A stretch of DNA of 62,884 nucleotides, filler included, from an uncultured bacterium (GTDB taxonomy: Bacteria; CAZSTA01): the NCBI GenBank assembly GCA_964609495.1. It is 13 parts of 13 records of this genome, joined end to end, with 100 filler letters (N's around TTAATTAATTAA, not from the genome) between each part and the next. Parts side by side here need not be neighbours in the genome. Positions count along the whole stretch, not along the records: positions 44,563 to 49,141 come from CAZSTA010000247.1; 12 more parts are not named here. One strand, given 5' to 3'. This document shows, piece by piece, positions 1 to 62,884 of this stretch. A program made the position numbers and the translations under genes. The first letter of the stretch is position 1. The number at the start of each line of letters is the position of its first letter. Under the pieces are notes generated by a model. That model saw only the letters and a list, made by a program, of their open reading frames with translations, was not told where the DNA came from and searched no databases.

Positions 1-1
1 T

Positions 2-484
2 CAGGATCTCTTAAATCTTAGCAGAAAACTCAAGGTCTCAGCCGCTACAGATCCTGCTTGGTCGCCCGAGGGAAGACGCATCGCCTTTGTATTGAATCGA
101 GATGGCGATCGTGATATATTCATAGCCAATGCCGATGGAACGGGAGATGTTCAACAGCTCAAGGCTGATTTAGGGGGAGATGATATAGATCCCTGTTGGA
201 CCTCCGATGGAGAGTCCATAGTTTTCAGTAATTTTGGGACTAGTAAGGCTGGTATCTGGAGGATGAGCATAGATGGGAAGGAGTTACAGAGACTTAGTGA
301 TCACCCTACGGATGATGACCCTAATTGTTCCCCCGATGGAAAGATGATAACCTTTAACCGTAAAGTAGGTGGAACTAAAGAGGGAGAGGAGATACTTGTA
401 ATGAATATAGATGGGAGTGGAAAGCGGGTATTAACTAGCAATAATGTAGCAGATGATAATTCAGTTTGGTCTCCTCATCACTGA
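2..484 (+). CDS. TolB-like/PD40 beta-propeller protein, 5'-truncated
   Basis: Frame is open from the window start; repeated PxWSPDG-type blades (PAWSPEG, PCWTSDG, PNCSPDG, SVWSP). Confidence 0.85.
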   Translation, partial: QDLLNLSRKLKVSAATDPAWSPEGRRIAFVLNRDGDRDIFIANADGTGDVQQLKADLGGDDIDPCWTSDGESIVFSNFGTSKAGIWRMSIDGKELQRLSDHPTDDDPNCSPDGKMITFNRKVGGTKEGEEILVMNIDGSGKRVLTSNNVADDNSVWSPHH

Positions 485-506
485 TTTGGAAAAAGGAGAG
501 GGAAAG

Positions 507-1379
507 ATGAAAGAGATAGAATTCCTTAAAATGAGTGGAGCAGGTAATGACTTCATCGTCATAGATAATCGAGAGGGGATCATCACACCTGATAATATAG
601 GAGGGATTAAGGGGGAGATTCTTCCCCTATCGGAGTTCATCAGGCGAGTCTGCACCAGAAGATGGTCGATCGGTGCTGATGGCTTGATGTTGCTTGAGAA
701 ATCGGATAAAGCGGATTTCAGGATGAGATACTTCAACTCCGATGGGGGAGAGGCTGAGATGTGTGGCAATGGCGCTCGCTGTATCGCTCGTTTCGCCTAT
801 TTGAAGGGAGCGGCTTCCAAGAAGATGTCTTTTGAAACGATCGCCGGGTTCGTCTCTGCTGAGATACTAGAGGGTGGAGTTAAGATCGGAGTTGATGCAG
901 TTGATAACGTTGAGTTGGAGCTGAAACTTGCTCTGGAGGATGGAACTTCTATAGTAGGACACTATATAAGAGCAGGAGTTCCTCATACTGTGCTTTACGA
1001 GGATGATGTGAGTGGGGCAAGGGTAGTTGAATTGGGAAGAAGAATAAGATATCATAAACACTTTCCTCGAGGGACTAACGTCAATTTCGTCCAGATATTA
1101 AGTGAGGGAGAAGTCAAGATCAGAACTTATGAGAGAGGGGTAGAAGATGAGACGCTAGCTTGTGGGACGGGAGCAGTTGCGTCTGCGGTATTATCCACTC
1201 TCTTGGGTAAGGCTAAACCGCCGATTCTACTTCATGCCGTAGGGGGGGATCTAACGGTTGATTTCAAATGGCAGGATGGAGATGGAGGAGATCTCTCCTC
1301 TATAAGCGAGGTATCATTAACTGGTGATGCGAGAGTGGTTATGAGGGGAAGGATAGGTGAGGAAACTTGGCAGTGGTAG
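507..1379 (+). CDS. dapF: diaminopimelate epimerase
   Basis: KMSGAGNDF, IGADG, NSDGGEAEMCGNGARC, GVPH, GTNVNF and RTYERGVEDETLACGTG motifs; ATG at 507 follows an AGGAGAGG SD. Confidence 0.95.
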   Translation: MKEIEFLKMSGAGNDFIVIDNREGIITPDNIGGIKGEILPLSEFIRRVCTRRWSIGADGLMLLEKSDKADFRMRYFNSDGGEAEMCGNGARCIARFAYLKGAASKKMSFETIAGFVSAEILEGGVKIGVDAVDNVELELKLALEDGTSIVGHYIRAGVPHTVLYEDDVSGARVVELGRRIRYHKHFPRGTNVNFVQILSEGEVKIRTYERGVEDETLACGTGAVASAVLSTLLGKAKPPILLHAVGGDLTVDFKWQDGDGGDLSSISEVSLTGDARVVMRGRIGEETWQW

Positions 1380-2608
1380 AGAACAGAATAATAGCTAAGT
1401 TCGGAGGGACTAGCGTAGGGAATGGCGAGAGGATTCGGCTGGCGGCCCGCTCGATAGCCGACCAGGTCAGGGAAGGTAAGGAGGTAGTAGTTGTTGTCTC
1501 CGCGATGGGGAAATCCACCGACGAGTTACTAAACGCTTTGGCAGGCTCTACCGAGAGTTCCTATGGACCAGATGATATGGTCGATGTGGTCTCTATGGGG
1601 GAGAGAACGAGCATCAGGGTAATGGCCGCGGCTCTTCGCAGTCTAGGGGTCAAAGCCGAATATGTTGAGGTGGCGATGGGGGAGTGGCCAATCATCACTA
1701 CCTCCAAAGCAAGTGGGGCGGAGGCGATTATCTCCAAGACTCAAGAGATGTGTCAGAAGTATTTAGAGGTTTGGTTAGAAGAGGGAATAACTCCTGTAGT
1801 CTGCGGCTTTCTAGGTAAGGATATGGAGGGAAATCTGACCACTTTGGGAAGAGGAGGAAGTGATACTACCGCTTTTATCCTTGGGAAATGCCTTCAGGCT
1901 TCGGAGGTTATAGTAGTTACAGACGTGGATGGAGTTCTCTCAGCAGATCCTCGTCATATAGGTGAGGCGCAGATGTTATCCACGATCACGGTGGAGGAGA
2001 TGAATATTCTGGCTAGCAAGGGAGCCAAGGTGCTTCATCCTAACGCCCTAAGATATAAGACCCCAGAGATGAAGGCTAAGATAGTTCACTTCAGGCATGG
2101 GGATCTAAACGCGCCGGGAACGGAGATCGTGGGTTTTCCTCAGCAGGAAGTGATCTTGCAGAAAGAGAGGTTATCTACAGTCACTATTGTGGGAGAGAAA
2201 ATTCTGCAAACTCCTGGATTGCTAAGCAAGATATCACGCGCTTTAGCCGATGAGGAGATCTCTATCTATGATTGTGCGGTAGGAACAACTTTCTTGGGGT
2301 TATATGTAGAGGCGGAAAAAGCTAAACGCGCCTGTGATATCCTTCATCCGATAGTTTTAGAGGATACTAATCTTAAATCCTTGACGGTCACTAATGATAT
2401 CGCGATGATCATAGCTAAAAGCTATGGATTCATCGAGACCCCTGGGGTGATCTCTAAGCTGACTGCCCCGCTAGCGGAGAGGGATATCAATATAATTGAG
2501 ATGGTGACCATCAAGACGGATATTATGATCTTCATCAATTGGGAGGTGCGTGAGGAGGCTTATCGCCTCATCAAGGATGTGTTTTCGAGGGGCGATGAGC
2601 GATCCTAA
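1367..2608 (+). CDS. lysC: aspartate kinase (kinase domain + 2 ACT domains)
   Basis: KFGGTSV, VVVVSAMG, TTLGRGGSD, TDVDGV and GAKVLHP motifs; overlaps the dapF stop. Start codon uncertain (TTG 1367 or GTG 1373). Confidence 0.92.
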   Translation: MAVVENRIIAKFGGTSVGNGERIRLAARSIADQVREGKEVVVVVSAMGKSTDELLNALAGSTESSYGPDDMVDVVSMGERTSIRVMAAALRSLGVKAEYVEVAMGEWPIITTSKASGAEAIISKTQEMCQKYLEVWLEEGITPVVCGFLGKDMEGNLTTLGRGGSDTTAFILGKCLQASEVIVVTDVDGVLSADPRHIGEAQMLSTITVEEMNILASKGAKVLHPNALRYKTPEMKAKIVHFRHGDLNAPGTEIVGFPQQEVILQKERLSTVTIVGEKILQTPGLLSKISRALADEEISIYDCAVGTTFLGLYVEAEKAKRACDILHPIVLEDTNLKSLTVTNDIAMIIAKSYGFIETPGVISKLTAPLAERDINIIEMVTIKTDIMIFINWEVREEAYRLIKDVFSRGDERS

Positions 2609-2672
2609 AACTAAACTTGATAATCTATAACTATAAAATTTATAATATAAAATAAAAGGGGGTTTGAAGGTT

Positions 2673-3560
2673 ATGTTGAAATTACAAGGGTCTTATGTAG
2701 CTATGGTAACTCCGTTCACTAAGGATGGGGAGATTGATAGAGAGGGAATTAAAAGCCTCGTCGAATTTCATATCACGAATGGAACTGATGGACTGGTCCC
2801 TTGCGGATGCACTGGAGAGGCGGCTACGCTCTCCCATGATGAGCAAGAGGGAGTAATTGAATTGGTGGTTGAGACCGTCGCGGGCAGGATCTCGGTCTTG
2901 GCAGGAACCGGGTCCAACAACACTAAAGAGGCGATTAGACTGACTAAATTCGCAGATAAGGTCGGGGCAGATGGGGCGATGCTTATCACTCCCTACTACA
3001 ATAAGCCCACCTCTGAAGGACTATATCGACACTATAGCACTGTAGCGGAGGGCGTTGATATCCCAATAGTTATGTATAACGTTCCCAGCCGAACAGGGAT
3101 AAGTATGGCCCCTGAGGTTGTAGCCAAATTAGTAGAAGACGTTGATAATATCGTGGGGATAAAAGAGGCTAGCGGAAGTTTGAGTCAGATCTCTCAGATA
3201 TTAAATATCTGTGGAGATAAGATAATCCTTATGTCGGGAGACGACTCTCTGACCTTGCCTATTATGGCTGTAGGGGGAAAAGGCGTTGTATCCGTGGCGG
3301 CGAACATAGCCCCTAAGGATGTTGCCGATATGACGGCGGCTTATCTCAAGGGCGATTTGGAGAAGGCACGGCAGTTGCATCACAAGCTCTTCCCCTTATT
3401 TAAAGTTTTGTTCATCGAAACTAATCCGATGCCAGTAAAGGCGGCGATGAATATAATGGGATTGCCTGCTGGAGAGCCTCGTCTTCCTCTTACTCCTTTA
3501 TTGGAGAGCAATATCCCTAAATTAAAGAAAGTTATGGAGGGTTGCGGTCTTCTGAAGTAA
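2673..3560 (+). CDS. dapA: 4-hydroxy-tetrahydrodipicolinate synthase
   Basis: VTPF, GCTGE, TPYYNKP, YNVPSRTG, catalytic GIKEAS, SGDD and ETNP motifs; lies in the dap operon. Confidence 0.95.
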   Translation: MLKLQGSYVAMVTPFTKDGEIDREGIKSLVEFHITNGTDGLVPCGCTGEAATLSHDEQEGVIELVVETVAGRISVLAGTGSNNTKEAIRLTKFADKVGADGAMLITPYYNKPTSEGLYRHYSTVAEGVDIPIVMYNVPSRTGISMAPEVVAKLVEDVDNIVGIKEASGSLSQISQILNICGDKIILMSGDDSLTLPIMAVGGKGVVSVAANIAPKDVADMTAAYLKGDLEKARQLHHKLFPLFKVLFIETNPMPVKAAMNIMGLPAGEPRLPLTPLLESNIPKLKKVMEGCGLLK

Positions 3561-3571
3561 GGGGTGTGAGT

Positions 3572-4000
3572 ATGATGAGTGGGAATAAAGTTTTGCGTCT
3601 CATAGCTCTAGCTCTAGTCTGTATTTGGTTGATCGTCTGGGCAGTTAATTTGATCATACCCTTCGATAACTATCTATCTGGGGGATCCTCCTTAAGGGAT
3701 ATAGCCGCCCTCGTTTTTTTGGGGATTATCTTCTCTCTGGTGTATTTCTTCCGCAGGAGGAGAGTGAGGGAGATAGAGAACTTGCGGAAGAAGGATATTA
3801 AGAAGCTCATAAAGGAATTAGCTCTGCGAAGGGGTGGCAAGTTGAGATCCTCTGAGGTAGCGGAGGCTCTGGATCTCGCTATAGGTGAAGCGGAGAAGAT
3901 CTTGGGAGAGATGGTCATTGAAGGGACTATGTCCATCAAGATAACTGAGGGGGGAGCGGTCATCTACGAATTTGTGGAGAGCATTGAAAGCAATTTATAG
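3572..4000 (+). CDS. hypothetical membrane protein, 2 TM helices + winged-helix-like C-terminus
   Basis: Two hydrophobic segments, then GGKLRSSEVAEALDLAIGEAEKILGEM...GGAVIYEF; packed tightly between dapA and dapB. Confidence 0.7.
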   Translation: MMSGNKVLRLIALALVCIWLIVWAVNLIIPFDNYLSGGSSLRDIAALVFLGIIFSLVYFFRRRRVREIENLRKKDIKKLIKELALRRGGKLRSSEVAEALDLAIGEAEKILGEMVIEGTMSIKITEGGAVIYEFVESIESNL

Positions 4001-4003
4001 GGG

Positions 4004-4813
4004 GTGTCTGAATTGATCAAGGTTATTGTCAGCGGGGCTTGTGGACGTATGGGGTCCAGGGTAGTCGCGGCTGTTAATAAGCAGGAGGATATGGGGTTGA
4101 TAGGAGGATTAGAGGCAGATGTTAATGTGGGAAGGGATATCGGGGAGGCCGCTGGCTTGGGGAACATAGGATTAAAGGTCAGCGGAGATTTGGGGAAGAT
4201 AGTAGATAGGGCTGATGTCTTGGTGGAATTCACCAATCCCGAGACCTCGCTTGGACATCTGCGAGATGTGGTTAAGCATAACAAAGCGATGGTTTTGGGG
4301 ACGACTGGCTTCTCCGATGATCAGATGAGGGAGATCAAGGAGTTGACCAAAAATATCCCCTGTGTTATGGCTCCGAATATGTCAGTGGGGATCAATGTCC
4401 TTCTGAAGGTCGTCGCCGATCTAGCCAAGTGGCTTGGAGATGAATACGATATAGAGATCGTAGAGACACATCATCGCTTCAAGAAGGATGCCCCTAGTGG
4501 TACCGCTAAGAGGATAGCCCAAGTCTTGGCTAGTGCCTACAATCGAGATCTCGGCGAGGTGGGTGTCTATGGCCGTCAAGGGATGATAGGGGAGAGGAGC
4601 GGAGATGAGATCGGTATCCTCGCCATCCGAGCTGGAGATACTGTCGGCGATCATACAGTTATATTTGGAGGGATCGGAGAGAGATTGGAGATCACCCATC
4701 GAGCGCACAGCAGAGATACCTTCGCCTATGGGGCGATTCGAGCGATTCGCTTTGTCACCAGCGCTCGTAAGGGTCTCTATGATATGCAGGATGTTTTAGG
4801 GATTAAGGATTGA
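4004..4813 (+). CDS. dapB: 4-hydroxy-tetrahydrodipicolinate reductase
   Basis: GACGRMG, GTTG, APNMSVG, ETHHRFKKDAPSGTA and HRAHSR motifs. Confidence 0.96.
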   Translation: MSELIKVIVSGACGRMGSRVVAAVNKQEDMGLIGGLEADVNVGRDIGEAAGLGNIGLKVSGDLGKIVDRADVLVEFTNPETSLGHLRDVVKHNKAMVLGTTGFSDDQMREIKELTKNIPCVMAPNMSVGINVLLKVVADLAKWLGDEYDIEIVETHHRFKKDAPSGTAKRIAQVLASAYNRDLGEVGVYGRQGMIGERSGDEIGILAIRAGDTVGDHTVIFGGIGERLEITHRAHSRDTFAYGAIRAIRFVTSARKGLYDMQDVLGIKD

Positions 4814-4885
4814 CATACTCCAACGACTGAAGGTCTTCGGATTCTAGGTCCAAGTTGTAACCTCATACTAATTGTCAAAGAACTA
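4810..4885 (-). mobile_element. possible non-autonomous IS200/IS605-family end remnant
   Basis: Minus strand of 4810-4845 reads AGAATCCGAAGACCTTCAGTCGTTGGAGTATGTCAA, like the GAATCC-hairpin-GTCAA right ends of tnpB elements; no transposase is present. Confidence 0.5.
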
Positions 4886-4974
4886 GGTATAGTATAAAAG
4901 GTGATATTGTTAAGTGTTTTTACTTCTGCCTATTGGTCTTTGCCGAATTAATGGGACTATTGAAGATTTTTCTC

Positions 4975-5048
4975 CTGTTAGATCTCGAACCCACCTTAGA
5001 TAAAGGAAACTTTTGCCGGTAACAAAACTCAAGGTTCAAAAGTTTCCT
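4975..5048. repeat. composite repeat with ~50-bp MITE-like unit (TAAAGGAAACTTTT...AAAAGTTTCCT), cut by the contig end
   Basis: Close reverse-complement match to 22775-22847. Confidence 0.8.
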
Positions 5049-5148
5049 NNNNNNNNNNNNNNNNNNNNNNNNNNNNNNNNNNNNNNNNNNNNTTAATTAA
5101 TTAANNNNNNNNNNNNNNNNNNNNNNNNNNNNNNNNNNNNNNNNNNNN
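5049..5148. other. artificial contig linker, first of 12 (others: 10083-10182, 15083-15182, 20059-20158, 24976-25075, 29893-29992, 34807-34906, 39648-39747, 44463-44562, 49142-49241, 53796-53895, 58347-58446)
   Basis: Identical 100-nt N run with a central TTAATTAATTAA (stops in all frames); flanking contigs decrease in length. Confidence 0.98.
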
Positions 5149-5343
5149 GGAGAAGCAGAATGGGTGATTCATCAGGATGGAGTCCATGCTAATTTCGTAG
5201 GCAGTCTTCTCATAGCTCATCGGGTCTTCGAGGTATTGGCGAATAATTGCAGTTGTTTATCATTGCGTACCAGAGCTAAAGATGAAGGAACTGAGTGGAC
5301 TAAAACTACCGAATCTATGAAGTATGTTAAGAACAAATACTAA
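5149..5343 (+). CDS. SGNH/GDSL hydrolase C-terminal fragment
   Basis: Translates GEAEWVIHQDGVHANFVGSLLIAHRVFEVL...KNKY*; DGVHxN is the SGNH block V motif. Confidence 0.7.
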   Translation, partial: GEAEWVIHQDGVHANFVGSLLIAHRVFEVLANNCSCLSLRTRAKDEGTEWTKTTESMKYVKNKY

Positions 5344-5439
5344 CAATTACTTCTCAAAATATATCTGAAGTTATAGGCGTAGAGGAGGAAGGATAGTAAG
5401 AAAGTCCAGAAAATTTTTTGTTCTATCCTCAAAAATCCC

Positions 5440-5502
5440 TTGACTTCCTCCCTATTTTGTGGTATAGTTACTCGGTATATGAGATTTATTATCTCATATA
5501 CC
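5440..5502 (+). promoter_or_regulatory. sigma70-type promoter followed by a 12-bp perfect inverted repeat (probable operator)
   Basis: TTGACT-N17-TATAGT (5440-5468), then GGTATATGAGAT-N5-ATCTCATATACC (5474-5502). Confidence 0.75.
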
Positions 5503-5661
5503 AAGTTTTTTGCGTAATGAGTGTAAAAAAGGAGGTGAGAAGTTTAAAACTGAGAGGTTGTAACAATCAGTATTAGAGGTTTAAGTCTAAGGATCCTGTA
5601 ACTCAGAGTTTTTTACTGCTCTGAAAGAAGCTTACCAAATTTTGAAAGGGAGGAAATTTAA

Positions 5662-6879
5662 ATGAAGAAGCATCTCATCATAGCTATGGGAGTTGCTTTG
5701 TTGTTGTTAGCTTTAACTGGAAATGTCGTCGCTGCCAAAACTACGATAAATCTCTTCATGCATTCTCATGAGCCTCTTGTTGATGCGATGACGCAGTTGT
5801 CAGAAGAGTATATGAAGGAACATCCAGATATTTATATCGAGCTAAGCCATGTTCCGGTAGATCAGTGGGAGACTAAGTTAGTGGTTATGGCGGAAAGTGG
5901 AGCAGGACCAGATATAGTTAATCCGTTTAATCCTGGGACTGTGACTTTGGTCGCTGCGGGAAGATTAGATCCTGCTCCTGATTTCGTTATAGAGGATATA
6001 ATGGAGAACTTCCCAGAACCAGTGACCAAAGGTGGAATGGTGGATGGAAAGATATATGGATATAAGCTCGAGACAACGGTATGGCTTCCTATAGTGAACT
6101 TAGACCTATATGAGGAGTCAGGTCTTGCCGAACCTGAGACCTGGGATGATCTTATCGAGGTGAATCGGAAGCTCACTAAGGTTGATGAGAATGGCGAGAT
6201 CCTGCAAGCCGGTGTGGATCATGGGGTTGGGTTGAGGATGGTGCAGACCTGGGGTCCTTACCTTTGGAATAGGGGAGTAGATGTGCTTAATGAGGATAAA
6301 ACGAAAGCGGCTTTCAACACCCCTGAGGGAATCAAGGCGACTGAGGAGTATCTTGAGACTGTCCATCCAGAGCTATCCGATTCCTTTATCCGTCAGCAAT
6401 GCGTGATTGCTACATTTGGTCCTTGGTATAAGCCAATAATAGATTATAATGCTCCCGATATTCGTTACAAAGCTTTCGCTCCCCTGAAGACTAAGGCTGG
6501 AGAGCCTGCGGCTATGGGATATGATTTCATCTGGGGGGTAAATGCAAATAGCGATCCCAAGGTCAAAGAGGAAGCTTGGAAATTCCTTATGTATGTGGGA
6601 AGTACTCATGGAGAGGAAGTCTTAAATACGAAGTGTGGATTGGTGATCGGGAGAACGGAATATATGAACAGCCCAGAGATTCAGAATGATCCTTGGCAGA
6701 AAGTATTCTATCAAGGAGCTATGACTGCCATAAGAAGGCTGCAATATTTTCCCGGTTGGCCGAGCATTGAAGCTGCTATCTATCAGCAGATGTCCAGAAT
6801 GGCCTCCGAAGAGATCTCCATCGAGGAGGGCTTGAAATTGATGGAGGAGGATATCAATCGACTTTTGGAGAGTATGTAA
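5662..6879 (+). CDS. carbohydrate ABC transporter substrate-binding protein
   Basis: Signal peptide, SBP family 1 features (GPDIV, PETWDDL, AWKFLMY); upstream of two CUT1 permeases. Confidence 0.9.
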   Translation: MKKHLIIAMGVALLLLALTGNVVAAKTTINLFMHSHEPLVDAMTQLSEEYMKEHPDIYIELSHVPVDQWETKLVVMAESGAGPDIVNPFNPGTVTLVAAGRLDPAPDFVIEDIMENFPEPVTKGGMVDGKIYGYKLETTVWLPIVNLDLYEESGLAEPETWDDLIEVNRKLTKVDENGEILQAGVDHGVGLRMVQTWGPYLWNRGVDVLNEDKTKAAFNTPEGIKATEEYLETVHPELSDSFIRQQCVIATFGPWYKPIIDYNAPDIRYKAFAPLKTKAGEPAAMGYDFIWGVNANSDPKVKEEAWKFLMYVGSTHGEEVLNTKCGLVIGRTEYMNSPEIQNDPWQKVFYQGAMTAIRRLQYFPGWPSIEAAIYQQMSRMASEEISIEEGLKLMEEDINRLLESM

Positions 6880-6930
6880 AGGTTAGCTTTAATGCTTAGT
6901 TTAGGATCTTGAGAAGCGATCTTCGAAAAT

Positions 6931-6957
6931 GGGTGCTAGATTTAGAATCTAGCACCC
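6931..6957 (+). terminator. stem-loop between SBP and permease genes
   Basis: GGGTGCTAGATT-TAG-AATCTAGCACCC inverted repeat. Confidence 0.6.
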
Positions 6958-6989
6958 TAATTGCCCAATTTGAAAGAGAGGAAAGCAAA

Positions 6990-7895
6990 ATGCAAGAGAT
7001 GGGAAAATTCAAATATTTCCTTAGGAAGCATCGTCTTGCTATAGCGGGTTATCTCTTCATAACTCCCAGCGTTTTATTCTTTATAGCTATTTATGCCTAT
7101 CCCGTTTTGTATGCTCTGGTGATGAGTTTCTTCGATTGGAAACTGCTTGCTGGTAGCAGACCCTTCATCGGCTTCCAAAATTTCAAGTATGTCTTTTCCT
7201 CGGCAAGTATCTTTTGGCCATCTTTGAAAGTCACCGCTTATTACTCAGTTACCACGGTTTTCCTTTTCATATCGCTGGGACTAATCTTAGCTGTAGTCTT
7301 TAATAAATTAATACCTTCCATTCGCACCTTAATGCGGACGATCACTTTTCTTCCTGTCCTCACCTCCGGCGTCGCGATTGCGATTATCTGGAAGTGGATG
7401 TATGTCCCGAGGGGGGGATTATTAAATGGACTTTTTGCTTATATAGGGCTAGGGCCTTTTAAGTTCTTAACCAGCTCAAAACAGGTGATGCCCTCCATTA
7501 TTGCCTCCTCAGTTTGGAGCATAGTAGGGTATGATATGCTTATCTTCACTGCGGGATTAGCAAGTATCCCAAATGAGTATTATGAAGCGGCAAAGATCGA
7601 TGGAGCTTCGGAGTGGGATCTCTTTTGGCATATAACTCTGCCTCTTCTTAGACCAGTAACTTTCTTCCTAGTTGTAACTGGATTGATTGGTGCGTTTCAA
7701 GCTTTCACCCCTATGTATGTGATGGCCAATGGTGGTCCAGGTATCTCAAGCACTACCCTTACTCTCTATATATATAGAGAAGCATTTCAGCGATATAAGA
7801 TGGGATTGGGATGTGCTATTGCCTTTGTTCAATTTCTGATGATTCTATTCCTCACTGTAGTCCAATTCAAATCTTATCTTAGAAGAGAAGGTTAA
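6990..7895 (+). CDS. carbohydrate ABC transporter permease
   Basis: EAAKIDGA EAA loop and multiple TMs; start moved to ATG 6990, because the ORF-track start runs through the hairpin. Confidence 0.92.
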   Translation: MQEMGKFKYFLRKHRLAIAGYLFITPSVLFFIAIYAYPVLYALVMSFFDWKLLAGSRPFIGFQNFKYVFSSASIFWPSLKVTAYYSVTTVFLFISLGLILAVVFNKLIPSIRTLMRTITFLPVLTSGVAIAIIWKWMYVPRGGLLNGLFAYIGLGPFKFLTSSKQVMPSIIASSVWSIVGYDMLIFTAGLASIPNEYYEAAKIDGASEWDLFWHITLPLLRPVTFFLVVTGLIGAFQAFTPMYVMANGGPGISSTTLTLYIYREAFQRYKMGLGCAIAFVQFLMILFLTVVQFKSYLRREG

Positions 7896-7910
7896 TCAAG
7901 GGGGCGAAGT

Positions 7911-8741
7911 ATGAAATTAAGATATTACACCGGGAAAATTATTCTCTATTTGATGATTATCCTTGTGCTATTTGTAATGTTGCTTCCCTACTCTTGGTTG
8001 GTAGTGACAGCCTTGAAGCCAGGAAAGCAGATCCTGACTGCGCGTCCTGAGTGGATACCGAAACCAATTATGTGGTCCAATTTCGTGGCTGTATTCGAGG
8101 ATGTGCCTTTTCTAAGATATTACGGAAATAGCTTATACGTGGCAATGGTAGCCACTTTTCTCAGCCTTCTAACTTGCTCTTTAGCTGGATATGGTTTCTC
8201 AAAGTATAATTTTCCCGGGCGCGATCTGATATTTATATGTATTCTAGGGACTATGATGATCCCTTTTCAAGTTATTATGATCCCACTGTATTCTCTTACC
8301 TTAAGATTTGGACTTACAAATACCTTATCAGCTCTTATCATCCCCGCGATAAGCAGTGCTTTGGGGATCTTCCTTATGAGACAATTTATGACCTCCATTC
8401 CAGATTCTCTGATTGAGGCTGCCAGAATGGATGGTTGTTCCGAGCTGAGGATATATGGTCAGATTGTGCTTCCTCTGAGTAAACCTGTCTTGCTGACCTT
8501 TGGCACTTTACAATTTATGATGCATTGGAATAATTTCTTGTGGCCCCTTATCGTTATAGATTCACCTCGTAAGTTAACCATCCCTCTAGCCATAAGCATA
8601 CTTACGGTTCAGACTCATCTGGTGAAATATAATATCCTTATGGCCGCGGTTGTTATCGCTGCCATACCTCCCCTTATCTTATTTTTTCTAGCTCAGAAGT
8701 ATATGGGCGAGGCTATTGTTCTAACTGGATTGAAGGAATAA
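7911..8741 (+). CDS. carbohydrate ABC transporter permease
   Basis: IPDSLIEAARMDG EAA loop, WNNFLWPLI. Confidence 0.92.
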   Translation: MKLRYYTGKIILYLMIILVLFVMLLPYSWLVVTALKPGKQILTARPEWIPKPIMWSNFVAVFEDVPFLRYYGNSLYVAMVATFLSLLTCSLAGYGFSKYNFPGRDLIFICILGTMMIPFQVIMIPLYSLTLRFGLTNTLSALIIPAISSALGIFLMRQFMTSIPDSLIEAARMDGCSELRIYGQIVLPLSKPVLLTFGTLQFMMHWNNFLWPLIVIDSPRKLTIPLAISILTVQTHLVKYNILMAAVVIAAIPPLILFFLAQKYMGEAIVLTGLKE

Positions 8742-8752
8742 TCAGAATAAAA

Positions 8753-8788
8753 ATAGGCAATCGAATATTACTAATTTCGATTGCCTAT
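8753..8788. terminator. bidirectional terminator-like hairpin
   Basis: ATAGGCAATCGAA...TTCGATTGCCTAT between convergent genes. Confidence 0.7.
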
Positions 8789-8815
8789 CTCTCTAATATT
8801 ATCTCTCAGCCTCGA

Positions 8816-9892
8816 TTATCTACCATATTTTCTACCCTCATCGAGCATTATCAGATAGTTATCGACGGGGATATAGTTAGTGACCGAGTTCCCGCTTCCA
8901 AGACAGTATCCACCTCCAGGCTGGCAGATATCGAGCGTCTCTCGCACCCGCTTTCGAATGGCTTCCTCATCAGCCCGACAGAGAAAGTCAACGTCTATCC
9001 CTCCGATCACCGCTATCTTATCTCCGTATAATCTCTTAGCCTCAGTTACAGGTTCAATGGCATCCTCAAAGGAGTGTCTGCCATCGATCCCCGCCTCAAG
9101 TAAGGCCGGCATAACCGCCTTCAAATTGCCACAGCTATGGAGTATATTCATTCGCCCATTCTCGTGAGCTAACTCGGATACTTTCGCATGCCATGATATC
9201 GATTTCTCGATCAATATCTCAGGATCGATCATAGTTGCAGTCTTGAAACCCATATCATCACCGCCGAATAGCAACTTGATCCTATCGAATTGGAGTAAGA
9301 CCTTTATAAGCTCATAATGTGTAATCCCCACTTTTTTGAACATGGCATCTACTAGATCTGGATTATCGTATATCGCAAAGCAAAGTCCCTCATAGCTCAT
9401 TATCCAAGTGACCTGTTCAAAGAAGTTGTGGGCTCCAGCAATAAGACACATATCATCGGGAAGATTGCGGGAGAACCACTCTATTTCTGAGGTATCAGCT
9501 TTTCCTGGGTCTGGCCAAGGGTAGTTTTCAAAATCCTCCCAGGTTTGGATTGCTCCTACGTGTTCATCCGTCCAACTCCTTGTATCTCTTGTTTGCTCAG
9601 AGGGTGCTGTATCCTCAGCATTGATAATGTCCCGAGGAAATTTGATGTTACCCAAAACACAGTTAACATAGTCATAGCCGAGGAATCTTTGCAGATTTAT
9701 TTGGAGCTTGTGATAATACCAGGGATCGCTCGGATCGAGTTCTTTCGCCAGATCGAATCGCTCAACGATTACATCCTGTACCTCCTTATCCAAAAATAGC
9801 TCCATAAAGTGAACGCGTTCGGGAGTGCCTTCCCGGGCAAGGGTTTTCAAAAATTCTTCATAATCTGGTTTCACTTCAACATCGAAAAACAT
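8816..9892 (-). CDS. uroporphyrinogen decarboxylase (URO-D)/MtaA-CmuA family protein
   Basis: YPWPDP, GDDMG, LHSCGN, GGIDVD and GGYCLGSGNSV motifs. Confidence 0.85.
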   Translation of the reverse strand: MFFDVEVKPDYEEFLKTLAREGTPERVHFMELFLDKEVQDVIVERFDLAKELDPSDPWYYHKLQINLQRFLGYDYVNCVLGNIKFPRDIINAEDTAPSEQTRDTRSWTDEHVGAIQTWEDFENYPWPDPGKADTSEIEWFSRNLPDDMCLIAGAHNFFEQVTWIMSYEGLCFAIYDNPDLVDAMFKKVGITHYELIKVLLQFDRIKLLFGGDDMGFKTATMIDPEILIEKSISWHAKVSELAHENGRMNILHSCGNLKAVMPALLEAGIDGRHSFEDAIEPVTEAKRLYGDKIAVIGGIDVDFLCRADEEAIRKRVRETLDICQPGGGYCLGSGNSVTNYIPVDNYLIMLDEGRKYGR

Positions 9893-9966
9893 AAGTTACC
9901 TCCTTGCAATAGAAAATAGATTAAGCATCAGACCAATTCGATCTCTATCATCGAAAATCAATTATA

Positions 9967-9995
9967 ATTATAACAGTCTTCTTTCAGTCTGTCAA
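9967..9995 (-). promoter_or_regulatory. consensus sigma70 promoter for the URO-D gene
   Basis: Minus strand TTGACA-N17-TATAAT. Confidence 0.8.
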
Positions 9996-10010
9996 TAGCT
10001 TTGCTTACTC

Positions 10011-10082
10011 TAGATGCATATAAAATTGGGGATCAAAGTGATTTCAGATCGAATTATAATTCCCCCTCACCCTGGCCCTCTC
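10011..10082. repeat. left end of GATGCATATA-type composite repeat with start of a BoxC-like hairpin; contig ends inside it
   Basis: Nearly identical to 19891-19961. Confidence 0.85.
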
Positions 10083-10182
10083 NNNNNNNNNNNNNNNNNN
10101 NNNNNNNNNNNNNNNNNNNNNNNNNNTTAATTAATTAANNNNNNNNNNNNNNNNNNNNNNNNNNNNNNNNNNNNNNNNNNNN

Positions 10183-10350
10183 GGAGTAAAGGTGACCTTG
10201 AGCATAGGAGTAGAGGCTATTCTGCTAGATAAAGCTTCCTCTTCTGGCAGGGCTAAGGATGCCCAAGAATTGATAGAGCACGCTCTACATGCCTTGGAAG
10301 TGGCAGAGAAAGCTGGGGGGAGTAGGGTCTGCAAATTTATGGGATTTTAG
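10183..10350 (+). CDS. GGDEF-like domain C-terminal fragment
   Basis: GVKVTLSIGV...AQELIEHALHALEVAEKAGGSRV matches the GGDEF tail pattern VT.SIGV...AD.ALY.AK..G.NRV in degenerate form. Confidence 0.6.
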   Translation, partial: GVKVTLSIGVEAILLDKASSSGRAKDAQELIEHALHALEVAEKAGGSRVCKFMGF

Positions 10351-10379
10351 GTTGGATTCTGGAGGAGAAGTCTGAAAAA

Positions 10380-13300
10380 TCAGAGTTTCCAAGTGAATAT
10401 TTCCTCCTCATTCCCCTTCTCACCAACAATCATTTCTAGGGATATTTTATCTATCTTCTCGTTCTCGGGAATAGGAGGCGATAATATATAGCCCCTTCGA
10501 ACTCCTCCTGGTTCTATATCTCCCTCCTCAAAGGTCTTTCCTAGATCATGGATCACATCGAAGTAGAGAGAGGAGGATAGATATTCTCCTCCCGAACTGT
10601 CAATTAAGCTCAAGGACATCATTGGATATATATCAAATACCTCCTGAGAAATGTTTTTTATCGTAATATCAGCCCTAGTTGCTAAGTTAGTACCTCCTGC
10701 TTTAGTGGGATAGGAATAATTTATAGTTACACCCTCTAAGGTAACCTCCAGGTAATCCTTAGTTAGGATGGATTCTATCTCTATAACCTTCTGGTCTGCT
10801 ATAAGTTGGTCTTCTTCAACATCCAAAGTTTTACCAGATACTATTCGATCGAGGATCTCCTTAGGTTCCATCTCCGACACATAAGGGCTGACTTCCTCTG
10901 AGGCAGTCTCCATTCCTAGAGCTGAAGGGGGGAAGAATTGAGTGAGCCTATTTATTAACTCGCCCTTGTTCCAGAGCTCTACACCCTTGCTAGATGCTAG
11001 TTGAATTGCTCTTTCTGTGAAGTTTGAGGTAGATACCACTATAGCTTTATCACATTCATTTCTAGAGGAGAAATCTATCGCCTCGCTCACTTGCTCGTCA
11101 TCGATGAGCTTCTCTGGCTTAACTTTCTTTATGCTTATGGAAATTTTCTCTCCATCTTTAGAGGTTATTAGAGCCATTTCATCCAGGTCAAATTTAACAT
11201 CTTCTATACGGTAGTTGAGGAATTCGAAGAGATCTTGAATAGTGGTGTTGAATTCCTCTTCACTCATCGCCAGGAGTCGCTCTATATTTCTATCTTCCAC
11301 CACCGCTTTCCTTTGCTCTTCCTCAACTACTTCTTTCGGTTGGGCTTCGGCAATAGGTTCTTCCTCCCTAAGCTCTTCTTCGGGATATTCCTCTACCTCG
11401 AGCTTCCCCTCCATAAGCTCATGTTCAGGCTCATATTCCCCCTCTACTTCTCGGATCTCCTCTTCAGGAACACTGGGGAATAGATATCTATTTATCTCAT
11501 CCCGGAATCTTCGTCTCTCCCAAAGCTCTATCTCTTCATTCCCTGCCTCTTCCTTAGCAGTGGAATTGAATCTTGAGGTTGTGATCAAAATAGCTCGATC
11601 GCATCCATATAAGGTGAGAGCGGAGATGACATTCTGCACCGCGGACTCGTCAATTTCCTCTTGGCGATCAACTCTCCTTATAGCTCGAGCCAGAACCTTC
11701 TTTCCGATTATCTCATCTATCATTATCATATCGACTACTTTTTCTTCGGGGATATCAGTGCGCTGAACATCATATCTCATCAATCTGAATAGATCACCCA
11801 AGATATTTCCGAATTCGCTATCGTTCATTATGAGGAGGTCATCGACTGTATCTTTTCGCTCTGCCTCTTGGGCAGAGATAGCTTCCCTATCTCTCTTATT
11901 TATCTCCCCTCCTATTAATTGGGCAATCCCCTCCTCATCTAATCTGGCTACTCGATTCTCGGATAAGAGTCTAGCAAGAAAGGTAAGCAGATGATCCTCG
12001 ATCTTTTCAAAGATATCGACATAAGCCTGGATATATCTGGCAAGACCATCCTCGGGTTGAATTCGGGACCAAGTGAATAACTTATCCTTGAAGGCAAGGA
12101 AGTCTTTATCCTCCTCTACTACTTCCACTTCCCTAGTTTTGGTCTGTCCCATCGGAATACCGAAGAAACTATTAAACTTGGCTTCCAAATCAAGTTTATC
12201 CCAGAGGGCTACTTCTTCCTCCGAGGCGGCATCACGAGCCTCAGGCGTAAAAGAGGAGACACAGGATATGAAGATTATCTTATCGAAACCCAAAATCGAT
12301 TTCTTCGCGATTGCCTCTCTAATCGGCTCAGAGTCTATATCCTCGATACTTCTCTTGGCTTTAACCATAACTCTGGTATTATCCTTTTCTACTAAGCTCA
12401 ACTCTGCGGCTCTATCCTGGGCTATATCGGTTCGCTCCAGGTCGTATCCCATTATGCGAAAGATATCCCCCAAGAAAGCGGTAAACTCGTTATCTCTCAT
12501 CGATAGGAGAGTATTGGCGAACTCACCCTCGACGAGGGTAGGGGCCTCGGGTTGTTCAATCTCGCCAGTCTCACTCCTCTTTTCCTTCTCCTCCTCAATC
12601 ATCTGGGCTAACTTCTCAACGCTCAACTCAGCAACTTCGTTTTCAGCTAGGACTCTTAAGAGAAATTCTATCTTCTTCCCATCCTCCTCACCGAAGGTAT
12701 CTACATAAGCACTTATGTAGCGGGCTAGTCCATCTCCAGGGAGGAGCCTTCCTACCGAGAAAAGTTCTTCCCGAAAAGCGATGAACTCCAACTCAGACGG
12801 CTTTACCCGAACGGTCTCTCTGGTACCCTTCTCCTCCTGAGCGATAAGTTCCCTCTCTATCAACTCTTTTATAACGCTCTCATCCACCTTGATATTATTC
12901 CTCTCCAGAGTCTCCGTTAAGGATTTGACATTATTCAGAGTGGCTCTACCGAATTGACGAACAGCCTCTCTTATGTAAGTGTTCTGTATCTCCTCCAATT
13001 GAAGCTCGGTGGGGCGAGCGATCCCCTCTTCAACTTCCTTTATACCAAGTAGAATATCTCTGAGTTGAGGAGCAGCTATAGCTTGTTTATTGCTATAGCA
13101 TCGAGATCGGATAACGTTAAATCTGTATTCTTCTAGGACACTCTGATCAGCACGAGTAGAAGGTTGTTTTACCCGGCTAGTGACAGATATCCTTATCGTT
13201 ACTGGATGTTCGAATGTCACTTGGGTTATATCATCTCTATTCAAGAAGAGGTTAGCAGAGGGTTCCTTCTTATCAAGGTGAATGAGATGTCTATCGGTCA

Positions 13301-13880
13301 AGATAACAGCCCCTCTTATCTGGGAAGAGCCCTTAAACATATAAAGTGGTTCGTAGATATCTATTATCCTCTCCCCTTCCTCTAAAGCTGGCAGGGAGGG
13401 AGCAGGAGAATTCTTTTTCGAGCTGAGGAATGATGCTAGCGCTCCTAGTATGCAGAGGAGGGGAATAGCTAGAAGTAAATAATTGTCTCGGGGGAGGATA
13501 TTAAGGAACCAGGCCCCAAATGCTAGCAAGCCTATAACTATCAGAAGTGCACCAATGAGGATATTCTCCGAAGGACCACCCGTTGCTCGCTTTTTACTCC
13601 TTTCGGTCCACTTTTTGTATATATGTTCTAACTTGTGGCTTACCAACTGTGGCTGAGGGAAACCCTTTTTACAGGAAATACAATAAAGAAGGTTCTCTAC
13701 ATTTATTGAGGTGGTTTGTCCCTTCTTCTTCAAACCAGCCTTCACCTTTTCGGGTAACTTATCCCAACTCACCGTTGATCTTCCGCATTGAGGACATACC
13801 AAGGTTTCTCGTTTGCCTGTGCCATCTAACTCCGATATATATGTTACATCTTTAGATCTTCTTTCCGCCAATTTGACCAC
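10380..13880 (-). CDS. large membrane protein: Zn-ribbon, 2 TM, PH-like domain, repeated helical units, three degenerate Mrr-like domains, C-terminal Ig-like (DUF4352-like) domain
   Basis: CPQC/CISC; TMs at about aa 106-153; three M...EF...LF..(M/L).Y.....(K/R)AI...TS.F...A......VELW units at about aa 460-570, 684-800 and 871-982. Start is GTG. Confidence 0.75.
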   Translation of the reverse strand: MVKLAERRSKDVTYISELDGTGKRETLVCPQCGRSTVSWDKLPEKVKAGLKKKGQTTSINVENLLYCISCKKGFPQPQLVSHKLEHIYKKWTERSKKRATGGPSENILIGALLIVIGLLAFGAWFLNILPRDNYLLLAIPLLCILGALASFLSSKKNSPAPSLPALEEGERIIDIYEPLYMFKGSSQIRGAVILTDRHLIHLDKKEPSANLFLNRDDITQVTFEHPVTIRISVTSRVKQPSTRADQSVLEEYRFNVIRSRCYSNKQAIAAPQLRDILLGIKEVEEGIARPTELQLEEIQNTYIREAVRQFGRATLNNVKSLTETLERNNIKVDESVIKELIERELIAQEEKGTRETVRVKPSELEFIAFREELFSVGRLLPGDGLARYISAYVDTFGEEDGKKIEFLLRVLAENEVAELSVEKLAQMIEEEKEKRSETGEIEQPEAPTLVEGEFANTLLSMRDNEFTAFLGDIFRIMGYDLERTDIAQDRAAELSLVEKDNTRVMVKAKRSIEDIDSEPIREAIAKKSILGFDKIIFISCVSSFTPEARDAASEEEVALWDKLDLEAKFNSFFGIPMGQTKTREVEVVEEDKDFLAFKDKLFTWSRIQPEDGLARYIQAYVDIFEKIEDHLLTFLARLLSENRVARLDEEGIAQLIGGEINKRDREAISAQEAERKDTVDDLLIMNDSEFGNILGDLFRLMRYDVQRTDIPEEKVVDMIMIDEIIGKKVLARAIRRVDRQEEIDESAVQNVISALTLYGCDRAILITTSRFNSTAKEEAGNEEIELWERRRFRDEINRYLFPSVPEEEIREVEGEYEPEHELMEGKLEVEEYPEEELREEEPIAEAQPKEVVEEEQRKAVVEDRNIERLLAMSEEEFNTTIQDLFEFLNYRIEDVKFDLDEMALITSKDGEKISISIKKVKPEKLIDDEQVSEAIDFSSRNECDKAIVVSTSNFTERAIQLASSKGVELWNKGELINRLTQFFPPSALGMETASEEVSPYVSEMEPKEILDRIVSGKTLDVEEDQLIADQKVIEIESILTKDYLEVTLEGVTINYSYPTKAGGTNLATRADITIKNISQEVFDIYPMMSLSLIDSSGGEYLSSSLYFDVIHDLGKTFEEGDIEPGGVRRGYILSPPIPENEKIDKISLEMIVGEKGNEEEIFTWKL

Positions 13881-14067
13881 CTCACTGATGATACCAATAC
13901 TATCGAATATCCCAATATTAGTTTTGTATTATAGTATATTTCGAATTGTTCTTTTTAAGAGTAAGCAGTTATATTAGAAATCCGTAACAATATAAAAATC
14001 AAAGGTTGAAAGAACGAATATATCGAAAGGTAAGCTCTGATATAAGACTTTGTCGTATTATCTGCCC

Positions 14068-14090
14068 CTCCCAATCCCTTGGATTGGGAG
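14068..14090 (-). terminator. hairpin downstream of the bactofilin gene
   Basis: CTCCCAATCC-CTT-GGATTGGGAG. Confidence 0.55.
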
Positions 14091-14102
14091 TAAGGTGGCA
14101 TT

Positions 14103-14468
14103 TTAACTCCTACTAGTCTTCTCCTTAGCCAGAGGAGGAATATTACTCTTCTTCATCTCACTTCTTCCGGAGAAAACAGCCCCTCGAGCGATGGACAGAT
14201 TGGGGGTCTTTATATCTCCCTGGAGGCGACCGGTATTGTTGATCTCAAGTTTATTAAATGCCTCTATATTACCTTTAACCTCTCCTTCTAAGTAAACATC
14301 CCTTGCGAATACATCCGCCTCTAGCCTAGCCTCTTTATCTATGAAAAGTTCCGCTTCAACTCTTATTTCTCCTTCGAGCTTCCCCTTCACCCTCACCGGC
14401 TCCTTAGCGTCCATTATTCCTTTTAATTCAGTTCCCACTCCAATAATCGTTCCTCTCTCATCTGCCAT
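14103..14468 (-). CDS. bactofilin (polymer-forming cytoskeletal protein)
   Basis: TIIGVGTELKG...VRVKGKLEGEI...GEVKGNIEA...GRLQGDIKTPNLSIARGAVFSG beta-helix pattern. Confidence 0.92.
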   Translation of the reverse strand: MADERGTIIGVGTELKGIMDAKEPVRVKGKLEGEIRVEAELFIDKEARLEADVFARDVYLEGEVKGNIEAFNKLEINNTGRLQGDIKTPNLSIARGAVFSGRSEMKKSNIPPLAKEKTSRS

Positions 14469-14495
14469 AGCTCATCTCCCCCTTTGCCATAAAAT

Positions 14496-14921
14496 TCACT
14501 TTGACTTTTCTATCTCCCTAAGGGGAGGCTCTGTGGCTATCGCTATCCTCTCCGCTCCAGCCTCTCGAGCTATATCCATTATCCTCACAACCTTCCCGTG
14601 CAGGACGCTCTCATCAGCTTGAAGGATGACCAGTTTATCACCGCTCTTAGCTAATTCTTCAGCTAGTCTGGCCTCTAAATCCCTTCCTCTTGTCTCCTCA
14701 TTATTGACATAGATAGTATTATTCCTAGTGATGGTTACCACGATATTTCTACTCACCTCAGCCTTAGCAGTCTGGGAGGAAGGCAATTTTACATCCAGAG
14801 AAGCAACAGCGAAGGTTGTCGAGGCCAGGAAGAAGATGATCAATTGCAGAAACACATCAACCATAGGAATAATATTCACGTTTAAGACGGATATTTCTCT
14901 TTTACGTCTCCTAAAATTCAT
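14496..14921 (-). CDS. exbD: ExbD/TolR family biopolymer transport protein
   Basis: NIIPMVDVFLQLIIFF, LPSS, ADESVLHGKVVRIMD motifs. Confidence 0.92.
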   Translation of the reverse strand: MNFRRRKREISVLNVNIIPMVDVFLQLIIFFLASTTFAVASLDVKLPSSQTAKAEVSRNIVVTITRNNTIYVNNEETRGRDLEARLAEELAKSGDKLVILQADESVLHGKVVRIMDIAREAGAERIAIATEPPLREIEKSK

Positions 14922-14937
14922 ATCCCATCACACCTTA

Positions 14938-15082
14938 TAAGGAAACTTTTTAACCTTATATATTTTTGTCTGCAAAAGTTACCAGAACACTTTCCGCTCT
15001 ATTACCTGCAAAAGTTTCGCCACATGTAAACTTTGTGCTGGGGAATATGATTCTCCCCCTCACCCTATCCCTCTCCCACGAG
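14938..15082. repeat. repeat cluster: degenerate ~50-bp MITE copies, a module shared with 58292-58321, and a BoxC-like hairpin cut by the contig end
   Basis: TAAGGAAACTTTT...CAAAAGTT; CATGTAAACTTTGTGCTGGGGAATATGAT; CCCCCTCACCCTATCCCTCTCCCACGAG. Confidence 0.75.
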
Positions 15083-15182
15083 NNNNNNNNNNNNNNNNNN
15101 NNNNNNNNNNNNNNNNNNNNNNNNNNTTAATTAATTAANNNNNNNNNNNNNNNNNNNNNNNNNNNNNNNNNNNNNNNNNNNN

Positions 15183-16607
15183 ATAAAGCTCTCACCCTCC
15201 CTGGTGGGACCGATATTCACTTCTCTCGAATATCTAGTCGGTTATCCCTACGGTTGTGTGGAGCAGACGATGTCTCGCTTCCTGCCCGATGTCGTAGTAG
15301 ATCAGGTCGTCAAAGCTTTGGGGATCTCCAATCCTCACCTCGAGGAGTTACCAGCTATGGTCTCCTCGGGATTGCAGAGGCTCTACGCCTTTCAGCACGG
15401 CGATGGTGGTTGGGGCTGGTGGAAACGTGATGATACGAAGCCCTATATGACCGCTTATGTGATATATGGCTTGACCTTAGCCAGGGAGGCGGATTATCTA
15501 GTGGAGGAGAATGTTATCAAGCGCGGGATCATCTCTCTGCAAAATCAGTTGAAGAAGACCGAGGATCTTGATACGAGAGCCTTCATAATATATGCCTTAT
15601 CGCTCACCGATTCTCCTGCCCAAGAAGGGGCTCTGTATTTATATAGTTATACTAGCAGACTATCCGATTACGGAAAGGCCTTGCTAGCTATGAGCTTGCA
15701 AGAGATTCGTCCTGATCTATCGCAAGAGATACTAGAGCGATTGAGAAAAACAGCCATATCTGATTTAACTGGGGTTCACTGGGGTGCAGCTCTTCAGCGG
15801 TATCGTTGGATCGATAATAGTGTGGAAACTACCGCCTATATCCTTCAAGCCTTCCTTGAATTAGCACCTGAGGATGAGATAATCCCCGATATCATTCACT
15901 GGCTTGTCGCGAATAGAAGAAATGCTCATTGGGGCTCAACAAAGAATACCGCCGCGACGATCATCTCTCTGGCTAAATATCTGAGACAATCAGGAGAGCT
16001 ATCTCCCTCTTATAGCGTTGATCTTCTCTTAAATGGAGAGTTGCTTAGAACTATAAGAATCGAAGCTGAGGATTTGTATAAAGCGGGTCTGGAGTTAGCG
16101 ATCCCAGCCTCTCAACTCCTCAAAGGACATAACTCGGTGGGGTTGAAGATGAAGGGAACTGGGCGTCTCTATTACAGTTTAGATCTCGAATATCTCCTTC
16201 CTCAAGAGCATCTCGAGGCTTCTTCGCAGGGGATTAAAGTCAGCCGAGCCTATTCGAATCCCATCTCCAAGGTGGGAGAGACGACCAAAGTGACGCTGAT
16301 GATCGATGCTGAGAGCGATTATCGTTACGTGGTGATCGAGGATCGTCTCCCTAGTGGCTATGAGGTAGTAAATGTCTGGGGAGGTGTAGCCAAGTGGGAC
16401 TACTGGTATGTCCGCAATGATATAAGGGATACAAAGGTTGTATTCTTCGCCACCAATCTGCGGAAGGGGCTTCATCTCCTCGCTTACTCTCTGCGCGCTG
16501 AACTTCCCGGACATTATATAGCTCTTCCTGCCCAGGCGGAGATGATGTATGCACCTCATATCAGGGGAAATTCAGCCGAGAGCAAATTGCTTGTCGGGGA
16601 AGAATAG
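15183..16607 (+). CDS. bacterial alpha-2-macroglobulin family protein, C-terminal part (5'-truncated)
   Basis: Thioester motif YPYGCVEQT, QHGDGGWGWW, WGSTKNT, EDRLPSGYE and PAQAEMMYAP. Confidence 0.92.
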   Translation: MKLSPSLVGPIFTSLEYLVGYPYGCVEQTMSRFLPDVVVDQVVKALGISNPHLEELPAMVSSGLQRLYAFQHGDGGWGWWKRDDTKPYMTAYVIYGLTLAREADYLVEENVIKRGIISLQNQLKKTEDLDTRAFIIYALSLTDSPAQEGALYLYSYTSRLSDYGKALLAMSLQEIRPDLSQEILERLRKTAISDLTGVHWGAALQRYRWIDNSVETTAYILQAFLELAPEDEIIPDIIHWLVANRRNAHWGSTKNTAATIISLAKYLRQSGELSPSYSVDLLLNGELLRTIRIEAEDLYKAGLELAIPASQLLKGHNSVGLKMKGTGRLYYSLDLEYLLPQEHLEASSQGIKVSRAYSNPISKVGETTKVTLMIDAESDYRYVVIEDRLPSGYEVVNVWGGVAKWDYWYVRNDIRDTKVVFFATNLRKGLHLLAYSLRAELPGHYIALPAQAEMMYAPHIRGNSAESKLLVGEE

Positions 16608-16613
16608 ATACCG

Positions 16614-17318
16614 GTGAGAGTTGTAGCCATAAGTTTAACGATATTTCTATTCATTATGCCCTGGGCTTATTCTAGCTCGGGGCATGATGTTTGGACGCTT
16701 GATTTCTCCCCGGAGGATGAGGAATTAGCTGAGGCTGTGCTCAAATATGCAGAGGCAACCTATCAGTTAGTCAAGGATAAACTGGATTGGGATATGCAAT
16801 CAGTTACTATCCATCTGGCGCGTCCTCCTCGTGATGACTATAGCCGAGATTATGCCTCTCAGCGAGATAGAGCTTGGTTCGATCCTGTTATGCTTAAAGA
16901 TAAAGATCCTAGATTGCAATTTATGATTATCGCTCATGAGCTTATCCACAGCGCCACCCATCAGATAATGGGGATCACTGCGAAAGAGCTTCCAAATTGG
17001 CTCTATGAAGGACTCGCGGTCTATCTCTCTGGCTATGATCAAGATCTTGAGTTGAGGGGATTGAAGGAGGAGGGACTCCTTGTAGCTCTGCACACTTTGA
17101 GATACAGGGGAAGACCAAAAGGATTACGAGCTAAGCAGATATACGCTCAAGGATGGTATGCGGTAAAGCGCATTGAGGAGCTAAGGGGCTCTAAAACTAT
17201 AGGCGAGTTCCTTAAAATGGCGGGAGAATTAAACGATTGGAAGGAAGCCTTTCGAATAACGATCGGCCTCACCTTTGAGGAGTGGGAGGAGAAAATGGAT
17301 GAGGAGTTAAATTCATAG
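16614..17318 (+). CDS. secreted zincin (MA-clan) metallopeptidase-like protein
   Basis: Signal peptide; AHELIH...PNWLYEGLA gluzincin-type motif. Confidence 0.8.
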   Translation: MRVVAISLTIFLFIMPWAYSSSGHDVWTLDFSPEDEELAEAVLKYAEATYQLVKDKLDWDMQSVTIHLARPPRDDYSRDYASQRDRAWFDPVMLKDKDPRLQFMIIAHELIHSATHQIMGITAKELPNWLYEGLAVYLSGYDQDLELRGLKEEGLLVALHTLRYRGRPKGLRAKQIYAQGWYAVKRIEELRGSKTIGEFLKMAGELNDWKEAFRITIGLTFEEWEEKMDEELNS

Positions 17319-17663
17319 GATAGGCAAGCTACGGCTGAAATACCTTCTTATGAATTCCTTGACCGCCTCCTCGACCGAAGCGAAATACCATTCTTTATTA
17401 CGTCTGTTAGATATAATATATTGATAACCGGGAACTGTCTTCCTTATTCTTGCTTCACTCCCTTCCTCGAGGCGTCTCTCGATCCAGGCGGGGTTATAGC
17501 TCTCTGGGCCATCAAAGCCAAAGTGAGATAGTTCGCCATTGGTAAGACAGTCAGCGAGGTATTTCATCACTTCCTTACGGAGTTTATCTTTTGAGTCAGT
17601 ACAAAGTTTCTTAGTTCTCTCCGCATCTTCCGAGTGGTTCTCATAAATCCTGATCTCGAACAT
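17313..17663 (-). CDS. hypothetical protein (116 aa)
   Basis: GGGGAGGAG SD 7 nt before ATG 17663; no recognised motif. Confidence 0.6.
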   Translation of the reverse strand: MFEIRIYENHSEDAERTKKLCTDSKDKLRKEVMKYLADCLTNGELSHFGFDGPESYNPAWIERRLEEGSEARIRKTVPGYQYIISNRRNKEWYFASVEEAVKEFIRRYFSRSLPIL

Positions 17664-17772
17664 CGGCTTGCTCCTCCCCAGAGATCGCCTATAGATATGT
17701 CTGCTTGATAGCCCTAAAATGATTTCGTTCATATTGGATTCTGCGTGCTTAGCCAAGGTTTCAAATTTAAAT

Positions 17773-17877
17773 CACCCTCCCCTAACCCCTCCCATCGAGG
17801 GAGGGGAATAAGAAGAGCAGTCCTATCTGGCTGGATATTCCCTCTCCCCTCGTGGGAGAGGGATAGGGTGAGGGGGG
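17773..17877. repeat. BoxC/REP-like hairpin doublet (inverted pair)
   Basis: CACCCTCCCCTAACCCCTCCC-ATCGA-GGGAGGGG, ~30-nt spacer, then CCCTCTCCC-CTCGT-GGGAGAGGGATAGGGTGAGGGGGG. Confidence 0.9.
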
Positions 17878-18004
17878 AAATTATCTCTTTCACTCATTAG
17901 ATCAATCTAGCGCACCTTATGCGGATATGAGCGAATGATTTTATATGCCAGAAATAATGTGGTACAATTTATGTTTTAACTGAGCTATCCCTTCTTCACT
18001 CAGA

Positions 18005-18033
18005 ATTATATCGTATAAACTGATCTCTGTCAA
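18005..18033 (-). promoter_or_regulatory. consensus sigma70 promoter facing the repeat doublet and the 17663 ORF
   Basis: Minus strand TTGACA-N17-TATAAT. Confidence 0.7.
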
Positions 18034-18104
18034 GCATTATTCCGCGTTTAAAAATCAAAAAAGCTTCTTCTCTATAATCGCAAGATATGATGACTGCGGA
18101 GATT

Positions 18105-18926
18105 TTAACTCAGCTTGGTTATCACCTCCTCTCTCTTAAAGGCTTTAGCTCCTAAGCGAATTAAGATATAGTCAATGATCCAGAAAACTAAACCAAGAAG
18201 TCCAGCAAATCCTGTGCTTAGATAGATAACCCCAAACACTTGAAGGAATATGATAGCCAGAATCGGAAGAACAACAGTTCCTCCTAATTGCTGAGCTTCT
18301 TGGAAACCTCTCACCTTAGCCGAGACCAAAACAGTTACTCCCAGACCGAAGAAGGAGATCGCGGGGACAACCCAGATCATCAGCACGATCCAGAGCAGAT
18401 TAGGGAAGAATATCCTTTGAAAGGTGGGATAGGCTAGGATATTAACTATTAAGGTGTAAGCGATAAAGCATATCCAGGCTATGATCACCGAAGGAATAAA
18501 GGCTGAAAGGATCTTCCCCGCTAGAAGCTCTTCATCCGTTATAGGTGTATATAGTATCCCTTCTATAGTCTTTCGCTCCTTCTCTCCGGCGAAGCTATTT
18601 GCCCCGATTATGCTGGAGAACATAAGAGGCACTATCAGGAAGAAGGGAGCGAAGAAGAGAACGATCATCAAATATATCTGCCTCTGCTTATCCGTTAGAT
18701 CGATTATCTGACTGCTCAAGCTGGGAGGCATCTTGTCTATGAAGTTATCTAAGAACTCCTGAGATGAAGAGACAAGATTCCCTGAAGATGGTATTAAGAT
18801 AACCAAGCTGGGAAGGACGATCACCATAATAATGGGAACGATGATCATCGGGATCCAAAGCTGTTTGCTTTCTTTTACCTCCTTCAAATCCTTTCTGAAG
18901 ATTACGCTTATCCGCTTCATATTCAC
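18105..18926 (-). CDS. ABC-2 type transporter permease
   Basis: SFAGEKERKTIEGILYTP..ELLAGK motif; multiple TMs; overlaps the ATPase stop. Confidence 0.9.
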   Translation of the reverse strand: MNMKRISVIFRKDLKEVKESKQLWIPMIIVPIIMVIVLPSLVILIPSSGNLVSSSQEFLDNFIDKMPPSLSSQIIDLTDKQRQIYLMIVLFFAPFFLIVPLMFSSIIGANSFAGEKERKTIEGILYTPITDEELLAGKILSAFIPSVIIAWICFIAYTLIVNILAYPTFQRIFFPNLLWIVLMIWVVPAISFFGLGVTVLVSAKVRGFQEAQQLGGTVVLPILAIIFLQVFGVIYLSTGFAGLLGLVFWIIDYILIRLGAKAFKREEVITKLS

Positions 18927-19867
18927 TTATTATCACCCCTCAGCTTGAAATATATCTCTTCTAGGGAATGGGCTGCCTCAATTACTGAGAATATCCTGCC
19001 CCCAGCATCGACGATAGTCTTTACTAAATCTGGTATCCTATCCGAGGTTTCAAGTTTTATGGAGAGCTTGTTATCATCCTCTACTTTCAAGCCATCGGTA
19101 TAGTCTAAATCTTCGATCATCTTCACTAGAGAATCGCTTATCTCTGCTAAGGAGATATCAACTTGAGTCCCCTCCCAAAGTCTCTTCTCGAGCTCCTTCG
19201 GAGAGCCAGAGGCTATTATCCTCCCTTCACTTATCACCGCTATTCTTGAGCATAACCTCTGAGCTTCCTGAAGATTATGAGTGCAGATAAAGACGGTTCT
19301 TCTTTCCTCTTTACTTAGTTCTTCAATATAATCTCTAACTAACCTCGCAGCTTCTGGATCAAGCTTCGCGGTGGGCTCATCGAGGAATAGGATATCTGGA
19401 TCGTGAATCATAGTCCTAGCTAGTGAGAGCCTCTGCTTCATTCCAGAACTGAAAGCCCCTACTTTATCATTCTTTCTATTCGATAGGCCGAATAATTCCA
19501 ACATCTCATCTATCCTTCTCTCCAACTCCTTTCCCCGAATCCCATACAATTCGCCGAAAATACGCAGGTTTTCGATTGCAGATAATCTCTCATAAAGGGC
19601 TGCGCTTTCTGTCAGAACCCCTGTTCTCCTCCTGATCTCAGTTGGATCTTCCAAGATATCATAACCCATAACTTTGGCTGAGCCAGAAGTAGGTTTAAGC
19701 AGACAGTTCAAAAGCCGAATCGTAGTAGTTTTGCCTGCCCCGTTAGGACCTATAAAACCAAATATCTCGCCTCTCTCAACTGTCAAATTCAACTCGCTAA
19801 CTGCTAAAATGCCATCGAATCTTTTACTCAGATTAGAAGTTTCGATTACATTATTTTCTTCTGGCAA
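18923..19867 (-). CDS. ABC transporter ATP-binding protein (CcmA/DrrA-like)
   Basis: GPNGAGKTT, FSSGMKQR and LFLDEPT motifs; start placed at TTG 19867 after a GGGGGTG SD, since the longer ORF begins inside a repeat. Confidence 0.92.
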   Translation of the reverse strand: MPEENNVIETSNLSKRFDGILAVSELNLTVERGEIFGFIGPNGAGKTTTIRLLNCLLKPTSGSAKVMGYDILEDPTEIRRRTGVLTESAALYERLSAIENLRIFGELYGIRGKELERRIDEMLELFGLSNRKNDKVGAFSSGMKQRLSLARTMIHDPDILFLDEPTAKLDPEAARLVRDYIEELSKEERRTVFICTHNLQEAQRLCSRIAVISEGRIIASGSPKELEKRLWEGTQVDISLAEISDSLVKMIEDLDYTDGLKVEDDNKLSIKLETSDRIPDLVKTIVDAGGRIFSVIEAAHSLEEIYFKLRGDNK

Positions 19868-19890
19868 TAGTAAAGCACCCCCTAGGTGAA

Positions 19891-20058
19891 GGATGCATAT
19901 AGAATCAGGGATCAAAATGATTTCAGATCGAATTATAATTCCCCCTCACCCTGGCCCTCTCCCACGAGGGGAGAGGGGACATCGAGATAGAGCTGATCTC
20001 TCTAGTTCCCCCTCCCTCGATGGGAGGGGGATAGGGGGAGGGTGTAATACAAAGTAAA
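19891..20058. repeat. GGATGCATATA-ended composite repeat containing a hairpin doublet; contig ends inside it
   Basis: Left part matches 10012-10082; right part matches the reverse complement of 34774-34806. Confidence 0.88.
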
Positions 20059-20160
20059 NNNNNNNNNNNNNNNNNNNNNNNNNNNNNNNNNNNNNNNNNN
20101 NNTTAATTAATTAANNNNNNNNNNNNNNNNNNNNNNNNNNNNNNNNNNNNNNNNNNNNCT

Positions 20161-20961
20161 GGCTTGGGAGATGCCTTCTGTGCCAAGATAGTGGCGAGTG
20201 ACCCGATAGTAGCCGAGCAACCGATGTATTGGAACTGGAGTGGAGGATTCCCCCAAGGAGGACATACCACCATTGGAGCGAGAGCTGGGATGGGAGGTCT
20301 AAGTCTTCCTCCATTCCCACTCCCAATTAAAAAGATGGAAAAGGATAGCTCCCCTGAGATAGAGATAAAGATGAATGGTAAGGAGATATTGGAAGGAGAT
20401 TATATCCCCTCTGGTGGAAAGCTAGAAGCGATAATCAGAGATGGAGATGGAGTAAGAGAGGATCCTCTGCTTAGTGTCTATGGAGAAGAGAGCCAATCTA
20501 CTGCGATGTATGAGAGTAGAGAGGTGAAGATGCTAGATGCTTCTACTGCTATTGTGAGTTGCAAGGTAGAGGAGCTAGAGGAGGGAGAGTATGAGATAGT
20601 AGCGATATCTTATGACAAGTTAGGGAATAGAGGGGAGAAGAGAGTGAGAGTAGAAGTGAAGTCAGTATTAGCTTTGCAGAAGCTGAGATATTACACCGAA
20701 GGGAAGAAAGATGGAGGAGTATTCAGCTATGTGCTATCGAAGGGAGCGGAGAGAGTAATCTTGAAGCTTTACACCGTAGCTGGGGAATTAGTGAGGAAGA
20801 TAGAAGATTTACCGGGAGAAGCAGGATATAATGAATATGAATGGGATGGAGCGGATGAGAGAGGAGAGTTAGTGGATAATGGGGTATATATCTACAGGAT
20901 AGAAGCAAGAGATGAGGAGAGGAAGGTGGAAGCTCTTGAGAAGATGGCGATAGTTGAGTGA
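20161..20961 (+). CDS. C-terminal fragment of a secreted/surface protein with FlgD-Ig-like terminal domain
   Basis: LYTVAGELVRKI...EWDGADERGELVDNGVYIYRI motif; preceded by IVAEQPMYW...GGHTTIG. Confidence 0.75.
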   Translation, partial: GLGDAFCAKIVASDPIVAEQPMYWNWSGGFPQGGHTTIGARAGMGGLSLPPFPLPIKKMEKDSSPEIEIKMNGKEILEGDYIPSGGKLEAIIRDGDGVREDPLLSVYGEESQSTAMYESREVKMLDASTAIVSCKVEELEEGEYEIVAISYDKLGNRGEKRVRVEVKSVLALQKLRYYTEGKKDGGVFSYVLSKGAERVILKLYTVAGELVRKIEDLPGEAGYNEYEWDGADERGELVDNGVYIYRIEARDEERKVEALEKMAIVE

Positions 20962-20984
20962 GGATAAGTAAATATTGATTAAAT

Positions 20985-21018
20985 AAGCTGGAGAGTTTAT
21001 TAAGCTCTCCAGCTTTTT
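20985..21018. terminator. rho-independent terminator
   Basis: AAGCTGGAGAG-loop-CTCTCCAGCTT followed by a T run. Confidence 0.75.
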
Positions 21019-21062
21019 GTGTCTTTGAACTATTAATAAGGATTGGAATTAGATTTCCACTC

Positions 21063-22634
21063 TTAACGCCGATTCTGAGCTACGCTATCCAACCATTGAC
21101 AAAACTCATCCCATCTAGTATCATTCGCAAAATCGTGCGAGCTACTGTAAATATAGTTATATTCGTCCGTCCAATTCAAATAGATAGCCAATCCATGAGA
21201 ATTTGCGAAACTAACCTCGGTATCTCCGTAGCTATCATCGCGCGATATCGTATAGCTCACCACTTTATCTATAGTATCCATAACCTCCTTGGCCCGGTTA
21301 ATCAAGGCGAAATCCGCCTGGGGCCAATTCTCGACAAGTTGGGCAAAGTGATAATAATCCGCTAGAGTGGAGAACTGCGGATAACCAGGATCTATGAAAT
21401 TATAGGTCTGGCGATCATCCTCGATGTCCTCGTAATATGAGCCAGTTACTAGCTCAGGATATCCCATAAGCAGAGAGACGAAGCTATCTGTAACCTGAGC
21501 TAGTTCATCCATATAGCTCAGATCGTAAACGGATAGGATAGCAGGATAAGTGCCTTCCTCCGCTTGCGATCCTCCTATACCATAGGAGGTTACATATAGA
21601 TCGGATATCTTCTCAGATATCTCCAAAGGGGTCAAATCAGGATCCCTCACTAAATCCTTGAGGATGTCATCATAAGGCCACCCATCAGCAGGCACCAATT
21701 CAGGAGAAGCTACAACGTAATCAGCATAATCTCTAAGTTGATAGGTAACCTCAGCCAATCCCATCAAACAACCATCGAAGCTGACTATATCTAAATGGTA
21801 TCCAGAGAAGGCTTCGGGGAACTCATTGAGATGAAGATAATCACCAGAGGTGAAATCAAAAGCGATCCCTTTGAAGTTACTTGCAGTTCCTCCCCGCCAG
21901 CCATTGCCATGATCCCAAATCACTAGAAGATAATATTCGGCGGGATAAGTGCTCATCGCCCACCCTATAAAGTTCCATAACGTTTGAGGATCTCCCATAT
22001 TCAATTCCCCTAAAGACTGAAGCTCTTCCTTATGACCGGGAAAGATATAATAACGTTTAGTGGAGGAGGGCATTCCATAAATTCCCTTTAGTCCATCCCA
22101 CTGCACTACAACGTTTACCTCTCCGCTAGAGCCTATCTTCTCCATCTCGGGGATATCATCAAGCGCTCCGAAGCTCTCGAGATCATTATCCGCATCGAGA
22201 TAGATCATAACCGTCCATTTACGCGGAAGGGGGAGGATAGGAATTACCTCTGGTTCACCTAACTTAGTAATATTCCCCTCCTTGATTACGATCCCCTCTA
22301 TTCGCCTCATCTGATACCCATCCGCAGAAATGATCACAGTATAAGTTCCAGAGGCAATGCCAGTCATCTTGAAGTATCCGTTGGCTTCCGTGTGTGTTGA
22401 ATATTCAGTTCCCTCTAATTCCACTTTAGCCTGAGCTAAGGGAACATAACCCGCTGGAGCTAAGGGCGTTTTCCCAACTCGTAAATCCACCTCAGTTCGT
22501 TGAGCATTAAGGGGAGCATATATATATCCCTCGAGCGTCCCCTTAGGAGTAGGAGTTACTTTCTCCTGAGAACATCCTCCACTCAGAACTAGAATTAATG
22601 ATAAAGAGATTAATATAAATTTCTTCGAAAGCAT
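21063..22634 (-). CDS. clostripain-family (C11) cysteine peptidase, lipoprotein with carboxypeptidase-regulatory-like domain
   Basis: Lipobox LSGGC; KWTVMIYLDADNDLE, NMGDP, WDHGNGW (His) and FDGCLMG (Cys) motifs. Confidence 0.9.
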   Translation of the reverse strand: MLSKKFILISLSLILVLSGGCSQEKVTPTPKGTLEGYIYAPLNAQRTEVDLRVGKTPLAPAGYVPLAQAKVELEGTEYSTHTEANGYFKMTGIASGTYTVIISADGYQMRRIEGIVIKEGNITKLGEPEVIPILPLPRKWTVMIYLDADNDLESFGALDDIPEMEKIGSSGEVNVVVQWDGLKGIYGMPSSTKRYYIFPGHKEELQSLGELNMGDPQTLWNFIGWAMSTYPAEYYLLVIWDHGNGWRGGTASNFKGIAFDFTSGDYLHLNEFPEAFSGYHLDIVSFDGCLMGLAEVTYQLRDYADYVVASPELVPADGWPYDDILKDLVRDPDLTPLEISEKISDLYVTSYGIGGSQAEEGTYPAILSVYDLSYMDELAQVTDSFVSLLMGYPELVTGSYYEDIEDDRQTYNFIDPGYPQFSTLADYYHFAQLVENWPQADFALINRAKEVMDTIDKVVSYTISRDDSYGDTEVSFANSHGLAIYLNWTDEYNYIYSSSHDFANDTRWDEFCQWLDSVAQNRR

Positions 22635-22754
22635 CTGATCAGCTCCTTAGTTATATAGAGGATACGGCAAGTCTCAAGCGTCCCTTCAAGTCTCTCTATT
22701 TGAGTCTTATAATGAGTTATGTAAAATTCAGATAGATTACTTGACAACACCAGA

Positions 22755-22888
22755 GGGGTTGGGGGAGGGTGTAAAGGAAACTTTTTTACCTTGAGTTTTG
22801 TTACCTGCAAAAGTTTCCTTTATTTAAGGTGAGTTCAAGTCCTAATCTGCTCTCGAACATCTCAGACAAAAATTTTGAAACTACTTAA
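22755..22888. repeat. composite repeat: hairpin tail + ~50-bp MITE (22772-22822) + TTGAAACTACTTAA end
   Basis: Flanks match 44415-44462 and the reverse complement of 32403-32476. Confidence 0.85.
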
Positions 22889-22939
22889 AACAGGCTGATA
22901 ACTTTTAGCTATCAGCTTGCTTTATACTATCTACATCAT

Positions 22940-23806
22940 TTAACCCTTGACTGCTCCTCCAGTCAATCCCTCTACGATATACCTTTGGAATATTAAAGCT
23001 AGAATCAAGGGGGGAAGAGAAGCAATAACTCCTACCGTACACATCAGCCCATAATCTATACGAAAGCGTCCTATAAATTCTGCTAGAGCAACTGGCATCG
23101 TCTTCGAGGCTAGGCTATTGGTGAAGATCAAAGCCATAAGAAACTCATTCCAAGCGCCAAGAAAAGCGAATATTCCAGTGGTGAATAAGCCAGGGGTGGA
23201 GAGAGGGATAATAACTCTGAATAGGGCGCCAACTCTGGAGCAACCATCGATCATCGCCGCATCCTCTAGATCTTGAGGGATGGTCTGGAAATATCCCTTC
23301 ATAATCCAAGTAACAAAGGGCAGGCTGAAGGAGCAATACAAGATGATCAGCGTGATTCGCCTATCTAGCATACGCAGAGCGTTGGTGATTATGTATAAGG
23401 GGATGACGATAGCTATACCCGGGATCATCTGAACGAAGAGGATAACGAAGATGAATTTATCCTTAAAAGGCATATCTAAGCGAGCGAAAGCGTAAGCAGC
23501 TAATGAACCAGTAAATAGGCAGATCGCGGTTACATTTAGAGCCACGATCAGGCTATTCTTCAATGAAACTTTGAATTGATAGTTGACCCCGGGCGTCTTG
23601 ACAGTGGAGGTGATGATATCTATATAGTTCTTGAACGAAACCTTGCTGGGTATCCATCTAGGAGGAACGGTGAGAAGTTCGCTCTCAGAGACGATGCTGG
23701 AAAAGAAGAGTAGGAAGATAGGAAACAATGTCCACACCATAGTTATAATCACTAAGATATATGTAGATAAGCGATTAAGCCCATATCGAAATATCTTACG
23801 GGACAT
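22940..23806 (-). CDS. carbohydrate ABC transporter permease
   Basis: LEDAAMIDG loop, AWNEFL, GLTGGAVKG C-terminus. Confidence 0.92.
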   Translation of the reverse strand: MSRKIFRYGLNRLSTYILVIITMVWTLFPIFLLFFSSIVSESELLTVPPRWIPSKVSFKNYIDIITSTVKTPGVNYQFKVSLKNSLIVALNVTAICLFTGSLAAYAFARLDMPFKDKFIFVILFVQMIPGIAIVIPLYIITNALRMLDRRITLIILYCSFSLPFVTWIMKGYFQTIPQDLEDAAMIDGCSRVGALFRVIIPLSTPGLFTTGIFAFLGAWNEFLMALIFTNSLASKTMPVALAEFIGRFRIDYGLMCTVGVIASLPPLILALIFQRYIVEGLTGGAVKG

Positions 23807-23820
23807 ATAGAACCTCTTAA

Positions 23821-24759
23821 CTAATAAATATCTTCGGTCTTCAAAAGCTTAAAATAGACATAAACTAAAACTAGAATAACCAAAGTCAGAGTATAAGATA
23901 TAGCCGCTCCATAGCCTATATTTAGAAAGTCGAAGCTCTCCCTATATATATAATAGCTGATTACCTGAGTGGAGTTAGCAGGACCTCCTCCAGTTAGGAT
24001 ATAAACTAAATCGAATATCTTGAAGGTCGCTATCGTCTTTAATACCATCATAACCAGGGAGATGGGGACTAATAGGGGTAAGATAATTTTGGTCAAGGTC
24101 TGCCATCCAGTTGCCCCATCGACCTTAGCCGCATCCATCAACTCCTTGGGGATGGTCTGTAAACCAGCGAGATAGAGCATTATGGCAAAGGGAGTGCCTT
24201 GCCAGAGATTAGCCAGTATTAACATATGCAAAGCTAATAGGGGACTGGATAGCCAGGCTTTATATCCAGAAATAATTCCCAATTTAAATAATATACCGTT
24301 TAGGAAGCCATAATCGGGATTATACATCCATTTCCAGATCAAGCCATTCACGGTGGGTGGCAAAACATAGGGCAGTATAACTAAGGCTCTCACTACTCCT
24401 CGGAAATGGAATCGCTTATGTAAGAGTAAGGCTATACCCAAGCCCAAAGACATCCCTACGCAGATATCGAATAGAACGAAATAGGCAGTGCGTCCTAAAG
24501 AAGCCCAAAACTCCCTATTCTTTATCGTATCTCTATAATGCTCAACTCCTACGAATTCCACTCCTCGCGCTGGTCTATTTATGTTCATATCATGGAAGCT
24601 GATATAGATAGAGTAGAAGAGGGGATAGATGAGAACACAGAAGATGATAAGGGAGCTAGGCAGAAGCAGGATAAAGCCCAACTGCTTCTTCGTTAGATAG
24701 CCAGTTCTTAAATTGGTTAGGAAGCTCTTCCTTCTTACATTAGCTCTTCTCATTTTCAT
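23821..24759 (-). CDS. carbohydrate ABC transporter permease
   Basis: LAGLQTIP..LMDAAKVDGA, TGGGP motifs. Confidence 0.92.
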   Translation of the reverse strand: MKMRRANVRRKSFLTNLRTGYLTKKQLGFILLLPSSLIIFCVLIYPLFYSIYISFHDMNINRPARGVEFVGVEHYRDTIKNREFWASLGRTAYFVLFDICVGMSLGLGIALLLHKRFHFRGVVRALVILPYVLPPTVNGLIWKWMYNPDYGFLNGILFKLGIISGYKAWLSSPLLALHMLILANLWQGTPFAIMLYLAGLQTIPKELMDAAKVDGATGWQTLTKIILPLLVPISLVMMVLKTIATFKIFDLVYILTGGGPANSTQVISYYIYRESFDFLNIGYGAAISYTLTLVILVLVYVYFKLLKTEDIY

Positions 24760-25077
24760 CTCTAAAAGCTTGTCTTAAGTAGTTTCAAAAAAGTTTCAGT
24801 AGGCGTAAAAGGCTAAATTGCTATATAATAAATTCATTGCATAATATAATATCTAAATATGTTTTAATAAACTTTTAATCCTCATTTTAACATTTGTTAA
24901 ATCTTCACTATTCGGTCGTCCCCTAATATCCCCTAGTTTTCCCTTCGTGCTCAGCTCTTCAGAACCATGAAATTCNNNNNNNNNNNNNNNNNNNNNNNNN
25001 NNNNNNNNNNNNNNNNNNNTTAATTAATTAANNNNNNNNNNNNNNNNNNNNNNNNNNNNNNNNNNNNNNNNNNNNAG

Positions 25078-25470
25078 CCCACTTTATATAATAATGAGAG
25101 GTTATTCATAAATAAGTTCCTCTATCGCTTTGGTGAACCTAATCAGGGTGATATAATAGTCTTCAGAGCTCCAATAGCTCCCAAGAAGAACTTCATCAAA
25201 AGAGTGATCGCTGTTCCGGGGGATACAATTGAGATAAGGAAGGGGATAGTATATGTAGATGGAAAACGATTAGAAGAACCTTATGTCGAGAGCAGATCTT
25301 ATGATTATATAGAACCGATGGTAGTTCCCGAGGGGAGTGTATTCGTCCTGGGCGACAACAGAAATAATTCCAGTGATAGTCGCTCCTGGTCATTCTTACC
25401 TATTAAGAATATCAAGGGGAAGACTTTCGTAATTTGGTGGCCACCCGGTAAGATAAAATTAATACGCTAG
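25078..25470 (+). CDS. lepB: signal peptidase I, 5'-truncated
   Basis: PTL...GDIIVF...FIKRVIAVPGD...FVLGDNRNNSSDSR. Confidence 0.93.
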   Translation, partial: PTLYNNERLFINKFLYRFGEPNQGDIIVFRAPIAPKKNFIKRVIAVPGDTIEIRKGIVYVDGKRLEEPYVESRSYDYIEPMVVPEGSVFVLGDNRNNSSDSRSWSFLPIKNIKGKTFVIWWPPGKIKLIR

Positions 25471-25603
25471 GATAATAGATGAGATACGGATATCCTCAGC
25501 TATTCCCCTGAACAAAGTAACAAATATTTTGGAGAGCACTTTTATATTAGCTACTTTGCCTGCCCTTTTATCCTTCCTTCTCTCTTTAGTCTATCGGAAG
25601 AGG

Positions 25604-26014
25604 TTAATGGCCAGTGGTGGTTATTATTAGCTTGCCATGTTTTACCCCTTTGGTGCAGATCAATTTATCGGCTATCTCCCTAATATCTGAACTCTTTCCT
25701 CGAGTTGCTAGGACTTCTAAGCAGTTATGCTCATCTAGATGAACATGCATAGAGGATACAACCAGATCTCTATGTTGATGTTGGATATCCGTTAGAATAT
25801 CAACTAAATCGGTTTTTTCATGATTATAAACCATAGTGATTGTCCCAGCAACTTCCTTTTCCTCCATCTCCCATTCGCTTTGTATTAAGTAATCTCTGAT
25901 TATGCTTTCGATCGCTTTCGATCTATTAGCATATCCCTTCCTTTTCACGAACTTATCAAATCTATCCAAAAGTTCAGAATCAAGGGAAACTCCAAATCTA
26001 GTGACTCTTTCCAT
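25604..26014 (-). CDS. nikR: nickel-responsive transcriptional regulator
   Basis: RFGVSLD...GYANRS ribbon-helix-helix and MHVHLDEHNCLEV nickel site. Confidence 0.95.
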   Translation of the reverse strand: MERVTRFGVSLDSELLDRFDKFVKRKGYANRSKAIESIIRDYLIQSEWEMEEKEVAGTITMVYNHEKTDLVDILTDIQHQHRDLVVSSMHVHLDEHNCLEVLATRGKSSDIREIADKLICTKGVKHGKLIITTTGH

Positions 26015-26109
26015 CTTAATACCTCATTATATAACTGAATATTAATCACTAATTTATGACCACTTTAAGTGTTAATATATACCATTTCGAGTTAAATCCT
26101 ATAGTTAAT

Positions 26110-26138
26110 AGTATATCATAATACTTGAATAAAGTCAA
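26110..26138 (-). promoter_or_regulatory. promoter for nikR
   Basis: Minus strand TTGACT-N17-TATACT with extended -10 TG. Confidence 0.6.
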
Positions 26139-26207
26139 CAATCTCATAGGATAACAAAGTATGTGAAATTTCGTGCTAGTAGATTTTTACTAAGAAGTCA
26201 AGATATG

Positions 26208-26250
26208 CTCCCCCTCAGCTCATCTCTCTCCCACACAAGGGGAGAGGGAA
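26208..26250. repeat. degenerate single BoxC-like hairpin
   Basis: CCCCCTCAGCTCATCTCTCTCCCACACAAGGGGAGAGGGAA. Confidence 0.7.
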
Positions 26251-26269
26251 CGTCTTAAACATCCTACTC

Positions 26270-27196
26270 TTAATCAATTCCTCTGAGCCTTGGATCTAGA
26301 GCCTCTCGCAAGCCATCTCCTAGGAAATTAAATGCGGCTACCGTGAGCATTATAGCTAATCCTGGAAAGAGCATCAAATGGGATGCGACTTGGATAAAAG
26401 GTCGTCCCTCATTCAGCATCTTGCCCCACTCCGGAGTCGGCGGCTGCGCTCCCAACCCTAGAAATGATAGAGCCGTTATACTTAAGATGATCCTCCCTAT
26501 ATCCAAAGTGGCGAGTATTATTATGGGAGAGATAGCATTAGGGAGGATATGGTAGAAGATTATCCTGAGATCGCTTGCTCCACTTGCCCTGACCGCGGTG
26601 ATATACTCCTTTTCCTTGATGGAGAGGGTAACCCCTCTAATTATCCTCGTATATCCTACCCAGCGAGTAGCGGCAATAGCTATCATCACATTTGTGAGAC
26701 TCGGCCCTAACATTCCAGCGATGGCTAAAGCTAGAATAAGACTAGGAAAAGCCATCAGCGTATCTACTATCCTCATAATTATGTTATCCACCCGTCCTCC
26801 CATATATCCAGAGAGCATTCCCAGAGGGATGCCAACTATAACGGTCAGGATCAAAACAAGCACCGCAGTAGTTAAAGAGATACGAGTCCCATATATCAAG
26901 CGAGAAAGAATACATCGCCCCAAATTATCTGTTCCTAGAGGAAAGTCCCTAGTGGGAGATTTCAACTTTCGAGAAAGTTTAAGCTCTAATGGATCATGAG
27001 GAGCGATATAGGGAGCAAAAATACTGATTATTATTAGAGAAATTATAATAACCAAGCCTAAAATAGCTAATTTGTCCCTGGACAGCCTTCTTAGGGCTGG
27101 TTTAAAAGAGCTTAAAATAAGACCGATCTGCTTCCAAAAAGCCAAGAGAGAAATAATATTTCTTCTGTTCTGTAGATATCCTTCTATGGGTAACAC
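26270..27196 (-). CDS. nikC: nickel/peptide ABC transporter permease (NikC/OppC family)
   Basis: LGTDNLGRCILSRLIYGTR, LSFLGLGAQPPTPEWG; next to nikR. Start uncertain. Confidence 0.8.
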   Translation of the reverse strand: MLPIEGYLQNRRNIISLLAFWKQIGLILSSFKPALRRLSRDKLAILGLVIIISLIIISIFAPYIAPHDPLELKLSRKLKSPTRDFPLGTDNLGRCILSRLIYGTRISLTTAVLVLILTVIVGIPLGMLSGYMGGRVDNIIMRIVDTLMAFPSLILALAIAGMLGPSLTNVMIAIAATRWVGYTRIIRGVTLSIKEKEYITAVRASGASDLRIIFYHILPNAISPIIILATLDIGRIILSITALSFLGLGAQPPTPEWGKMLNEGRPFIQVASHLMLFPGLAIMLTVAAFNFLGDGLREALDPRLRGID

Positions 27197-27199
27197 CTC

Positions 27200-28129
27200 T
27201 CAGTCTAGTTTGATACGTGGATCTAGAAAGTGATAGGATATATCTACTAATAGATTGACCAGCACGAATATGAAAGCCATAAATAGCACGAAGCCTTGAA
27301 TTATCGGATAATCCCGACTGGCTATAGAATCCACTACGAATCTCCCCATACCTGGCCAAGCGAAGATCGTCTCCACGATAACAGTTCCCCCTAGGAGATA
27401 GCCAAAGCTCATTCCCAGCGCTGTTACCACTGGAAGAAGTCCATTTTTCAAGGCATGTTTCATTATCACTGTCCTTTCCGCTAGCCCCTTCGCTCTAGCT
27501 ACCCTGATAAAATCCTCAGCCAGCACTTCTAGCATACTTCCTCTCAGCAGACGAGCATAAGTTACCGCCATTCCCGCTCCTAGGGTTATAGCCGGCAAAA
27601 TTATGTAGGAAGTGGTTTTTCCAGCGATTGCGGGTAGAAGGCTCCACTTCACAGAGAAGTAGTAGATCAGAAGTAATCCCAGCCAGAAGCTGGGAAGGGA
27701 GGCTCCCATCAGAGCCCCGATCCTGCCTAAGTGGTCAATAACACTATGTTTATATACTGCGGTTAAAATCCCCATTGGTATAGAAATCACAAGCATTACT
27801 ATCATTCCAGCTATAGTCAACTGCAAGGTGGCTGGAAATCTTTCCAATAATTCCTGAAGCACCGGTTCTCCAGTATAGAATGATCTTCCCAAGTCAAGAT
27901 GCAATATATTCCATACCCAACGTATATATTGGATAGGGAGGGGATAGTTTAGCCCTAGTTCCTCTCTCATCACCTCGATCGTTTCCGAAGTAGGCTCAAG
28001 CTCTCTCTGGCGGATTATAATCTCCGCGGGATCCCCTGGAGTTATGCTTATCAATCCGAAGGTGATTAGGGAGATTCCGAACATAACAGGTATTAAATTT
28101 ATTAATCTATAAACGATATATTTATGCAC
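27200..28129 (-). CDS. nikB: nickel/peptide ABC transporter permease (NikB/OppB family)
   Basis: PGDPA, ARAKGL, VETIFAWPGMG, RDYP motifs. Confidence 0.8.
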   Translation of the reverse strand: MHKYIVYRLINLIPVMFGISLITFGLISITPGDPAEIIIRQRELEPTSETIEVMREELGLNYPLPIQYIRWVWNILHLDLGRSFYTGEPVLQELLERFPATLQLTIAGMIVMLVISIPMGILTAVYKHSVIDHLGRIGALMGASLPSFWLGLLLIYYFSVKWSLLPAIAGKTTSYIILPAITLGAGMAVTYARLLRGSMLEVLAEDFIRVARAKGLAERTVIMKHALKNGLLPVVTALGMSFGYLLGGTVIVETIFAWPGMGRFVVDSIASRDYPIIQGFVLFMAFIFVLVNLLVDISYHFLDPRIKLD

Positions 28130-28174
28130 TAATTATCCCTCTTGTCTAAAACTTTCCTATTCAAGATATAATTC

Positions 28175-28330
28175 TCCCCCTTACCCTAACCCTCTCCCAC
28201 GAGGGGAAAAAGGTAACTTTTTTAACCATGAGTTCTATTTGAAGCAAAAAAGTTACCTTTTAGAGAACACTGAGATAAGACTGCTCTCTTTATTTTCCCC
28301 TCCCTCGATGGGAGGGGTTAGGGGAGGGTG
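28175..28330. repeat. hairpin doublet whose first hairpin is interrupted by a 54-bp MITE (28208-28261)
   Basis: 16-bp perfect IR AAAAGGTAACTTTTTT / AAAAAAGTTACCTTTT inside the GGGGAGAGGGAACAC arm. Confidence 0.88.
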
Positions 28331-28345
28331 ATTTATGAGATCAAG

Positions 28346-29890
28346 CTAATCCTCGATATATACACCTGCCCAAAGATCATTTATTCGCGAGGGATGAGGC
28401 TGGTATCCCTTTACCTTATCCTTGATGGCGTGAATATTGTAGAGGGAGGCGATGGGGATAGCTATAGCCTTCTCATCAATTAAGATGCGCATAGCCTCGG
28501 CAGAGAGACGAGTAGCCTCTTCGATATCAGGTGTATCTCTAGCCTCATCTATTAACCTATCGAATTCCTCTCCTGGCCAGGTGGGGGCGTTCAAGTACTT
28601 AACATAATATCCATTAGTATGGAAGAGTAACTCTGGTAAGAAGGTGGGATCAGCCGTATTTTGAGAGCCATCCTCTATCCATATATCCCCCTCACCCTTC
28701 TTTATCGAATCTTGAAAGAGACCAGTATCATTGTATTCTATGATCTTCATATCGATACCGACCTCCTTCAACTGAGCCTGAATAACCTCAGGAACAGGTC
28801 TATGATATTCCGCAGAAGGGAAACCAGAGATGAGGATTATAGATAGCCTTCTTCCCTCCTTCTCTCGGATGCCGTCCTTCCCTTCCTTCCAGCCAGCTTC
28901 CTCCAGAAGTTCAATCGCTTTATCCTTATCATAGGCGAATCCCTCCACTATAGAGCGATATTCACCCAAGATGGCAGGTGGAATGAAGGTCTGGTTGAGC
29001 TCGGCATTACCTTCCCATACACCTTGAACTATGGTTTCGCGATCTATAGCTGCCGCTATCGCTAGCCTTACTTTGACATCAGTTAAGATATCGTGAGGGG
29101 CTTTTCCAGTAGCCGCTAAGTAAAGGGCAGAGTATCTCCCTGGGAGAGAGGTTAGGACCTCTATTCCCTTCGTAGCCTTTAGCAAAGATGCGCTCTCTCG
29201 AGGGAGATAAAGAGCTACATCTATATCCCCCGATTGCAGAGCCATAATTCTAGTGTTATTATCAGGGATGAACTTGAAGTTGATCTTATCCAGCTCGGCT
29301 TTCTCTCCCCAATAATCCTCATTACGCTCAACTACTATCTCTACGCCCTCCTTATACGATACGAACTTGAAGGGGCCAGTCCCTACTGGTGCTTTCCCAG
29401 GATCGCTTCCCGGGGCCATCATTCCAAATGAAGGATGGGTTAAGCCTTCAACTAACCTCAGATTTCGCTTGGCAGGGGTAATATCGACAGTGTAATCATC
29501 GATTATCTTAACCGAATCCTCCCCCACATGAATAAAACTTCCTCCAGTACGAGCTACTCGATCTAAGGTAAACTTCACTGCGGAAGCGGTGAATTCCTCT
29601 CCATTGTGGAATTTGACTCCCCTCCGTAGATAGAAGCGCCAAGTGTTATCAGCCACATATTCCCATTTGGTAGCCAAGGCAGGAGCAACCTTATAATCAG
29701 GCGTCAATCTCACCAGAGGCTCATAGACATTGGCGTTCAGAGGGTAAGCAGCTAGGTTAGCTCCATCCCCCTCGGTCTTATAAGATGCAGCTCCTGTCCC
29801 AACGATCAGTTCCTTCTCCGCTTGAGTAGTTCCAGATATGGCTAAAACTAAAGTTGACAACAAAACGATCAGGATCCCTAGCTTCTTCAT
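28346..29890 (-). CDS. ABC transporter substrate-binding protein family 5 (NikA/DppA-like)
   Basis: Signal peptide; LRRGVKFHNG, PVGTGPF, RNEDYWG motifs. Confidence 0.9.
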   Translation of the reverse strand: MKKLGILIVLLSTLVLAISGTTQAEKELIVGTGAASYKTEGDGANLAAYPLNANVYEPLVRLTPDYKVAPALATKWEYVADNTWRFYLRRGVKFHNGEEFTASAVKFTLDRVARTGGSFIHVGEDSVKIIDDYTVDITPAKRNLRLVEGLTHPSFGMMAPGSDPGKAPVGTGPFKFVSYKEGVEIVVERNEDYWGEKAELDKINFKFIPDNNTRIMALQSGDIDVALYLPRESASLLKATKGIEVLTSLPGRYSALYLAATGKAPHDILTDVKVRLAIAAAIDRETIVQGVWEGNAELNQTFIPPAILGEYRSIVEGFAYDKDKAIELLEEAGWKEGKDGIREKEGRRLSIILISGFPSAEYHRPVPEVIQAQLKEVGIDMKIIEYNDTGLFQDSIKKGEGDIWIEDGSQNTADPTFLPELLFHTNGYYVKYLNAPTWPGEEFDRLIDEARDTPDIEEATRLSAEAMRILIDEKAIAIPIASLYNIHAIKDKVKGYQPHPSRINDLWAGVYIED

Positions 29891-30099
29891 TCNNNNNNNN
29901 NNNNNNNNNNNNNNNNNNNNNNNNNNNNNNNNNNNNTTAATTAATTAANNNNNNNNNNNNNNNNNNNNNNNNNNNNNNNNNNNNNNNNNNNNTTGCATGG
30001 GGAATGGTTAAATTATGGAACAATTGCTAATACTATTCGGGCATTCATGATTTTAGATGTCTTATTTGAACTATGTGGATATAACTAAAGAAGGAGGAG

Positions 30100-32169
30100 A
30101 TGATAGCTATGTGGTATGAAAAATCTAGGCGAAGAGTCTTACTTGATTTTCACTTTCCTGATTGGGATGAGCGAATTTTAAGTAAATTCGATGCTAAACA
30201 GGCTGTTGAGAACCTAGTTAAAGGGAATGTTGATTGTGGTATCTTCTATTCTAAGGATCATTATGGAAACTCCTATTACAATACTAAGATCGGACACAAG
30301 CATAAGAATATAGGAGATAGGGATTTTGTAGGCGAGTTTGTCGAGGAAGCAAGGAAGGCTGGACTTTGGGTCCTGATCTACTACAGCATCGTTTGGGAGC
30401 GATGGATCACAGAGCATCATCCAGAGTGGATTATGCGGGATAAGGATGGGAAGCCAATTCCCTTTGTGTGGGGATATGCCTGCTATAACTCTGGCTATAA
30501 GGATTATGTGATAGGACAAGTTACCGAGATAATAAATCAATATGATATAAATGGCTTTCACTTCGATATGATGATCTATGATTTTGGTGGAAAGGCTTGT
30601 TACTGCGATAATTGTCGCCGTCTCTTCAAGGAGAAGTATGGCTACGATATGCCCGAGGAACCGACCTGGGACCAGAAGTGGAGAGATCATCTCGAATTCC
30701 GTTACGAATCTAACTATAAATTCGGGATGGATTTAAGGAATGCTATCAAGAAGCTTAATCCCGATCTCTCGGTGATCTATAATTATCACGGCGCTCCCGG
30801 TTTCACTTGGAAGACAGCCCAGCGTCCAGTTCAACACATCTTGTATAACGATTATGGAACGGGAGAAGCCTACACCAGCGCCTTTGGCTTTGCTTACACT
30901 AGCCTATATCCTCGTTTCCTTCGAGGCTTGGTAGATGATCGCCCTTATGAAGTGGTAACCTCCCGTTTCAATAGAAGCTGGGATTATACTACCGAGCCAG
31001 TAGCCCACCTCAAGTGGGAGGTATTAACTTATCTCTCCAATGGTGCTGCCTCCTACATCGTCGATCAACCAGGTTATGATGGATTAGTCGATCCAGTCGT
31101 CTATGAGAGGATCGGGGAGATTTATGGAGAGGTCAAAGAGAAGCAGGAATACTTCGGTTATCCTCCGATAAAGCAGGTCGGACTCTACTACTCGGTAAAA
31201 TCCCGCGATTGGTATGGCCGAGATGATATGGAGAGCTACCTTCTTCCCTTCAACGGAGCGTTCAAGGCTCTGCTTGAATCTCAAATCCCAGTCGATATCC
31301 TTTTCGATGAGAACATAAATCTTAAGAAGCTGATGAAGTATCCGCTCTTTTTCTTAGCGAACGTTCCAATCTTATCCGAGACGGAGATCGAGATGATAGT
31401 CGATTATGTAAAGAATGGAGGGATTTTAGTAGCTACAGATGAGACTAGTCTTTACGATGGCTTTGGCAATATTATGAAGGATTTCGCTCTAGCCGATCTT
31501 TTCGGAGTGCATTATAAGGGTAAGACTCAGTTCAGGTACAACTATTTCAGGCTGAGCGAATCTCCTTATAGTGAGGGAATAAACCCGCTCTATGATGTTC
31601 TCCTGTTGGGACCGGGGAATGTGGTTGAGACCCAAGCTCAAACTTATGGGGAGTTGAAATTATCCTTCTTCGATAGACAGCCCGATCGCTTTCTCTCTCA
31701 TAATATGCATCCCGTGTTTGAGACAGTAGGACCTGCTATAATCGAGAATAAGTTTGGAGATGGTAAGGTGATCTATATTCCGGGGAAGCTAGCCGCGAGC
31801 TATGCTGGACGATATTTCGTAGGAGAGCATCGTCAGTTGATAAGGAATATAGTATATAACAATCTTCCCAAAGCGCCGCTAGAGGTCGAAGCTCCTCTGA
31901 ATGTAGAGTCGGTCATCACCTTTGATGAAAGGAACAATAGATATATAGTTCATCTGCTTGGCTTCCAAGCGACCAAGCAAGCTACCTCGGGTAGTATTAA
32001 GCCCGCCTTGATGATGGAGGAGCCTCTCCTCTTCAGAGCAAAGATCAGGCTCAATGTTCCCTTCTCTAAGGTAACCTCTTATAAAGATAGACCTGAACTC
32101 GATATTAAAGGGAACATCGTTGAGTTATTAGCTGAGGATGTGCATAATATGATTATAGTTGAGCTATAA
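30100..32169 (+). CDS. putative glycoside hydrolase (TIM-barrel + beta-galactosidase trimerisation/GATase-like domain)
   Basis: LDFHF...SKDHYG.SYYNTKIG..H, GFHFDM, CYC..C, GGILVATDETSL; paralog of 42257-44260. Confidence 0.75.
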   Translation: MIAMWYEKSRRRVLLDFHFPDWDERILSKFDAKQAVENLVKGNVDCGIFYSKDHYGNSYYNTKIGHKHKNIGDRDFVGEFVEEARKAGLWVLIYYSIVWERWITEHHPEWIMRDKDGKPIPFVWGYACYNSGYKDYVIGQVTEIINQYDINGFHFDMMIYDFGGKACYCDNCRRLFKEKYGYDMPEEPTWDQKWRDHLEFRYESNYKFGMDLRNAIKKLNPDLSVIYNYHGAPGFTWKTAQRPVQHILYNDYGTGEAYTSAFGFAYTSLYPRFLRGLVDDRPYEVVTSRFNRSWDYTTEPVAHLKWEVLTYLSNGAASYIVDQPGYDGLVDPVVYERIGEIYGEVKEKQEYFGYPPIKQVGLYYSVKSRDWYGRDDMESYLLPFNGAFKALLESQIPVDILFDENINLKKLMKYPLFFLANVPILSETEIEMIVDYVKNGGILVATDETSLYDGFGNIMKDFALADLFGVHYKGKTQFRYNYFRLSESPYSEGINPLYDVLLLGPGNVVETQAQTYGELKLSFFDRQPDRFLSHNMHPVFETVGPAIIENKFGDGKVIYIPGKLAASYAGRYFVGEHRQLIRNIVYNNLPKAPLEVEAPLNVESVITFDERNNRYIVHLLGFQATKQATSGSIKPALMMEEPLLFRAKIRLNVPFSKVTSYKDRPELDIKGNIVELLAEDVHNMIIVEL

Positions 32170-32184
32170 CATTAGGCAATAATT

Positions 32185-32218
32185 AAAGCTCTCTAGCTCT
32201 ATCTTTGCTAGAGAGCTT
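32185..32218 (+). terminator. rho-independent terminator
   Basis: AAGCTCTCTAGC...GCTAGAGAGCTT followed by ATTTT. Confidence 0.65.
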
Positions 32219-32400
32219 ATTTTGATCTCATATAAAGCATCTTTTCCGCCGATAGTTGGGCTGTGAACATTTTAACATAGCTCGAATAGTGATGGAGGAG
32301 CTTAATCCTTGCGATCTTGCGTATAAAGAGCTATCTACCCAAGGATATATTGAAATCCGATCTGGGATTTCTCCCTTTCTTACCGACCCGATCTTTTTTC

Positions 32401-32846
32401 ATTTAAGTAGTTTCAAAATTTTTTGTCTGAGATGTTCGGGATCAGATTAGGTCTCAAACTTACCTTAAATCACCCTCTCCTCTTGGTTTTTGCTGAATTA
32501 ATAAGGCTATCAAAGATCTTGGTAATTACCACCCTCCCCCTAACCCCCTCCCATCAAGGGAGGGGGAACTGAAGGGCTTTAGTTCAATCTCAGTGTTCCC
32601 TCTCCCCTCGTGGGAGAGGGATAGGGTGAGGGTGGAATTAGTCTTTAACTCCCTAACTAAGAATATGATACCTTTGATTATAAGTTCAAAGACCAAAAGG
32701 GAGGGGAAACTAATCTTATCAAGAGAGGGGCTTAATTACGCTCCCTCTCCCCTCGTGGGAGAGGGATGGGGTGAGGGGGAATTGTGTCTTGAACCCACTA
32801 GCGAAAAACTAAGAATAACCAATTACTTACTTGAAACTATTTAAAT
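32401..32846. mobile_element. 446-bp MITE-like composite with 16-bp terminal inverted repeats, enclosing three BoxC-like hairpins
   Basis: ATTTAAGTAGTTTCAA ... TTGAAACTATTTAAAT (15/16 match); the same end motif occurs at about 22876-22889 and 24775-24788. Confidence 0.7.
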
Positions 32847-32867
32847 CAGCGAAATTACCAGCTAAAA

Positions 32868-33251
32868 CTAATCTCCTTTTTTTCTCAGGACTTCCTCAAT
32901 TTTGGCTTTTAATTTTTCACCATAGAGAGGTTTTCTCACATAACCATCTACTCCCTCTGTTAATTCTCGTATCTCTCCCATCTGTTCATCAGTTATAACA
33001 TCTGTGCCAATCGCTAAGATAACTGGAATATGGGAGGTTTCTGGAGCGTCCCTTATTATCCTGAAAGTGTGATAGCCATCTACTTCTGGGAGAGTCGAAT
33101 CTAAGAGAATGATATTGGGTTGCTCCCTCTTAGCTTTCTCAATCCCCTCACGGCTACTATAAGCTTTGACTACCTTATAGCCTATCTTTCTAAAGACAGA
33201 GGCAGTTTCTTGAACAGTTTGGCGATTATCATCAACTATTAATATTTTCAT
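32868..33251 (-). CDS. single-domain response regulator (receiver)
   Basis: KILIVDD, IILLD..LP.VDG, YVRKP; the conserved Thr/Ser position looks atypical. Confidence 0.85.
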   Translation of the reverse strand: MKILIVDDNRQTVQETASVFRKIGYKVVKAYSSREGIEKAKREQPNIILLDSTLPEVDGYHTFRIIRDAPETSHIPVILAIGTDVITDEQMGEIRELTEGVDGYVRKPLYGEKLKAKIEEVLRKKGD

Positions 33252-33401
33252 TTGATTATCAAAATCTCCTCACTTCAGTAATGAGGAAAAGGATAACGGT
33301 TTTAGTAATAGTATATCATAGCTTAAGCTAAAAATCAATGGTAAATTAATAGAATTTATTTTATAGGTATCGTCTTAATCTAAACTTTGATAATTTGCGA
33401 C

Positions 33402-33953
33402 CTATTCCAGATTAGTATGCTTAACGTTCATATCATCTTTGCTCTTCCCGATCTCCTTCATCAGCCTAACGATTACTGCATCGGTAAAGATGAGGAGGCT
33501 TTGCTCAAACAACGATCCCCCATACTGAATAGAAGACGGTATCCCCTTCACAGGTACCTTTACCGTGCCAGGTATTACTATTATTCCATCTCCTATCTTA
33601 GCTAACCTCGAATCTCCGTTAGAAGTCAAAACCCAGGTTATAGCTCCTCCTTTCTTCGCTTTCTGGGTTAAATAGCAGGTGATCTCAGTCTCCCCCGAGC
33701 CAGAGCCCGCAATGAGGAGGTCTCCCTCCTCAAGACGAGGAGTTATCGTCTCTCCCACTACATAAACATTAAATCCCAGGTGCATAAGTCGCATTGCGAA
33801 AGCTTTGACTATCAGCCCAGTTCTCCCCATTCCGACAGTATATATTTTCTTAGACTTTTTTATCTCATCTATAAATTCTTCTATCTTTTCCAATTCGGTC
33901 CGATCTAAAACCCCTTTAATTTCCTCTAAGATCTTAGCAAATATGTCCCTCAT
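33402..33953 (-). CDS. hxlB: 6-phospho-3-hexuloisomerase
   Basis: GMGRTG...FAMRLMHLG...VGETITP, GSGSGET, GSLFEQ, HTNLE terminus. Confidence 0.95.
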   Translation of the reverse strand: MRDIFAKILEEIKGVLDRTELEKIEEFIDEIKKSKKIYTVGMGRTGLIVKAFAMRLMHLGFNVYVVGETITPRLEEGDLLIAGSGSGETEITCYLTQKAKKGGAITWVLTSNGDSRLAKIGDGIIVIPGTVKVPVKGIPSSIQYGGSLFEQSLLIFTDAVIVRLMKEIGKSKDDMNVKHTNLE

Positions 33954-34597
33954 TCTCCTTTTCCCTCGTAGAATTTCTTGATCTTATCCCTCAAAGCCTT
34001 AGCTGTTTTTTCTGGGTCTTCCGCCTTAGTGATACCAGATCCTACCACTATAATATCAGGATGAAACTTCAATATCTCATCTATTGTCCGTAAATTTATT
34101 CCACCAGCAACCACTAGAGGAATCTTAGCGATTTTTGATATTATCTCTAACTCCTCTAAGGGACTTATTCCTCTGGTTTGTTCATCAGAGGCAGTATGAA
34201 TTCCTAGATAGTGGACTCCAAGATTCTCCAAGCCCTTCGCTCTTATCACCTTATTTTCTACTCCAAGAAGATCGGCTATTATGCTCTTATTATACTTTTC
34301 AGCGATCTTCAAAGTATTCAGGATAGTGGAGTCATTGGCACATCCCAATACATTTATGATATCAGCACCTGAGGAGAAACCTAGCTCAGCCTCCCACTTG
34401 CCCGCGTCTATAGTCTTTAGATCGGCTACTATAGTCTCCTTGGGAAAAGCTTTCCTTATTTCCTCTACTGCTCTGATCCCTTCCTTTTTAATCAAAGGAG
34501 TCCCCACCTCGATCCAATCGATATAGTCTTTAACTTTCTTAGTTAATTCTATCGCCTCGTTCAGGGGAATTATATCCAAAGCTAATTGTAATTTCAT
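33950..34597 (-). CDS. hxlA: 3-hexulose-6-phosphate synthase
   Basis: MKLQLALD, IEVGTPLIK, ADLKTIDAG, VAGGI motifs; coupled to hxlB. Confidence 0.93.
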   Translation of the reverse strand: MKLQLALDIIPLNEAIELTKKVKDYIDWIEVGTPLIKKEGIRAVEEIRKAFPKETIVADLKTIDAGKWEAELGFSSGADIINVLGCANDSTILNTLKIAEKYNKSIIADLLGVENKVIRAKGLENLGVHYLGIHTASDEQTRGISPLEELEIISKIAKIPLVVAGGINLRTIDEILKFHPDIIVVGSGITKAEDPEKTAKALRDKIKKFYEGKGE

Positions 34598-34741
34598 AAA
34601 GTTTTATCTCCTTTCTCTTCGCCGAATTAGGGAAGCTCAATAGCAATTTATTTCTACTAAAGATATAATCACCCTAGTCTCCCTCCTGCTTAAAAAGTAT
34701 TTATGGTCTATTTTATGCCTGACTCCATCTGCTATTCTAAT

Positions 34742-34806
34742 GGATGCATATAAATCTGGGATCTAAGATCTAATTTACTTTGTATTACACCCTCCCCCTA
34801 TCCCCC
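34742..34806. repeat. other end of the GGATGCATATA-type composite repeat; contig ends inside the hairpin
   Basis: GGATGCATATAAATCTGGGATC...TTTACTTTGTATTACACCCTCCCCCTATCCCCC. Confidence 0.85.
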
Positions 34807-34906
34807 NNNNNNNNNNNNNNNNNNNNNNNNNNNNNNNNNNNNNNNNNNNNTTAATTAATTAANNNNNNNNNNNNNNNNNNNNNNNNNNNNNNNNNNNNNN
34901 NNNNNN

Positions 34907-36908
34907 AGATCGCGAAGAAGGAATAGGTATTCCAGAGCGTCAAGAAGAACTTGCGCACAACTTCTTCTACCGCTTCCTCATAGAAGCGACGCGGATTCCA
35001 GGGAGAACCAACCGCATAGAGATACCAGCGGAAGGCATCCGCTCCCTGATGATTGAGGATCAACCAGGGATCAACGACGTTGCCTCGGCTCTTGCTCATC
35101 TTCTGTCCCTCTGCATCGAGTATAAGCCCTAAGCACATCACGTTTTCGTAAGAGGAGCGATTATATAGCACCGTCGCTATCGCCAGCAAGCTGTAGAACC
35201 AGCCACGAGTCTGATCCAGCGCCTCGCATATAAATTCGGCCGGAAAGTTAGCTTTGAACATATCTTCGTTCTCGAAGGGATAGTGCCACTGAGCTATGGG
35301 CATAGCTCCCGAATCGAACCAGCAGTCTATCACCTCGGGAACTCTCCTCATATCGCCTCCGCACCTCGGGCAAGTCAATATCATCTCGTCAACATAGGGT
35401 TTATGCAGATCGAGATCATAAGGAAGCTTATTCGCCAGCTCCCTTAATTCCTCGATACTTCCTACGCAGTGTTGATATCCACAATCCTGACATATCCATA
35501 TCGGCAAGGGTGTTCCCCAATATCGCTCCCTACTCAAAGCCCAATCCACCAAGTTCTCCAGCCAATCGCCGAAACGTCCATTCTTTATATGTTCTGGGTA
35601 CCAGTTTATATCCTGATTAGCCGCGAGAAGTTGTTCCTTGACCTTGGTCATCTCTATAAACCAAGATGATTTGGCATAGTAGAGTAGAGGACTGTCACAG
35701 CGCCAGCAGAAGGGATAGTTGTGTTCATATAGAGATTCTTTGAAGAGGAGACCTCGTTCTCTCAGATCTTCGGTTATCTCAGGATCAGCTTTCTTGACGA
35801 ACATTCCCGCCCACTTAGGAACGTTTTCTCGATAGTTCCCCTCAAGATCAACGGGGTGTAGGAGAGGGAGATCATACTGGTGTCGCATCCGCATATCATC
35901 CTCACCATAGGCGGGTGCTATGTGGACTATTCCAGTTCCCTCCTCCAAAGTTACGAAATCAGCAGTTATGGTATAGTGCGTCCTCTTATCGAACTTCTCG
36001 AAGCTGAAGAGAGGCACATAGTTTTTATCAGCTATCTTCGAGGCAGGAAGGATATCCACTACCTCGTAGTCCTTTCCCTCCATAACTTGAGAGACGAGAG
36101 GCTCTGCGAATATCAGATTCTCCTCTTTGCCATCAAATTTATTTTTGACGACCGCATATTTCAACTCAGGATGGACCGCTAGGGCAACGTTCGCCAAAAG
36201 CGTCCAGGGGGTAGTTGTCCAGGCTAGGAAATAGGTATTCTCTCCCAATTCCGAGAGAAGTTCCTCATCCTTGACCTTGAACTTGATGTAGATAGAAGGA
36301 TCCTTAACCGTAGCATATCCTTGCGATACCTCATGGCTGGAGAGAGAGGTTCCACAGCGCGGGCAATAGGGAACTACCTTATAGCCCTTATAGAGTAGCT
36401 CTTTATCCCAGATCTGCCTTAGTATCCACCAGACTGATTCTATATAGCTATTCGTGAAGGTGATATAGGGATTATCCATATCCACCCAAAAGGCTATTCT
36501 CTCAGTCACTCGACGCCATTCCGCCTCGTAGCGAAGCACGCTCTCTTTACATTTCTCATTGAACTTTGCTACTCCATACTCCTCGATCTGCGGTTTGCCT
36601 GTTATCCCCAGCTCCTTCTCTACCTCAAGCTCCACCGGTAATCCATGAGTATCCCATCCTCCTTTACGAGCAACATAATACCCCTTCATCGTTTTATAGC
36701 GAGGTATAAGGTCCTTAAAAGCTCTGGCTAGAACGTGATGGCATCCTGGCTTACCGTTGGCTGTAGGAGGACCCTCATAGAATATGTAGCTAGGGGCGTT
36801 CTCCCTTATCTCGACACTCCTCTCGAATATTCTCTCCTCATCCCACATCTTGAGTATCTCTTCCTCCATCTGGGGGAAGTTCGCTTTAGTCGGGACTTCT
36901 TTGAACAT
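34907..36908 (-). CDS. ileS: isoleucyl-tRNA synthetase (IleRS2-type), 3'-truncated
   Basis: EGPPTANGKPGCHH, GWDTHGLP, WTTTPWTL, GTGIVHIAPAYG, SRERYWGTPLP and KMSKS motifs. Confidence 0.97.
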
Positions 36909-36988
36909 AGCTGACCCTCCTTGTTAAGTTAAGTTTGGCGCCGTCTAGTCAGCCTCGAAAAACTACTAGGATCAATTCGGTGAGATCT

Positions 36989-37266
36989 AAATAAAAACCC
37001 CCCGTCCTCCAGGGACGAGAGGTTTACTCCCGTGATACCACCCTATTTGATCATATCAATTATGATCCACTCGTTCGAGATACTAAGCTGACTCAAAGCC
37101 GCCGCATATCCACTCTCTATAACGGGAGAGATTCGTCTCCGCTTACTTCCCCTTACGGGGGTTCAGCGAGCAACTCCGGGAGGATTTTCAACAGGTTCGG
37201 AGAAGTGGCTTTCACCATCCCACCTCTCTATCATCCCCTACACCTATTTACTCTTTCCCTTCACAG
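36989..37266 (-). promoter_or_regulatory. T-box riboswitch (Ile specifier) with terminator
   Basis: Minus strand: 5' GAAGGGAAAGAGTA; specifier GAAA-AUC (37183-37185); T-box AGGGTGGTATCACGG (37030-37044); terminator AAACCTCTCGTCC...GGACGGGGGGTTTTT. Confidence 0.92.
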
Positions 37267-37287
37267 TTTTTAGCTTTGTCTGACTAA

Positions 37288-37316
37288 ATTATAATCAAAG
37301 ATGGAGGATTTGTCAA
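37288..37316 (-). promoter_or_regulatory. consensus promoter for the T-box/ileS transcript
   Basis: TTGACA-N17-TATAAT. Confidence 0.85.
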
Positions 37317-37395
37317 TAGTTTTGGAGAAAATTTTTCGAATTTGATGACATCGTTCAATTTTCCCTCAAGTCTTGAAGAAGGAATCTTCAAGGTT

Positions 37396-38505
37396 TCACT
37401 TATAGGGATCAGCTGCATCACGCAGACCATCCCCTAAGAAATTAAAAGCTATGACAGTGATGATCACAAATAGTCCTGGAATTAAGAGCCAGGGATGTAG
37501 AGCCACAGTCCGAAAGTTTTGGGCATCTTGTAGTAGAACACCCCAGCTAACTATTGGGGGACGAAGTCCAAGACCTAAAAAGCTCAAGGAGGTCTCTCCT
37601 AAAATCATACCGGGTATAGACAAAGTCAAGTTCACTATAAGATAACTTAAAAATGAAGGAAGAAGGTGTCTTGTTATTATCCTTCCCTCACTTGCCCCGG
37701 CAATCTTAGCCGCCATGACAAAATCCTCTTCTCTTAGCTCTAAGAATTTTCCTCGAACTACCCGGGCTAAGCCACACCAACCTACAATGGAGAGGATAAT
37801 AGTAATGCTAAAGTAAATTTTAATTGGCGACCAGTGAGGTGGGAGAGCAGCGGCCAAGGCCATCCAGAGGGGAATAGTAGGTATACAGATTAAGAACTCT
37901 ATAACCCTTTGTATAATCATATCTGCCGCTCCCCCAAAATATCCAGAAATTCCTCCTAATATACATCCTAATACAAAACTAAAAAATACCCCTACTAAGC
38001 CAATCGACAAGGAAATACGGGCAGCGTGAATATTGCGAGAGAACAGATCTCTACCCAGATCGTCTGTTCCAAATAAAAATATTGTTCCCTTCTCAACCCC
38101 AAAAAGGTGAATGCCTGTCTCAAATAAATTCCAGAGCTTATATTTATCACCATGAACAAAAAAATAAATAGGACATTTCCTTGTTTTATCCTCAATGTAT
38201 GCTCTACGTAAAGTCACTGGATCACGCTTCTGCTTTAATTCGTAAACGAAGGGACGAAAATGAAATTTTCCCTTCTCGTCGAAAAAGTGTATCCTCTGTG
38301 GCGAACAATAAGGATACTCTCTATAACGTTTATATATGTCATAAGGAGAGAAAAAATCGCTAAATATGGCTACAACATAAAAAATAATTAATAAAGTGCT
38401 ACCCAATATGCTCAACCGATGTTTTTTAAACTTTCGCCACATTAGCTGCCATTGTGAGGCTACATAGAACTTTTCCTCGGCGCTAATCCCTTCCTTTTTT
38501 CTCAT
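37396..38505 (-). CDS. oligopeptide/oligosaccharide ABC transporter permease (OppC family)
   Basis: ASQWQLMWRKFKKH, FGTDDLGRD, ETSLSFLGLGL, GDGLRDAADPY motifs. Confidence 0.92.
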   Translation of the reverse strand: MRKKEGISAEEKFYVASQWQLMWRKFKKHRLSILGSTLLIIFYVVAIFSDFFSPYDIYKRYREYPYCSPQRIHFFDEKGKFHFRPFVYELKQKRDPVTLRRAYIEDKTRKCPIYFFVHGDKYKLWNLFETGIHLFGVEKGTIFLFGTDDLGRDLFSRNIHAARISLSIGLVGVFFSFVLGCILGGISGYFGGAADMIIQRVIEFLICIPTIPLWMALAAALPPHWSPIKIYFSITIILSIVGWCGLARVVRGKFLELREEDFVMAAKIAGASEGRIITRHLLPSFLSYLIVNLTLSIPGMILGETSLSFLGLGLRPPIVSWGVLLQDAQNFRTVALHPWLLIPGLFVIITVIAFNFLGDGLRDAADPYK

Positions 38506-38508
38506 ACT

Positions 38509-39501
38509 TTAAGCTTTCCTTTCATATCGAATACGAGGATCTACCCAGACTAACAAGATATCGGAAATAAAAGTTCCTATTACAGTTAAAAATGTTAGAA
38601 ACATAATGGTGCTTCCTGCTAAATACATATCCTGACTCATTAAGGCTCGGAAAAGCAGAGGTCCCGTAGTAGGCAGGCTAAGCACTATCGCGGTAATGGT
38701 TTCCCCGGAAACGATGCCCGGAAGCGTCCAGCCTATAGTGCTAATTATGGGATTAATAGCTATCCTCACTGGATACTTAAATAAAAGGGTTCTCTCTGAA
38801 ACTCCCTTAGCCCGAGCGGTAATGACATATTGCTTTCTAAGCTCATCCAGTAAACACCCGCGCATAACCCGAATAAGCCCCGCAGTGCCCGCGGTCCCAA
38901 TGACAATTATTGGGATGGGAAAATGTTTTAACATATCGGTAAATTTAGCTACATTCCAGCTTGCTTCTATATATTGTGGGGAAAAAAGACCGCCTATACT
39001 CAAACCAAAATATTTCCAAAAAAGAAACATTAATATTAAAGCGAAAAGGAAGTTTGGAGTAGCCAAGCCAGCAAAGCCGATAACCGTAAAAGTGTAGTCA
39101 CCAATAGAATATTGATGAGTAGCAGAGTAAATCCCTATAGGAACCGCTACAGAATAGGTGAAAATAAGAGTAAAAATGGATATCATTACCGTCAATGGTA
39201 GGCGCTCACCTATTAGCTTGACCACTGGCTTATTCCACTCAAAAGATCTTCCCAGATCCCCGCGGAGCATTTTTCCCATCCACCTAAAATATTGAATGTA
39301 CATTGGTAAATCCAAGCCATAAAGCTTCCTCAAGGAAGCAATTTCTTCCTCCTCTATAGTTTCACCCTGCATCCTTAACATGCTCGTATAAGAACTTAAG
39401 AAATCGCCCGGAGGAAGTTGAATGATTATAAAGGCAACTATAGATATCCCTATGAGTACAACCACCATAAAAAGAAATCGGCGAATAATATAGTAAAGCA
39501 T
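38509..39501 (-). CDS. oligopeptide/oligosaccharide ABC transporter permease (OppB family)
   Basis: IQLPPGD, TARAKG, QDMYLAG, DPRIRY motifs. Confidence 0.92.
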   Translation of the reverse strand: MLYYIIRRFLFMVVVLIGISIVAFIIIQLPPGDFLSSYTSMLRMQGETIEEEEIASLRKLYGLDLPMYIQYFRWMGKMLRGDLGRSFEWNKPVVKLIGERLPLTVMISIFTLIFTYSVAVPIGIYSATHQYSIGDYTFTVIGFAGLATPNFLFALILMFLFWKYFGLSIGGLFSPQYIEASWNVAKFTDMLKHFPIPIIVIGTAGTAGLIRVMRGCLLDELRKQYVITARAKGVSERTLLFKYPVRIAINPIISTIGWTLPGIVSGETITAIVLSLPTTGPLLFRALMSQDMYLAGSTIMFLTFLTVIGTFISDILLVWVDPRIRYERKA

Positions 39502-39550
39502 TTTTATCTCCTATAAGTTTCCCCATTAATAAAAGTAAATTTTGCAAAAA

Positions 39551-39581
39551 GAGTTTCTCCTCCCCCAGGGAGGAGAAACTC
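39551..39581 (-). terminator. intergenic hairpin after the SBP gene
   Basis: GAGTTTCTCCTCCC-CCA-GGGAGGAGAAACTC. Confidence 0.65.
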
Positions 39582-39600
39582 TTAAATTTTTATATCACCC

Positions 39601-39645
39601 TTATTTTTGTTTAATGAAGTATTGTTCTGGATAGGTATTTGCAGG
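39601..39645 (-). CDS. C-terminal tip of a family-5 ABC substrate-binding protein
   Basis: PANTYPEQYFIKQK*, directly upstream of the oppB/oppC pair. Confidence 0.55.
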   Translation of the reverse strand, partial: PANTYPEQYFIKQK

Positions 39646-39747
39646 AGNNNNNNNNNNNNNNNNNNNNNNNNNNNNNNNNNNNNNNNNNNNNTTAATTAAT
39701 TAANNNNNNNNNNNNNNNNNNNNNNNNNNNNNNNNNNNNNNNNNNNN

Positions 39748-40048
39748 CCATCCACAATATACAGTTGGCTAAAGGATTGCCCTGGCTATCAACTGGGATT
39801 AACCCCTCGCGCTGACTGGTAACGGAGACCGCTACTATCTCCTCTCTCATCTCAGTTTTGGTTACAACCTTTCGGACTGTTCTCTTGATAGCTTCCCACC
39901 ATTGTCTAGGATCCTGCTCTGCCCAATCCGGCTTAGGTTGAATTATCGGATATTCCTCGTATGATGAACCGAGGTCCTTGCCCTTAGGATCGAAGATGAC
40001 CGCTTTACAACCTCCAGTTCCCACATCTATAGCTAATATAGAACTCAC
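39748..40048 (-). CDS. FGGY-family carbohydrate kinase, 3'-truncated
   Basis: AIDVGTGGCK, WAEQDP..WW, TSQREG motifs. Confidence 0.9.
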
Positions 40049-40100
40049 TCGATATCTCCCTTCTGTCTTGTTAACAACTCAAAGACCAAAATGGGAGCGA

Positions 40101-40943
40101 TTATGGTCCCTCATATCCCTTCTTCTTGAGATGGTCGGCATAATCAGTTCCCTTAACCTCTCTGGGGCTTGCCTGCACCTTAATTTTGATAAGAGCCTCA
40201 GCCTCCTCCCCATAGGGGCCCTCCGCTAATATCTCTTCATCCGGGCCAATCGCTAGAGAACAGCCGATCGCCTTTTTTCCTTTCCATACTCCCGCGTTTA
40301 GCACTCCGACATTGCTCACTCCAGCTATCGTCATCCCATAAAGTCGGGCCAAGGTCCGATAGGATTCTTTCCACATCTCGCCATAGGGGGTCTTCTCATT
40401 ATCAAAATCAGCTTCAACTGCCCACGCCGAGGGGGATAGGATGAAATGAGCTCCCATTCGAGCGAGGGTATGTCCTATCGCTAGGGAGCTAGGAAAATTG
40501 TCAGCACAGATATCTATCCCGATCGTCCCGAATCGAGTCTCAACGACACCAAGACTATCTCCGATGCTATATATATCCTGAGCGATCGAGAGGACGTTGA
40601 TCTTGCGATGCTTGAGAAGTATCTCTCCTGAAGGATCTATCAATAGAGCCGAGTTGAAGATTCGGCTTCCCTCACGCTCCGTTAATCCAGCGATAACAAA
40701 GATATGATTCTCCTCGGCTGATCGACAAAGACGCTCTGATGTCCTACCTGGAATATTCTCAGCTAACTGATGGGCGCTCGGATGGGTCCAGCCTAAGTCC
40801 AAACACTCAGGCAAGACGATCATCTCACAGCCATCTTTAGCCGCTTCGGCGATCATACTCACCGCGCGGGCGAGATTGGCTTCCTTGTTGCCACCCTCAA
40901 CGTAGAGTTGCCCCATCGCTAAGTTGAACGGTTCGAAGCTCAT
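40101..40943 (-). CDS. carbon-nitrogen hydrolase (nitrilase superfamily)
   Basis: Catalytic triad contexts LPEC, KHRKI and ICAD. Confidence 0.88.
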   Translation of the reverse strand: MSFEPFNLAMGQLYVEGGNKEANLARAVSMIAEAAKDGCEMIVLPECLDLGWTHPSAHQLAENIPGRTSERLCRSAEENHIFVIAGLTEREGSRIFNSALLIDPSGEILLKHRKINVLSIAQDIYSIGDSLGVVETRFGTIGIDICADNFPSSLAIGHTLARMGAHFILSPSAWAVEADFDNEKTPYGEMWKESYRTLARLYGMTIAGVSNVGVLNAGVWKGKKAIGCSLAIGPDEEILAEGPYGEEAEALIKIKVQASPREVKGTDYADHLKKKGYEGP

Positions 40944-41016
40944 CTTACTTTTCCTCCCTAATATCTTTTGATATAATATACCATATCTAGCCTAACTTGT
41001 CAATCCTGAAACTCAG

Positions 41017-42063
41017 TTAATATCTCCCTAATTCCCAACCAGCCTCGAACATCTCCACTATGTTCTCAACCGGGACTTCGGGGAGAAAGCTTTGACTCGC
41101 TGAGAGGATGAATCCACCGCCTACTCCTATAGTCTCTATCCTCTCCTTGACTTCATTCCTAACATCCCCCGCAGTTCCGTAAGGAAGTGTCCACTGAGTA
41201 TCTATCGACCCATGAAAAGAGATATGAGCGCCGAACTCTTTCTTCAACTCCACCGGATCCATGCCAGTCGCCTTGACTTGGATCGGATCAAGGACATCCA
41301 AGCCGATATCCACTAGATCAGGGATTATCTTTCGAATGCTTCCGCAGGAATGCATTAGAATCTTTAGATCGTAACTTTTGCCTAAGTCGAATAATCTCTT
41401 TAAAGGCGGTTTAAAATATTTCCTCCACATTTCTACACTCATCAGTAACCCCGTCTGCATTCCATAATCATCGCCTAAATAGAAGAAGTCTATACCTCCC
41501 TTGACAGCCTCGAATATCATCCTGCTCATCTCCCAATAGAAGTCGGTGATCTTCTCTACTATCGCCTCTGCTACGGGTGGATTGATGATCATATTGATCA
41601 TAAAGGTTTCCATACCCTGGAGAGCAGATGCAATGCAGAATATCGGGCTCCATCCTCCCCCTACCACTGCGTAATCTTTATACTTCTCGCAGTCGTCGGC
41701 AAGTTGAGAGTAATCGAACCAATCGGGATCGGGCCAGGGGTGAGCTTCCACCTCGGCGATGGTAGTAACATCTTTTAAAGGCACGCTACTGCCCGATTCG
41801 GATAGTATGGAAAGACCCCGAATCGACCAGATATCATCAGCACTTCCATCAGGATAGGTCCTCAGCTCCGGACCGATGTATATCGGGTCCACTTTGCGCA
41901 GATCGGAATGAAGTCTGATCAGCATATCCTCGTGATTATCTACTCCTAGGTATTTATATACTTTCTCGCTGACCTTCGGCATAGGCCAGAGATCATAGCT
42001 CATAGGCACTCTATCTGGCTCTTTATGATCGACAGCCATCATAACTCTTCCCTTCGAATTCAT
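41017..42063 (-). CDS. URO-D/MtaA-CmuA family protein
   Basis: EPDRVP, WPDPDW, GDDYG.Q, MHSCGS, GSIDTQ motifs. Confidence 0.88.
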   Translation of the reverse strand: MNSKGRVMMAVDHKEPDRVPMSYDLWPMPKVSEKVYKYLGVDNHEDMLIRLHSDLRKVDPIYIGPELRTYPDGSADDIWSIRGLSILSESGSSVPLKDVTTIAEVEAHPWPDPDWFDYSQLADDCEKYKDYAVVGGGWSPIFCIASALQGMETFMINMIINPPVAEAIVEKITDFYWEMSRMIFEAVKGGIDFFYLGDDYGMQTGLLMSVEMWRKYFKPPLKRLFDLGKSYDLKILMHSCGSIRKIIPDLVDIGLDVLDPIQVKATGMDPVELKKEFGAHISFHGSIDTQWTLPYGTAGDVRNEVKERIETIGVGGGFILSASQSFLPEVPVENIVEMFEAGWELGRY

Positions 42064-42187
42064 ACTCCAACCTCCTCAGCCCTATTGTTTATCTTCTTCT
42101 AACTTCTCAAGATACCTCTACATCTGTCCTCTTCAATTAAGCCTTTAGTGAAATTATATCATATATAGTTCAATATTACAATGCAAT

Positions 42188-42220
42188 AAAGTCGATAGGA
42201 ATAATAATCCTATCGACTTT
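42188..42220 (-). terminator. terminator-like hairpin
   Basis: AAAGTCGATAGGA...TCCTATCGACTTT. Confidence 0.65.
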
Positions 42221-42256
42221 AACTTTCCAGGGTAGATAAGCGCTGGTGATCCGCTT

Positions 42257-44260
42257 CTATTTTTTCTCGATCACGATCATCTGATGGATATGCAGGCTAG
42301 GGACTGTTACCTCCAGATATCCATTTTCTTCGGAGTATTCAATTTCCTCCTCGGAGGGAGCTAGATAGATTCGAGCGGGTTCGAAGGTTTTCTTCACCCT
42401 GACCTTAATATCAGTAACGACCGGGATCTCCTCTATTATCTCTCGTCCTTCTCCTCTCTTTTCGCTGTGATAGTTGACTAGATGCACTATCCAGTTATTG
42501 TCTTGCTCTAACAGAGAGACCTCAACTGAGATAGCCACCTCAACTATCAACACCTTGTCCTCGATGATCATATCCAGCGCGTTCTTGACCAGCTTGCGAT
42601 ATACTGGGTTATTGCTCGTATAGTAGGTATTGAACAGAGGTGCGGAAAGATATATAACCTTTCCCTTTCCATACCTGTTCATAACTACTGCTGGATATGC
42701 GCTCTCATAAGAGGCAGGGGCTTGAGCATGGGAGAAGAAGCGATGAGTTTTTCTCTCGGTAGCAGGATATACTACCTTCGCCAAGATCTCTGCATCTCCT
42801 ATGGGATTCACTTGGGTGAATCCGTCATATACTACCAGATCCATCTCAGGAAGATTCTTACCTATAGCCTCATTCTTAACTCGTAGATAGTGGATAGTAT
42901 AAGGTCCTGGCCCGGCGTATTTCACCCCGAATAGATCTTTTAACTCGAAGTCGGCTTCGGTCTTATCTGGGTTGGATAGGCTTGCTATTCCACTAGCTAG
43001 TAGCGCGCCCCCCGAGGCTACAAACTCCTTTAACTTGAGGATAGCTTCTTCCGAGAGATCTTGATTATCGGGGAGAACTATCGCCTTGAAGGGAGTGAGA
43101 TCGGAGAACTTATCTATTATATCGAAGTGATAATGGTTCTCGATCAGCATCTTAGTTGCGCCAAATAGACTCATCATCCCAATATCCTTGGTTCCCATAG
43201 TCTCTCTATCTTCATCAGCTAAGATGGCGATATAGGGAATGCTCTTAGATCTTAAGCACCATTTTTCCCTCTCTTTGACGAACTGGTAAGCCTCTCCGAT
43301 AGTCTCATAGACAGCAGGCTCTAATCTGCCAGTGGGATTGCACTGATCACCTATGGAGCAGGTGCCTCCATTTGCCAACATCGTAGCACATTCGTATTTG
43401 AGCATCGCGACACTCTTGAGGGAGCCAAAATCCGCCCAACTCCTATGGAATCTGGCAGTAACCCCATCCATTGGCTTCCCCAGGTTTCGGATATAGCGAG
43501 AATATAAGGGAAGATAGAGGAAACCCCAGGCATGGGGTAGCGATTCGATCTCGAATTTATCGAGATAGGGCGCTCTTGATCTCGCTCCGATCTTGATCAT
43601 ATTGTTATAAGCGACTGCAACCTCGGGATTGATCGACTTCACCAAATTGGTAGTTCCCTTCAAGAAACGCTCTACGGAGAGATTATTGAAGCGCTGATGC
43701 TCCTTCAGATTGCGCGGATCCATCCCCTCAGCTTTCATGGCTTTCAGGCAATGTTCACAAAAGCAGGTATTAGAGGGGAAGAATACGATATCAAACCACA
43801 TTCCATCTACCGGATAGTTATTCACGATCTCCTCTACTTGGCGCCAGAGATATTCGGGAACATAAGGAGAGTTGATACAAAGAGAGGTCCAATTACCAGC
43901 CATAACTTTATCACCCTCTGCATCTAGCATTCGCCAATCGGGGTTAGCTGGTCCGATTAGGTTGTCCCAGATAACGCTGTGATAGCACCAAACTTTAATA
44001 TCCTGCTTATGAGCCTCCTCCAATATCTCGCCGAATAGATCATAATCTAGGGCGGGATGCTTGGTTCCGATCTTGGTATTATAGAACGACATACCATGAT
44101 GCCCTTTGCTGAAGATAACCACCACATTAACGTTAGCGGAAGCTAAAGTATTAACATAAGTTTTTGCATCGAATTTGCTCCCCGTCTCCCTTAACCAAGG
44201 AGCGGTGTGAAAGTCCATATGGATCTTTCGGAATCTTTCCTCTAACCAATCTAATGACAT
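42257..44260 (-). CDS. putative glycoside hydrolase (TIM-barrel + trimerisation/GATase-like domain)
   Basis: RKIHMDFHT, SKGHHGMSFY.T, DGMWFDI, RFHRSWADFG, CSIGDQ motifs; start at ATG 44260 after an AAAGGAGG SD. Confidence 0.78.
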   Translation of the reverse strand: MSLDWLEERFRKIHMDFHTAPWLRETGSKFDAKTYVNTLASANVNVVVIFSKGHHGMSFYNTKIGTKHPALDYDLFGEILEEAHKQDIKVWCYHSVIWDNLIGPANPDWRMLDAEGDKVMAGNWTSLCINSPYVPEYLWRQVEEIVNNYPVDGMWFDIVFFPSNTCFCEHCLKAMKAEGMDPRNLKEHQRFNNLSVERFLKGTTNLVKSINPEVAVAYNNMIKIGARSRAPYLDKFEIESLPHAWGFLYLPLYSRYIRNLGKPMDGVTARFHRSWADFGSLKSVAMLKYECATMLANGGTCSIGDQCNPTGRLEPAVYETIGEAYQFVKEREKWCLRSKSIPYIAILADEDRETMGTKDIGMMSLFGATKMLIENHYHFDIIDKFSDLTPFKAIVLPDNQDLSEEAILKLKEFVASGGALLASGIASLSNPDKTEADFELKDLFGVKYAGPGPYTIHYLRVKNEAIGKNLPEMDLVVYDGFTQVNPIGDAEILAKVVYPATERKTHRFFSHAQAPASYESAYPAVVMNRYGKGKVIYLSAPLFNTYYTSNNPVYRKLVKNALDMIIEDKVLIVEVAISVEVSLLEQDNNWIVHLVNYHSEKRGEGREIIEEIPVVTDIKVRVKKTFEPARIYLAPSEEEIEYSEENGYLEVTVPSLHIHQMIVIEKK

Positions 44261-44330
44261 CCGATCTTCCTCCTTTATGTTAATAGTTTTTGAAGAATTA
44301 AGTATTTTCAAGTAAATAAGTTCCTAATTT

Positions 44331-44462
44331 CCCCCTCACCCTATCCTTCTCCCACGAGGGGAGAGGGAATACCAGATAAGCTTACTCTCTTTAGTTCCCC
44401 CTCCCTCGACGGGAGGGGTTAGGGGAGGGTGATTTAAGGTGAGTTAAAGACCTAATCTGATC
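44331..44462. repeat. hairpin doublet with an empty MITE site; contig ends inside the repeat
   Basis: Same doublet as 17773-17877, followed by GGGTGATTTAAGGTGAGTT. Confidence 0.88.
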
Positions 44463-44562
44463 NNNNNNNNNNNNNNNNNNNNNNNNNNNNNNNNNNNNNN
44501 NNNNNNTTAATTAATTAANNNNNNNNNNNNNNNNNNNNNNNNNNNNNNNNNNNNNNNNNNNN

Positions 44563-45336
44563 TTGGTAACCCAAGCTCTGATTAAGGAGTATAATGAGGG
44601 AACTCCAGAAGAGAAGAGGAACTTGGTAAATATCGAAACTACTTGGAATCAGATGACCAGCGCTTCTAAGGAGGAGAGAGAAGGCTTAAGAATTATGCTT
44701 GCTCAGTATTTGCTAGGAGAGGCTCAAAAAGATCCAAACGATCCCTTGTCAGCTATGATCATAGAGGTCTATAACAAGACGAATACGATCTTAGTCCAGG
44801 ACACACCTCCTTTCACTCAGCAATCTCTTGATGCTTTCGTGGAGATGTTCCAATTCACTATCTCCGTTATCACTGGACAAGAGCGTCAGTTCTCTCAGGA
44901 GGAGATAAACGAAATCGCTAAAAGTATCATTACCGCTTATCCCACCTATCCCCCCGAAGTGAAACAATTCTTCTCTCAATCCGATCTTGCTTGGACCATA
45001 ATTCGCTATGCTTGGAGTCAAGCAGATGGAGCTCAACGAGCAGTGCTCATCGATCAGCTAACTCAACTCTTCTTTGGAACTACTAAGGATAATCTGGTGG
45101 CAGATGCCTCGGCAAAGGTATCCGAACAGATGCCAACAGATACGGGAGAGATAAGCAGTGCTGACCTTCTCGCTAAACAACAGGAATTGATGGATCAACA
45201 GCTGAACTTCCAAATGCAGATGAATATACTTAATATGCAACATGAGATGTCTATGAGTATCATCAATAATATGCCTGGAGGCGGCGGTATGGTGTATGGA
45301 TATGAAGATTCGTATGGAACTTTCTGGGAGTATTGA
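44563..45336 (+). CDS. hypothetical helical protein, 5'-truncated, Gln/Met-rich C-terminus
   Basis: Long ORF with host-like codon use; no family recognised. Confidence 0.7.
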   Translation: MVTQALIKEYNEGTPEEKRNLVNIETTWNQMTSASKEEREGLRIMLAQYLLGEAQKDPNDPLSAMIIEVYNKTNTILVQDTPPFTQQSLDAFVEMFQFTISVITGQERQFSQEEINEIAKSIITAYPTYPPEVKQFFSQSDLAWTIIRYAWSQADGAQRAVLIDQLTQLFFGTTKDNLVADASAKVSEQMPTDTGEISSADLLAKQQELMDQQLNFQMQMNILNMQHEMSMSIINNMPGGGGMVYGYEDSYGTFWEY

Positions 45337-45397
45337 TCCAAGAGGGAGAGATCTTCCCCCTATATTAATGCGATGAGACAAGAAAGGGTGTGATTCG

Positions 45398-46411
45398 ATG
45401 CAAGCAGTAGTATTTGATAAGGTAAGGAGCATTAAGATCAAGGAAGTTGATACTCCTAAACCTGGGCCTAAAGAAGTTCTGATAAAGGTGAAAGCTGGAG
45501 GGATATGTGGCACAGATGTTCACATCTATGAGGGCGATTTTATCGCGAATTATCCTCTTATTCCCGGTCATGAGTTCTCAGGAGTAGTGGAGGAGGTGGG
45601 AGAGGAAGTAACCAATTTCAAGAAAGGAGATCGGGTAGCTGTTGATCCTTCTGTTTACTGCCATGATTGTTATTTCTGCAAGACTAATAGAGGGAATCAC
45701 TGCTTGAACTGGAATGCATACGGAGTTACTTTAGATGGGGCTTTCGCCGACTACGTTGTTGTTCAGTCGCCCAGTGTTTATCCCATAGGTGATTTGAGCT
45801 TCGAGGAGGCTGCCTTTATCGAACCAATATCCTGTGTAGTATATGGATTGCGTCGTCTCAAGGTCAGAACTGGAGATGAGGTGTTGATCTTCGGCTCAGG
45901 TGCGATTGGGTTATTGCTGATGCAATTGATCAAGCATGGCGGAGCCTCGAAAGTTGTGGTAACTGATCTTAAGGAGAAGAGATTGAAGATAGCTGAGTCC
46001 TTAGGAGCTCACGCTACAGTGGTCGCTGATGCTTCGCAGGAGAAGAAGCTGAGGGATATGGCGCCTTTGGGATTTGATGTGGTGGTCGATGCTACGGGAG
46101 TGCCTAAAGTCGTAGAGGGGATGTTCAAATATATCAAGCCTACTGGTAAAATTCTAGTATTTGGTGTTTGTCCTAATGATTCACAGATATCCGTGAATCC
46201 TTTTGAAGTCTATAAGAAGGATTTAGAGATATATGGATCATTTGCCCTTTGCTACACCTTTGATCCCGCAGTGAGATTGCTTCAGAATAAGGTTATCGAT
46301 ATCAAACCTCTCCTCTCTCATACTATGGGATTAAGTGATTTCCCGAAGGCTTTTGAGATGATTATGTCTGGCAGTGGAGAAGCGATGAAGATTCAGATCC
46401 AACCTGAGTAG
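45398..46411 (+). CDS. zinc-dependent alcohol/polyol dehydrogenase (MDR family)
   Basis: GICGTD, GHEFSG, C..C..C.......C structural zinc, GSGAIG motifs. Confidence 0.93.
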   Translation: MQAVVFDKVRSIKIKEVDTPKPGPKEVLIKVKAGGICGTDVHIYEGDFIANYPLIPGHEFSGVVEEVGEEVTNFKKGDRVAVDPSVYCHDCYFCKTNRGNHCLNWNAYGVTLDGAFADYVVVQSPSVYPIGDLSFEEAAFIEPISCVVYGLRRLKVRTGDEVLIFGSGAIGLLLMQLIKHGGASKVVVTDLKEKRLKIAESLGAHATVVADASQEKKLRDMAPLGFDVVVDATGVPKVVEGMFKYIKPTGKILVFGVCPNDSQISVNPFEVYKKDLEIYGSFALCYTFDPAVRLLQNKVIDIKPLLSHTMGLSDFPKAFEMIMSGSGEAMKIQIQPE

Positions 46412-46435
46412 ATTCCGATTTCACAGTTAGAGGAT

Positions 46436-46472
46436 AAGCTCCCCCGATATGTAGATTCGGAGGAGCTTTCTT
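46436..46472 (+). terminator. terminator after the dehydrogenase gene
   Basis: AAGCTCC.CCGA...TCGGAGGAGCTT followed by TCTT. Confidence 0.6.
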
Positions 46473-46540
46473 ATTATAGCTCCTTCTACTTCTATGATAG
46501 CTTATACCTGCCTGTCCTGTTTTAATTTTTCATCTAGCTA

Positions 46541-46569
46541 TTGATTATGACTCAATTTTCTGATATAAT
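46541..46569 (+). promoter_or_regulatory. promoter of the three-gene HEPN operon
   Basis: TTGATT-N17-TATAAT with extended -10 TG. Confidence 0.75.
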
Positions 46570-46653
46570 GTAAACAGTTAAATATCAATTCGATTGGAGA
46601 CTTCAAGCCTATAATCTGTATTTGATCTTAGACGACCGAGGAGGTCTGAATTA

Positions 46654-47412
46654 ATGGGTAGGAGATATAAGAATCCCCCGATTATTGAGGCTGTATGCGA
46701 ATTTCGATTCGAGAGAGGTTCTCCCTGGGATCTTACTATCCCTGGTCTCATTTATGAAAAGGTGCGGGATGGCTTTCCTAAAAGAAAACAAGCTAAACAA
46801 GTCCAAATCGAGATCTCAGCAGTGACAGAAGGCTTAGAACAGCAAGTTACAACGACGGACAGAATGCGGTTTTTGCGCGAGGATGAAAAGGTTCTTATTC
46901 AGGTTGGGCCAGATCTTTTGGCTGTTAATCATTTGAAACCCTATCCCTCATGGAGAGAATTCCAACCTTTGATCGAGAAGGGATTTAAGGCCTACAGTGA
47001 AACCACGAATCCTAAAGGTATCCGCCGTATTGGACTGCGATATATTAATCGTATCGAAATTCCTAATCAAGGTGAATTGAAAGATTATTTCTCTTTCTAT
47101 CCATTCATAGGGAAAAATTGGGGGGAAATTTTGCCTCAGAAAATTAATTCATTTATCTCTGGAATCCAGATCCCCTATGAGAATTCAAGGGATATCTTAA
47201 GGCTCAAGTTAGGAAGTGCCAGAGCCGAAACATCTGATACCAGTGGGGTGATTCTCGACCTTGACTATTTTCTCGCTGAATCGGAAGATGTTCCCCTAGA
47301 TAAAAAGAAAGTTTTTGAATGGATAAATTTTGCCCATAATCATATCGAAGAGGTATTTGAAGCCTGCATTACAGATCGATTAAGGCAGATGTTTGAGGAG
47401 GTAAAGGAATAG
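46654..47412 (+). CDS. TIGR04255-family-like protein (function unknown)
   Basis: Signature-like YKNPPIIEAVCEFRF, YPSWREF, RIGLRYINRI, ILDLD and H...EEVFE..IT motifs; GAGGAGG SD. Confidence 0.85.
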   Translation: MGRRYKNPPIIEAVCEFRFERGSPWDLTIPGLIYEKVRDGFPKRKQAKQVQIEISAVTEGLEQQVTTTDRMRFLREDEKVLIQVGPDLLAVNHLKPYPSWREFQPLIEKGFKAYSETTNPKGIRRIGLRYINRIEIPNQGELKDYFSFYPFIGKNWGEILPQKINSFISGIQIPYENSRDILRLKLGSARAETSDTSGVILDLDYFLAESEDVPLDKKKVFEWINFAHNHIEEVFEACITDRLRQMFEEVKE

Positions 47413-47853
47413 ATGCCACAACAACAAGTGGAAAACCGAATACCATTGCTAACGCCTCTAGTTGCACCTGCTGTGATGGCCTGGCAAGAGATAGATGGCA
47501 CTTCTATTACTACGCTCGTCTCAGAGGACGATATCCAATTGCTTGAGATACTGTATGTCTTCAGAGGACAAGAGGAGGTTTTAGAGTTTCTTGAGAGATA
47601 CCCTTTTCTTGTTTCTTTATTGATTGAGACTCATAGTAAAATTGAAAATTATTTTGAACTATATCCCCAGGTATTTCTTGAAGTCTTCACCGATCCAGAA
47701 GCAATTGATGATCGTCAATTAGTAGCTTCTATCCGCACGAATCTCACTCCGAATGAGGTTCTCGATAAACTTGATCGGTTAGATGAAGAATGGTGGTTAG
47801 ATAATATGGATAGAGCCAGAGGTAAATTCTGTATAGATGTGGAGTTTTTATGA
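47413..47853 (+). CDS. hypothetical acidic protein, putative HEPN partner
   Basis: ATG directly follows the upstream TAG and the stop overlaps the HEPN ATG; core EVLEFL...P.L..LL......I..YF...LEV..DPE...LDEEWW. Confidence 0.7.
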   Translation: MPQQQVENRIPLLTPLVAPAVMAWQEIDGTSITTLVSEDDIQLLEILYVFRGQEEVLEFLERYPFLVSLLIETHSKIENYFELYPQVFLEVFTDPEAIDDRQLVASIRTNLTPNEVLDKLDRLDEEWWLDNMDRARGKFCIDVEFL

Positions 47854-48227
47854 GTTTCGATTGGTCTGAGTATCTCAAACTAGCGAGAGAGCTCGCAGGG
47901 CAAACTACTACTCCTTCGAATCAGGATGCTAAATTACGTTCTGCAATCAGCCGTGCTTATTATGCAGCTTTCTGCAAGGCACAAAATCATCTCCGTTATA
48001 AAGAAGGACATAAAATCCCTAAGAGTGGTAAAGCCCATACCTATGTTTGTGATGAATTCAAGAATAGCTTTGATAAGTCCCGAAAGGGGATTGGGAATAG
48101 ACTAGACCAATTACGGAAACATCGGAAGAAGGCTGACTATGAAGATGTATTTACGGGGCTATCCTCTACAGCCAGTCTAGCTTTGAAGCTTGCTGGTCGA
48201 GTAATCTCTGCGCTGAATAACCTTTGA
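47850..48227 (+). CDS. HEPN domain protein
   Basis: FDW.EYL.LA, RSAISRAYYAAF, conserved His (KAH) and LRKHRKKADY motifs. Confidence 0.85.
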   Translation: MSFDWSEYLKLARELAGQTTTPSNQDAKLRSAISRAYYAAFCKAQNHLRYKEGHKIPKSGKAHTYVCDEFKNSFDKSRKGIGNRLDQLRKHRKKADYEDVFTGLSSTASLALKLAGRVISALNNL

Positions 48228-48269
48228 ATCTATATCTGATCGCTTAGATATAGATTAGTCAATAGTGAG

Positions 48270-48303
48270 ACCAGCCACAATAAGATAGTGGCTGGTATTT
48301 TAT
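48270..48303 (+). terminator. rho-independent terminator closing the HEPN operon
   Basis: ACCAGCCAC-loop-GTGGCTGGT followed by ATTTT. Confidence 0.7.
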
Positions 48304-48411
48304 CTTTTGTGAGTTATAATAGTATATTCTCCCTATAGCCCGGCACTCTTTGCTCGCGCCCTTCATTTAGTTGAAACTTTTAACTCCCCAAATCTTATAT
48401 ATAGCTAAGAC

Positions 48412-48515
48412 AACCTTAAAGATTCTCAATTGTAGGAAAGATATGCCTTGATTGCTTCGGACGTATACCTTCAAGGAGGTGTACACAATGAAACACTATA
48501 AGTTAGTTTTGTTAG
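48412..48515 (+). repeat. direct repeat (leader + SD + signal-peptide start); second copy at 49021-49141
   Basis: CTTAAAGA.TCTCAATTGTAG.AAAGATATGCCTTGAT...AAGGAGGTGTACA.AATGAAACACTATAAGTTAG in both copies. Confidence 0.85.
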
Positions 48516-49000
48516 CCGTATGTATCCTAGGTCTTTTGATGTTCGGAGGCATTTGCGAGCCCGGACCAGGAGGAGGTTATGGGCCAGATCTAGTGGTAAC
48601 TACCTTTGTGACCATAGGCCCTCCCACTTTGAACTTCGATGAGAAAGCGGAAGTACCCATTCGCGTCATAGTCAAGAATCAGGGCACTGTCGAAGCTGGT
48701 ATCTTCAGGGTAGGCATAGAGAAAGTGAATACTGATCCTTATGAGGACGTAGTTCAATTCAGTGTTCCAGGGGAATACAATAGCTTTTTTCCCATTACAA
48801 AAGCTCCACTGGCTTTAGGAGCAACTGTCACCTTCGAAGGAAAAGCAATCTTCGCCCATGGTGAACATAATATTACCCTTTCCCTGAAAGCTGTCGCTGA
48901 CAGTTGCGAGGGTTTGTCGAATCCGACCATAGGATGCATGGTAAAGGAAGCCAACGAGGACAACAACGAATCTACTCAAATATCAGTATCAATACCCTGA
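48488..49000 (+). CDS. secreted/lipoprotein with CARDB (Ig-like) domain
   Basis: MKHYKL...MFGGIC signal; PDLVV, VKNQG, VAD, E.NEDNN pattern; AAGGAGGTG SD. Confidence 0.8.
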   Translation: MKHYKLVLLAVCILGLLMFGGICEPGPGGGYGPDLVVTTFVTIGPPTLNFDEKAEVPIRVIVKNQGTVEAGIFRVGIEKVNTDPYEDVVQFSVPGEYNSFFPITKAPLALGATVTFEGKAIFAHGEHNITLSLKAVADSCEGLSNPTIGCMVKEANEDNNESTQISVSIP

Positions 49001-49109
49001 TTGTTGGGATCTTCTTACTCAATCTTAAAGAGTCTCAATTGTAGAAAAGATATGCCTTGATCGTTTTGGAAGCGTTAGGCATATACCTTTATTTAAGGAG
49101 GTGTACATA

Positions 49110-49141
49110 ATGAAACACTATAAGTTAGCTTTGCTATTAGT
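49110..49141 (+). CDS. start of a paralogous secreted protein (MKHYKLALLL...), cut by the contig end
   Basis: Same SD and first six codons as the gene at 48488. Confidence 0.6.
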
Positions 49142-49243
49142 NNNNNNNNNNNNNNNNNNNNNNNNNNNNNNNNNNNNNNNNNNNNTTAATTAATTAANNN
49201 NNNNNNNNNNNNNNNNNNNNNNNNNNNNNNNNNNNNNNNNNGA

Positions 49244-50332
49244 GCAAAACCCAATCAACCCCCCACAAAGCCAACGATAACTGCTTCTGCTACCACAGTG
49301 AAGTCAGGAGGAATAGTCAATCTCACTGCTTCGGCAACGGATCCCGATGGTGATACTCTGACTTACACTTGGAGTGCAGATGGGGGAAGTTTCAGTTCTA
49401 CGACTGGGGATATTACGACTTGGACCGCACCCTCGGTGCTAGGGGATAAGAGTTATACGATAAGTGTAGAGGTAAGTGATGGAAAGGGAGGGAAGAATAA
49501 CAATAGTGTAGCTATCTCAGTTATGTCCTCCCAAATCGCTTTCGACTCCCAGCGGGATGGAAACTGGGAGATTTATATAATGGATGCTATTGGAGCTAAC
49601 CAGACTAGATTAACTAATAATCCTGCTGAGGATGAGAATTCAGCTATTTCTCCTGATGGGAGTAAGATCGTTTTTGTATCCAAGCGGGATGGAAATAGGG
49701 AGGTCTATGTGATGAATGCGGATGGGACTTCGGTGACTAATCTTACTAACAATCCTGCTTATGATGGATTCCCTGATTGGTCACCGGATGGCACCAAGAT
49801 CGCTTTTGTGTCTGATCGGGATGGGAACTTCGAGATCTATGTAATGAACTCAGATGGCTCTAACCAAACTAGGCTCACTAATAATACTACTGTTGATAGT
49901 TTTCCAGCTTTCTCTCCCGATGGCACCAAGATCGCTTTCGAGTCCAATTGTCCAAGGGAATTCGATATTTACATTATGAATAGCGATGGTTCTCTTCCCA
50001 CTAATCTGACGAATACTCCTACGAAGCTCGACGAAACTCCTGCTTGGTCCCCAGATGGGAGTAAGATCGCTTTTACATCCAATCGGGGGGGGGATTTTGA
50101 GATCTATTACCTGGATGTTTCCAATCCAACTCTTCAAGTTAATCTAACCAATAGCCCTGGTTCACGGGAGTGGGGTGCCACTTGGTCGCCTGATGGGAGC
50201 AGAATTGCCTTTGCATCTAATCGGGATGGGAATTATGAGATCTACTCGATGAAATCCTCGGATGGGAGCGATCAGACTAGATTGACTAATAATAGTGCGG
50301 ATGATAAACTTCCCGATTGGTCCCCTAAGTAG
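49244..50332 (+). CDS. Ig-like (PKD-type) domain + TolB-like beta-propeller, 5'-truncated
   Basis: NQPP...ATDPDGDTLTYTW...VSDGKGG, followed by repeated RLTNN....P.WSPDG.KIAF.S.RDG blades. Confidence 0.88.
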   Translation, partial: AKPNQPPTKPTITASATTVKSGGIVNLTASATDPDGDTLTYTWSADGGSFSSTTGDITTWTAPSVLGDKSYTISVEVSDGKGGKNNNSVAISVMSSQIAFDSQRDGNWEIYIMDAIGANQTRLTNNPAEDENSAISPDGSKIVFVSKRDGNREVYVMNADGTSVTNLTNNPAYDGFPDWSPDGTKIAFVSDRDGNFEIYVMNSDGSNQTRLTNNTTVDSFPAFSPDGTKIAFESNCPREFDIYIMNSDGSLPTNLTNTPTKLDETPAWSPDGSKIAFTSNRGGDFEIYYLDVSNPTLQVNLTNSPGSREWGATWSPDGSRIAFASNRDGNYEIYSMKSSDGSDQTRLTNNSADDKLPDWSPK

Positions 50333-50414
50333 TGTTTATATAGCCCGCGTCTTGTAGCTCTGGCTATTTTTCTCCAACTTATCTATATTCTGCAAGTGAA
50401 AGGAGGTGTAAAGA

Positions 50415-51323
50415 ATGAGGAGATTAGCTATATCATTAATGATCTTAGGGATAATCCTCTTGGTAGTGGCGATAGGATGTGATAATGGTATCTTTGGGAG
50501 GTGGCACTTTAAGATCGCTTTCCAATCCGATCGGGATGGGAATTACGAGATCTACCTAATGGATTCCACGGGAGCTGACCAAACTAGATTGACTAATAAT
50601 CCTGATTGGGATTGGGATCCAGCTATTTCTCCTGATGGGAGGAAGATCGCTTTTATGTCCGATCGGGATGGGAATAGTGAGATCTATGTGATGAATATTG
50701 ATGGGACTTCCGTGACTAGGCTTACCAATAATCCCGCGTATGATGGAGAGCCTGATTGGTCCCCAGATGGTGCCAAGATCGTTTTTACGTCCAGGCGGGA
50801 TGGGAACTATGAGATTTATTCGATGAACTCGGATGGCTCTAACCAAACTAGGCTTACTAATAATCCTGCTCGGGATTGGTTTCCAGCTTTCTCTCCCGAT
50901 GGCACCAAGATCGCTTTTCAATCCGATCGTTCCCAGAGATTCGATGTTTACATTATGGATAGCGATGGCTCTCTTCCCACCAATCTGACGAATAGTCCCC
51001 TCGTCGATGAACTTCCTGCCTGGTCTCCAGATGGAAGTAAGATCGCTTTCGACTCCGAACGGGATGGGAATTATGAGGTCTATTACCTAGATGTCTCCAA
51101 TCCAACTCTTCAAGTTAATCTGACCAATCAATCTGGTTCAGATGAGTGGGCTTCCACTTGGTCACCTGATGGGAGCAGAATTGCCTTTGTGTCTGATCGG
51201 GATGGAAATAGGGAGATCTATTCGATGAATGCCGATGGAAGCGATCAGACTAGATTGACTAATAATGGTGCGAATGATGAACTACCCGATTGGGGGAAGG
51301 GGTGGATTATTATCATTGACTAA
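50415..51323 (+). CDS. TolB-like beta-propeller lipoprotein
   Basis: Lipobox AIGC; PD40-type blades closely similar to the upstream gene. Confidence 0.88.
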
Positions 51324-51384
51324 TAATCCAACTATCGATTGGCAGTCGGCTATTCCCTAACTTAATTATATCACGAGTAAAAGA

Positions 51385-52488
51385 TCAGAAATACATCGTG
51401 GTCTCCAGGGTAGTCGCGAAATCTATCGGTAACGAGCCAAATTCGCTGGTATCACTCCCGCTGAAGATACTTATCCTTAACAGGAAGGTGGTATCGACCA
51501 TAGGAGTATAGGTTATCCCTGGCAAGGAAATGTAGCTACCATCATTCAAATTATATAAGATCGTTCCATTAAAGACTATGTCATCATTGATACTTCGAGA
51601 TGTTCCTAAATAGATATAATCTCTCATTATCTGACCAGGGGATAGTGATAAAGTGGGATCCTCACTCACTGCCTTTAGGTAGTCCTTCATACTGGCGTAG
51701 CCAGCTTCATTGTGATAATATTCGAATATAATCTGGAATATCGGGTCATAAGAGAACAGATGATCTGCCCCTAATACGTAGCTCAAGGTTGAGTTTTCTT
51801 TATCCGAAAGAAGAGCTGCTTCGGCGTGTATCCCGATGTCTTCAAATACCACTCCCGCCATATCCGCGCCCCATATAGTCCTTTCGCCTGCGAAGAAAAC
51901 GCTTCCTGAGAGATCGAAGCCGGAGACAAAGGAAGCGATTTTGAAAGCGTGACGAGTCTTATCCCATTTATCCTGGGGGAGAGTCACCGCTTTGAATGTT
52001 GCCTCTCCCATCGGTAAGGTTATCTCAATAGCATTTACTCCTTTATCATCCTCCTTTGGAAGTGCCGGATTCTTAGCGGGATTAATATTATCGGTAGGAT
52101 TCCAAGCGTATCCAGTTCCCCAAGCTAAACGTTGTTTCCCTAAGCGAAGGTAAGTCGTTCCGCTAGGGAATAGTTCGTCAAAGGCGGTATCCAGATAAGC
52201 TCGCTCTAGATCGAAGTTATCCTCCCCCTTGATCATATCATAGTCATAGGAGGTTCGCACATAAGCTTTAGCATTCATATCTAGATCGGCTTGAAGTTTG
52301 AGTTGGAGGGAAACTAAATTTATCACTTCGTCTATTGCGAGTTCTGGATTCAAGGGCGAGTTCTCATTTAGATCCTGGGAGGAGAGAGTATTCCTCAAAT
52401 ATCCTCCGATCTCAAGATCGGCAGATTGAACATAACTGCTTCCAAACATTATTAGCAAAGCAGACATAAGAATCACTTTTCTTATCAT
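51385..52488 (-). CDS. secreted protein, putative outer-membrane beta-barrel
   Basis: Signal peptide; LERAYLD...LRLGKQRLAWGTGYAWNPTD; amphipathic strands; terminal Phe. Confidence 0.65.
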   Translation of the reverse strand: MIRKVILMSALLIMFGSSYVQSADLEIGGYLRNTLSSQDLNENSPLNPELAIDEVINLVSLQLKLQADLDMNAKAYVRTSYDYDMIKGEDNFDLERAYLDTAFDELFPSGTTYLRLGKQRLAWGTGYAWNPTDNINPAKNPALPKEDDKGVNAIEITLPMGEATFKAVTLPQDKWDKTRHAFKIASFVSGFDLSGSVFFAGERTIWGADMAGVVFEDIGIHAEAALLSDKENSTLSYVLGADHLFSYDPIFQIIFEYYHNEAGYASMKDYLKAVSEDPTLSLSPGQIMRDYIYLGTSRSINDDIVFNGTILYNLNDGSYISLPGITYTPMVDTTFLLRISIFSGSDTSEFGSLPIDFATTLETTMYF

Positions 52489-52523
52489 TTCATCATCTCT
52501 CCTTTATAGACTGAGGTGATTAA

Positions 52524-53150
52524 ATGCTCTACACCTTAAGCGATCTGATTCCTGAAGATGAGGTCAGTGGAACAGGCCTCATAATCAGAGATGGAGATAA
52601 ATATCTCTTTATGCTTCCCGGTCATAATTATGGCTATCGGACCAGCGATTTCATATATTTCGCTGGGATAGGAGGCAAGAGGAAGAAGGGAGAAAGCTTC
52701 ATCGATTGCGTTAAGAGAGAGGTTAGGGAGGAGGTTGAGCTAGAGGTTGAACTTATCTCCAGTGATAATACCTACTATCTAGATCGCGAAGGTAAGATCG
52801 GGATGATATCCTTAGATGAGGATATAAAACCTCTTCTTATCTTTGAGAAATTCAATCCTGCGGATGCGGATTGGAATAGATCAGGCAGAGATTGGATATA
52901 TTACGTGGTGATATATATATCCAAGCTTATAGGATCTCCTAAGCCTCATGCTGAACTTGGCGGACTGATTCGCCTAACTCGCTCGCAGATAATACGCAGT
53001 GCTTATCAGAAGGTGACCTTAGGAGAATTGCTATCCGAGGGAGCTGAGCTTATAGAGAAGATTTCTATTCCCAAAGATATTTTGATCTATCCAGTGGGGA
53101 CCCCCGAAGCCCTTGTTAAACTCTGGGATGCTTATCCCGAAGCTCTATGA
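52524..53150 (+). CDS. NUDIX-family hydrolase
   Basis: Nudix box GGKRKKGESFIDCVKREVREEVEL. Confidence 0.85.
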   Translation: MLYTLSDLIPEDEVSGTGLIIRDGDKYLFMLPGHNYGYRTSDFIYFAGIGGKRKKGESFIDCVKREVREEVELEVELISSDNTYYLDREGKIGMISLDEDIKPLLIFEKFNPADADWNRSGRDWIYYVVIYISKLIGSPKPHAELGGLIRLTRSQIIRSAYQKVTLGELLSEGAELIEKISIPKDILIYPVGTPEALVKLWDAYPEAL

Positions 53151-53206
53151 TGGTCTCGACTAAGAGTAGGCTTACCGATCGAATTTCGATAGCCCATTCT
53201 CATAAT

Positions 53207-53795
53207 CTACTCTGAAGCACTTTTGCCACTATCGTTGTTGTTTCCTCTCCGCTCCTCCTTGATGATCCTTCCATCGTGGATATGTAGTATCCTCCTCGCA
53301 TGCTCCATAATCGTTGGATCATGAGTGGAGAAGAAGAAAGTAACGCCCTCCTCTCGATTGAGCTTCAGCATAAGCTCGATAACCGCATCTCCTGTCTCGG
53401 AATCTAAGTTAGCGGTAGGCTCATCAGCCAAAACGATCATCGGCTGACCTACTAAGGCTCTTGCTATCGAAACCCTCTGTTGTTGCCCCCCAGATAGCTC
53501 ATTGGGGCGATGATTAGCATATTCGGCTAGACCGACTTCCTCTAAAGCAGTAGTAACTCTTTCCTTCCTCTCTGCGGCTCCTACTTTTTGAAGGAGAAGA
53601 GGAAATTCCACGTTTTCGTAAGCGGTAAGCACTGGGATCAAGTTAAAGGATTGGAAGATGAAGCCGATCTCCTGCCTTCTGAGATCTGCTAATTCATTTG
53701 CTCCCATATTGACTACATCCCTATCTCCTACGAATATCTCACCGTTGGTAGGTTTATCCAAACATCCTATCAGGTTAAGCAGGGTGGTCTTTCCT
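53207..53795 (-). CDS. ABC transporter ATP-binding protein (LolD/MacB-like), 5'-truncated
   Basis: GKTTLL, IGFIFQSFNLI, LSGGQQQRV, LADEPTANLD and STHD motifs. Confidence 0.93.
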
Positions 53796-53962
53796 NNNNN
53801 NNNNNNNNNNNNNNNNNNNNNNNNNNNNNNNNNNNNNNNTTAATTAATTAANNNNNNNNNNNNNNNNNNNNNNNNNNNNNNNNNNNNNNNNNNNNTTTTT
53901 CATTTTCGACCAATTTTTTTGGCAGGATAGGGAAAAATGCTTTGAGAAAAAATAATTACCCC

Positions 53963-53991
53963 TTGACTTTTCATTTGATATGATGTATAAT
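53963..53991 (+). promoter_or_regulatory. sigma70 promoter
   Basis: TTGACT-N17-TATAAT. Confidence 0.75.
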
Positions 53992-54084
53992 TATCACCAC
54001 GCTAGTCATTTATGGTCAGGTATGTTCAAAAAATGCCACTGTTGTTGGTTATTGAGCAAAGTATTATAAAAGGGGGGGAATTTA

Positions 54085-55665
54085 GTGAGTTTTAGTAGGC
54101 AAAACGCAAGCACAGCCACTATGACCAGAAACAGAACGCCAGATGGGGTATCTCCTTTTAGCGGTATGTGTGTAACTTGTATAGAAGGATGCCCTGGCTA
54201 CTGCGAGGTTGGTCGTTCCTCATTTAGAGGAGCAGAAGTTATCTATCCTCAGCCCTTTGGCCCCATCACCGCAGCTTCCCAGAAAAATTATCCCATCGAC
54301 TTCTCTCATTTCAACATAATGGGAGGGGTCATTGGCGCGCAGGGGATAGAGGCAGATAGCGATGTTGCTATCTTCACTAATGTAAATTTGGAGACTAGAT
54401 TGGGTAGAGATAAGGGCATTAAAATAAGACTGCCCTTGACTATCCCCGGACTCGGCTCCACTGATGTCGCTAAGAGGAATTGGGATGGGTTAGCTGTAGG
54501 AGCAGCGATATCCGGAGTTCCTCTGAGTATTGGAGAGAATGTTTCGGGGATGGATGTAAATTCGAAATTCTCCGAGGGGAGGGTTACTCATTGCCCAGAT
54601 CTGAAATACCGGGTAGATCTTTATAGAGCTTGGCAAGAGGACGGATATGGAGCTATTATTCTCCAAGCGAATGTGGAGGATGATAGGCTGGGAGTGTTAG
54701 AATATGGTATCGAGAAGCTCGGGGTGGATGTAGTTGAGCTGAAATGGGGACAGGGAGCTAAGGATATCGGGGGCGAGGTCAAGATCAACGATCTTGCTAA
54801 GGCTCAGCTATTGAAGTCAAGAGGATATATAGTCCTACCCGACCCGACCTCTCCCGATGTAATCGAAGCCTTTGAAAGAGGCACTTTTAAGGAGTTCGAG
54901 AGGCATTCTCGAATCGGAATGGTCTCCGAAGAGGGCTTTCTTAAGAGAGTGGAGCAACTGAGAAACTCAGGGGCTAGGTATATCTTCCTCAAGACCGGGG
55001 CCTATCGACCAGTCGATCTGGCTAGGGCGATAAAGTACTCCTCTATGGCTAAGATCGATGTGCTGACGATAGATGGGGCTGGAGGAGGAACTGGAATGAG
55101 CCCCTGGCGAATGATGAACGAATGGGGTATCCCTACCGTGGAGATCGAATGTCTAGCCTACCAGTATGCTAAGCGTCTGGATGAAGCTGGCGAATATGTC
55201 CCTGATATAGTTATCGCCGGTGGACTCACCTTAGAGGACCATATCTTCAAAGGGTTAGCCTTGGGTGCTCCTTATGTAAAGGCGGTAGGTATGGCTCGTG
55301 CGCCGATCTGTGCCGCGATGGTCTCTAAAACGATGGGTAGATTCATCGAGGATGAGAATATCCCTACCTCTGTCCAGAAGTATGGTAGCTCCATCGATGA
55401 GATCTTTACCTTGTCCATTCATCTGAGAAGGGAATATAGGGAAAGATATAATGAACTTCCCTTATCCGGTATAGGAGTCTACACCTATTATCAGAGGGTT
55501 GCTCAAGGTCTAAGACAGCTTATGTGTGGAGCGCGCAAGTTCGCCGTGGAGTATATCTCTCGCGATGATATTGCGGCTTTAACTAAAAGGGCTGCCGAGA
55601 TATCAGGGATCCCTTACATTATGGATGTTGACAAGGAGGAAGTTGACAAAATTCTAGGTTGCTAA
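54085..55665 (+). CDS. FMN-binding glutamate synthase family protein (stand-alone GltB domain 2)
   Basis: N-terminal C..C..GC...C, IGENV, ELKWGQGAKDIGGE, DGAGGGTGMSP and GIPT motifs. Confidence 0.88.
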   Translation: MSFSRQNASTATMTRNRTPDGVSPFSGMCVTCIEGCPGYCEVGRSSFRGAEVIYPQPFGPITAASQKNYPIDFSHFNIMGGVIGAQGIEADSDVAIFTNVNLETRLGRDKGIKIRLPLTIPGLGSTDVAKRNWDGLAVGAAISGVPLSIGENVSGMDVNSKFSEGRVTHCPDLKYRVDLYRAWQEDGYGAIILQANVEDDRLGVLEYGIEKLGVDVVELKWGQGAKDIGGEVKINDLAKAQLLKSRGYIVLPDPTSPDVIEAFERGTFKEFERHSRIGMVSEEGFLKRVEQLRNSGARYIFLKTGAYRPVDLARAIKYSSMAKIDVLTIDGAGGGTGMSPWRMMNEWGIPTVEIECLAYQYAKRLDEAGEYVPDIVIAGGLTLEDHIFKGLALGAPYVKAVGMARAPICAAMVSKTMGRFIEDENIPTSVQKYGSSIDEIFTLSIHLRREYRERYNELPLSGIGVYTYYQRVAQGLRQLMCGARKFAVEYISRDDIAALTKRAAEISGIPYIMDVDKEEVDKILGC

Positions 55666-55926
55666 GGGGTTTGCCCTGCTCAATAAATAGGAGACAATTT
55701 TGCCTCCTATTTATATCCTAAAAGCTCTTCTATGGATTTAGGGAATAAAAGAAAGATCCCTTCCGAGATTAGAAGGGATCTCTTCTCTATAAATTCACTT
55801 ATTTCCGCTGGAGAAAACGATTACCGCTATCGAGGATAAAGCAGCGAGCAGTAAGAAACTCAATATAAGAGTTTTCACAGTTATCAGCTCCCGATATGTT
55901 GTTGCTATATTACTATACGGAGGATA

Positions 55927-58128
55927 TTAGTTGTGGGTTTCACTAACTCCCTTACTTCTCCGAACGTTGAGACGATAAACATCGGTAACACTATTTATAG
56001 CTTCTATCCCCTTCATTACATTTTGTAGCTGATCTAAATTGAATATATCCAATGATAGACGTATTATGGCAACTTTGCTGGGAGTTATGCTAAGGTTCAC
56101 ACCGCTTATATTGATCTTGTGGGTCGAAGTAACTTTAGTTATATCGGAGAGGAGATCCGATCTATCTAGAGCCCTTATCTCTATAGTTACGGTTTGGCTA
56201 GTTGTAGGGGTATTCCCATCCCACGATACTTCGACCTTCCGACCTGGCTCTTTTAAAAGATGTCTTATATTAGGACAATCGATCCTGTGAATCGAGATCC
56301 CTTTTCCCCTGGTGATATAACCAACTATAGGGTCTCCCGGTACTGGATTACAACACTTTGAGAAGCGAACCATAACATCGTCTATCCCCCAGATACGAAG
56401 CCCTTGTTCTACAACTGGATTACTGGGATTAACCTCGATCTCCTCCTCGGGAAGTTCCGAAGGGGAGAATTGATTGAGTATAGTTTTGGGAGAGGTGTTT
56501 CCATATCCAATACTTGCTAATAGATCTTCGATACTCTTGAAGCTGAGCCGCTCAGCCATCTCCTTTAGCTTCTCGGTCTTCATCATCTTGGAGATGCTTA
56601 GGTTAGATTTGCGAATCTCCTTCTCCAATTCCTCTCTTCCCTGCTGGATGATCAATTCCTTCTCTCTATTTCTCAACCAGTACCTGATCTTGCTCTTGGC
56701 TCGAGAGGTCTTTACAGTGAAGAGCCAGTCTCGGCTAGGACCCCGCTTCGATTTAGAGGTTATTATCTCCACAATATCGCTGTTCCTAAGAGTATAATCT
56801 AAGGAAACCATCTTACCATTTACTTTAGCTCCCACACAGGTATTACCCACCTCGGTATGAATTTTATAGGCGAAGTCTATGGGGGTAGAGCCCGCGGGAA
56901 GATCTATAACCTCCCCTTTGGGAGTGAAGACAAAGACCCGATCAGCGAATAGATCGATCTTGAGGGATTCCATGAACTCCCTAGGGTCTTTTGTCAATTC
57001 TCCCTCCTGCTGAGCTTGCTGCCACTCCATCAATTGCTTTATCCAAGGTAATTTTTCTTCGATCGCCTCTTCAGTCATCCCCTCCTTATATCTCCAATGA
57101 GCGGCTACTCCATACTCAGCGAAACGGTGCATTTCATCTGTGCGAATCTGAATCTCTAAGGGATATCCTCTTGGGCCAAACACGGTGGTATGAAGGGATT
57201 GATACATATTGGGGCGAGGCATGGCTATATAGTCATCGAATTCCTCTATAATCGGCTTCCAAAGGGAATGGATTATCCCTAGAACACTATAACAATCTTT
57301 TACAGATTCCGCTATAATCCTTACTCCGACCAGATCATAAATTTGGTTTAATCCGACCCCTTTCCTCTTTATCTTCTGATAGGTGCTATATATATGCTTA
57401 TTTCTACCCTCTATTCTCCCTGTTATGTCCACCTCTCCCAGTTTCTGAGTCAGGATATCCGAGATTTCTTTTATATATCCCTCTCTATTGCGACGCTTCT
57501 CCTTGATCTCTTTGGTTAGCTCTCTAAATTTTTCCGGTTCCAGATGCTTAAAAGCTAGATCCTCAAGCTCATTCTTTATCTTCCCGATCCCCAGACGGTT
57601 AGCTAAGGGAGCATATATATCTAGAGTATCAGAAGCGATCCTCTTTATACGCTCCTTATCTAAATACTTTAAGGTCCGCATATTATGTAATCTATCCGCC
57701 AGCTTTATAAGTATAACTCGGATGTCATCGATCGTGGCGAGGAACATAATCCTCAAATTCTCCATATGACGCTGTTCGGAGGATTCGAAGGGCAAAGTAT
57801 TCAACTTAGTTACCCCTCGAACTAAGGAGGCTATCTCATGATTAAATTCCTCCTCTATATCTTGAAATGTTACGCCGGTATCCTCTACTACATCATGAAG
57901 GATACCGGCAGCTATTGTATCTATATCGAGGTTTATCCTAGCCAGGATTATTGATACTGCTAGGGGATGAATTATAAACGGATCGCCCGAGGCTCTCTTC
58001 TGACCTTCGTGGGCTTTATCCGCGAAATCATAAGCTCTTCTCAGGAGCTTTATGCCATCTCTGGAGCTGTTGTGAAAAACTATCGTCGAGATTAAATCTT
58101 CAAATAGCTTATCTTTACTGTCCATCAT
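55927..58128 (-). CDS. relA: bifunctional (p)ppGpp synthetase/hydrolase (Rel/SpoT) with TGS and ACT domains
   Basis: LHDVVEDT, KLADRLHNMRTL, YQSLHT, EIQIRT, VFTPKG, DFAY.IHT and CCNPVPGD motifs. Confidence 0.96.
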   Translation of the reverse strand: MMDSKDKLFEDLISTIVFHNSSRDGIKLLRRAYDFADKAHEGQKRASGDPFIIHPLAVSIILARINLDIDTIAAGILHDVVEDTGVTFQDIEEEFNHEIASLVRGVTKLNTLPFESSEQRHMENLRIMFLATIDDIRVILIKLADRLHNMRTLKYLDKERIKRIASDTLDIYAPLANRLGIGKIKNELEDLAFKHLEPEKFRELTKEIKEKRRNREGYIKEISDILTQKLGEVDITGRIEGRNKHIYSTYQKIKRKGVGLNQIYDLVGVRIIAESVKDCYSVLGIIHSLWKPIIEEFDDYIAMPRPNMYQSLHTTVFGPRGYPLEIQIRTDEMHRFAEYGVAAHWRYKEGMTEEAIEEKLPWIKQLMEWQQAQQEGELTKDPREFMESLKIDLFADRVFVFTPKGEVIDLPAGSTPIDFAYKIHTEVGNTCVGAKVNGKMVSLDYTLRNSDIVEIITSKSKRGPSRDWLFTVKTSRAKSKIRYWLRNREKELIIQQGREELEKEIRKSNLSISKMMKTEKLKEMAERLSFKSIEDLLASIGYGNTSPKTILNQFSPSELPEEEIEVNPSNPVVEQGLRIWGIDDVMVRFSKCCNPVPGDPIVGYITRGKGISIHRIDCPNIRHLLKEPGRKVEVSWDGNTPTTSQTVTIEIRALDRSDLLSDITKVTSTHKINISGVNLSITPSKVAIIRLSLDIFNLDQLQNVMKGIEAINSVTDVYRLNVRRSKGVSETHN

Positions 58129-58213
58129 AGATCACCAGACCCTACCAGATATAGTTCTGAGTATATGATCAGCACTCTGGTTACAATGGCTTATTTTAAG
58201 TAGGCTTAGTATC

Positions 58214-58242
58214 ATTGTAGCAAAATATTCCCAATTTGTCAA
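58214..58242 (-). promoter_or_regulatory. promoter for rel
   Basis: Minus strand TTGACA-N17-TACAAT. Confidence 0.7.
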
Positions 58243-58257
58243 TCAAAAACGCGTTTA

Positions 58258-58321
58258 GGATGTATATAAAATAAGGGACTTGATATCATAAATCACATTC
58301 CCCAGCCCAAAGTTTTACATG
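58258..58321. repeat. degenerate GGATG(C/T)ATATAAA end plus module shared with 15023-15051
   Basis: ATCACATTCCCCAGCCCAAAGTTTTACATG is a near reverse complement of 15023-15051. Confidence 0.6.
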
Positions 58322-58535
58322 CCTCGCTCCAAATATAAATAGTTGANNNNNNNNNNNNNNNNNNNNNNNNNNNNNNNNNNNNNNNNNNNNTTAATTAATT
58401 AANNNNNNNNNNNNNNNNNNNNNNNNNNNNNNNNNNNNNNNNNNNNATTCTCAAGTTGAGAGAGTCGCCACTCCGATCTCATACGAAAATTCTTCCGTAT
58501 CTTATCAGAAGGCAACTCTCTCTGATATATACCCT

Positions 58536-60140
58536 TTACAACTCGATCACAACCGAGTCCTCATCCATCTTCAGGGAGAAATCGGCATATCTGCTATCCT
58601 CGATCTGACTTGTGCCAAATTCGATAGGCTTATCGCCGACCTTTACCTCAGAGCCTCTGGGCAGAAGCACGTGAAAATTGGCCTCATCACCACTCCCGGC
58701 GAAAGAGATATATATCTTATTCTCCTCGGGAGAAAATTTATAGTTATATCCGAAGTAAGCCCCGGAACTTTCGTATCGCATCCAGACTGTAGCCTCGCTC
58801 TCACCAGCGGCAGTCCAGCGAGGAGAACATCGAACCTTCTGATACAGTTTATTTTCATCAACCACTCCTGCTAATCCTTCTATCAGAGCGTAAAGCATTG
58901 CGGCTGATCCCCAACCGTCAGTTGGAAGGGTGGTGGGACTGGACACCCCTGGAGAACCATCAGCGTGATACCAGAGATAAGTTTCCCCTGATTCACTGAT
59001 CATCTTCTGATATCGCTTCAGGATATCTACACCATACTCCTCGAATCCCTCTTCAAAAGCTCCATGCGCTAGCTCACCACCAACTAAGGGCATAATACCA
59101 CCGTTGACGTAGTTATCTGGAGCTTTCGACCAATATTTATCATCAGCTCTGCCGAAGCAGGAAACAGGATAAGGGGGCTGGATGGAATACCACTCAGCGA
59201 AGGAATCCACGGTCTCCCTTCTTCGCTGATATTCCCTGATAATACTAGCCGCTTGCTCGTGATCACAGACTCCTCGATTGAGATCGTAGGAATTTGACAA
59301 GCTCAAGATCTCGCTCTCATCCACTCCCTCAACTACCACTGGATCGATATGAACTTGATGAGTGTAGAAACGACTATTCCAACAGACCTTGTTCAAATCG
59401 GTGCGAAACTCGTTATACTTATTCATCCAATGATCGCCTTTGGTTTCATCTCCCCAGTAGGCGAACATCTTAGAAAGCAGATAACAGGCTTTTGCCGAAC
59501 CGCTGTTATCCCCATGCATTATCCCGAATTTCGTATTCTCGGTGAAACTGGCGGAGTAGTCGCCATACTGGAAATCCCAAGTATCAATGGTGAAGGCTCG
59601 TTTGACCAACTTATGTTCTGGCGACCAGCGATCAGGATGAGTCATAGAGTAAGTTAATCCTCTCTCCAACTTCGGTAACGCCCATCTCATCCGTTCATCA
59701 TCGCCCGTGGTCTGCCATACTCCGTGAACTGCCTCCACTGCTAAGTATTCAACATCAGCCTCGATCTCTACTCGATAGGTATCTCCCGCCTGATGTCCTT
59801 TTTCAGTAGTAGTCTCAACGAAATCATAGAAGCTTCCGTCTTCCATCTGATTTCTCAGGAAGAAATCGACGGCGCTTTTCATATCTGGTTCGAAGTATTT
59901 GAATCCTTTCATCTGATGAGTATGATCCCTAAGCCAGATGGGGGGAGAATCGGGACTGCGATATCCCTTTACGATCTTCCCTGGCTCCTCTTCATATTGG
60001 GAGGTGTCCTGAAGCATAAAGGATTTGATATCGGGATAGAGGGTATCAAACTGCGGATTACCAGTCCTAATTAGAACATCCTTCGGTTCTTCCTTCAAGC
60101 CGAGCTTCTTCCAATCTCTTTCCTTTGGTTTAATCGACAT
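58536..60140 (-). CDS. putative (alpha/alpha)6 glycoside hydrolase-like protein
   Basis: IWLRDH, EADVEYL..E....WQ.TGD, Y.NGG..P..GGEL...AF..G, GWGSAA.LYALIEGLAG patterns typical of six-hairpin glycosidases; exact family not assigned. Confidence 0.65.
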   Translation of the reverse strand: MSIKPKERDWKKLGLKEEPKDVLIRTGNPQFDTLYPDIKSFMLQDTSQYEEEPGKIVKGYRSPDSPPIWLRDHTHQMKGFKYFEPDMKSAVDFFLRNQMEDGSFYDFVETTTEKGHQAGDTYRVEIEADVEYLAVEAVHGVWQTTGDDERMRWALPKLERGLTYSMTHPDRWSPEHKLVKRAFTIDTWDFQYGDYSASFTENTKFGIMHGDNSGSAKACYLLSKMFAYWGDETKGDHWMNKYNEFRTDLNKVCWNSRFYTHQVHIDPVVVEGVDESEILSLSNSYDLNRGVCDHEQAASIIREYQRRRETVDSFAEWYSIQPPYPVSCFGRADDKYWSKAPDNYVNGGIMPLVGGELAHGAFEEGFEEYGVDILKRYQKMISESGETYLWYHADGSPGVSSPTTLPTDGWGSAAMLYALIEGLAGVVDENKLYQKVRCSPRWTAAGESEATVWMRYESSGAYFGYNYKFSPEENKIYISFAGSGDEANFHVLLPRGSEVKVGDKPIEFGTSQIEDSRYADFSLKMDEDSVVIEL

Positions 60141-60214
60141 AGTTTATTACTCCTTTCTATCTTTGATCTCAGATATTCATTATTTAGAAGATTCCTTATA
60201 CTTCTCCCTAGATA

Positions 60215-60829
60215 TTAATCCTCCTCAATCAAAGCCACAGCCCTTAAAGGCGAGGCATCTAATCCCTCGATGAATAGCGGCAGAGCTATCAAAAATACCC
60301 TGAGTTGTTTCACCTCATCAAGATGAGCTAGATTCTCTATCATAGGGATATCGTTCTTCAGGATTGTCTCGTGAGTGGTCATCTTCCCAGGAGGTTCAAC
60401 CCCGATCGTATTATCGAAGCCGAGAAGTTTTATTCCCTTATCGAGTAGCCACTTAGATGCTTCCTCCGATAGATAGGGATTGGACTCTCCAGAGGTTGAG
60501 TTGGTCAAGAATACTATATCTCCTCTCCTCACATCCGAGTTGCTAGCCTTATCTAATATCTCAGGAGTGATCGGTTGATCATCTGCGACCTCCAGATGGA
60601 GGACTAATCCTTCTCCCATGAAGATATCAGGTGGGAACTTCGATACATCTTTGCCCCCAGTTACATAATGAGATGGCATCTCCACGTGAGTCCCGATATG
60701 GCTCATCATATCTATATCGTGCATAATGGTATTATCAGCTTCATAGATAAATGGCCTTATCTCCAATCTCCTGCTCTCCTTACCCGGAATCAACTTAACA
60801 GATAAATCTATGACCTTGTAATTCTTCAT
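60215..60829 (-). CDS. cyclase/kynurenine formamidase family metal hydrolase
   Basis: IDLS, HIGTHVEMPSH, IENL..L and DASP.RAVA motifs. Confidence 0.88.
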   Translation of the reverse strand: MKNYKVIDLSVKLIPGKESRRLEIRPFIYEADNTIMHDIDMMSHIGTHVEMPSHYVTGGKDVSKFPPDIFMGEGLVLHLEVADDQPITPEILDKASNSDVRRGDIVFLTNSTSGESNPYLSEEASKWLLDKGIKLLGFDNTIGVEPPGKMTTHETILKNDIPMIENLAHLDEVKQLRVFLIALPLFIEGLDASPLRAVALIEED

Positions 60830-60850
60830 AATGTGATCACCTCCTTTCTT

Positions 60851-62884
60851 TTATATATCAACCGAAGCCAAGTTCGGTTCAACCTCCTTCATCGTGAATA
60901 CCCTATATCCCTCTCCTTCAGTTTTTATGGTGATAGTTCCCCTTTCGTCAGTTCGATATATCTCAGTGGCTAGACCTTCGAGTCTCGCGATAACTTTTGG
61001 ATCGGGATGTCCGAAATTATTCTTTCCTACGGAGATAACCGCCGATTCGGGATGGACAAATTTGAGAAAAGCTGGGATACTAGAGCTAGAAGCTCCATGA
61101 TGAGCGACTTTCAGTATATCACTATCCAAGCTCTTTCCGTAGAGCAACATTCTCTCCTCTGTCTCCCTCTCAATATCCCCAGTAAATAAGAACTCCGTAT
61201 CATCATAGATAAGCTTTAGCACGACCGAGTTATTATTAGAGGCGCTATTACTCAGCATTTCCTCCCCGGGATTCAAGACGTAGGCTATTATCCCCTCTCC
61301 AAAATCTAAAGCTTGTCCTTCCCGCACTACCTTATACTCTACTTCCTTCGCTTCAACCAACTTCGAGAAATCATCATTCATCTTCCCATTGTCAATAACT
61401 AGCCCTACCCTTAGCTTATTCAAAACAGCTATAAGCCCTTCCATATGATCAGTGTTATGGTGAGTTAAGATCATCGCATCTATTCTTTTCACTCCCCTAT
61501 ATCTCAGATAGGGCAGTAGTATCCTCTCTCCTACATCGAAATCCTCTCGGCCACTTCCACCTCCATCTATCAGAACGTTCTTGCCATCTGGAAAGTGGAG
61601 AAACATCGAATCTCCTTGCCCAACATCCAGGAACGCTACCTCTAAGGTTCTATTAGGAGGAGATAAGGCTTTGCTCCAAACGAATATGTTAATACCTAAA
61701 AGCAATAAAACAACCAACTTCCCTTTGAAACGAGCTAGATTCAGACGCTCTACATTAATAATCATTCCTAGAGTTAAATAGTATAATATCATAAATAGAA
61801 GGGAAGGAGGCTTTACATCCATAGCAACTGAGGGAGCATCATTGGTACTGGATTGGTAAATTAGAATTCCCGAAGCGATCATTAAGAGTAAAATTGTATA
61901 TTTAAAGATATTTCTTCCTCTCCAAAACTCGGCTTTGCTTATTATCATTAGGGCTATAAGGGAGAGATATAGATATAAAGTCATCGCTAAGGATAAGTTA
62001 GAGAAGAATTTGACTATCTTTATCATTATCTCCAGCACCAGCCAATTAGCCGAGGCGAAGATACCGCTTAAAAAGGATAAAGGGGAAAAAAGTATAGTTA
62101 ACGCCCCTAAATTTATGGATATCTCTGCTAAGGGGATTACGGGAAGATTAGCGAAGGTGGTGATTAAGGAGACACGATAAAAATAGTAAGCTATTATAGG
62201 TGCTATGCCTATCTCCGCGGCTATAGAGCCAGCCAAAGGTAAGGTCACCCAGCGAGGAAGCGGGGGAAGTATCCTCTCAATATGAGGAGTAAGGATTATC
62301 AAACTTAAAACTACTCCAAAAGACAACTGAAAGCTCACATCGAATAGCATTAGAGGATTAAAGAGGAGTATCAGAAGGGCGGCTAAAGCTATACTATTAT
62401 ATAATTCTCCCTCTCTTTTAAGAATATAAGCTAGTAGAAAGATGATCGCTATAATAGTAGCTCTAACGATGGGAGGATCCCAACCAGTTATCAACGCATA
62501 AAAACATATCGCAGGAATAGCCAGCATATAGGTGTGGCGCAGAGGTATCCGCATCCCCTGGTGAAGTTGGACTAAGATGATGAGCAAAACTAAAGCTACA
62601 TTAGAGCCAGAGGCAACTAGGATATGGATGACCCCAGTATCCCTGAATATCTCATAGGTCTCCTCGGGAAGGTCGGATTGAACTCCTAGCATAATCCCTC
62701 CTAGAAGCTGAGAATGTGGATGTTTGGGCTCAGGGAGAGTATTATAAATGATGGATAATAGCCACTTTCTAGCTGATATCGCCCCTCTGAGTAGAGGATT
62801 CCCTCCTCCCTTGCCTATTATCTCCACCTGGTCGAGCTTCCATACACTCATAAGAGCGAATATCTTATGTCTTATCAGATAAGC
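60851..62884 (-). CDS. comEC: ComEC/Rec2 competence protein, 5'-truncated
   Basis: TGVIHILVASGSNV, SFQLSF, FLDVGQGDS, TH...DH, LFTGDIE, LKVAHHG and YRTD motifs. Confidence 0.95.
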   Translation of the reverse strand, partial: AYLIRHKIFALMSVWKLDQVEIIGKGGGNPLLRGAISARKWLLSIIYNTLPEPKHPHSQLLGGIMLGVQSDLPEETYEIFRDTGVIHILVASGSNVALVLLIILVQLHQGMRIPLRHTYMLAIPAICFYALITGWDPPIVRATIIAIIFLLAYILKREGELYNSIALAALLILLFNPLMLFDVSFQLSFGVVLSLIILTPHIERILPPLPRWVTLPLAGSIAAEIGIAPIIAYYFYRVSLITTFANLPVIPLAEISINLGALTILFSPLSFLSGIFASANWLVLEIMIKIVKFFSNLSLAMTLYLYLSLIALMIISKAEFWRGRNIFKYTILLLMIASGILIYQSSTNDAPSVAMDVKPPSLLFMILYYLTLGMIINVERLNLARFKGKLVVLLLLGINIFVWSKALSPPNRTLEVAFLDVGQGDSMFLHFPDGKNVLIDGGGSGREDFDVGERILLPYLRYRGVKRIDAMILTHHNTDHMEGLIAVLNKLRVGLVIDNGKMNDDFSKLVEAKEVEYKVVREGQALDFGEGIIAYVLNPGEEMLSNSASNNNSVVLKLIYDDTEFLFTGDIERETEERMLLYGKSLDSDILKVAHHGASSSSIPAFLKFVHPESAVISVGKNNFGHPDPKVIARLEGLATEIYRTDERGTITIKTEGEGYRVFTMKEVEPNLASVDI

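Follow-up and report, generated by a model that had tools for sequence, protein, structure and literature searches.

The window analysed here is a 62,884-nucleotide stretch in which separate contigs are strung together with runs of N between them. The operon under study lies on a contig of 4579 bases at window positions 44563-49141. ORF calling confirmed that its three plus-strand ORFs are real, and the family calls made for them earlier were upheld. The lead gene encodes a TIGR04255 family protein and the last gene a HEPN protein; the acidic protein between them belongs to an unnamed family, for which we coined the name MID. The features of the locus are as follows.

46541..46569, plus strand: promoter-like site, TTGATT-17 nt-TATAAT with TG ahead of the second hexamer (10/12 positions matched)
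46654..47412, plus strand: ORF1, TIGR04255 family protein, lead gene of the cassette (252 aa)
47413..47853, plus strand: ORF2, MID, acidic protein of an unnamed family (146 aa)
47850..48227, plus strand: ORF3, HEPN protein of the PF05168 class (125 aa)
48227..48256, plus strand: A+T-rich 13-bp hairpin immediately 3' of the HEPN stop codon (from folding)
48270..48310, plus strand: terminator-like hairpin, ACCAGCCAC/GUGGCUGGU with a 9-nt loop (3' arm also given as GTGGCTGGT) and a T/U-rich tail (from folding)

The first-pass annotation had described the three ORFs as translationally coupled, and the ORF calls and the sequence agree. The stop codon of the TIGR04255 gene (TAG, 47410-47412) is followed directly by the MID start codon at 47413, and MID and HEPN share an ATGA overlap at 47850-47853. 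A Shine-Dalgarno-like run precedes every start: GAGGAGGT at 46638-46645 for TIGR04255, GAGGAGGT at 47395-47402 for MID, and TGGAG at 47840-47844 for HEPN. The boundaries of the operon were less clear-cut. The TG/TATAAT element that had been called a dedicated extended -10 promoter is present, but the region contains 3 promoter-like sites against a mean of 5.9 in shuffled sequences, so the promoter pattern alone is not above chance and is to be read as a pattern match. A candidate for the closing terminator was seen by folding but not by a simple terminator scan, which detected none. Folding of 48225-48310 gave two hairpins, with -31 kcal/mol and a z of -5.2 for the whole of that stretch; the scan probably missed the hairpin at 48270..48310 because its loop limit was 8 nt. 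On such a short contig, the statement that the operon is inserted between unrelated genes rests on three neighbours only: an ORF weakly similar to CARDB, a zinc alcohol dehydrogenase and a 257-aa ORF without an assigned family. Read from its sequence, the locus appears to be a self-contained, translationally coupled three-gene cassette of toxin-antitoxin type, possibly with a role in defence.

The assignment of ORF3 to the HEPN proteins came from several comparisons. Residues 27-124 matched Pfam PF05168 (25.6 bits, gathering cut-off 22; E 1.4e-5), the PADLOC model HEPN_IX was matched weakly (20.7 bits, E 8.7e-5), and the family profile matched the solved HEPN structure 9xbd (E 2.6e-6). The host genome also encodes a PF05168-class HEPN that is fused to an active minimal nucleotidyltransferase (MNT) and shares 30% identity (locus L164). 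The SRAYY and R..ADY motifs noted at the outset lie at residues 34-38 and 92-97 (RKKADY) and proved to be family-wide. In 57 HEPN sequences, S34, R35, Y37 and R92 show no variation, and H63, D96 and Y97 are each kept in at least 90%, which places a conserved tyrosine beside the arginine motif. This motif reads R-[NK]-x-[AV]-D-Y. The histidine of the canonical R-x4-6-H motif is absent in all 57 sequences and Asp-Tyr occupies its place, with H63 conserved elsewhere. Since the canonical histidine is missing, RNase activity of the HEPN protein is uncertain.

Given this replacement, the trio might not be a toxin system at all: the histidine-less HEPN would be a non-catalytic subunit that binds RNA or a ligand, and the three proteins would form a regulatory or stress-response complex. 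PMC3710099 mentions motif-less HEPN domains whose action is probably non-catalytic. The same source, however, reports toxicity in a genome-scale screen for motif-less HEPNs taken from MNT pairs. Furthermore, according to a remark in its Table 1, PF05168 members in which D replaces H have a second histidine that is conserved, and the R92/D96 motif with H63 agrees with that remark. The setting of the MID loci also speaks for a toxin or defence module, with a sporadic distribution, tandem copies, and restriction-modification and other defence-type genes nearby. We therefore regard a complex without a toxin as rather improbable.

The predicted model of MID consists of a low-confidence N-terminal extension (residues 1-39, with a pLDDT below 50 at residues 9-27) and a conserved alpha/beta core (residues 40-146, pLDDT above 90), so the low-structure extension of about 40 aa described earlier is borne out. 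The charge difference that had been pointed out also extends to the families: the pI is 4.14 for MID and 9.84 for HEPN, with family medians of 4.76 and 9.37. The MID family is large (5148 cluster representatives at E<=1e-3) and carries no name. Searches of Pfam, NCBIfam and PADLOC at E<=1 and a profile search of the PDB returned chance-level rows only, and all clusters returned from the ESM Atlas were labelled "hypothetical". Twenty long MID relatives had no NCBIfam match. Searches for longer, fused proteins with the MID alignment and with a middle protein of family B (see below) found nothing, which the tool itself rates as weak evidence.

MID lies upstream of HEPN, in the position of an MNT, and it may be asked whether it is a decayed MNT, that is, a pseudo-enzyme in a HEPN-MNT system that has passed from chemical to steric neutralisation. 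Pol-beta-type nucleotidyltransferases filled about 20 of the 50 rows that a wide structural search listed for MID, among them 1ylq_B, a minimal protein of 93 residues (Z 5.6, 71 residues, rmsd 3.1). However, none of these rows exceeded a Z of 5.6 and unrelated folds scored as high or higher. Foldseek found nothing among solved structures at E<=1e-3, and hhalign gave a probability of 0.7% between the MID profile and seven MNTs of the host genome. As the first-pass annotation had said, the GS...DxD motif (GS-x10-DxD) is absent from MID, and 0/70 MID members matched a nucleotidyltransferase Pfam family at E<=1. An MNT identity was rejected on these grounds: neither motifs nor Pfam nor profile comparison let MID be recognised as a nucleotidyltransferase. 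Descent from one, with the enzyme lost, is unlikely.

The conservation of the cassette was examined in 170 MID copies from 160 fetched loci, with downstream room set at 350 bases or more. HEPN lies directly downstream of MID in 132/157 copies with room, mostly with a 4-base overlap. TIGR04255 lies directly upstream and coupled in 54/146, and 49 of these 54 were left after identical MID cores were removed. Thus, the adjacency of TIGR04255 that had been proposed is not incidental, but the core that is conserved consists of two genes, MID and HEPN, and is not the triad. TIGR04255 is an optional third part; it is absent from most MID-HEPN loci and so is not required for the pair. The 54 triads include an identical metagenome copy of the window operon (L082), a fusion (L005) and a remnant (L007). 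The fusion (P0017/L005) is a deletion product, and a TIGR04255-MID fusion of normal length was not found.

The triad spans about ten phylum-level groups. By record titles, these include Chloroflexota, KSB1, Verrucomicrobiota, TA06, Nitrospirota, Thermotogae, Bacillota, Sumerlaeota and Deltaproteobacteria. TIGR04255 itself occurred in 33/401 Chloroflexota genomes and 47/401 Cyanobacteria genomes. A search with MID as the query placed the MID-HEPN pair on no plasmid. The triad is also found on a megaplasmid of Thermus brockianus, where the resemblance of the middle gene to MID was judged by eye only and the MID profiles did not pick it up. A type III methylase and its restriction subunit flank the cassette in 9-12 loci, a context that fits the remark on PF05168 HEPNs in Table 1 of PMC3710099.

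Is TIGR04255 then a mobile passenger, often found upstream of a two-gene MID-HEPN module and functionally unconnected with it? In 70 of the 135 fully informative loci, MID and HEPN occur without TIGR04255. The MID tree requires 29 or more changes of partner state, of which at least 24 are between TIGR04255 and the rest, and TIGR04255 also precedes quite different downstream genes. These 29 changes, however, compare with 58.7 +/- 2.9 in shuffles, and the partner state is therefore far more clustered on the tree than by chance. The junctions between the upstream gene and MID also argue against a passenger. Across many phyla, 35/58 have the start codon directly after the stop codon and 9/58 have ATGA overlaps in another frame, which points to coupling rather than read-through. 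Read-through of the TAG between TIGR04255 and MID was considered separately and rejected, because the stop codons vary (TAG 26, TAA 17, TGA 15) and the 9 ATGA overlaps are out of frame. In addition, TIGR04255 is first and tightly coupled in other cassettes, and the long MID extension is found mainly in copies with a partner gene. An unconnected passenger has, in our estimate, only a small chance of being the right description.

The other cassettes were seen among 61 sampled TIGR04255 loci. TIGR04255 was followed by MID and HEPN in 8, by another middle gene and HEPN in 1, and elsewhere by other families. These cassettes consist of recurring sets of middle and third genes, again with TIGR04255 first and tightly coupled. 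Some of the middle proteins carry Xre-type HTH domains and are antitoxin-like. In sister cassettes, the family B middle proteins align with PDC-M32A over its C-terminal third (best E 4.1e-9), and the third genes match PDC-M32B (best E 4.9e-8).

The extension of MID was compared with the state of its upstream partner. The median number of residues ahead of the MID core was 73 in copies preceded by TIGR04255 (n=54), 101 in those preceded by a second family, A5 (n=25), and 28 in those with neither partner (n=74), the last being an upper bound. Both partner groups differed from the neither group (Mann-Whitney, p 2.7e-10 for TIGR04255 and 2.2e-7 for A5). In the neither group, several copies with a long extension are preceded by tightly coupled ORFs of other kinds. 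The 39-aa extension of the MID in the window is the shortest among the TIGR04255-linked copies. Extension motifs were defined post hoc from the same sequences, and the extension of the MID in the window fits none of them in a strict sense. A phylogenetic control on the MID-core tree left only 8 well-supported independent contrasts; on average, 4.7 pointed in the same direction, 0.8 in the opposite direction and 2.5 showed no difference (median p 0.22). On this result, shared ancestry could explain much of the raw association. The sequences thus suggest that a long, disordered MID extension occurs mainly where an upstream partner gene exists, an association that is not significant after control for ancestry.

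A5 is a protein of about 210 aa that holds the same coupled upstream position in 25 loci, mostly archaeal. It matched nothing in Pfam and NCBIfam. Its ESM Atlas model aligned over 205 residues (TM 0.84/0.75) with a cluster automatically named "putative TIGR04255 family protein", and by this one automatic structure match A5 may be near TIGR04255 in structure. A relation by profile was unsupported, with an hhalign probability of 0.2% in both comparisons. The second alignment placed GLNF and NFNY of A5 over GLRY and LDLDY of TIGR04255.

The family assignment of ORF1 itself is strong. It scored 168.5 bits against the NCBIfam model TIGR04255 (cut-off 30; E 2.2e-49), its residues 4-247 aligned to profile positions 1-251 of 252, and a search of the genome recovered it as well. 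The predicted model (pLDDT 86) is a two-lobed beta-sheet with helices. No PDB match stood out. The fold matches were weak and of several kinds, namely McsB and phosphagen kinases (Z 7-8), AdoMetDC, RepDE and TBP, and indicate no role. SecB was not among the 50 rows listed by Foldseek or by the wide VIA search, an absence from the list that does not amount to exclusion. Among viral models, the best match was A0A515MGR4 (TM 0.49/0.60) and the remainder were TBP- or VETF-like. A literature search, with supplementary tables outside its scope, found no paper on TIGR04255.

These matches bear on a possible enzymatic role, in which TIGR04255 would attach a covalent modification to HEPN or MID in place of the type VII nucleotidyltransferase, with MID as an adaptor. 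The top structural rows were headed by the protein-arginine kinase domain of McsB (8wtc_C, Z 8.1, 177 residues, rmsd 3.9). Among 30 TIGR04255 proteins with 18-63% identity, at least 80% share a polar set (Y97, R129, Y130, N132 and D202). The HEPN protein, moreover, retains the tyrosine that MNTs AMPylate in related systems, as described in PMC13000451. Nevertheless, Z values of 7-8 are the usual top scores for models without a true match, and AdoMetDC, RepDE and TBP reach similar scores. TIGR04255 showed no nucleotide-binding motif, and the family serves cassettes with unrelated third genes. An enzymatic TIGR04255 is thus quite improbable.

We favour a division of labour in which HEPN is the toxin, MID neutralises it by non-enzymatic means, and TIGR04255, the third part, resembles a chaperone or sensor and works through the MID extension; this reading has about an even chance of being correct. 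HEPN would be the effector, most likely by binding or cutting RNA. MID would be its cognate neutraliser, standing in the place of the MNT without transferase motifs, and its strongly acidic alpha/beta core would block the basic HEPN, most likely by direct binding. TIGR04255 would act on MID through the disordered N-terminal extension. It may stabilise or hold the antitoxin, like an addiction chaperone, or it may be a sensor that couples antitoxin release to a signal. Toxicity, RNA as the target, the binding of MID to HEPN and of TIGR04255 to MID, and any anti-phage role are what we infer. On a wider and more tentative view, which has clearly less than an even chance, TIGR04255-fold proteins would be the constant lead of three-gene cassettes that make up a large and as yet undescribed class in both bacteria and archaea. 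They would serve as an accessory protein, an addiction chaperone or trigger sensor of a new kind, that grips the disordered N-terminal extension of the middle protein and is combined with shuffled pairs (for example MID-HEPN, PDC-M32-like pairs, and Xre-type middles with the "SQxCD" family). On that view, the thousands of MID clusters would form a major family of HEPN inhibitors, one that has taken over from the nucleotidyltransferase.

As the first-pass annotation had proposed, the cassette matches no already named system among the PADLOC models. In PADLOC-DB v2, no named anti-phage system was matched: HEPN gave only the weak HEPN_IX match, and TIGR04255 and MID gave none. PDC-M32, a two-gene PADLOC candidate (A and B), resembles the sister TIGR04255 cassettes and not the cassette in the window, none of whose three proteins match it. 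Among the matches listed in a literature search on tripartite HEPN toxin-antitoxin systems, none was about the cassette by title or abstract, and nothing relevant was among those listed by a search on HEPN, antitoxins and crystal structures from 2025 onward. What appears to be new, judging from the sequences, is the pairing of a PF05168 HEPN with a large unnamed family of putatively non-enzymatic partners, often accompanied by TIGR04255. If our reading is true, it would provide the first functional context for TIGR04255 and name a new family of HEPN inhibitors. The plasmid copy in the cultivable T. brockianus makes the hypothesis testable.

HEPN-MNT modules are regarded as one of the most abundant kinds of toxin-antitoxin module, and on the accepted account their antitoxin AMPylates the toxin. 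The cassette resembles these type VII systems (HepT-MntA) in having a small HEPN gene downstream of, and overlapping with, its partner and a conserved tyrosine adjoining the arginine motif. The same PF05168 "HEPN-T" class also pairs or fuses with MNTs, according to PMC3710099, and does so in the host genome. The cassette differs in that MID is no nucleotidyltransferase as judged by motif, Pfam and profile comparisons, so AMPylation by the partner cannot be the neutralising step; in the third coupled gene, present in about one third of the MID loci; and in the R-x3-D-Y motif in place of R-x4-6-H. A precedent for a partner other than an MNT is the dyad of MAE_18760 HEPN and a ParA/Soj ATPase (PMC3710099; Anantharaman et al. 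2013), in which the ATPase takes the MNT position ahead of the HEPN toxin. That dyad has a HEPN of another family and an ATPase partner, whereas MID has no NTPase motifs or family matches.

Toxin-antitoxin-chaperone (TAC) systems have three genes, and their SecB-like chaperone serves several unrelated antitoxin-toxin pairs. The TAC antitoxin carries a disordered C-terminal extension only when the accessory gene is present, and the chaperone is encoded last. The cassette likewise has three genes, TIGR04255 is shared by several pairs of middle and third genes, and the MID extension co-occurs with an upstream accessory gene, as a raw association. In contrast to TAC, the accessory protein is TIGR04255, for which SecB was not among the listed fold matches and chaperone activity is putative; it is encoded first and the MID extension is N-terminal. 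If the favoured reading of HEPN, MID and TIGR04255 is true, the cassette would be a second, unrelated case of one accessory protein for many toxin-antitoxin pairs, beside the SecB-type chaperones.

The window is made of about 13 contigs of one assembly joined end to end with paired 44-base N runs between them (5049-5148, 10083-10182 and so on to 58347-58446); gene neighbourhood across the joins is not real. The contig bearing the cassette spans 4579 bases (window 44563-49141). MID is our name for the unnamed acidic middle protein, and the features are as follows.

46541-46569: promoter-like site, extended -10, 10/12 matches
46654-47412, + strand: ORF1, TIGR04255 protein, 252 aa (ORF list)
47413-47853, + strand: ORF2, MID, 146 aa (ORF list)
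47850-48227, + strand: ORF3, HEPN protein, 125 aa (ORF list)

The ORF list and the sequence agreed with the first-pass annotation on the three plus-strand genes. The TAG of ORF1 (47410-47412) is followed immediately by the ATG of MID at 47413, MID and HEPN share an ATGA overlap (47850-47853), and a Shine-Dalgarno-like run lies ahead of all three starts. The extended -10 promoter that had been claimed is present as a pattern, but the region holds 3 promoter-like sites against 5.9 in shuffles, no more than expected by chance. A simple scan of the cassette region found no terminator, whereas RNA folding of 48225-48310 gave two hairpins (z -5.2), the second of them G+C-rich with a U-rich tail. On its contig the cassette has three neighbours: one ORF of unknown kind, one for a zinc alcohol dehydrogenase and one with weak CARDB likeness. 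On a different contig, two paralogous ORFs (49298-50332 and 50415-51323) are rich in 'SPDG.KI.F.S.RDGN.EIY' repeats, which by eye appear to be of the TolB/PD40-like beta-propeller type.

Both family assignments held: ORF1 is a clear TIGR04255 member (168.5 bits, cut-off 30), and ORF3 passes Pfam PF05168 (25.6 bits, cut-off 22) and weakly matches PADLOC HEPN_IX. Across 57 HEPN members, S34, R35, Y37 and R92 never vary, and H63, D96 and Y97 are each kept by at least 90%. Their motif, R-[NK]-x-[AV]-D-Y, lacks the canonical histidine. A non-toxic HEPN is one rival reading. According to Anantharaman et al. (2013, PMC3710099), aspartate replaces histidine in several cases of the PF05168 'HEPN-T' family, which then have a conserved histidine at another position; the family tends to group with operons for restriction-modification; and a genome-wide screen still scored HEPNs lacking the motif as toxic. 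Among solved chains the nearest are 9xbd and 9xbc, where the matching tyrosine is Y in one and F in the other. For DUF86-type systems, PMC7641770 and PMC13000451 describe AMPylation of the tyrosine beside the motif by the minimal nucleotidyltransferase (MNT). The genome itself has 17 NTP_transf_2 matches in 3.8 Mb and is therefore rich in HEPN-MNT-type modules. One of them (L164:1021-1764, contig C25) is a 248-aa MNT-HEPN fusion with GS...DxD intact, whose HEPN carries SRAYY and RQIADYE motifs and is 30% identical to that of the window.

MID had no match among Pfam, NCBIfam and PADLOC models. A word-indexed search found 24 relatives at E<=1e-3, with a core of about 105 residues in common and variable N-termini. 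When all 1.84 billion representatives were scanned with HMMER, 5148 clusters matched at E<=1e-3, of which 3452 reached E<=1e-10, so the MID family is large and unnamed. The acidic MID (pI 4.14) contrasts with the basic HEPN (pI 9.84), and this is also true of both families. One alternative is that MID is a decayed MNT. With the MID core, Foldseek gave nothing at E<=1e-3; a wide aligner gave a top Z of 5.8, and about 20 of its 50 listed rows were Pol-beta nucleotidyltransferases, among them the minimal nucleotidyltransferase 1ylq_B (Z 5.6, 71 residues). Sequence profile comparisons gave no backing for an MNT origin, in keeping with the first-pass annotation, in which the middle protein lacks the GS...DxD motif of nucleotidyltransferases.

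We fetched loci for the best 80 of 87 confirmed genome relatives and the best 80 of 269 metagenome relatives of MID. The queries run against the ORFs of these loci were the three window proteins, followed by profiles made from their matches. Among 170 MID copies, HEPN was directly 3' in 132 of the 157 with room, and a TIGR04255 gene directly 5' in 54 of the 146 with room there. The 135 copies with room on both sides comprised 45 full triads, 70 MID-HEPN pairs without TIGR04255, 3 with TIGR04255 and MID only and 17 with neither neighbour. Removing identical MID cores left 49 TIGR04255-linked copies; some loci are near-duplicates, and one (L082) is a metagenome copy of the window's own operon. 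TIGR04255 could be a passenger gene, and most MID-HEPN pairs do lack it. Its coupled 5' position nevertheless recurs, with the triad in about 10 phylum-level groups by record titles, which argues that the adjacency is not incidental.

At 58 TIGR04255-MID junctions, the stop was followed by an immediate start in 35 and overlapped it as ATGA in 9, and all three stop codons were used. Judged from these sequences, the pattern is one of coupling; stop-codon read-through into MID was ruled out by the 9 overlaps and the varied stops. Some single loci hold tandem arrays of two to three MID-HEPN pairs or of MID alone (L096, L099, L100, L102, L121, L056 and L036). In a KSB1 MAG (L005:2773-3288), the 170-aa protein P0017 consists of some 65 N-terminal TIGR04255 residues fused to a MID core, apparently through an in-frame deletion spanning the junction; its NCBI name is 'TIGR04255 family protein', and no HEPN lies downstream.

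A second family of about 210 aa, A5, takes the same coupled upstream position in 25 loci, mostly in ANME-type and other archaea. A5 had no match in Pfam and NCBIfam, and its hhalign comparison with the TIGR04255 profile was negative (probability 0.2%); in this non-significant alignment, the conserved GLNF and NFNY of A5 lie over the conserved GLRY and LDLDY of TIGR04255. An ESM Atlas model of one A5 member matched a cluster auto-named 'putative TIGR04255 family protein' (TM 0.84/0.75, 205 residues). A common fold is, on these models, a lead and not a result.

The first-pass annotation had described a low-structure N-terminal extension on the middle protein. The MID AlphaFold model has pLDDT >90 for residues 38-146 and <50 for residues 9-27. 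The median number of residues before the core was 73 with TIGR04255 upstream (n=54, among which the window copy has the fewest, 39), 101 with A5 (n=25) and 28 with neither (n=74; an upper bound, as the longest ORF was taken). Both partner groups differed from the last (Mann-Whitney p 2.7e-10 for TIGR04255, 2.2e-7 for A5), in which several copies with long extensions directly follow tightly coupled ORFs of other kinds (147-269 aa). With a partner gene, 65 of 73 copies had extensions of at least 55 aa; without one, 15 of 64 did (raw counts). On a maximum-likelihood tree made quickly from 152 distinct MID cores, partner state changed at least 29 times versus 58.7 +/- 2.9 when shuffled; partner state is thus inherited, yet often gained or lost. 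In a conservative test with only 8 supported independent contrasts, on average 4.7 agreed with the association, 0.8 ran against it and 2.5 showed no difference (median p 0.22). The association is strong in raw counts but not established independently of ancestry. Three motifs chosen after viewing the sequences, the start M[PTAS][YHSN], F[PLS]L[PLRTF] and W..x[GN]xS, were found in 35, 19 and 25 of 50 TIGR04255-linked copies and in 12, 0 and 4 of 69 unlinked copies; the window extension strictly fits none of the three.

Beyond the cassette, TIGR04255 was found in 33 Chloroflexota and 47 Cyanobacteria genomes, with 401 sampled from each group, and was absent from all 14 model genomes. Across 61 TIGR04255 loci (31 + 30; dropping L176, whose genome is marked unpublished, leaves the result unchanged), it again came first with two genes tightly behind, and these two genes varied, making TIGR04255 the constant lead gene for shuffled pairs. 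MID and HEPN followed in 8 loci, all within the first set of 31, and a different middle gene with HEPN in 1. The commonest third gene (31 loci; L207-L236, L177-L198) belongs to an unnamed family of 150-320 aa, marked by a conserved 'SQxCD[IL]' motif, which had no match in Pfam and PADLOC and partners at least three middle-gene families. The middle gene was of 'family B' in 17 loci, an HTH gene in 10 (for example, an Xre-like antitoxin HTH, PF20432, E 6.4e-5, in L217 and HTH_17, E 2.4e-6, in L177) and a 97-aa gene in 8. By sequence, then, the middle member often looks antitoxin-like.

In 30 TIGR04255 proteins of 18-63% identity, P9, P42, F73, Y97, F103, L128, R129, Y130, N132, D202 and F235 were each kept in at least 80%. 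The model (pLDDT 86, pTM 0.85) is a two-lobed antiparallel sheet with helices behind. TIGR04255 as a modifying enzyme is a further rival reading. The best Foldseek PDB rows were AdoMetDC, RepDE, TBP and McsB (E ~1e-4, TM at most 0.37). The wide aligner gave the McsB kinase domain Z 8.1 (177 residues, rmsd 3.9), phosphagen kinases Z 7-8, and AdoMetDC and TBP about Z 6, scores that by the aligner's own guidance fall in the range of common arrangements. Among viral models, one 202-aa unnamed protein reached TM 0.49/0.60, and the others were TBP-like proteins. The literature search found no paper naming TIGR04255.

A cassette copy lies on megaplasmid pTB1 (NZ_CP016313.1; L205:3001-4692) of the cultivable thermophile Thermus brockianus GE-1. 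Behind its TIGR04255 lead gene (44% identity) come a 147-aa protein annotated as hypothetical, which by eye resembles a divergent MID although the MID profile missed it, and a HEPN ORF (L205:4285-4692, E 3.4e-32) that is unannotated in PLSDB's incomplete gene table, although the original record may annotate it. This cassette adjoins a DNA methylase, a CopG-VapC pair and cas6. On Rhodococcus aetherivorans plasmid pRaL13e (L206:2983-4444), a MobF relaxase gene is immediately followed by a TIGR04255 gene that overlaps a gene annotated as 'transcriptional regulator', with IS elements in the third-gene place.

In 9-12 loci the triad is flanked by a type III methylase on one side and the corresponding ResIII subunit on the other. 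Ahead of one triad, the type III methylase (L026:12-3047) also matches DUF559/REase_MTES_1575, Hint/intein-splicing and PKD, which suggests an intein-bearing, multi-domain protein. A PADLOC scan that took loci in order and covered 39 of 127, with 125 of the 369 neighbour proteins, found restriction-modification matches in 6 loci (L025, L026, L030, L034, L035 and L038), as well as other defence-type matches to SoFic (L008), MkoA (L018), MzaA (L022), QatA/PDC-S20 (L028), mad3 (L039), PDC-S03 (L041) and OLD/HEC-01A (L042). This raw tally, which leaves out generic kinase, ankyrin and primase-like matches, is no more than suggestive of a defence-gene neighbourhood.

The cassette fits a toxin-antitoxin-like system. 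HEPN would be the effector, and MID, in the place usual for a nucleotidyltransferase, is predicted to be a steric acidic neutraliser. The TIGR04255-fold protein may act via the MID extension in a chaperone- or sensor-like manner. The literature search gave no description of a MID-HEPN/TIGR04255 cassette. With PDC-M32, a PADLOC candidate, the TIGR04255-led family B cassettes (L185:486-1477, L199:2244-3041, L179:449-1495) share a likeness in the middle and third genes: family B weakly matches PDC-M32 A in its C-terminal third only (best E 4.1e-9), and the third genes behind it weakly match PDC-M32 B (best E 4.9e-8). For the window cassette, the closest analogy would be the SecB-type toxin-antitoxin-chaperone systems.
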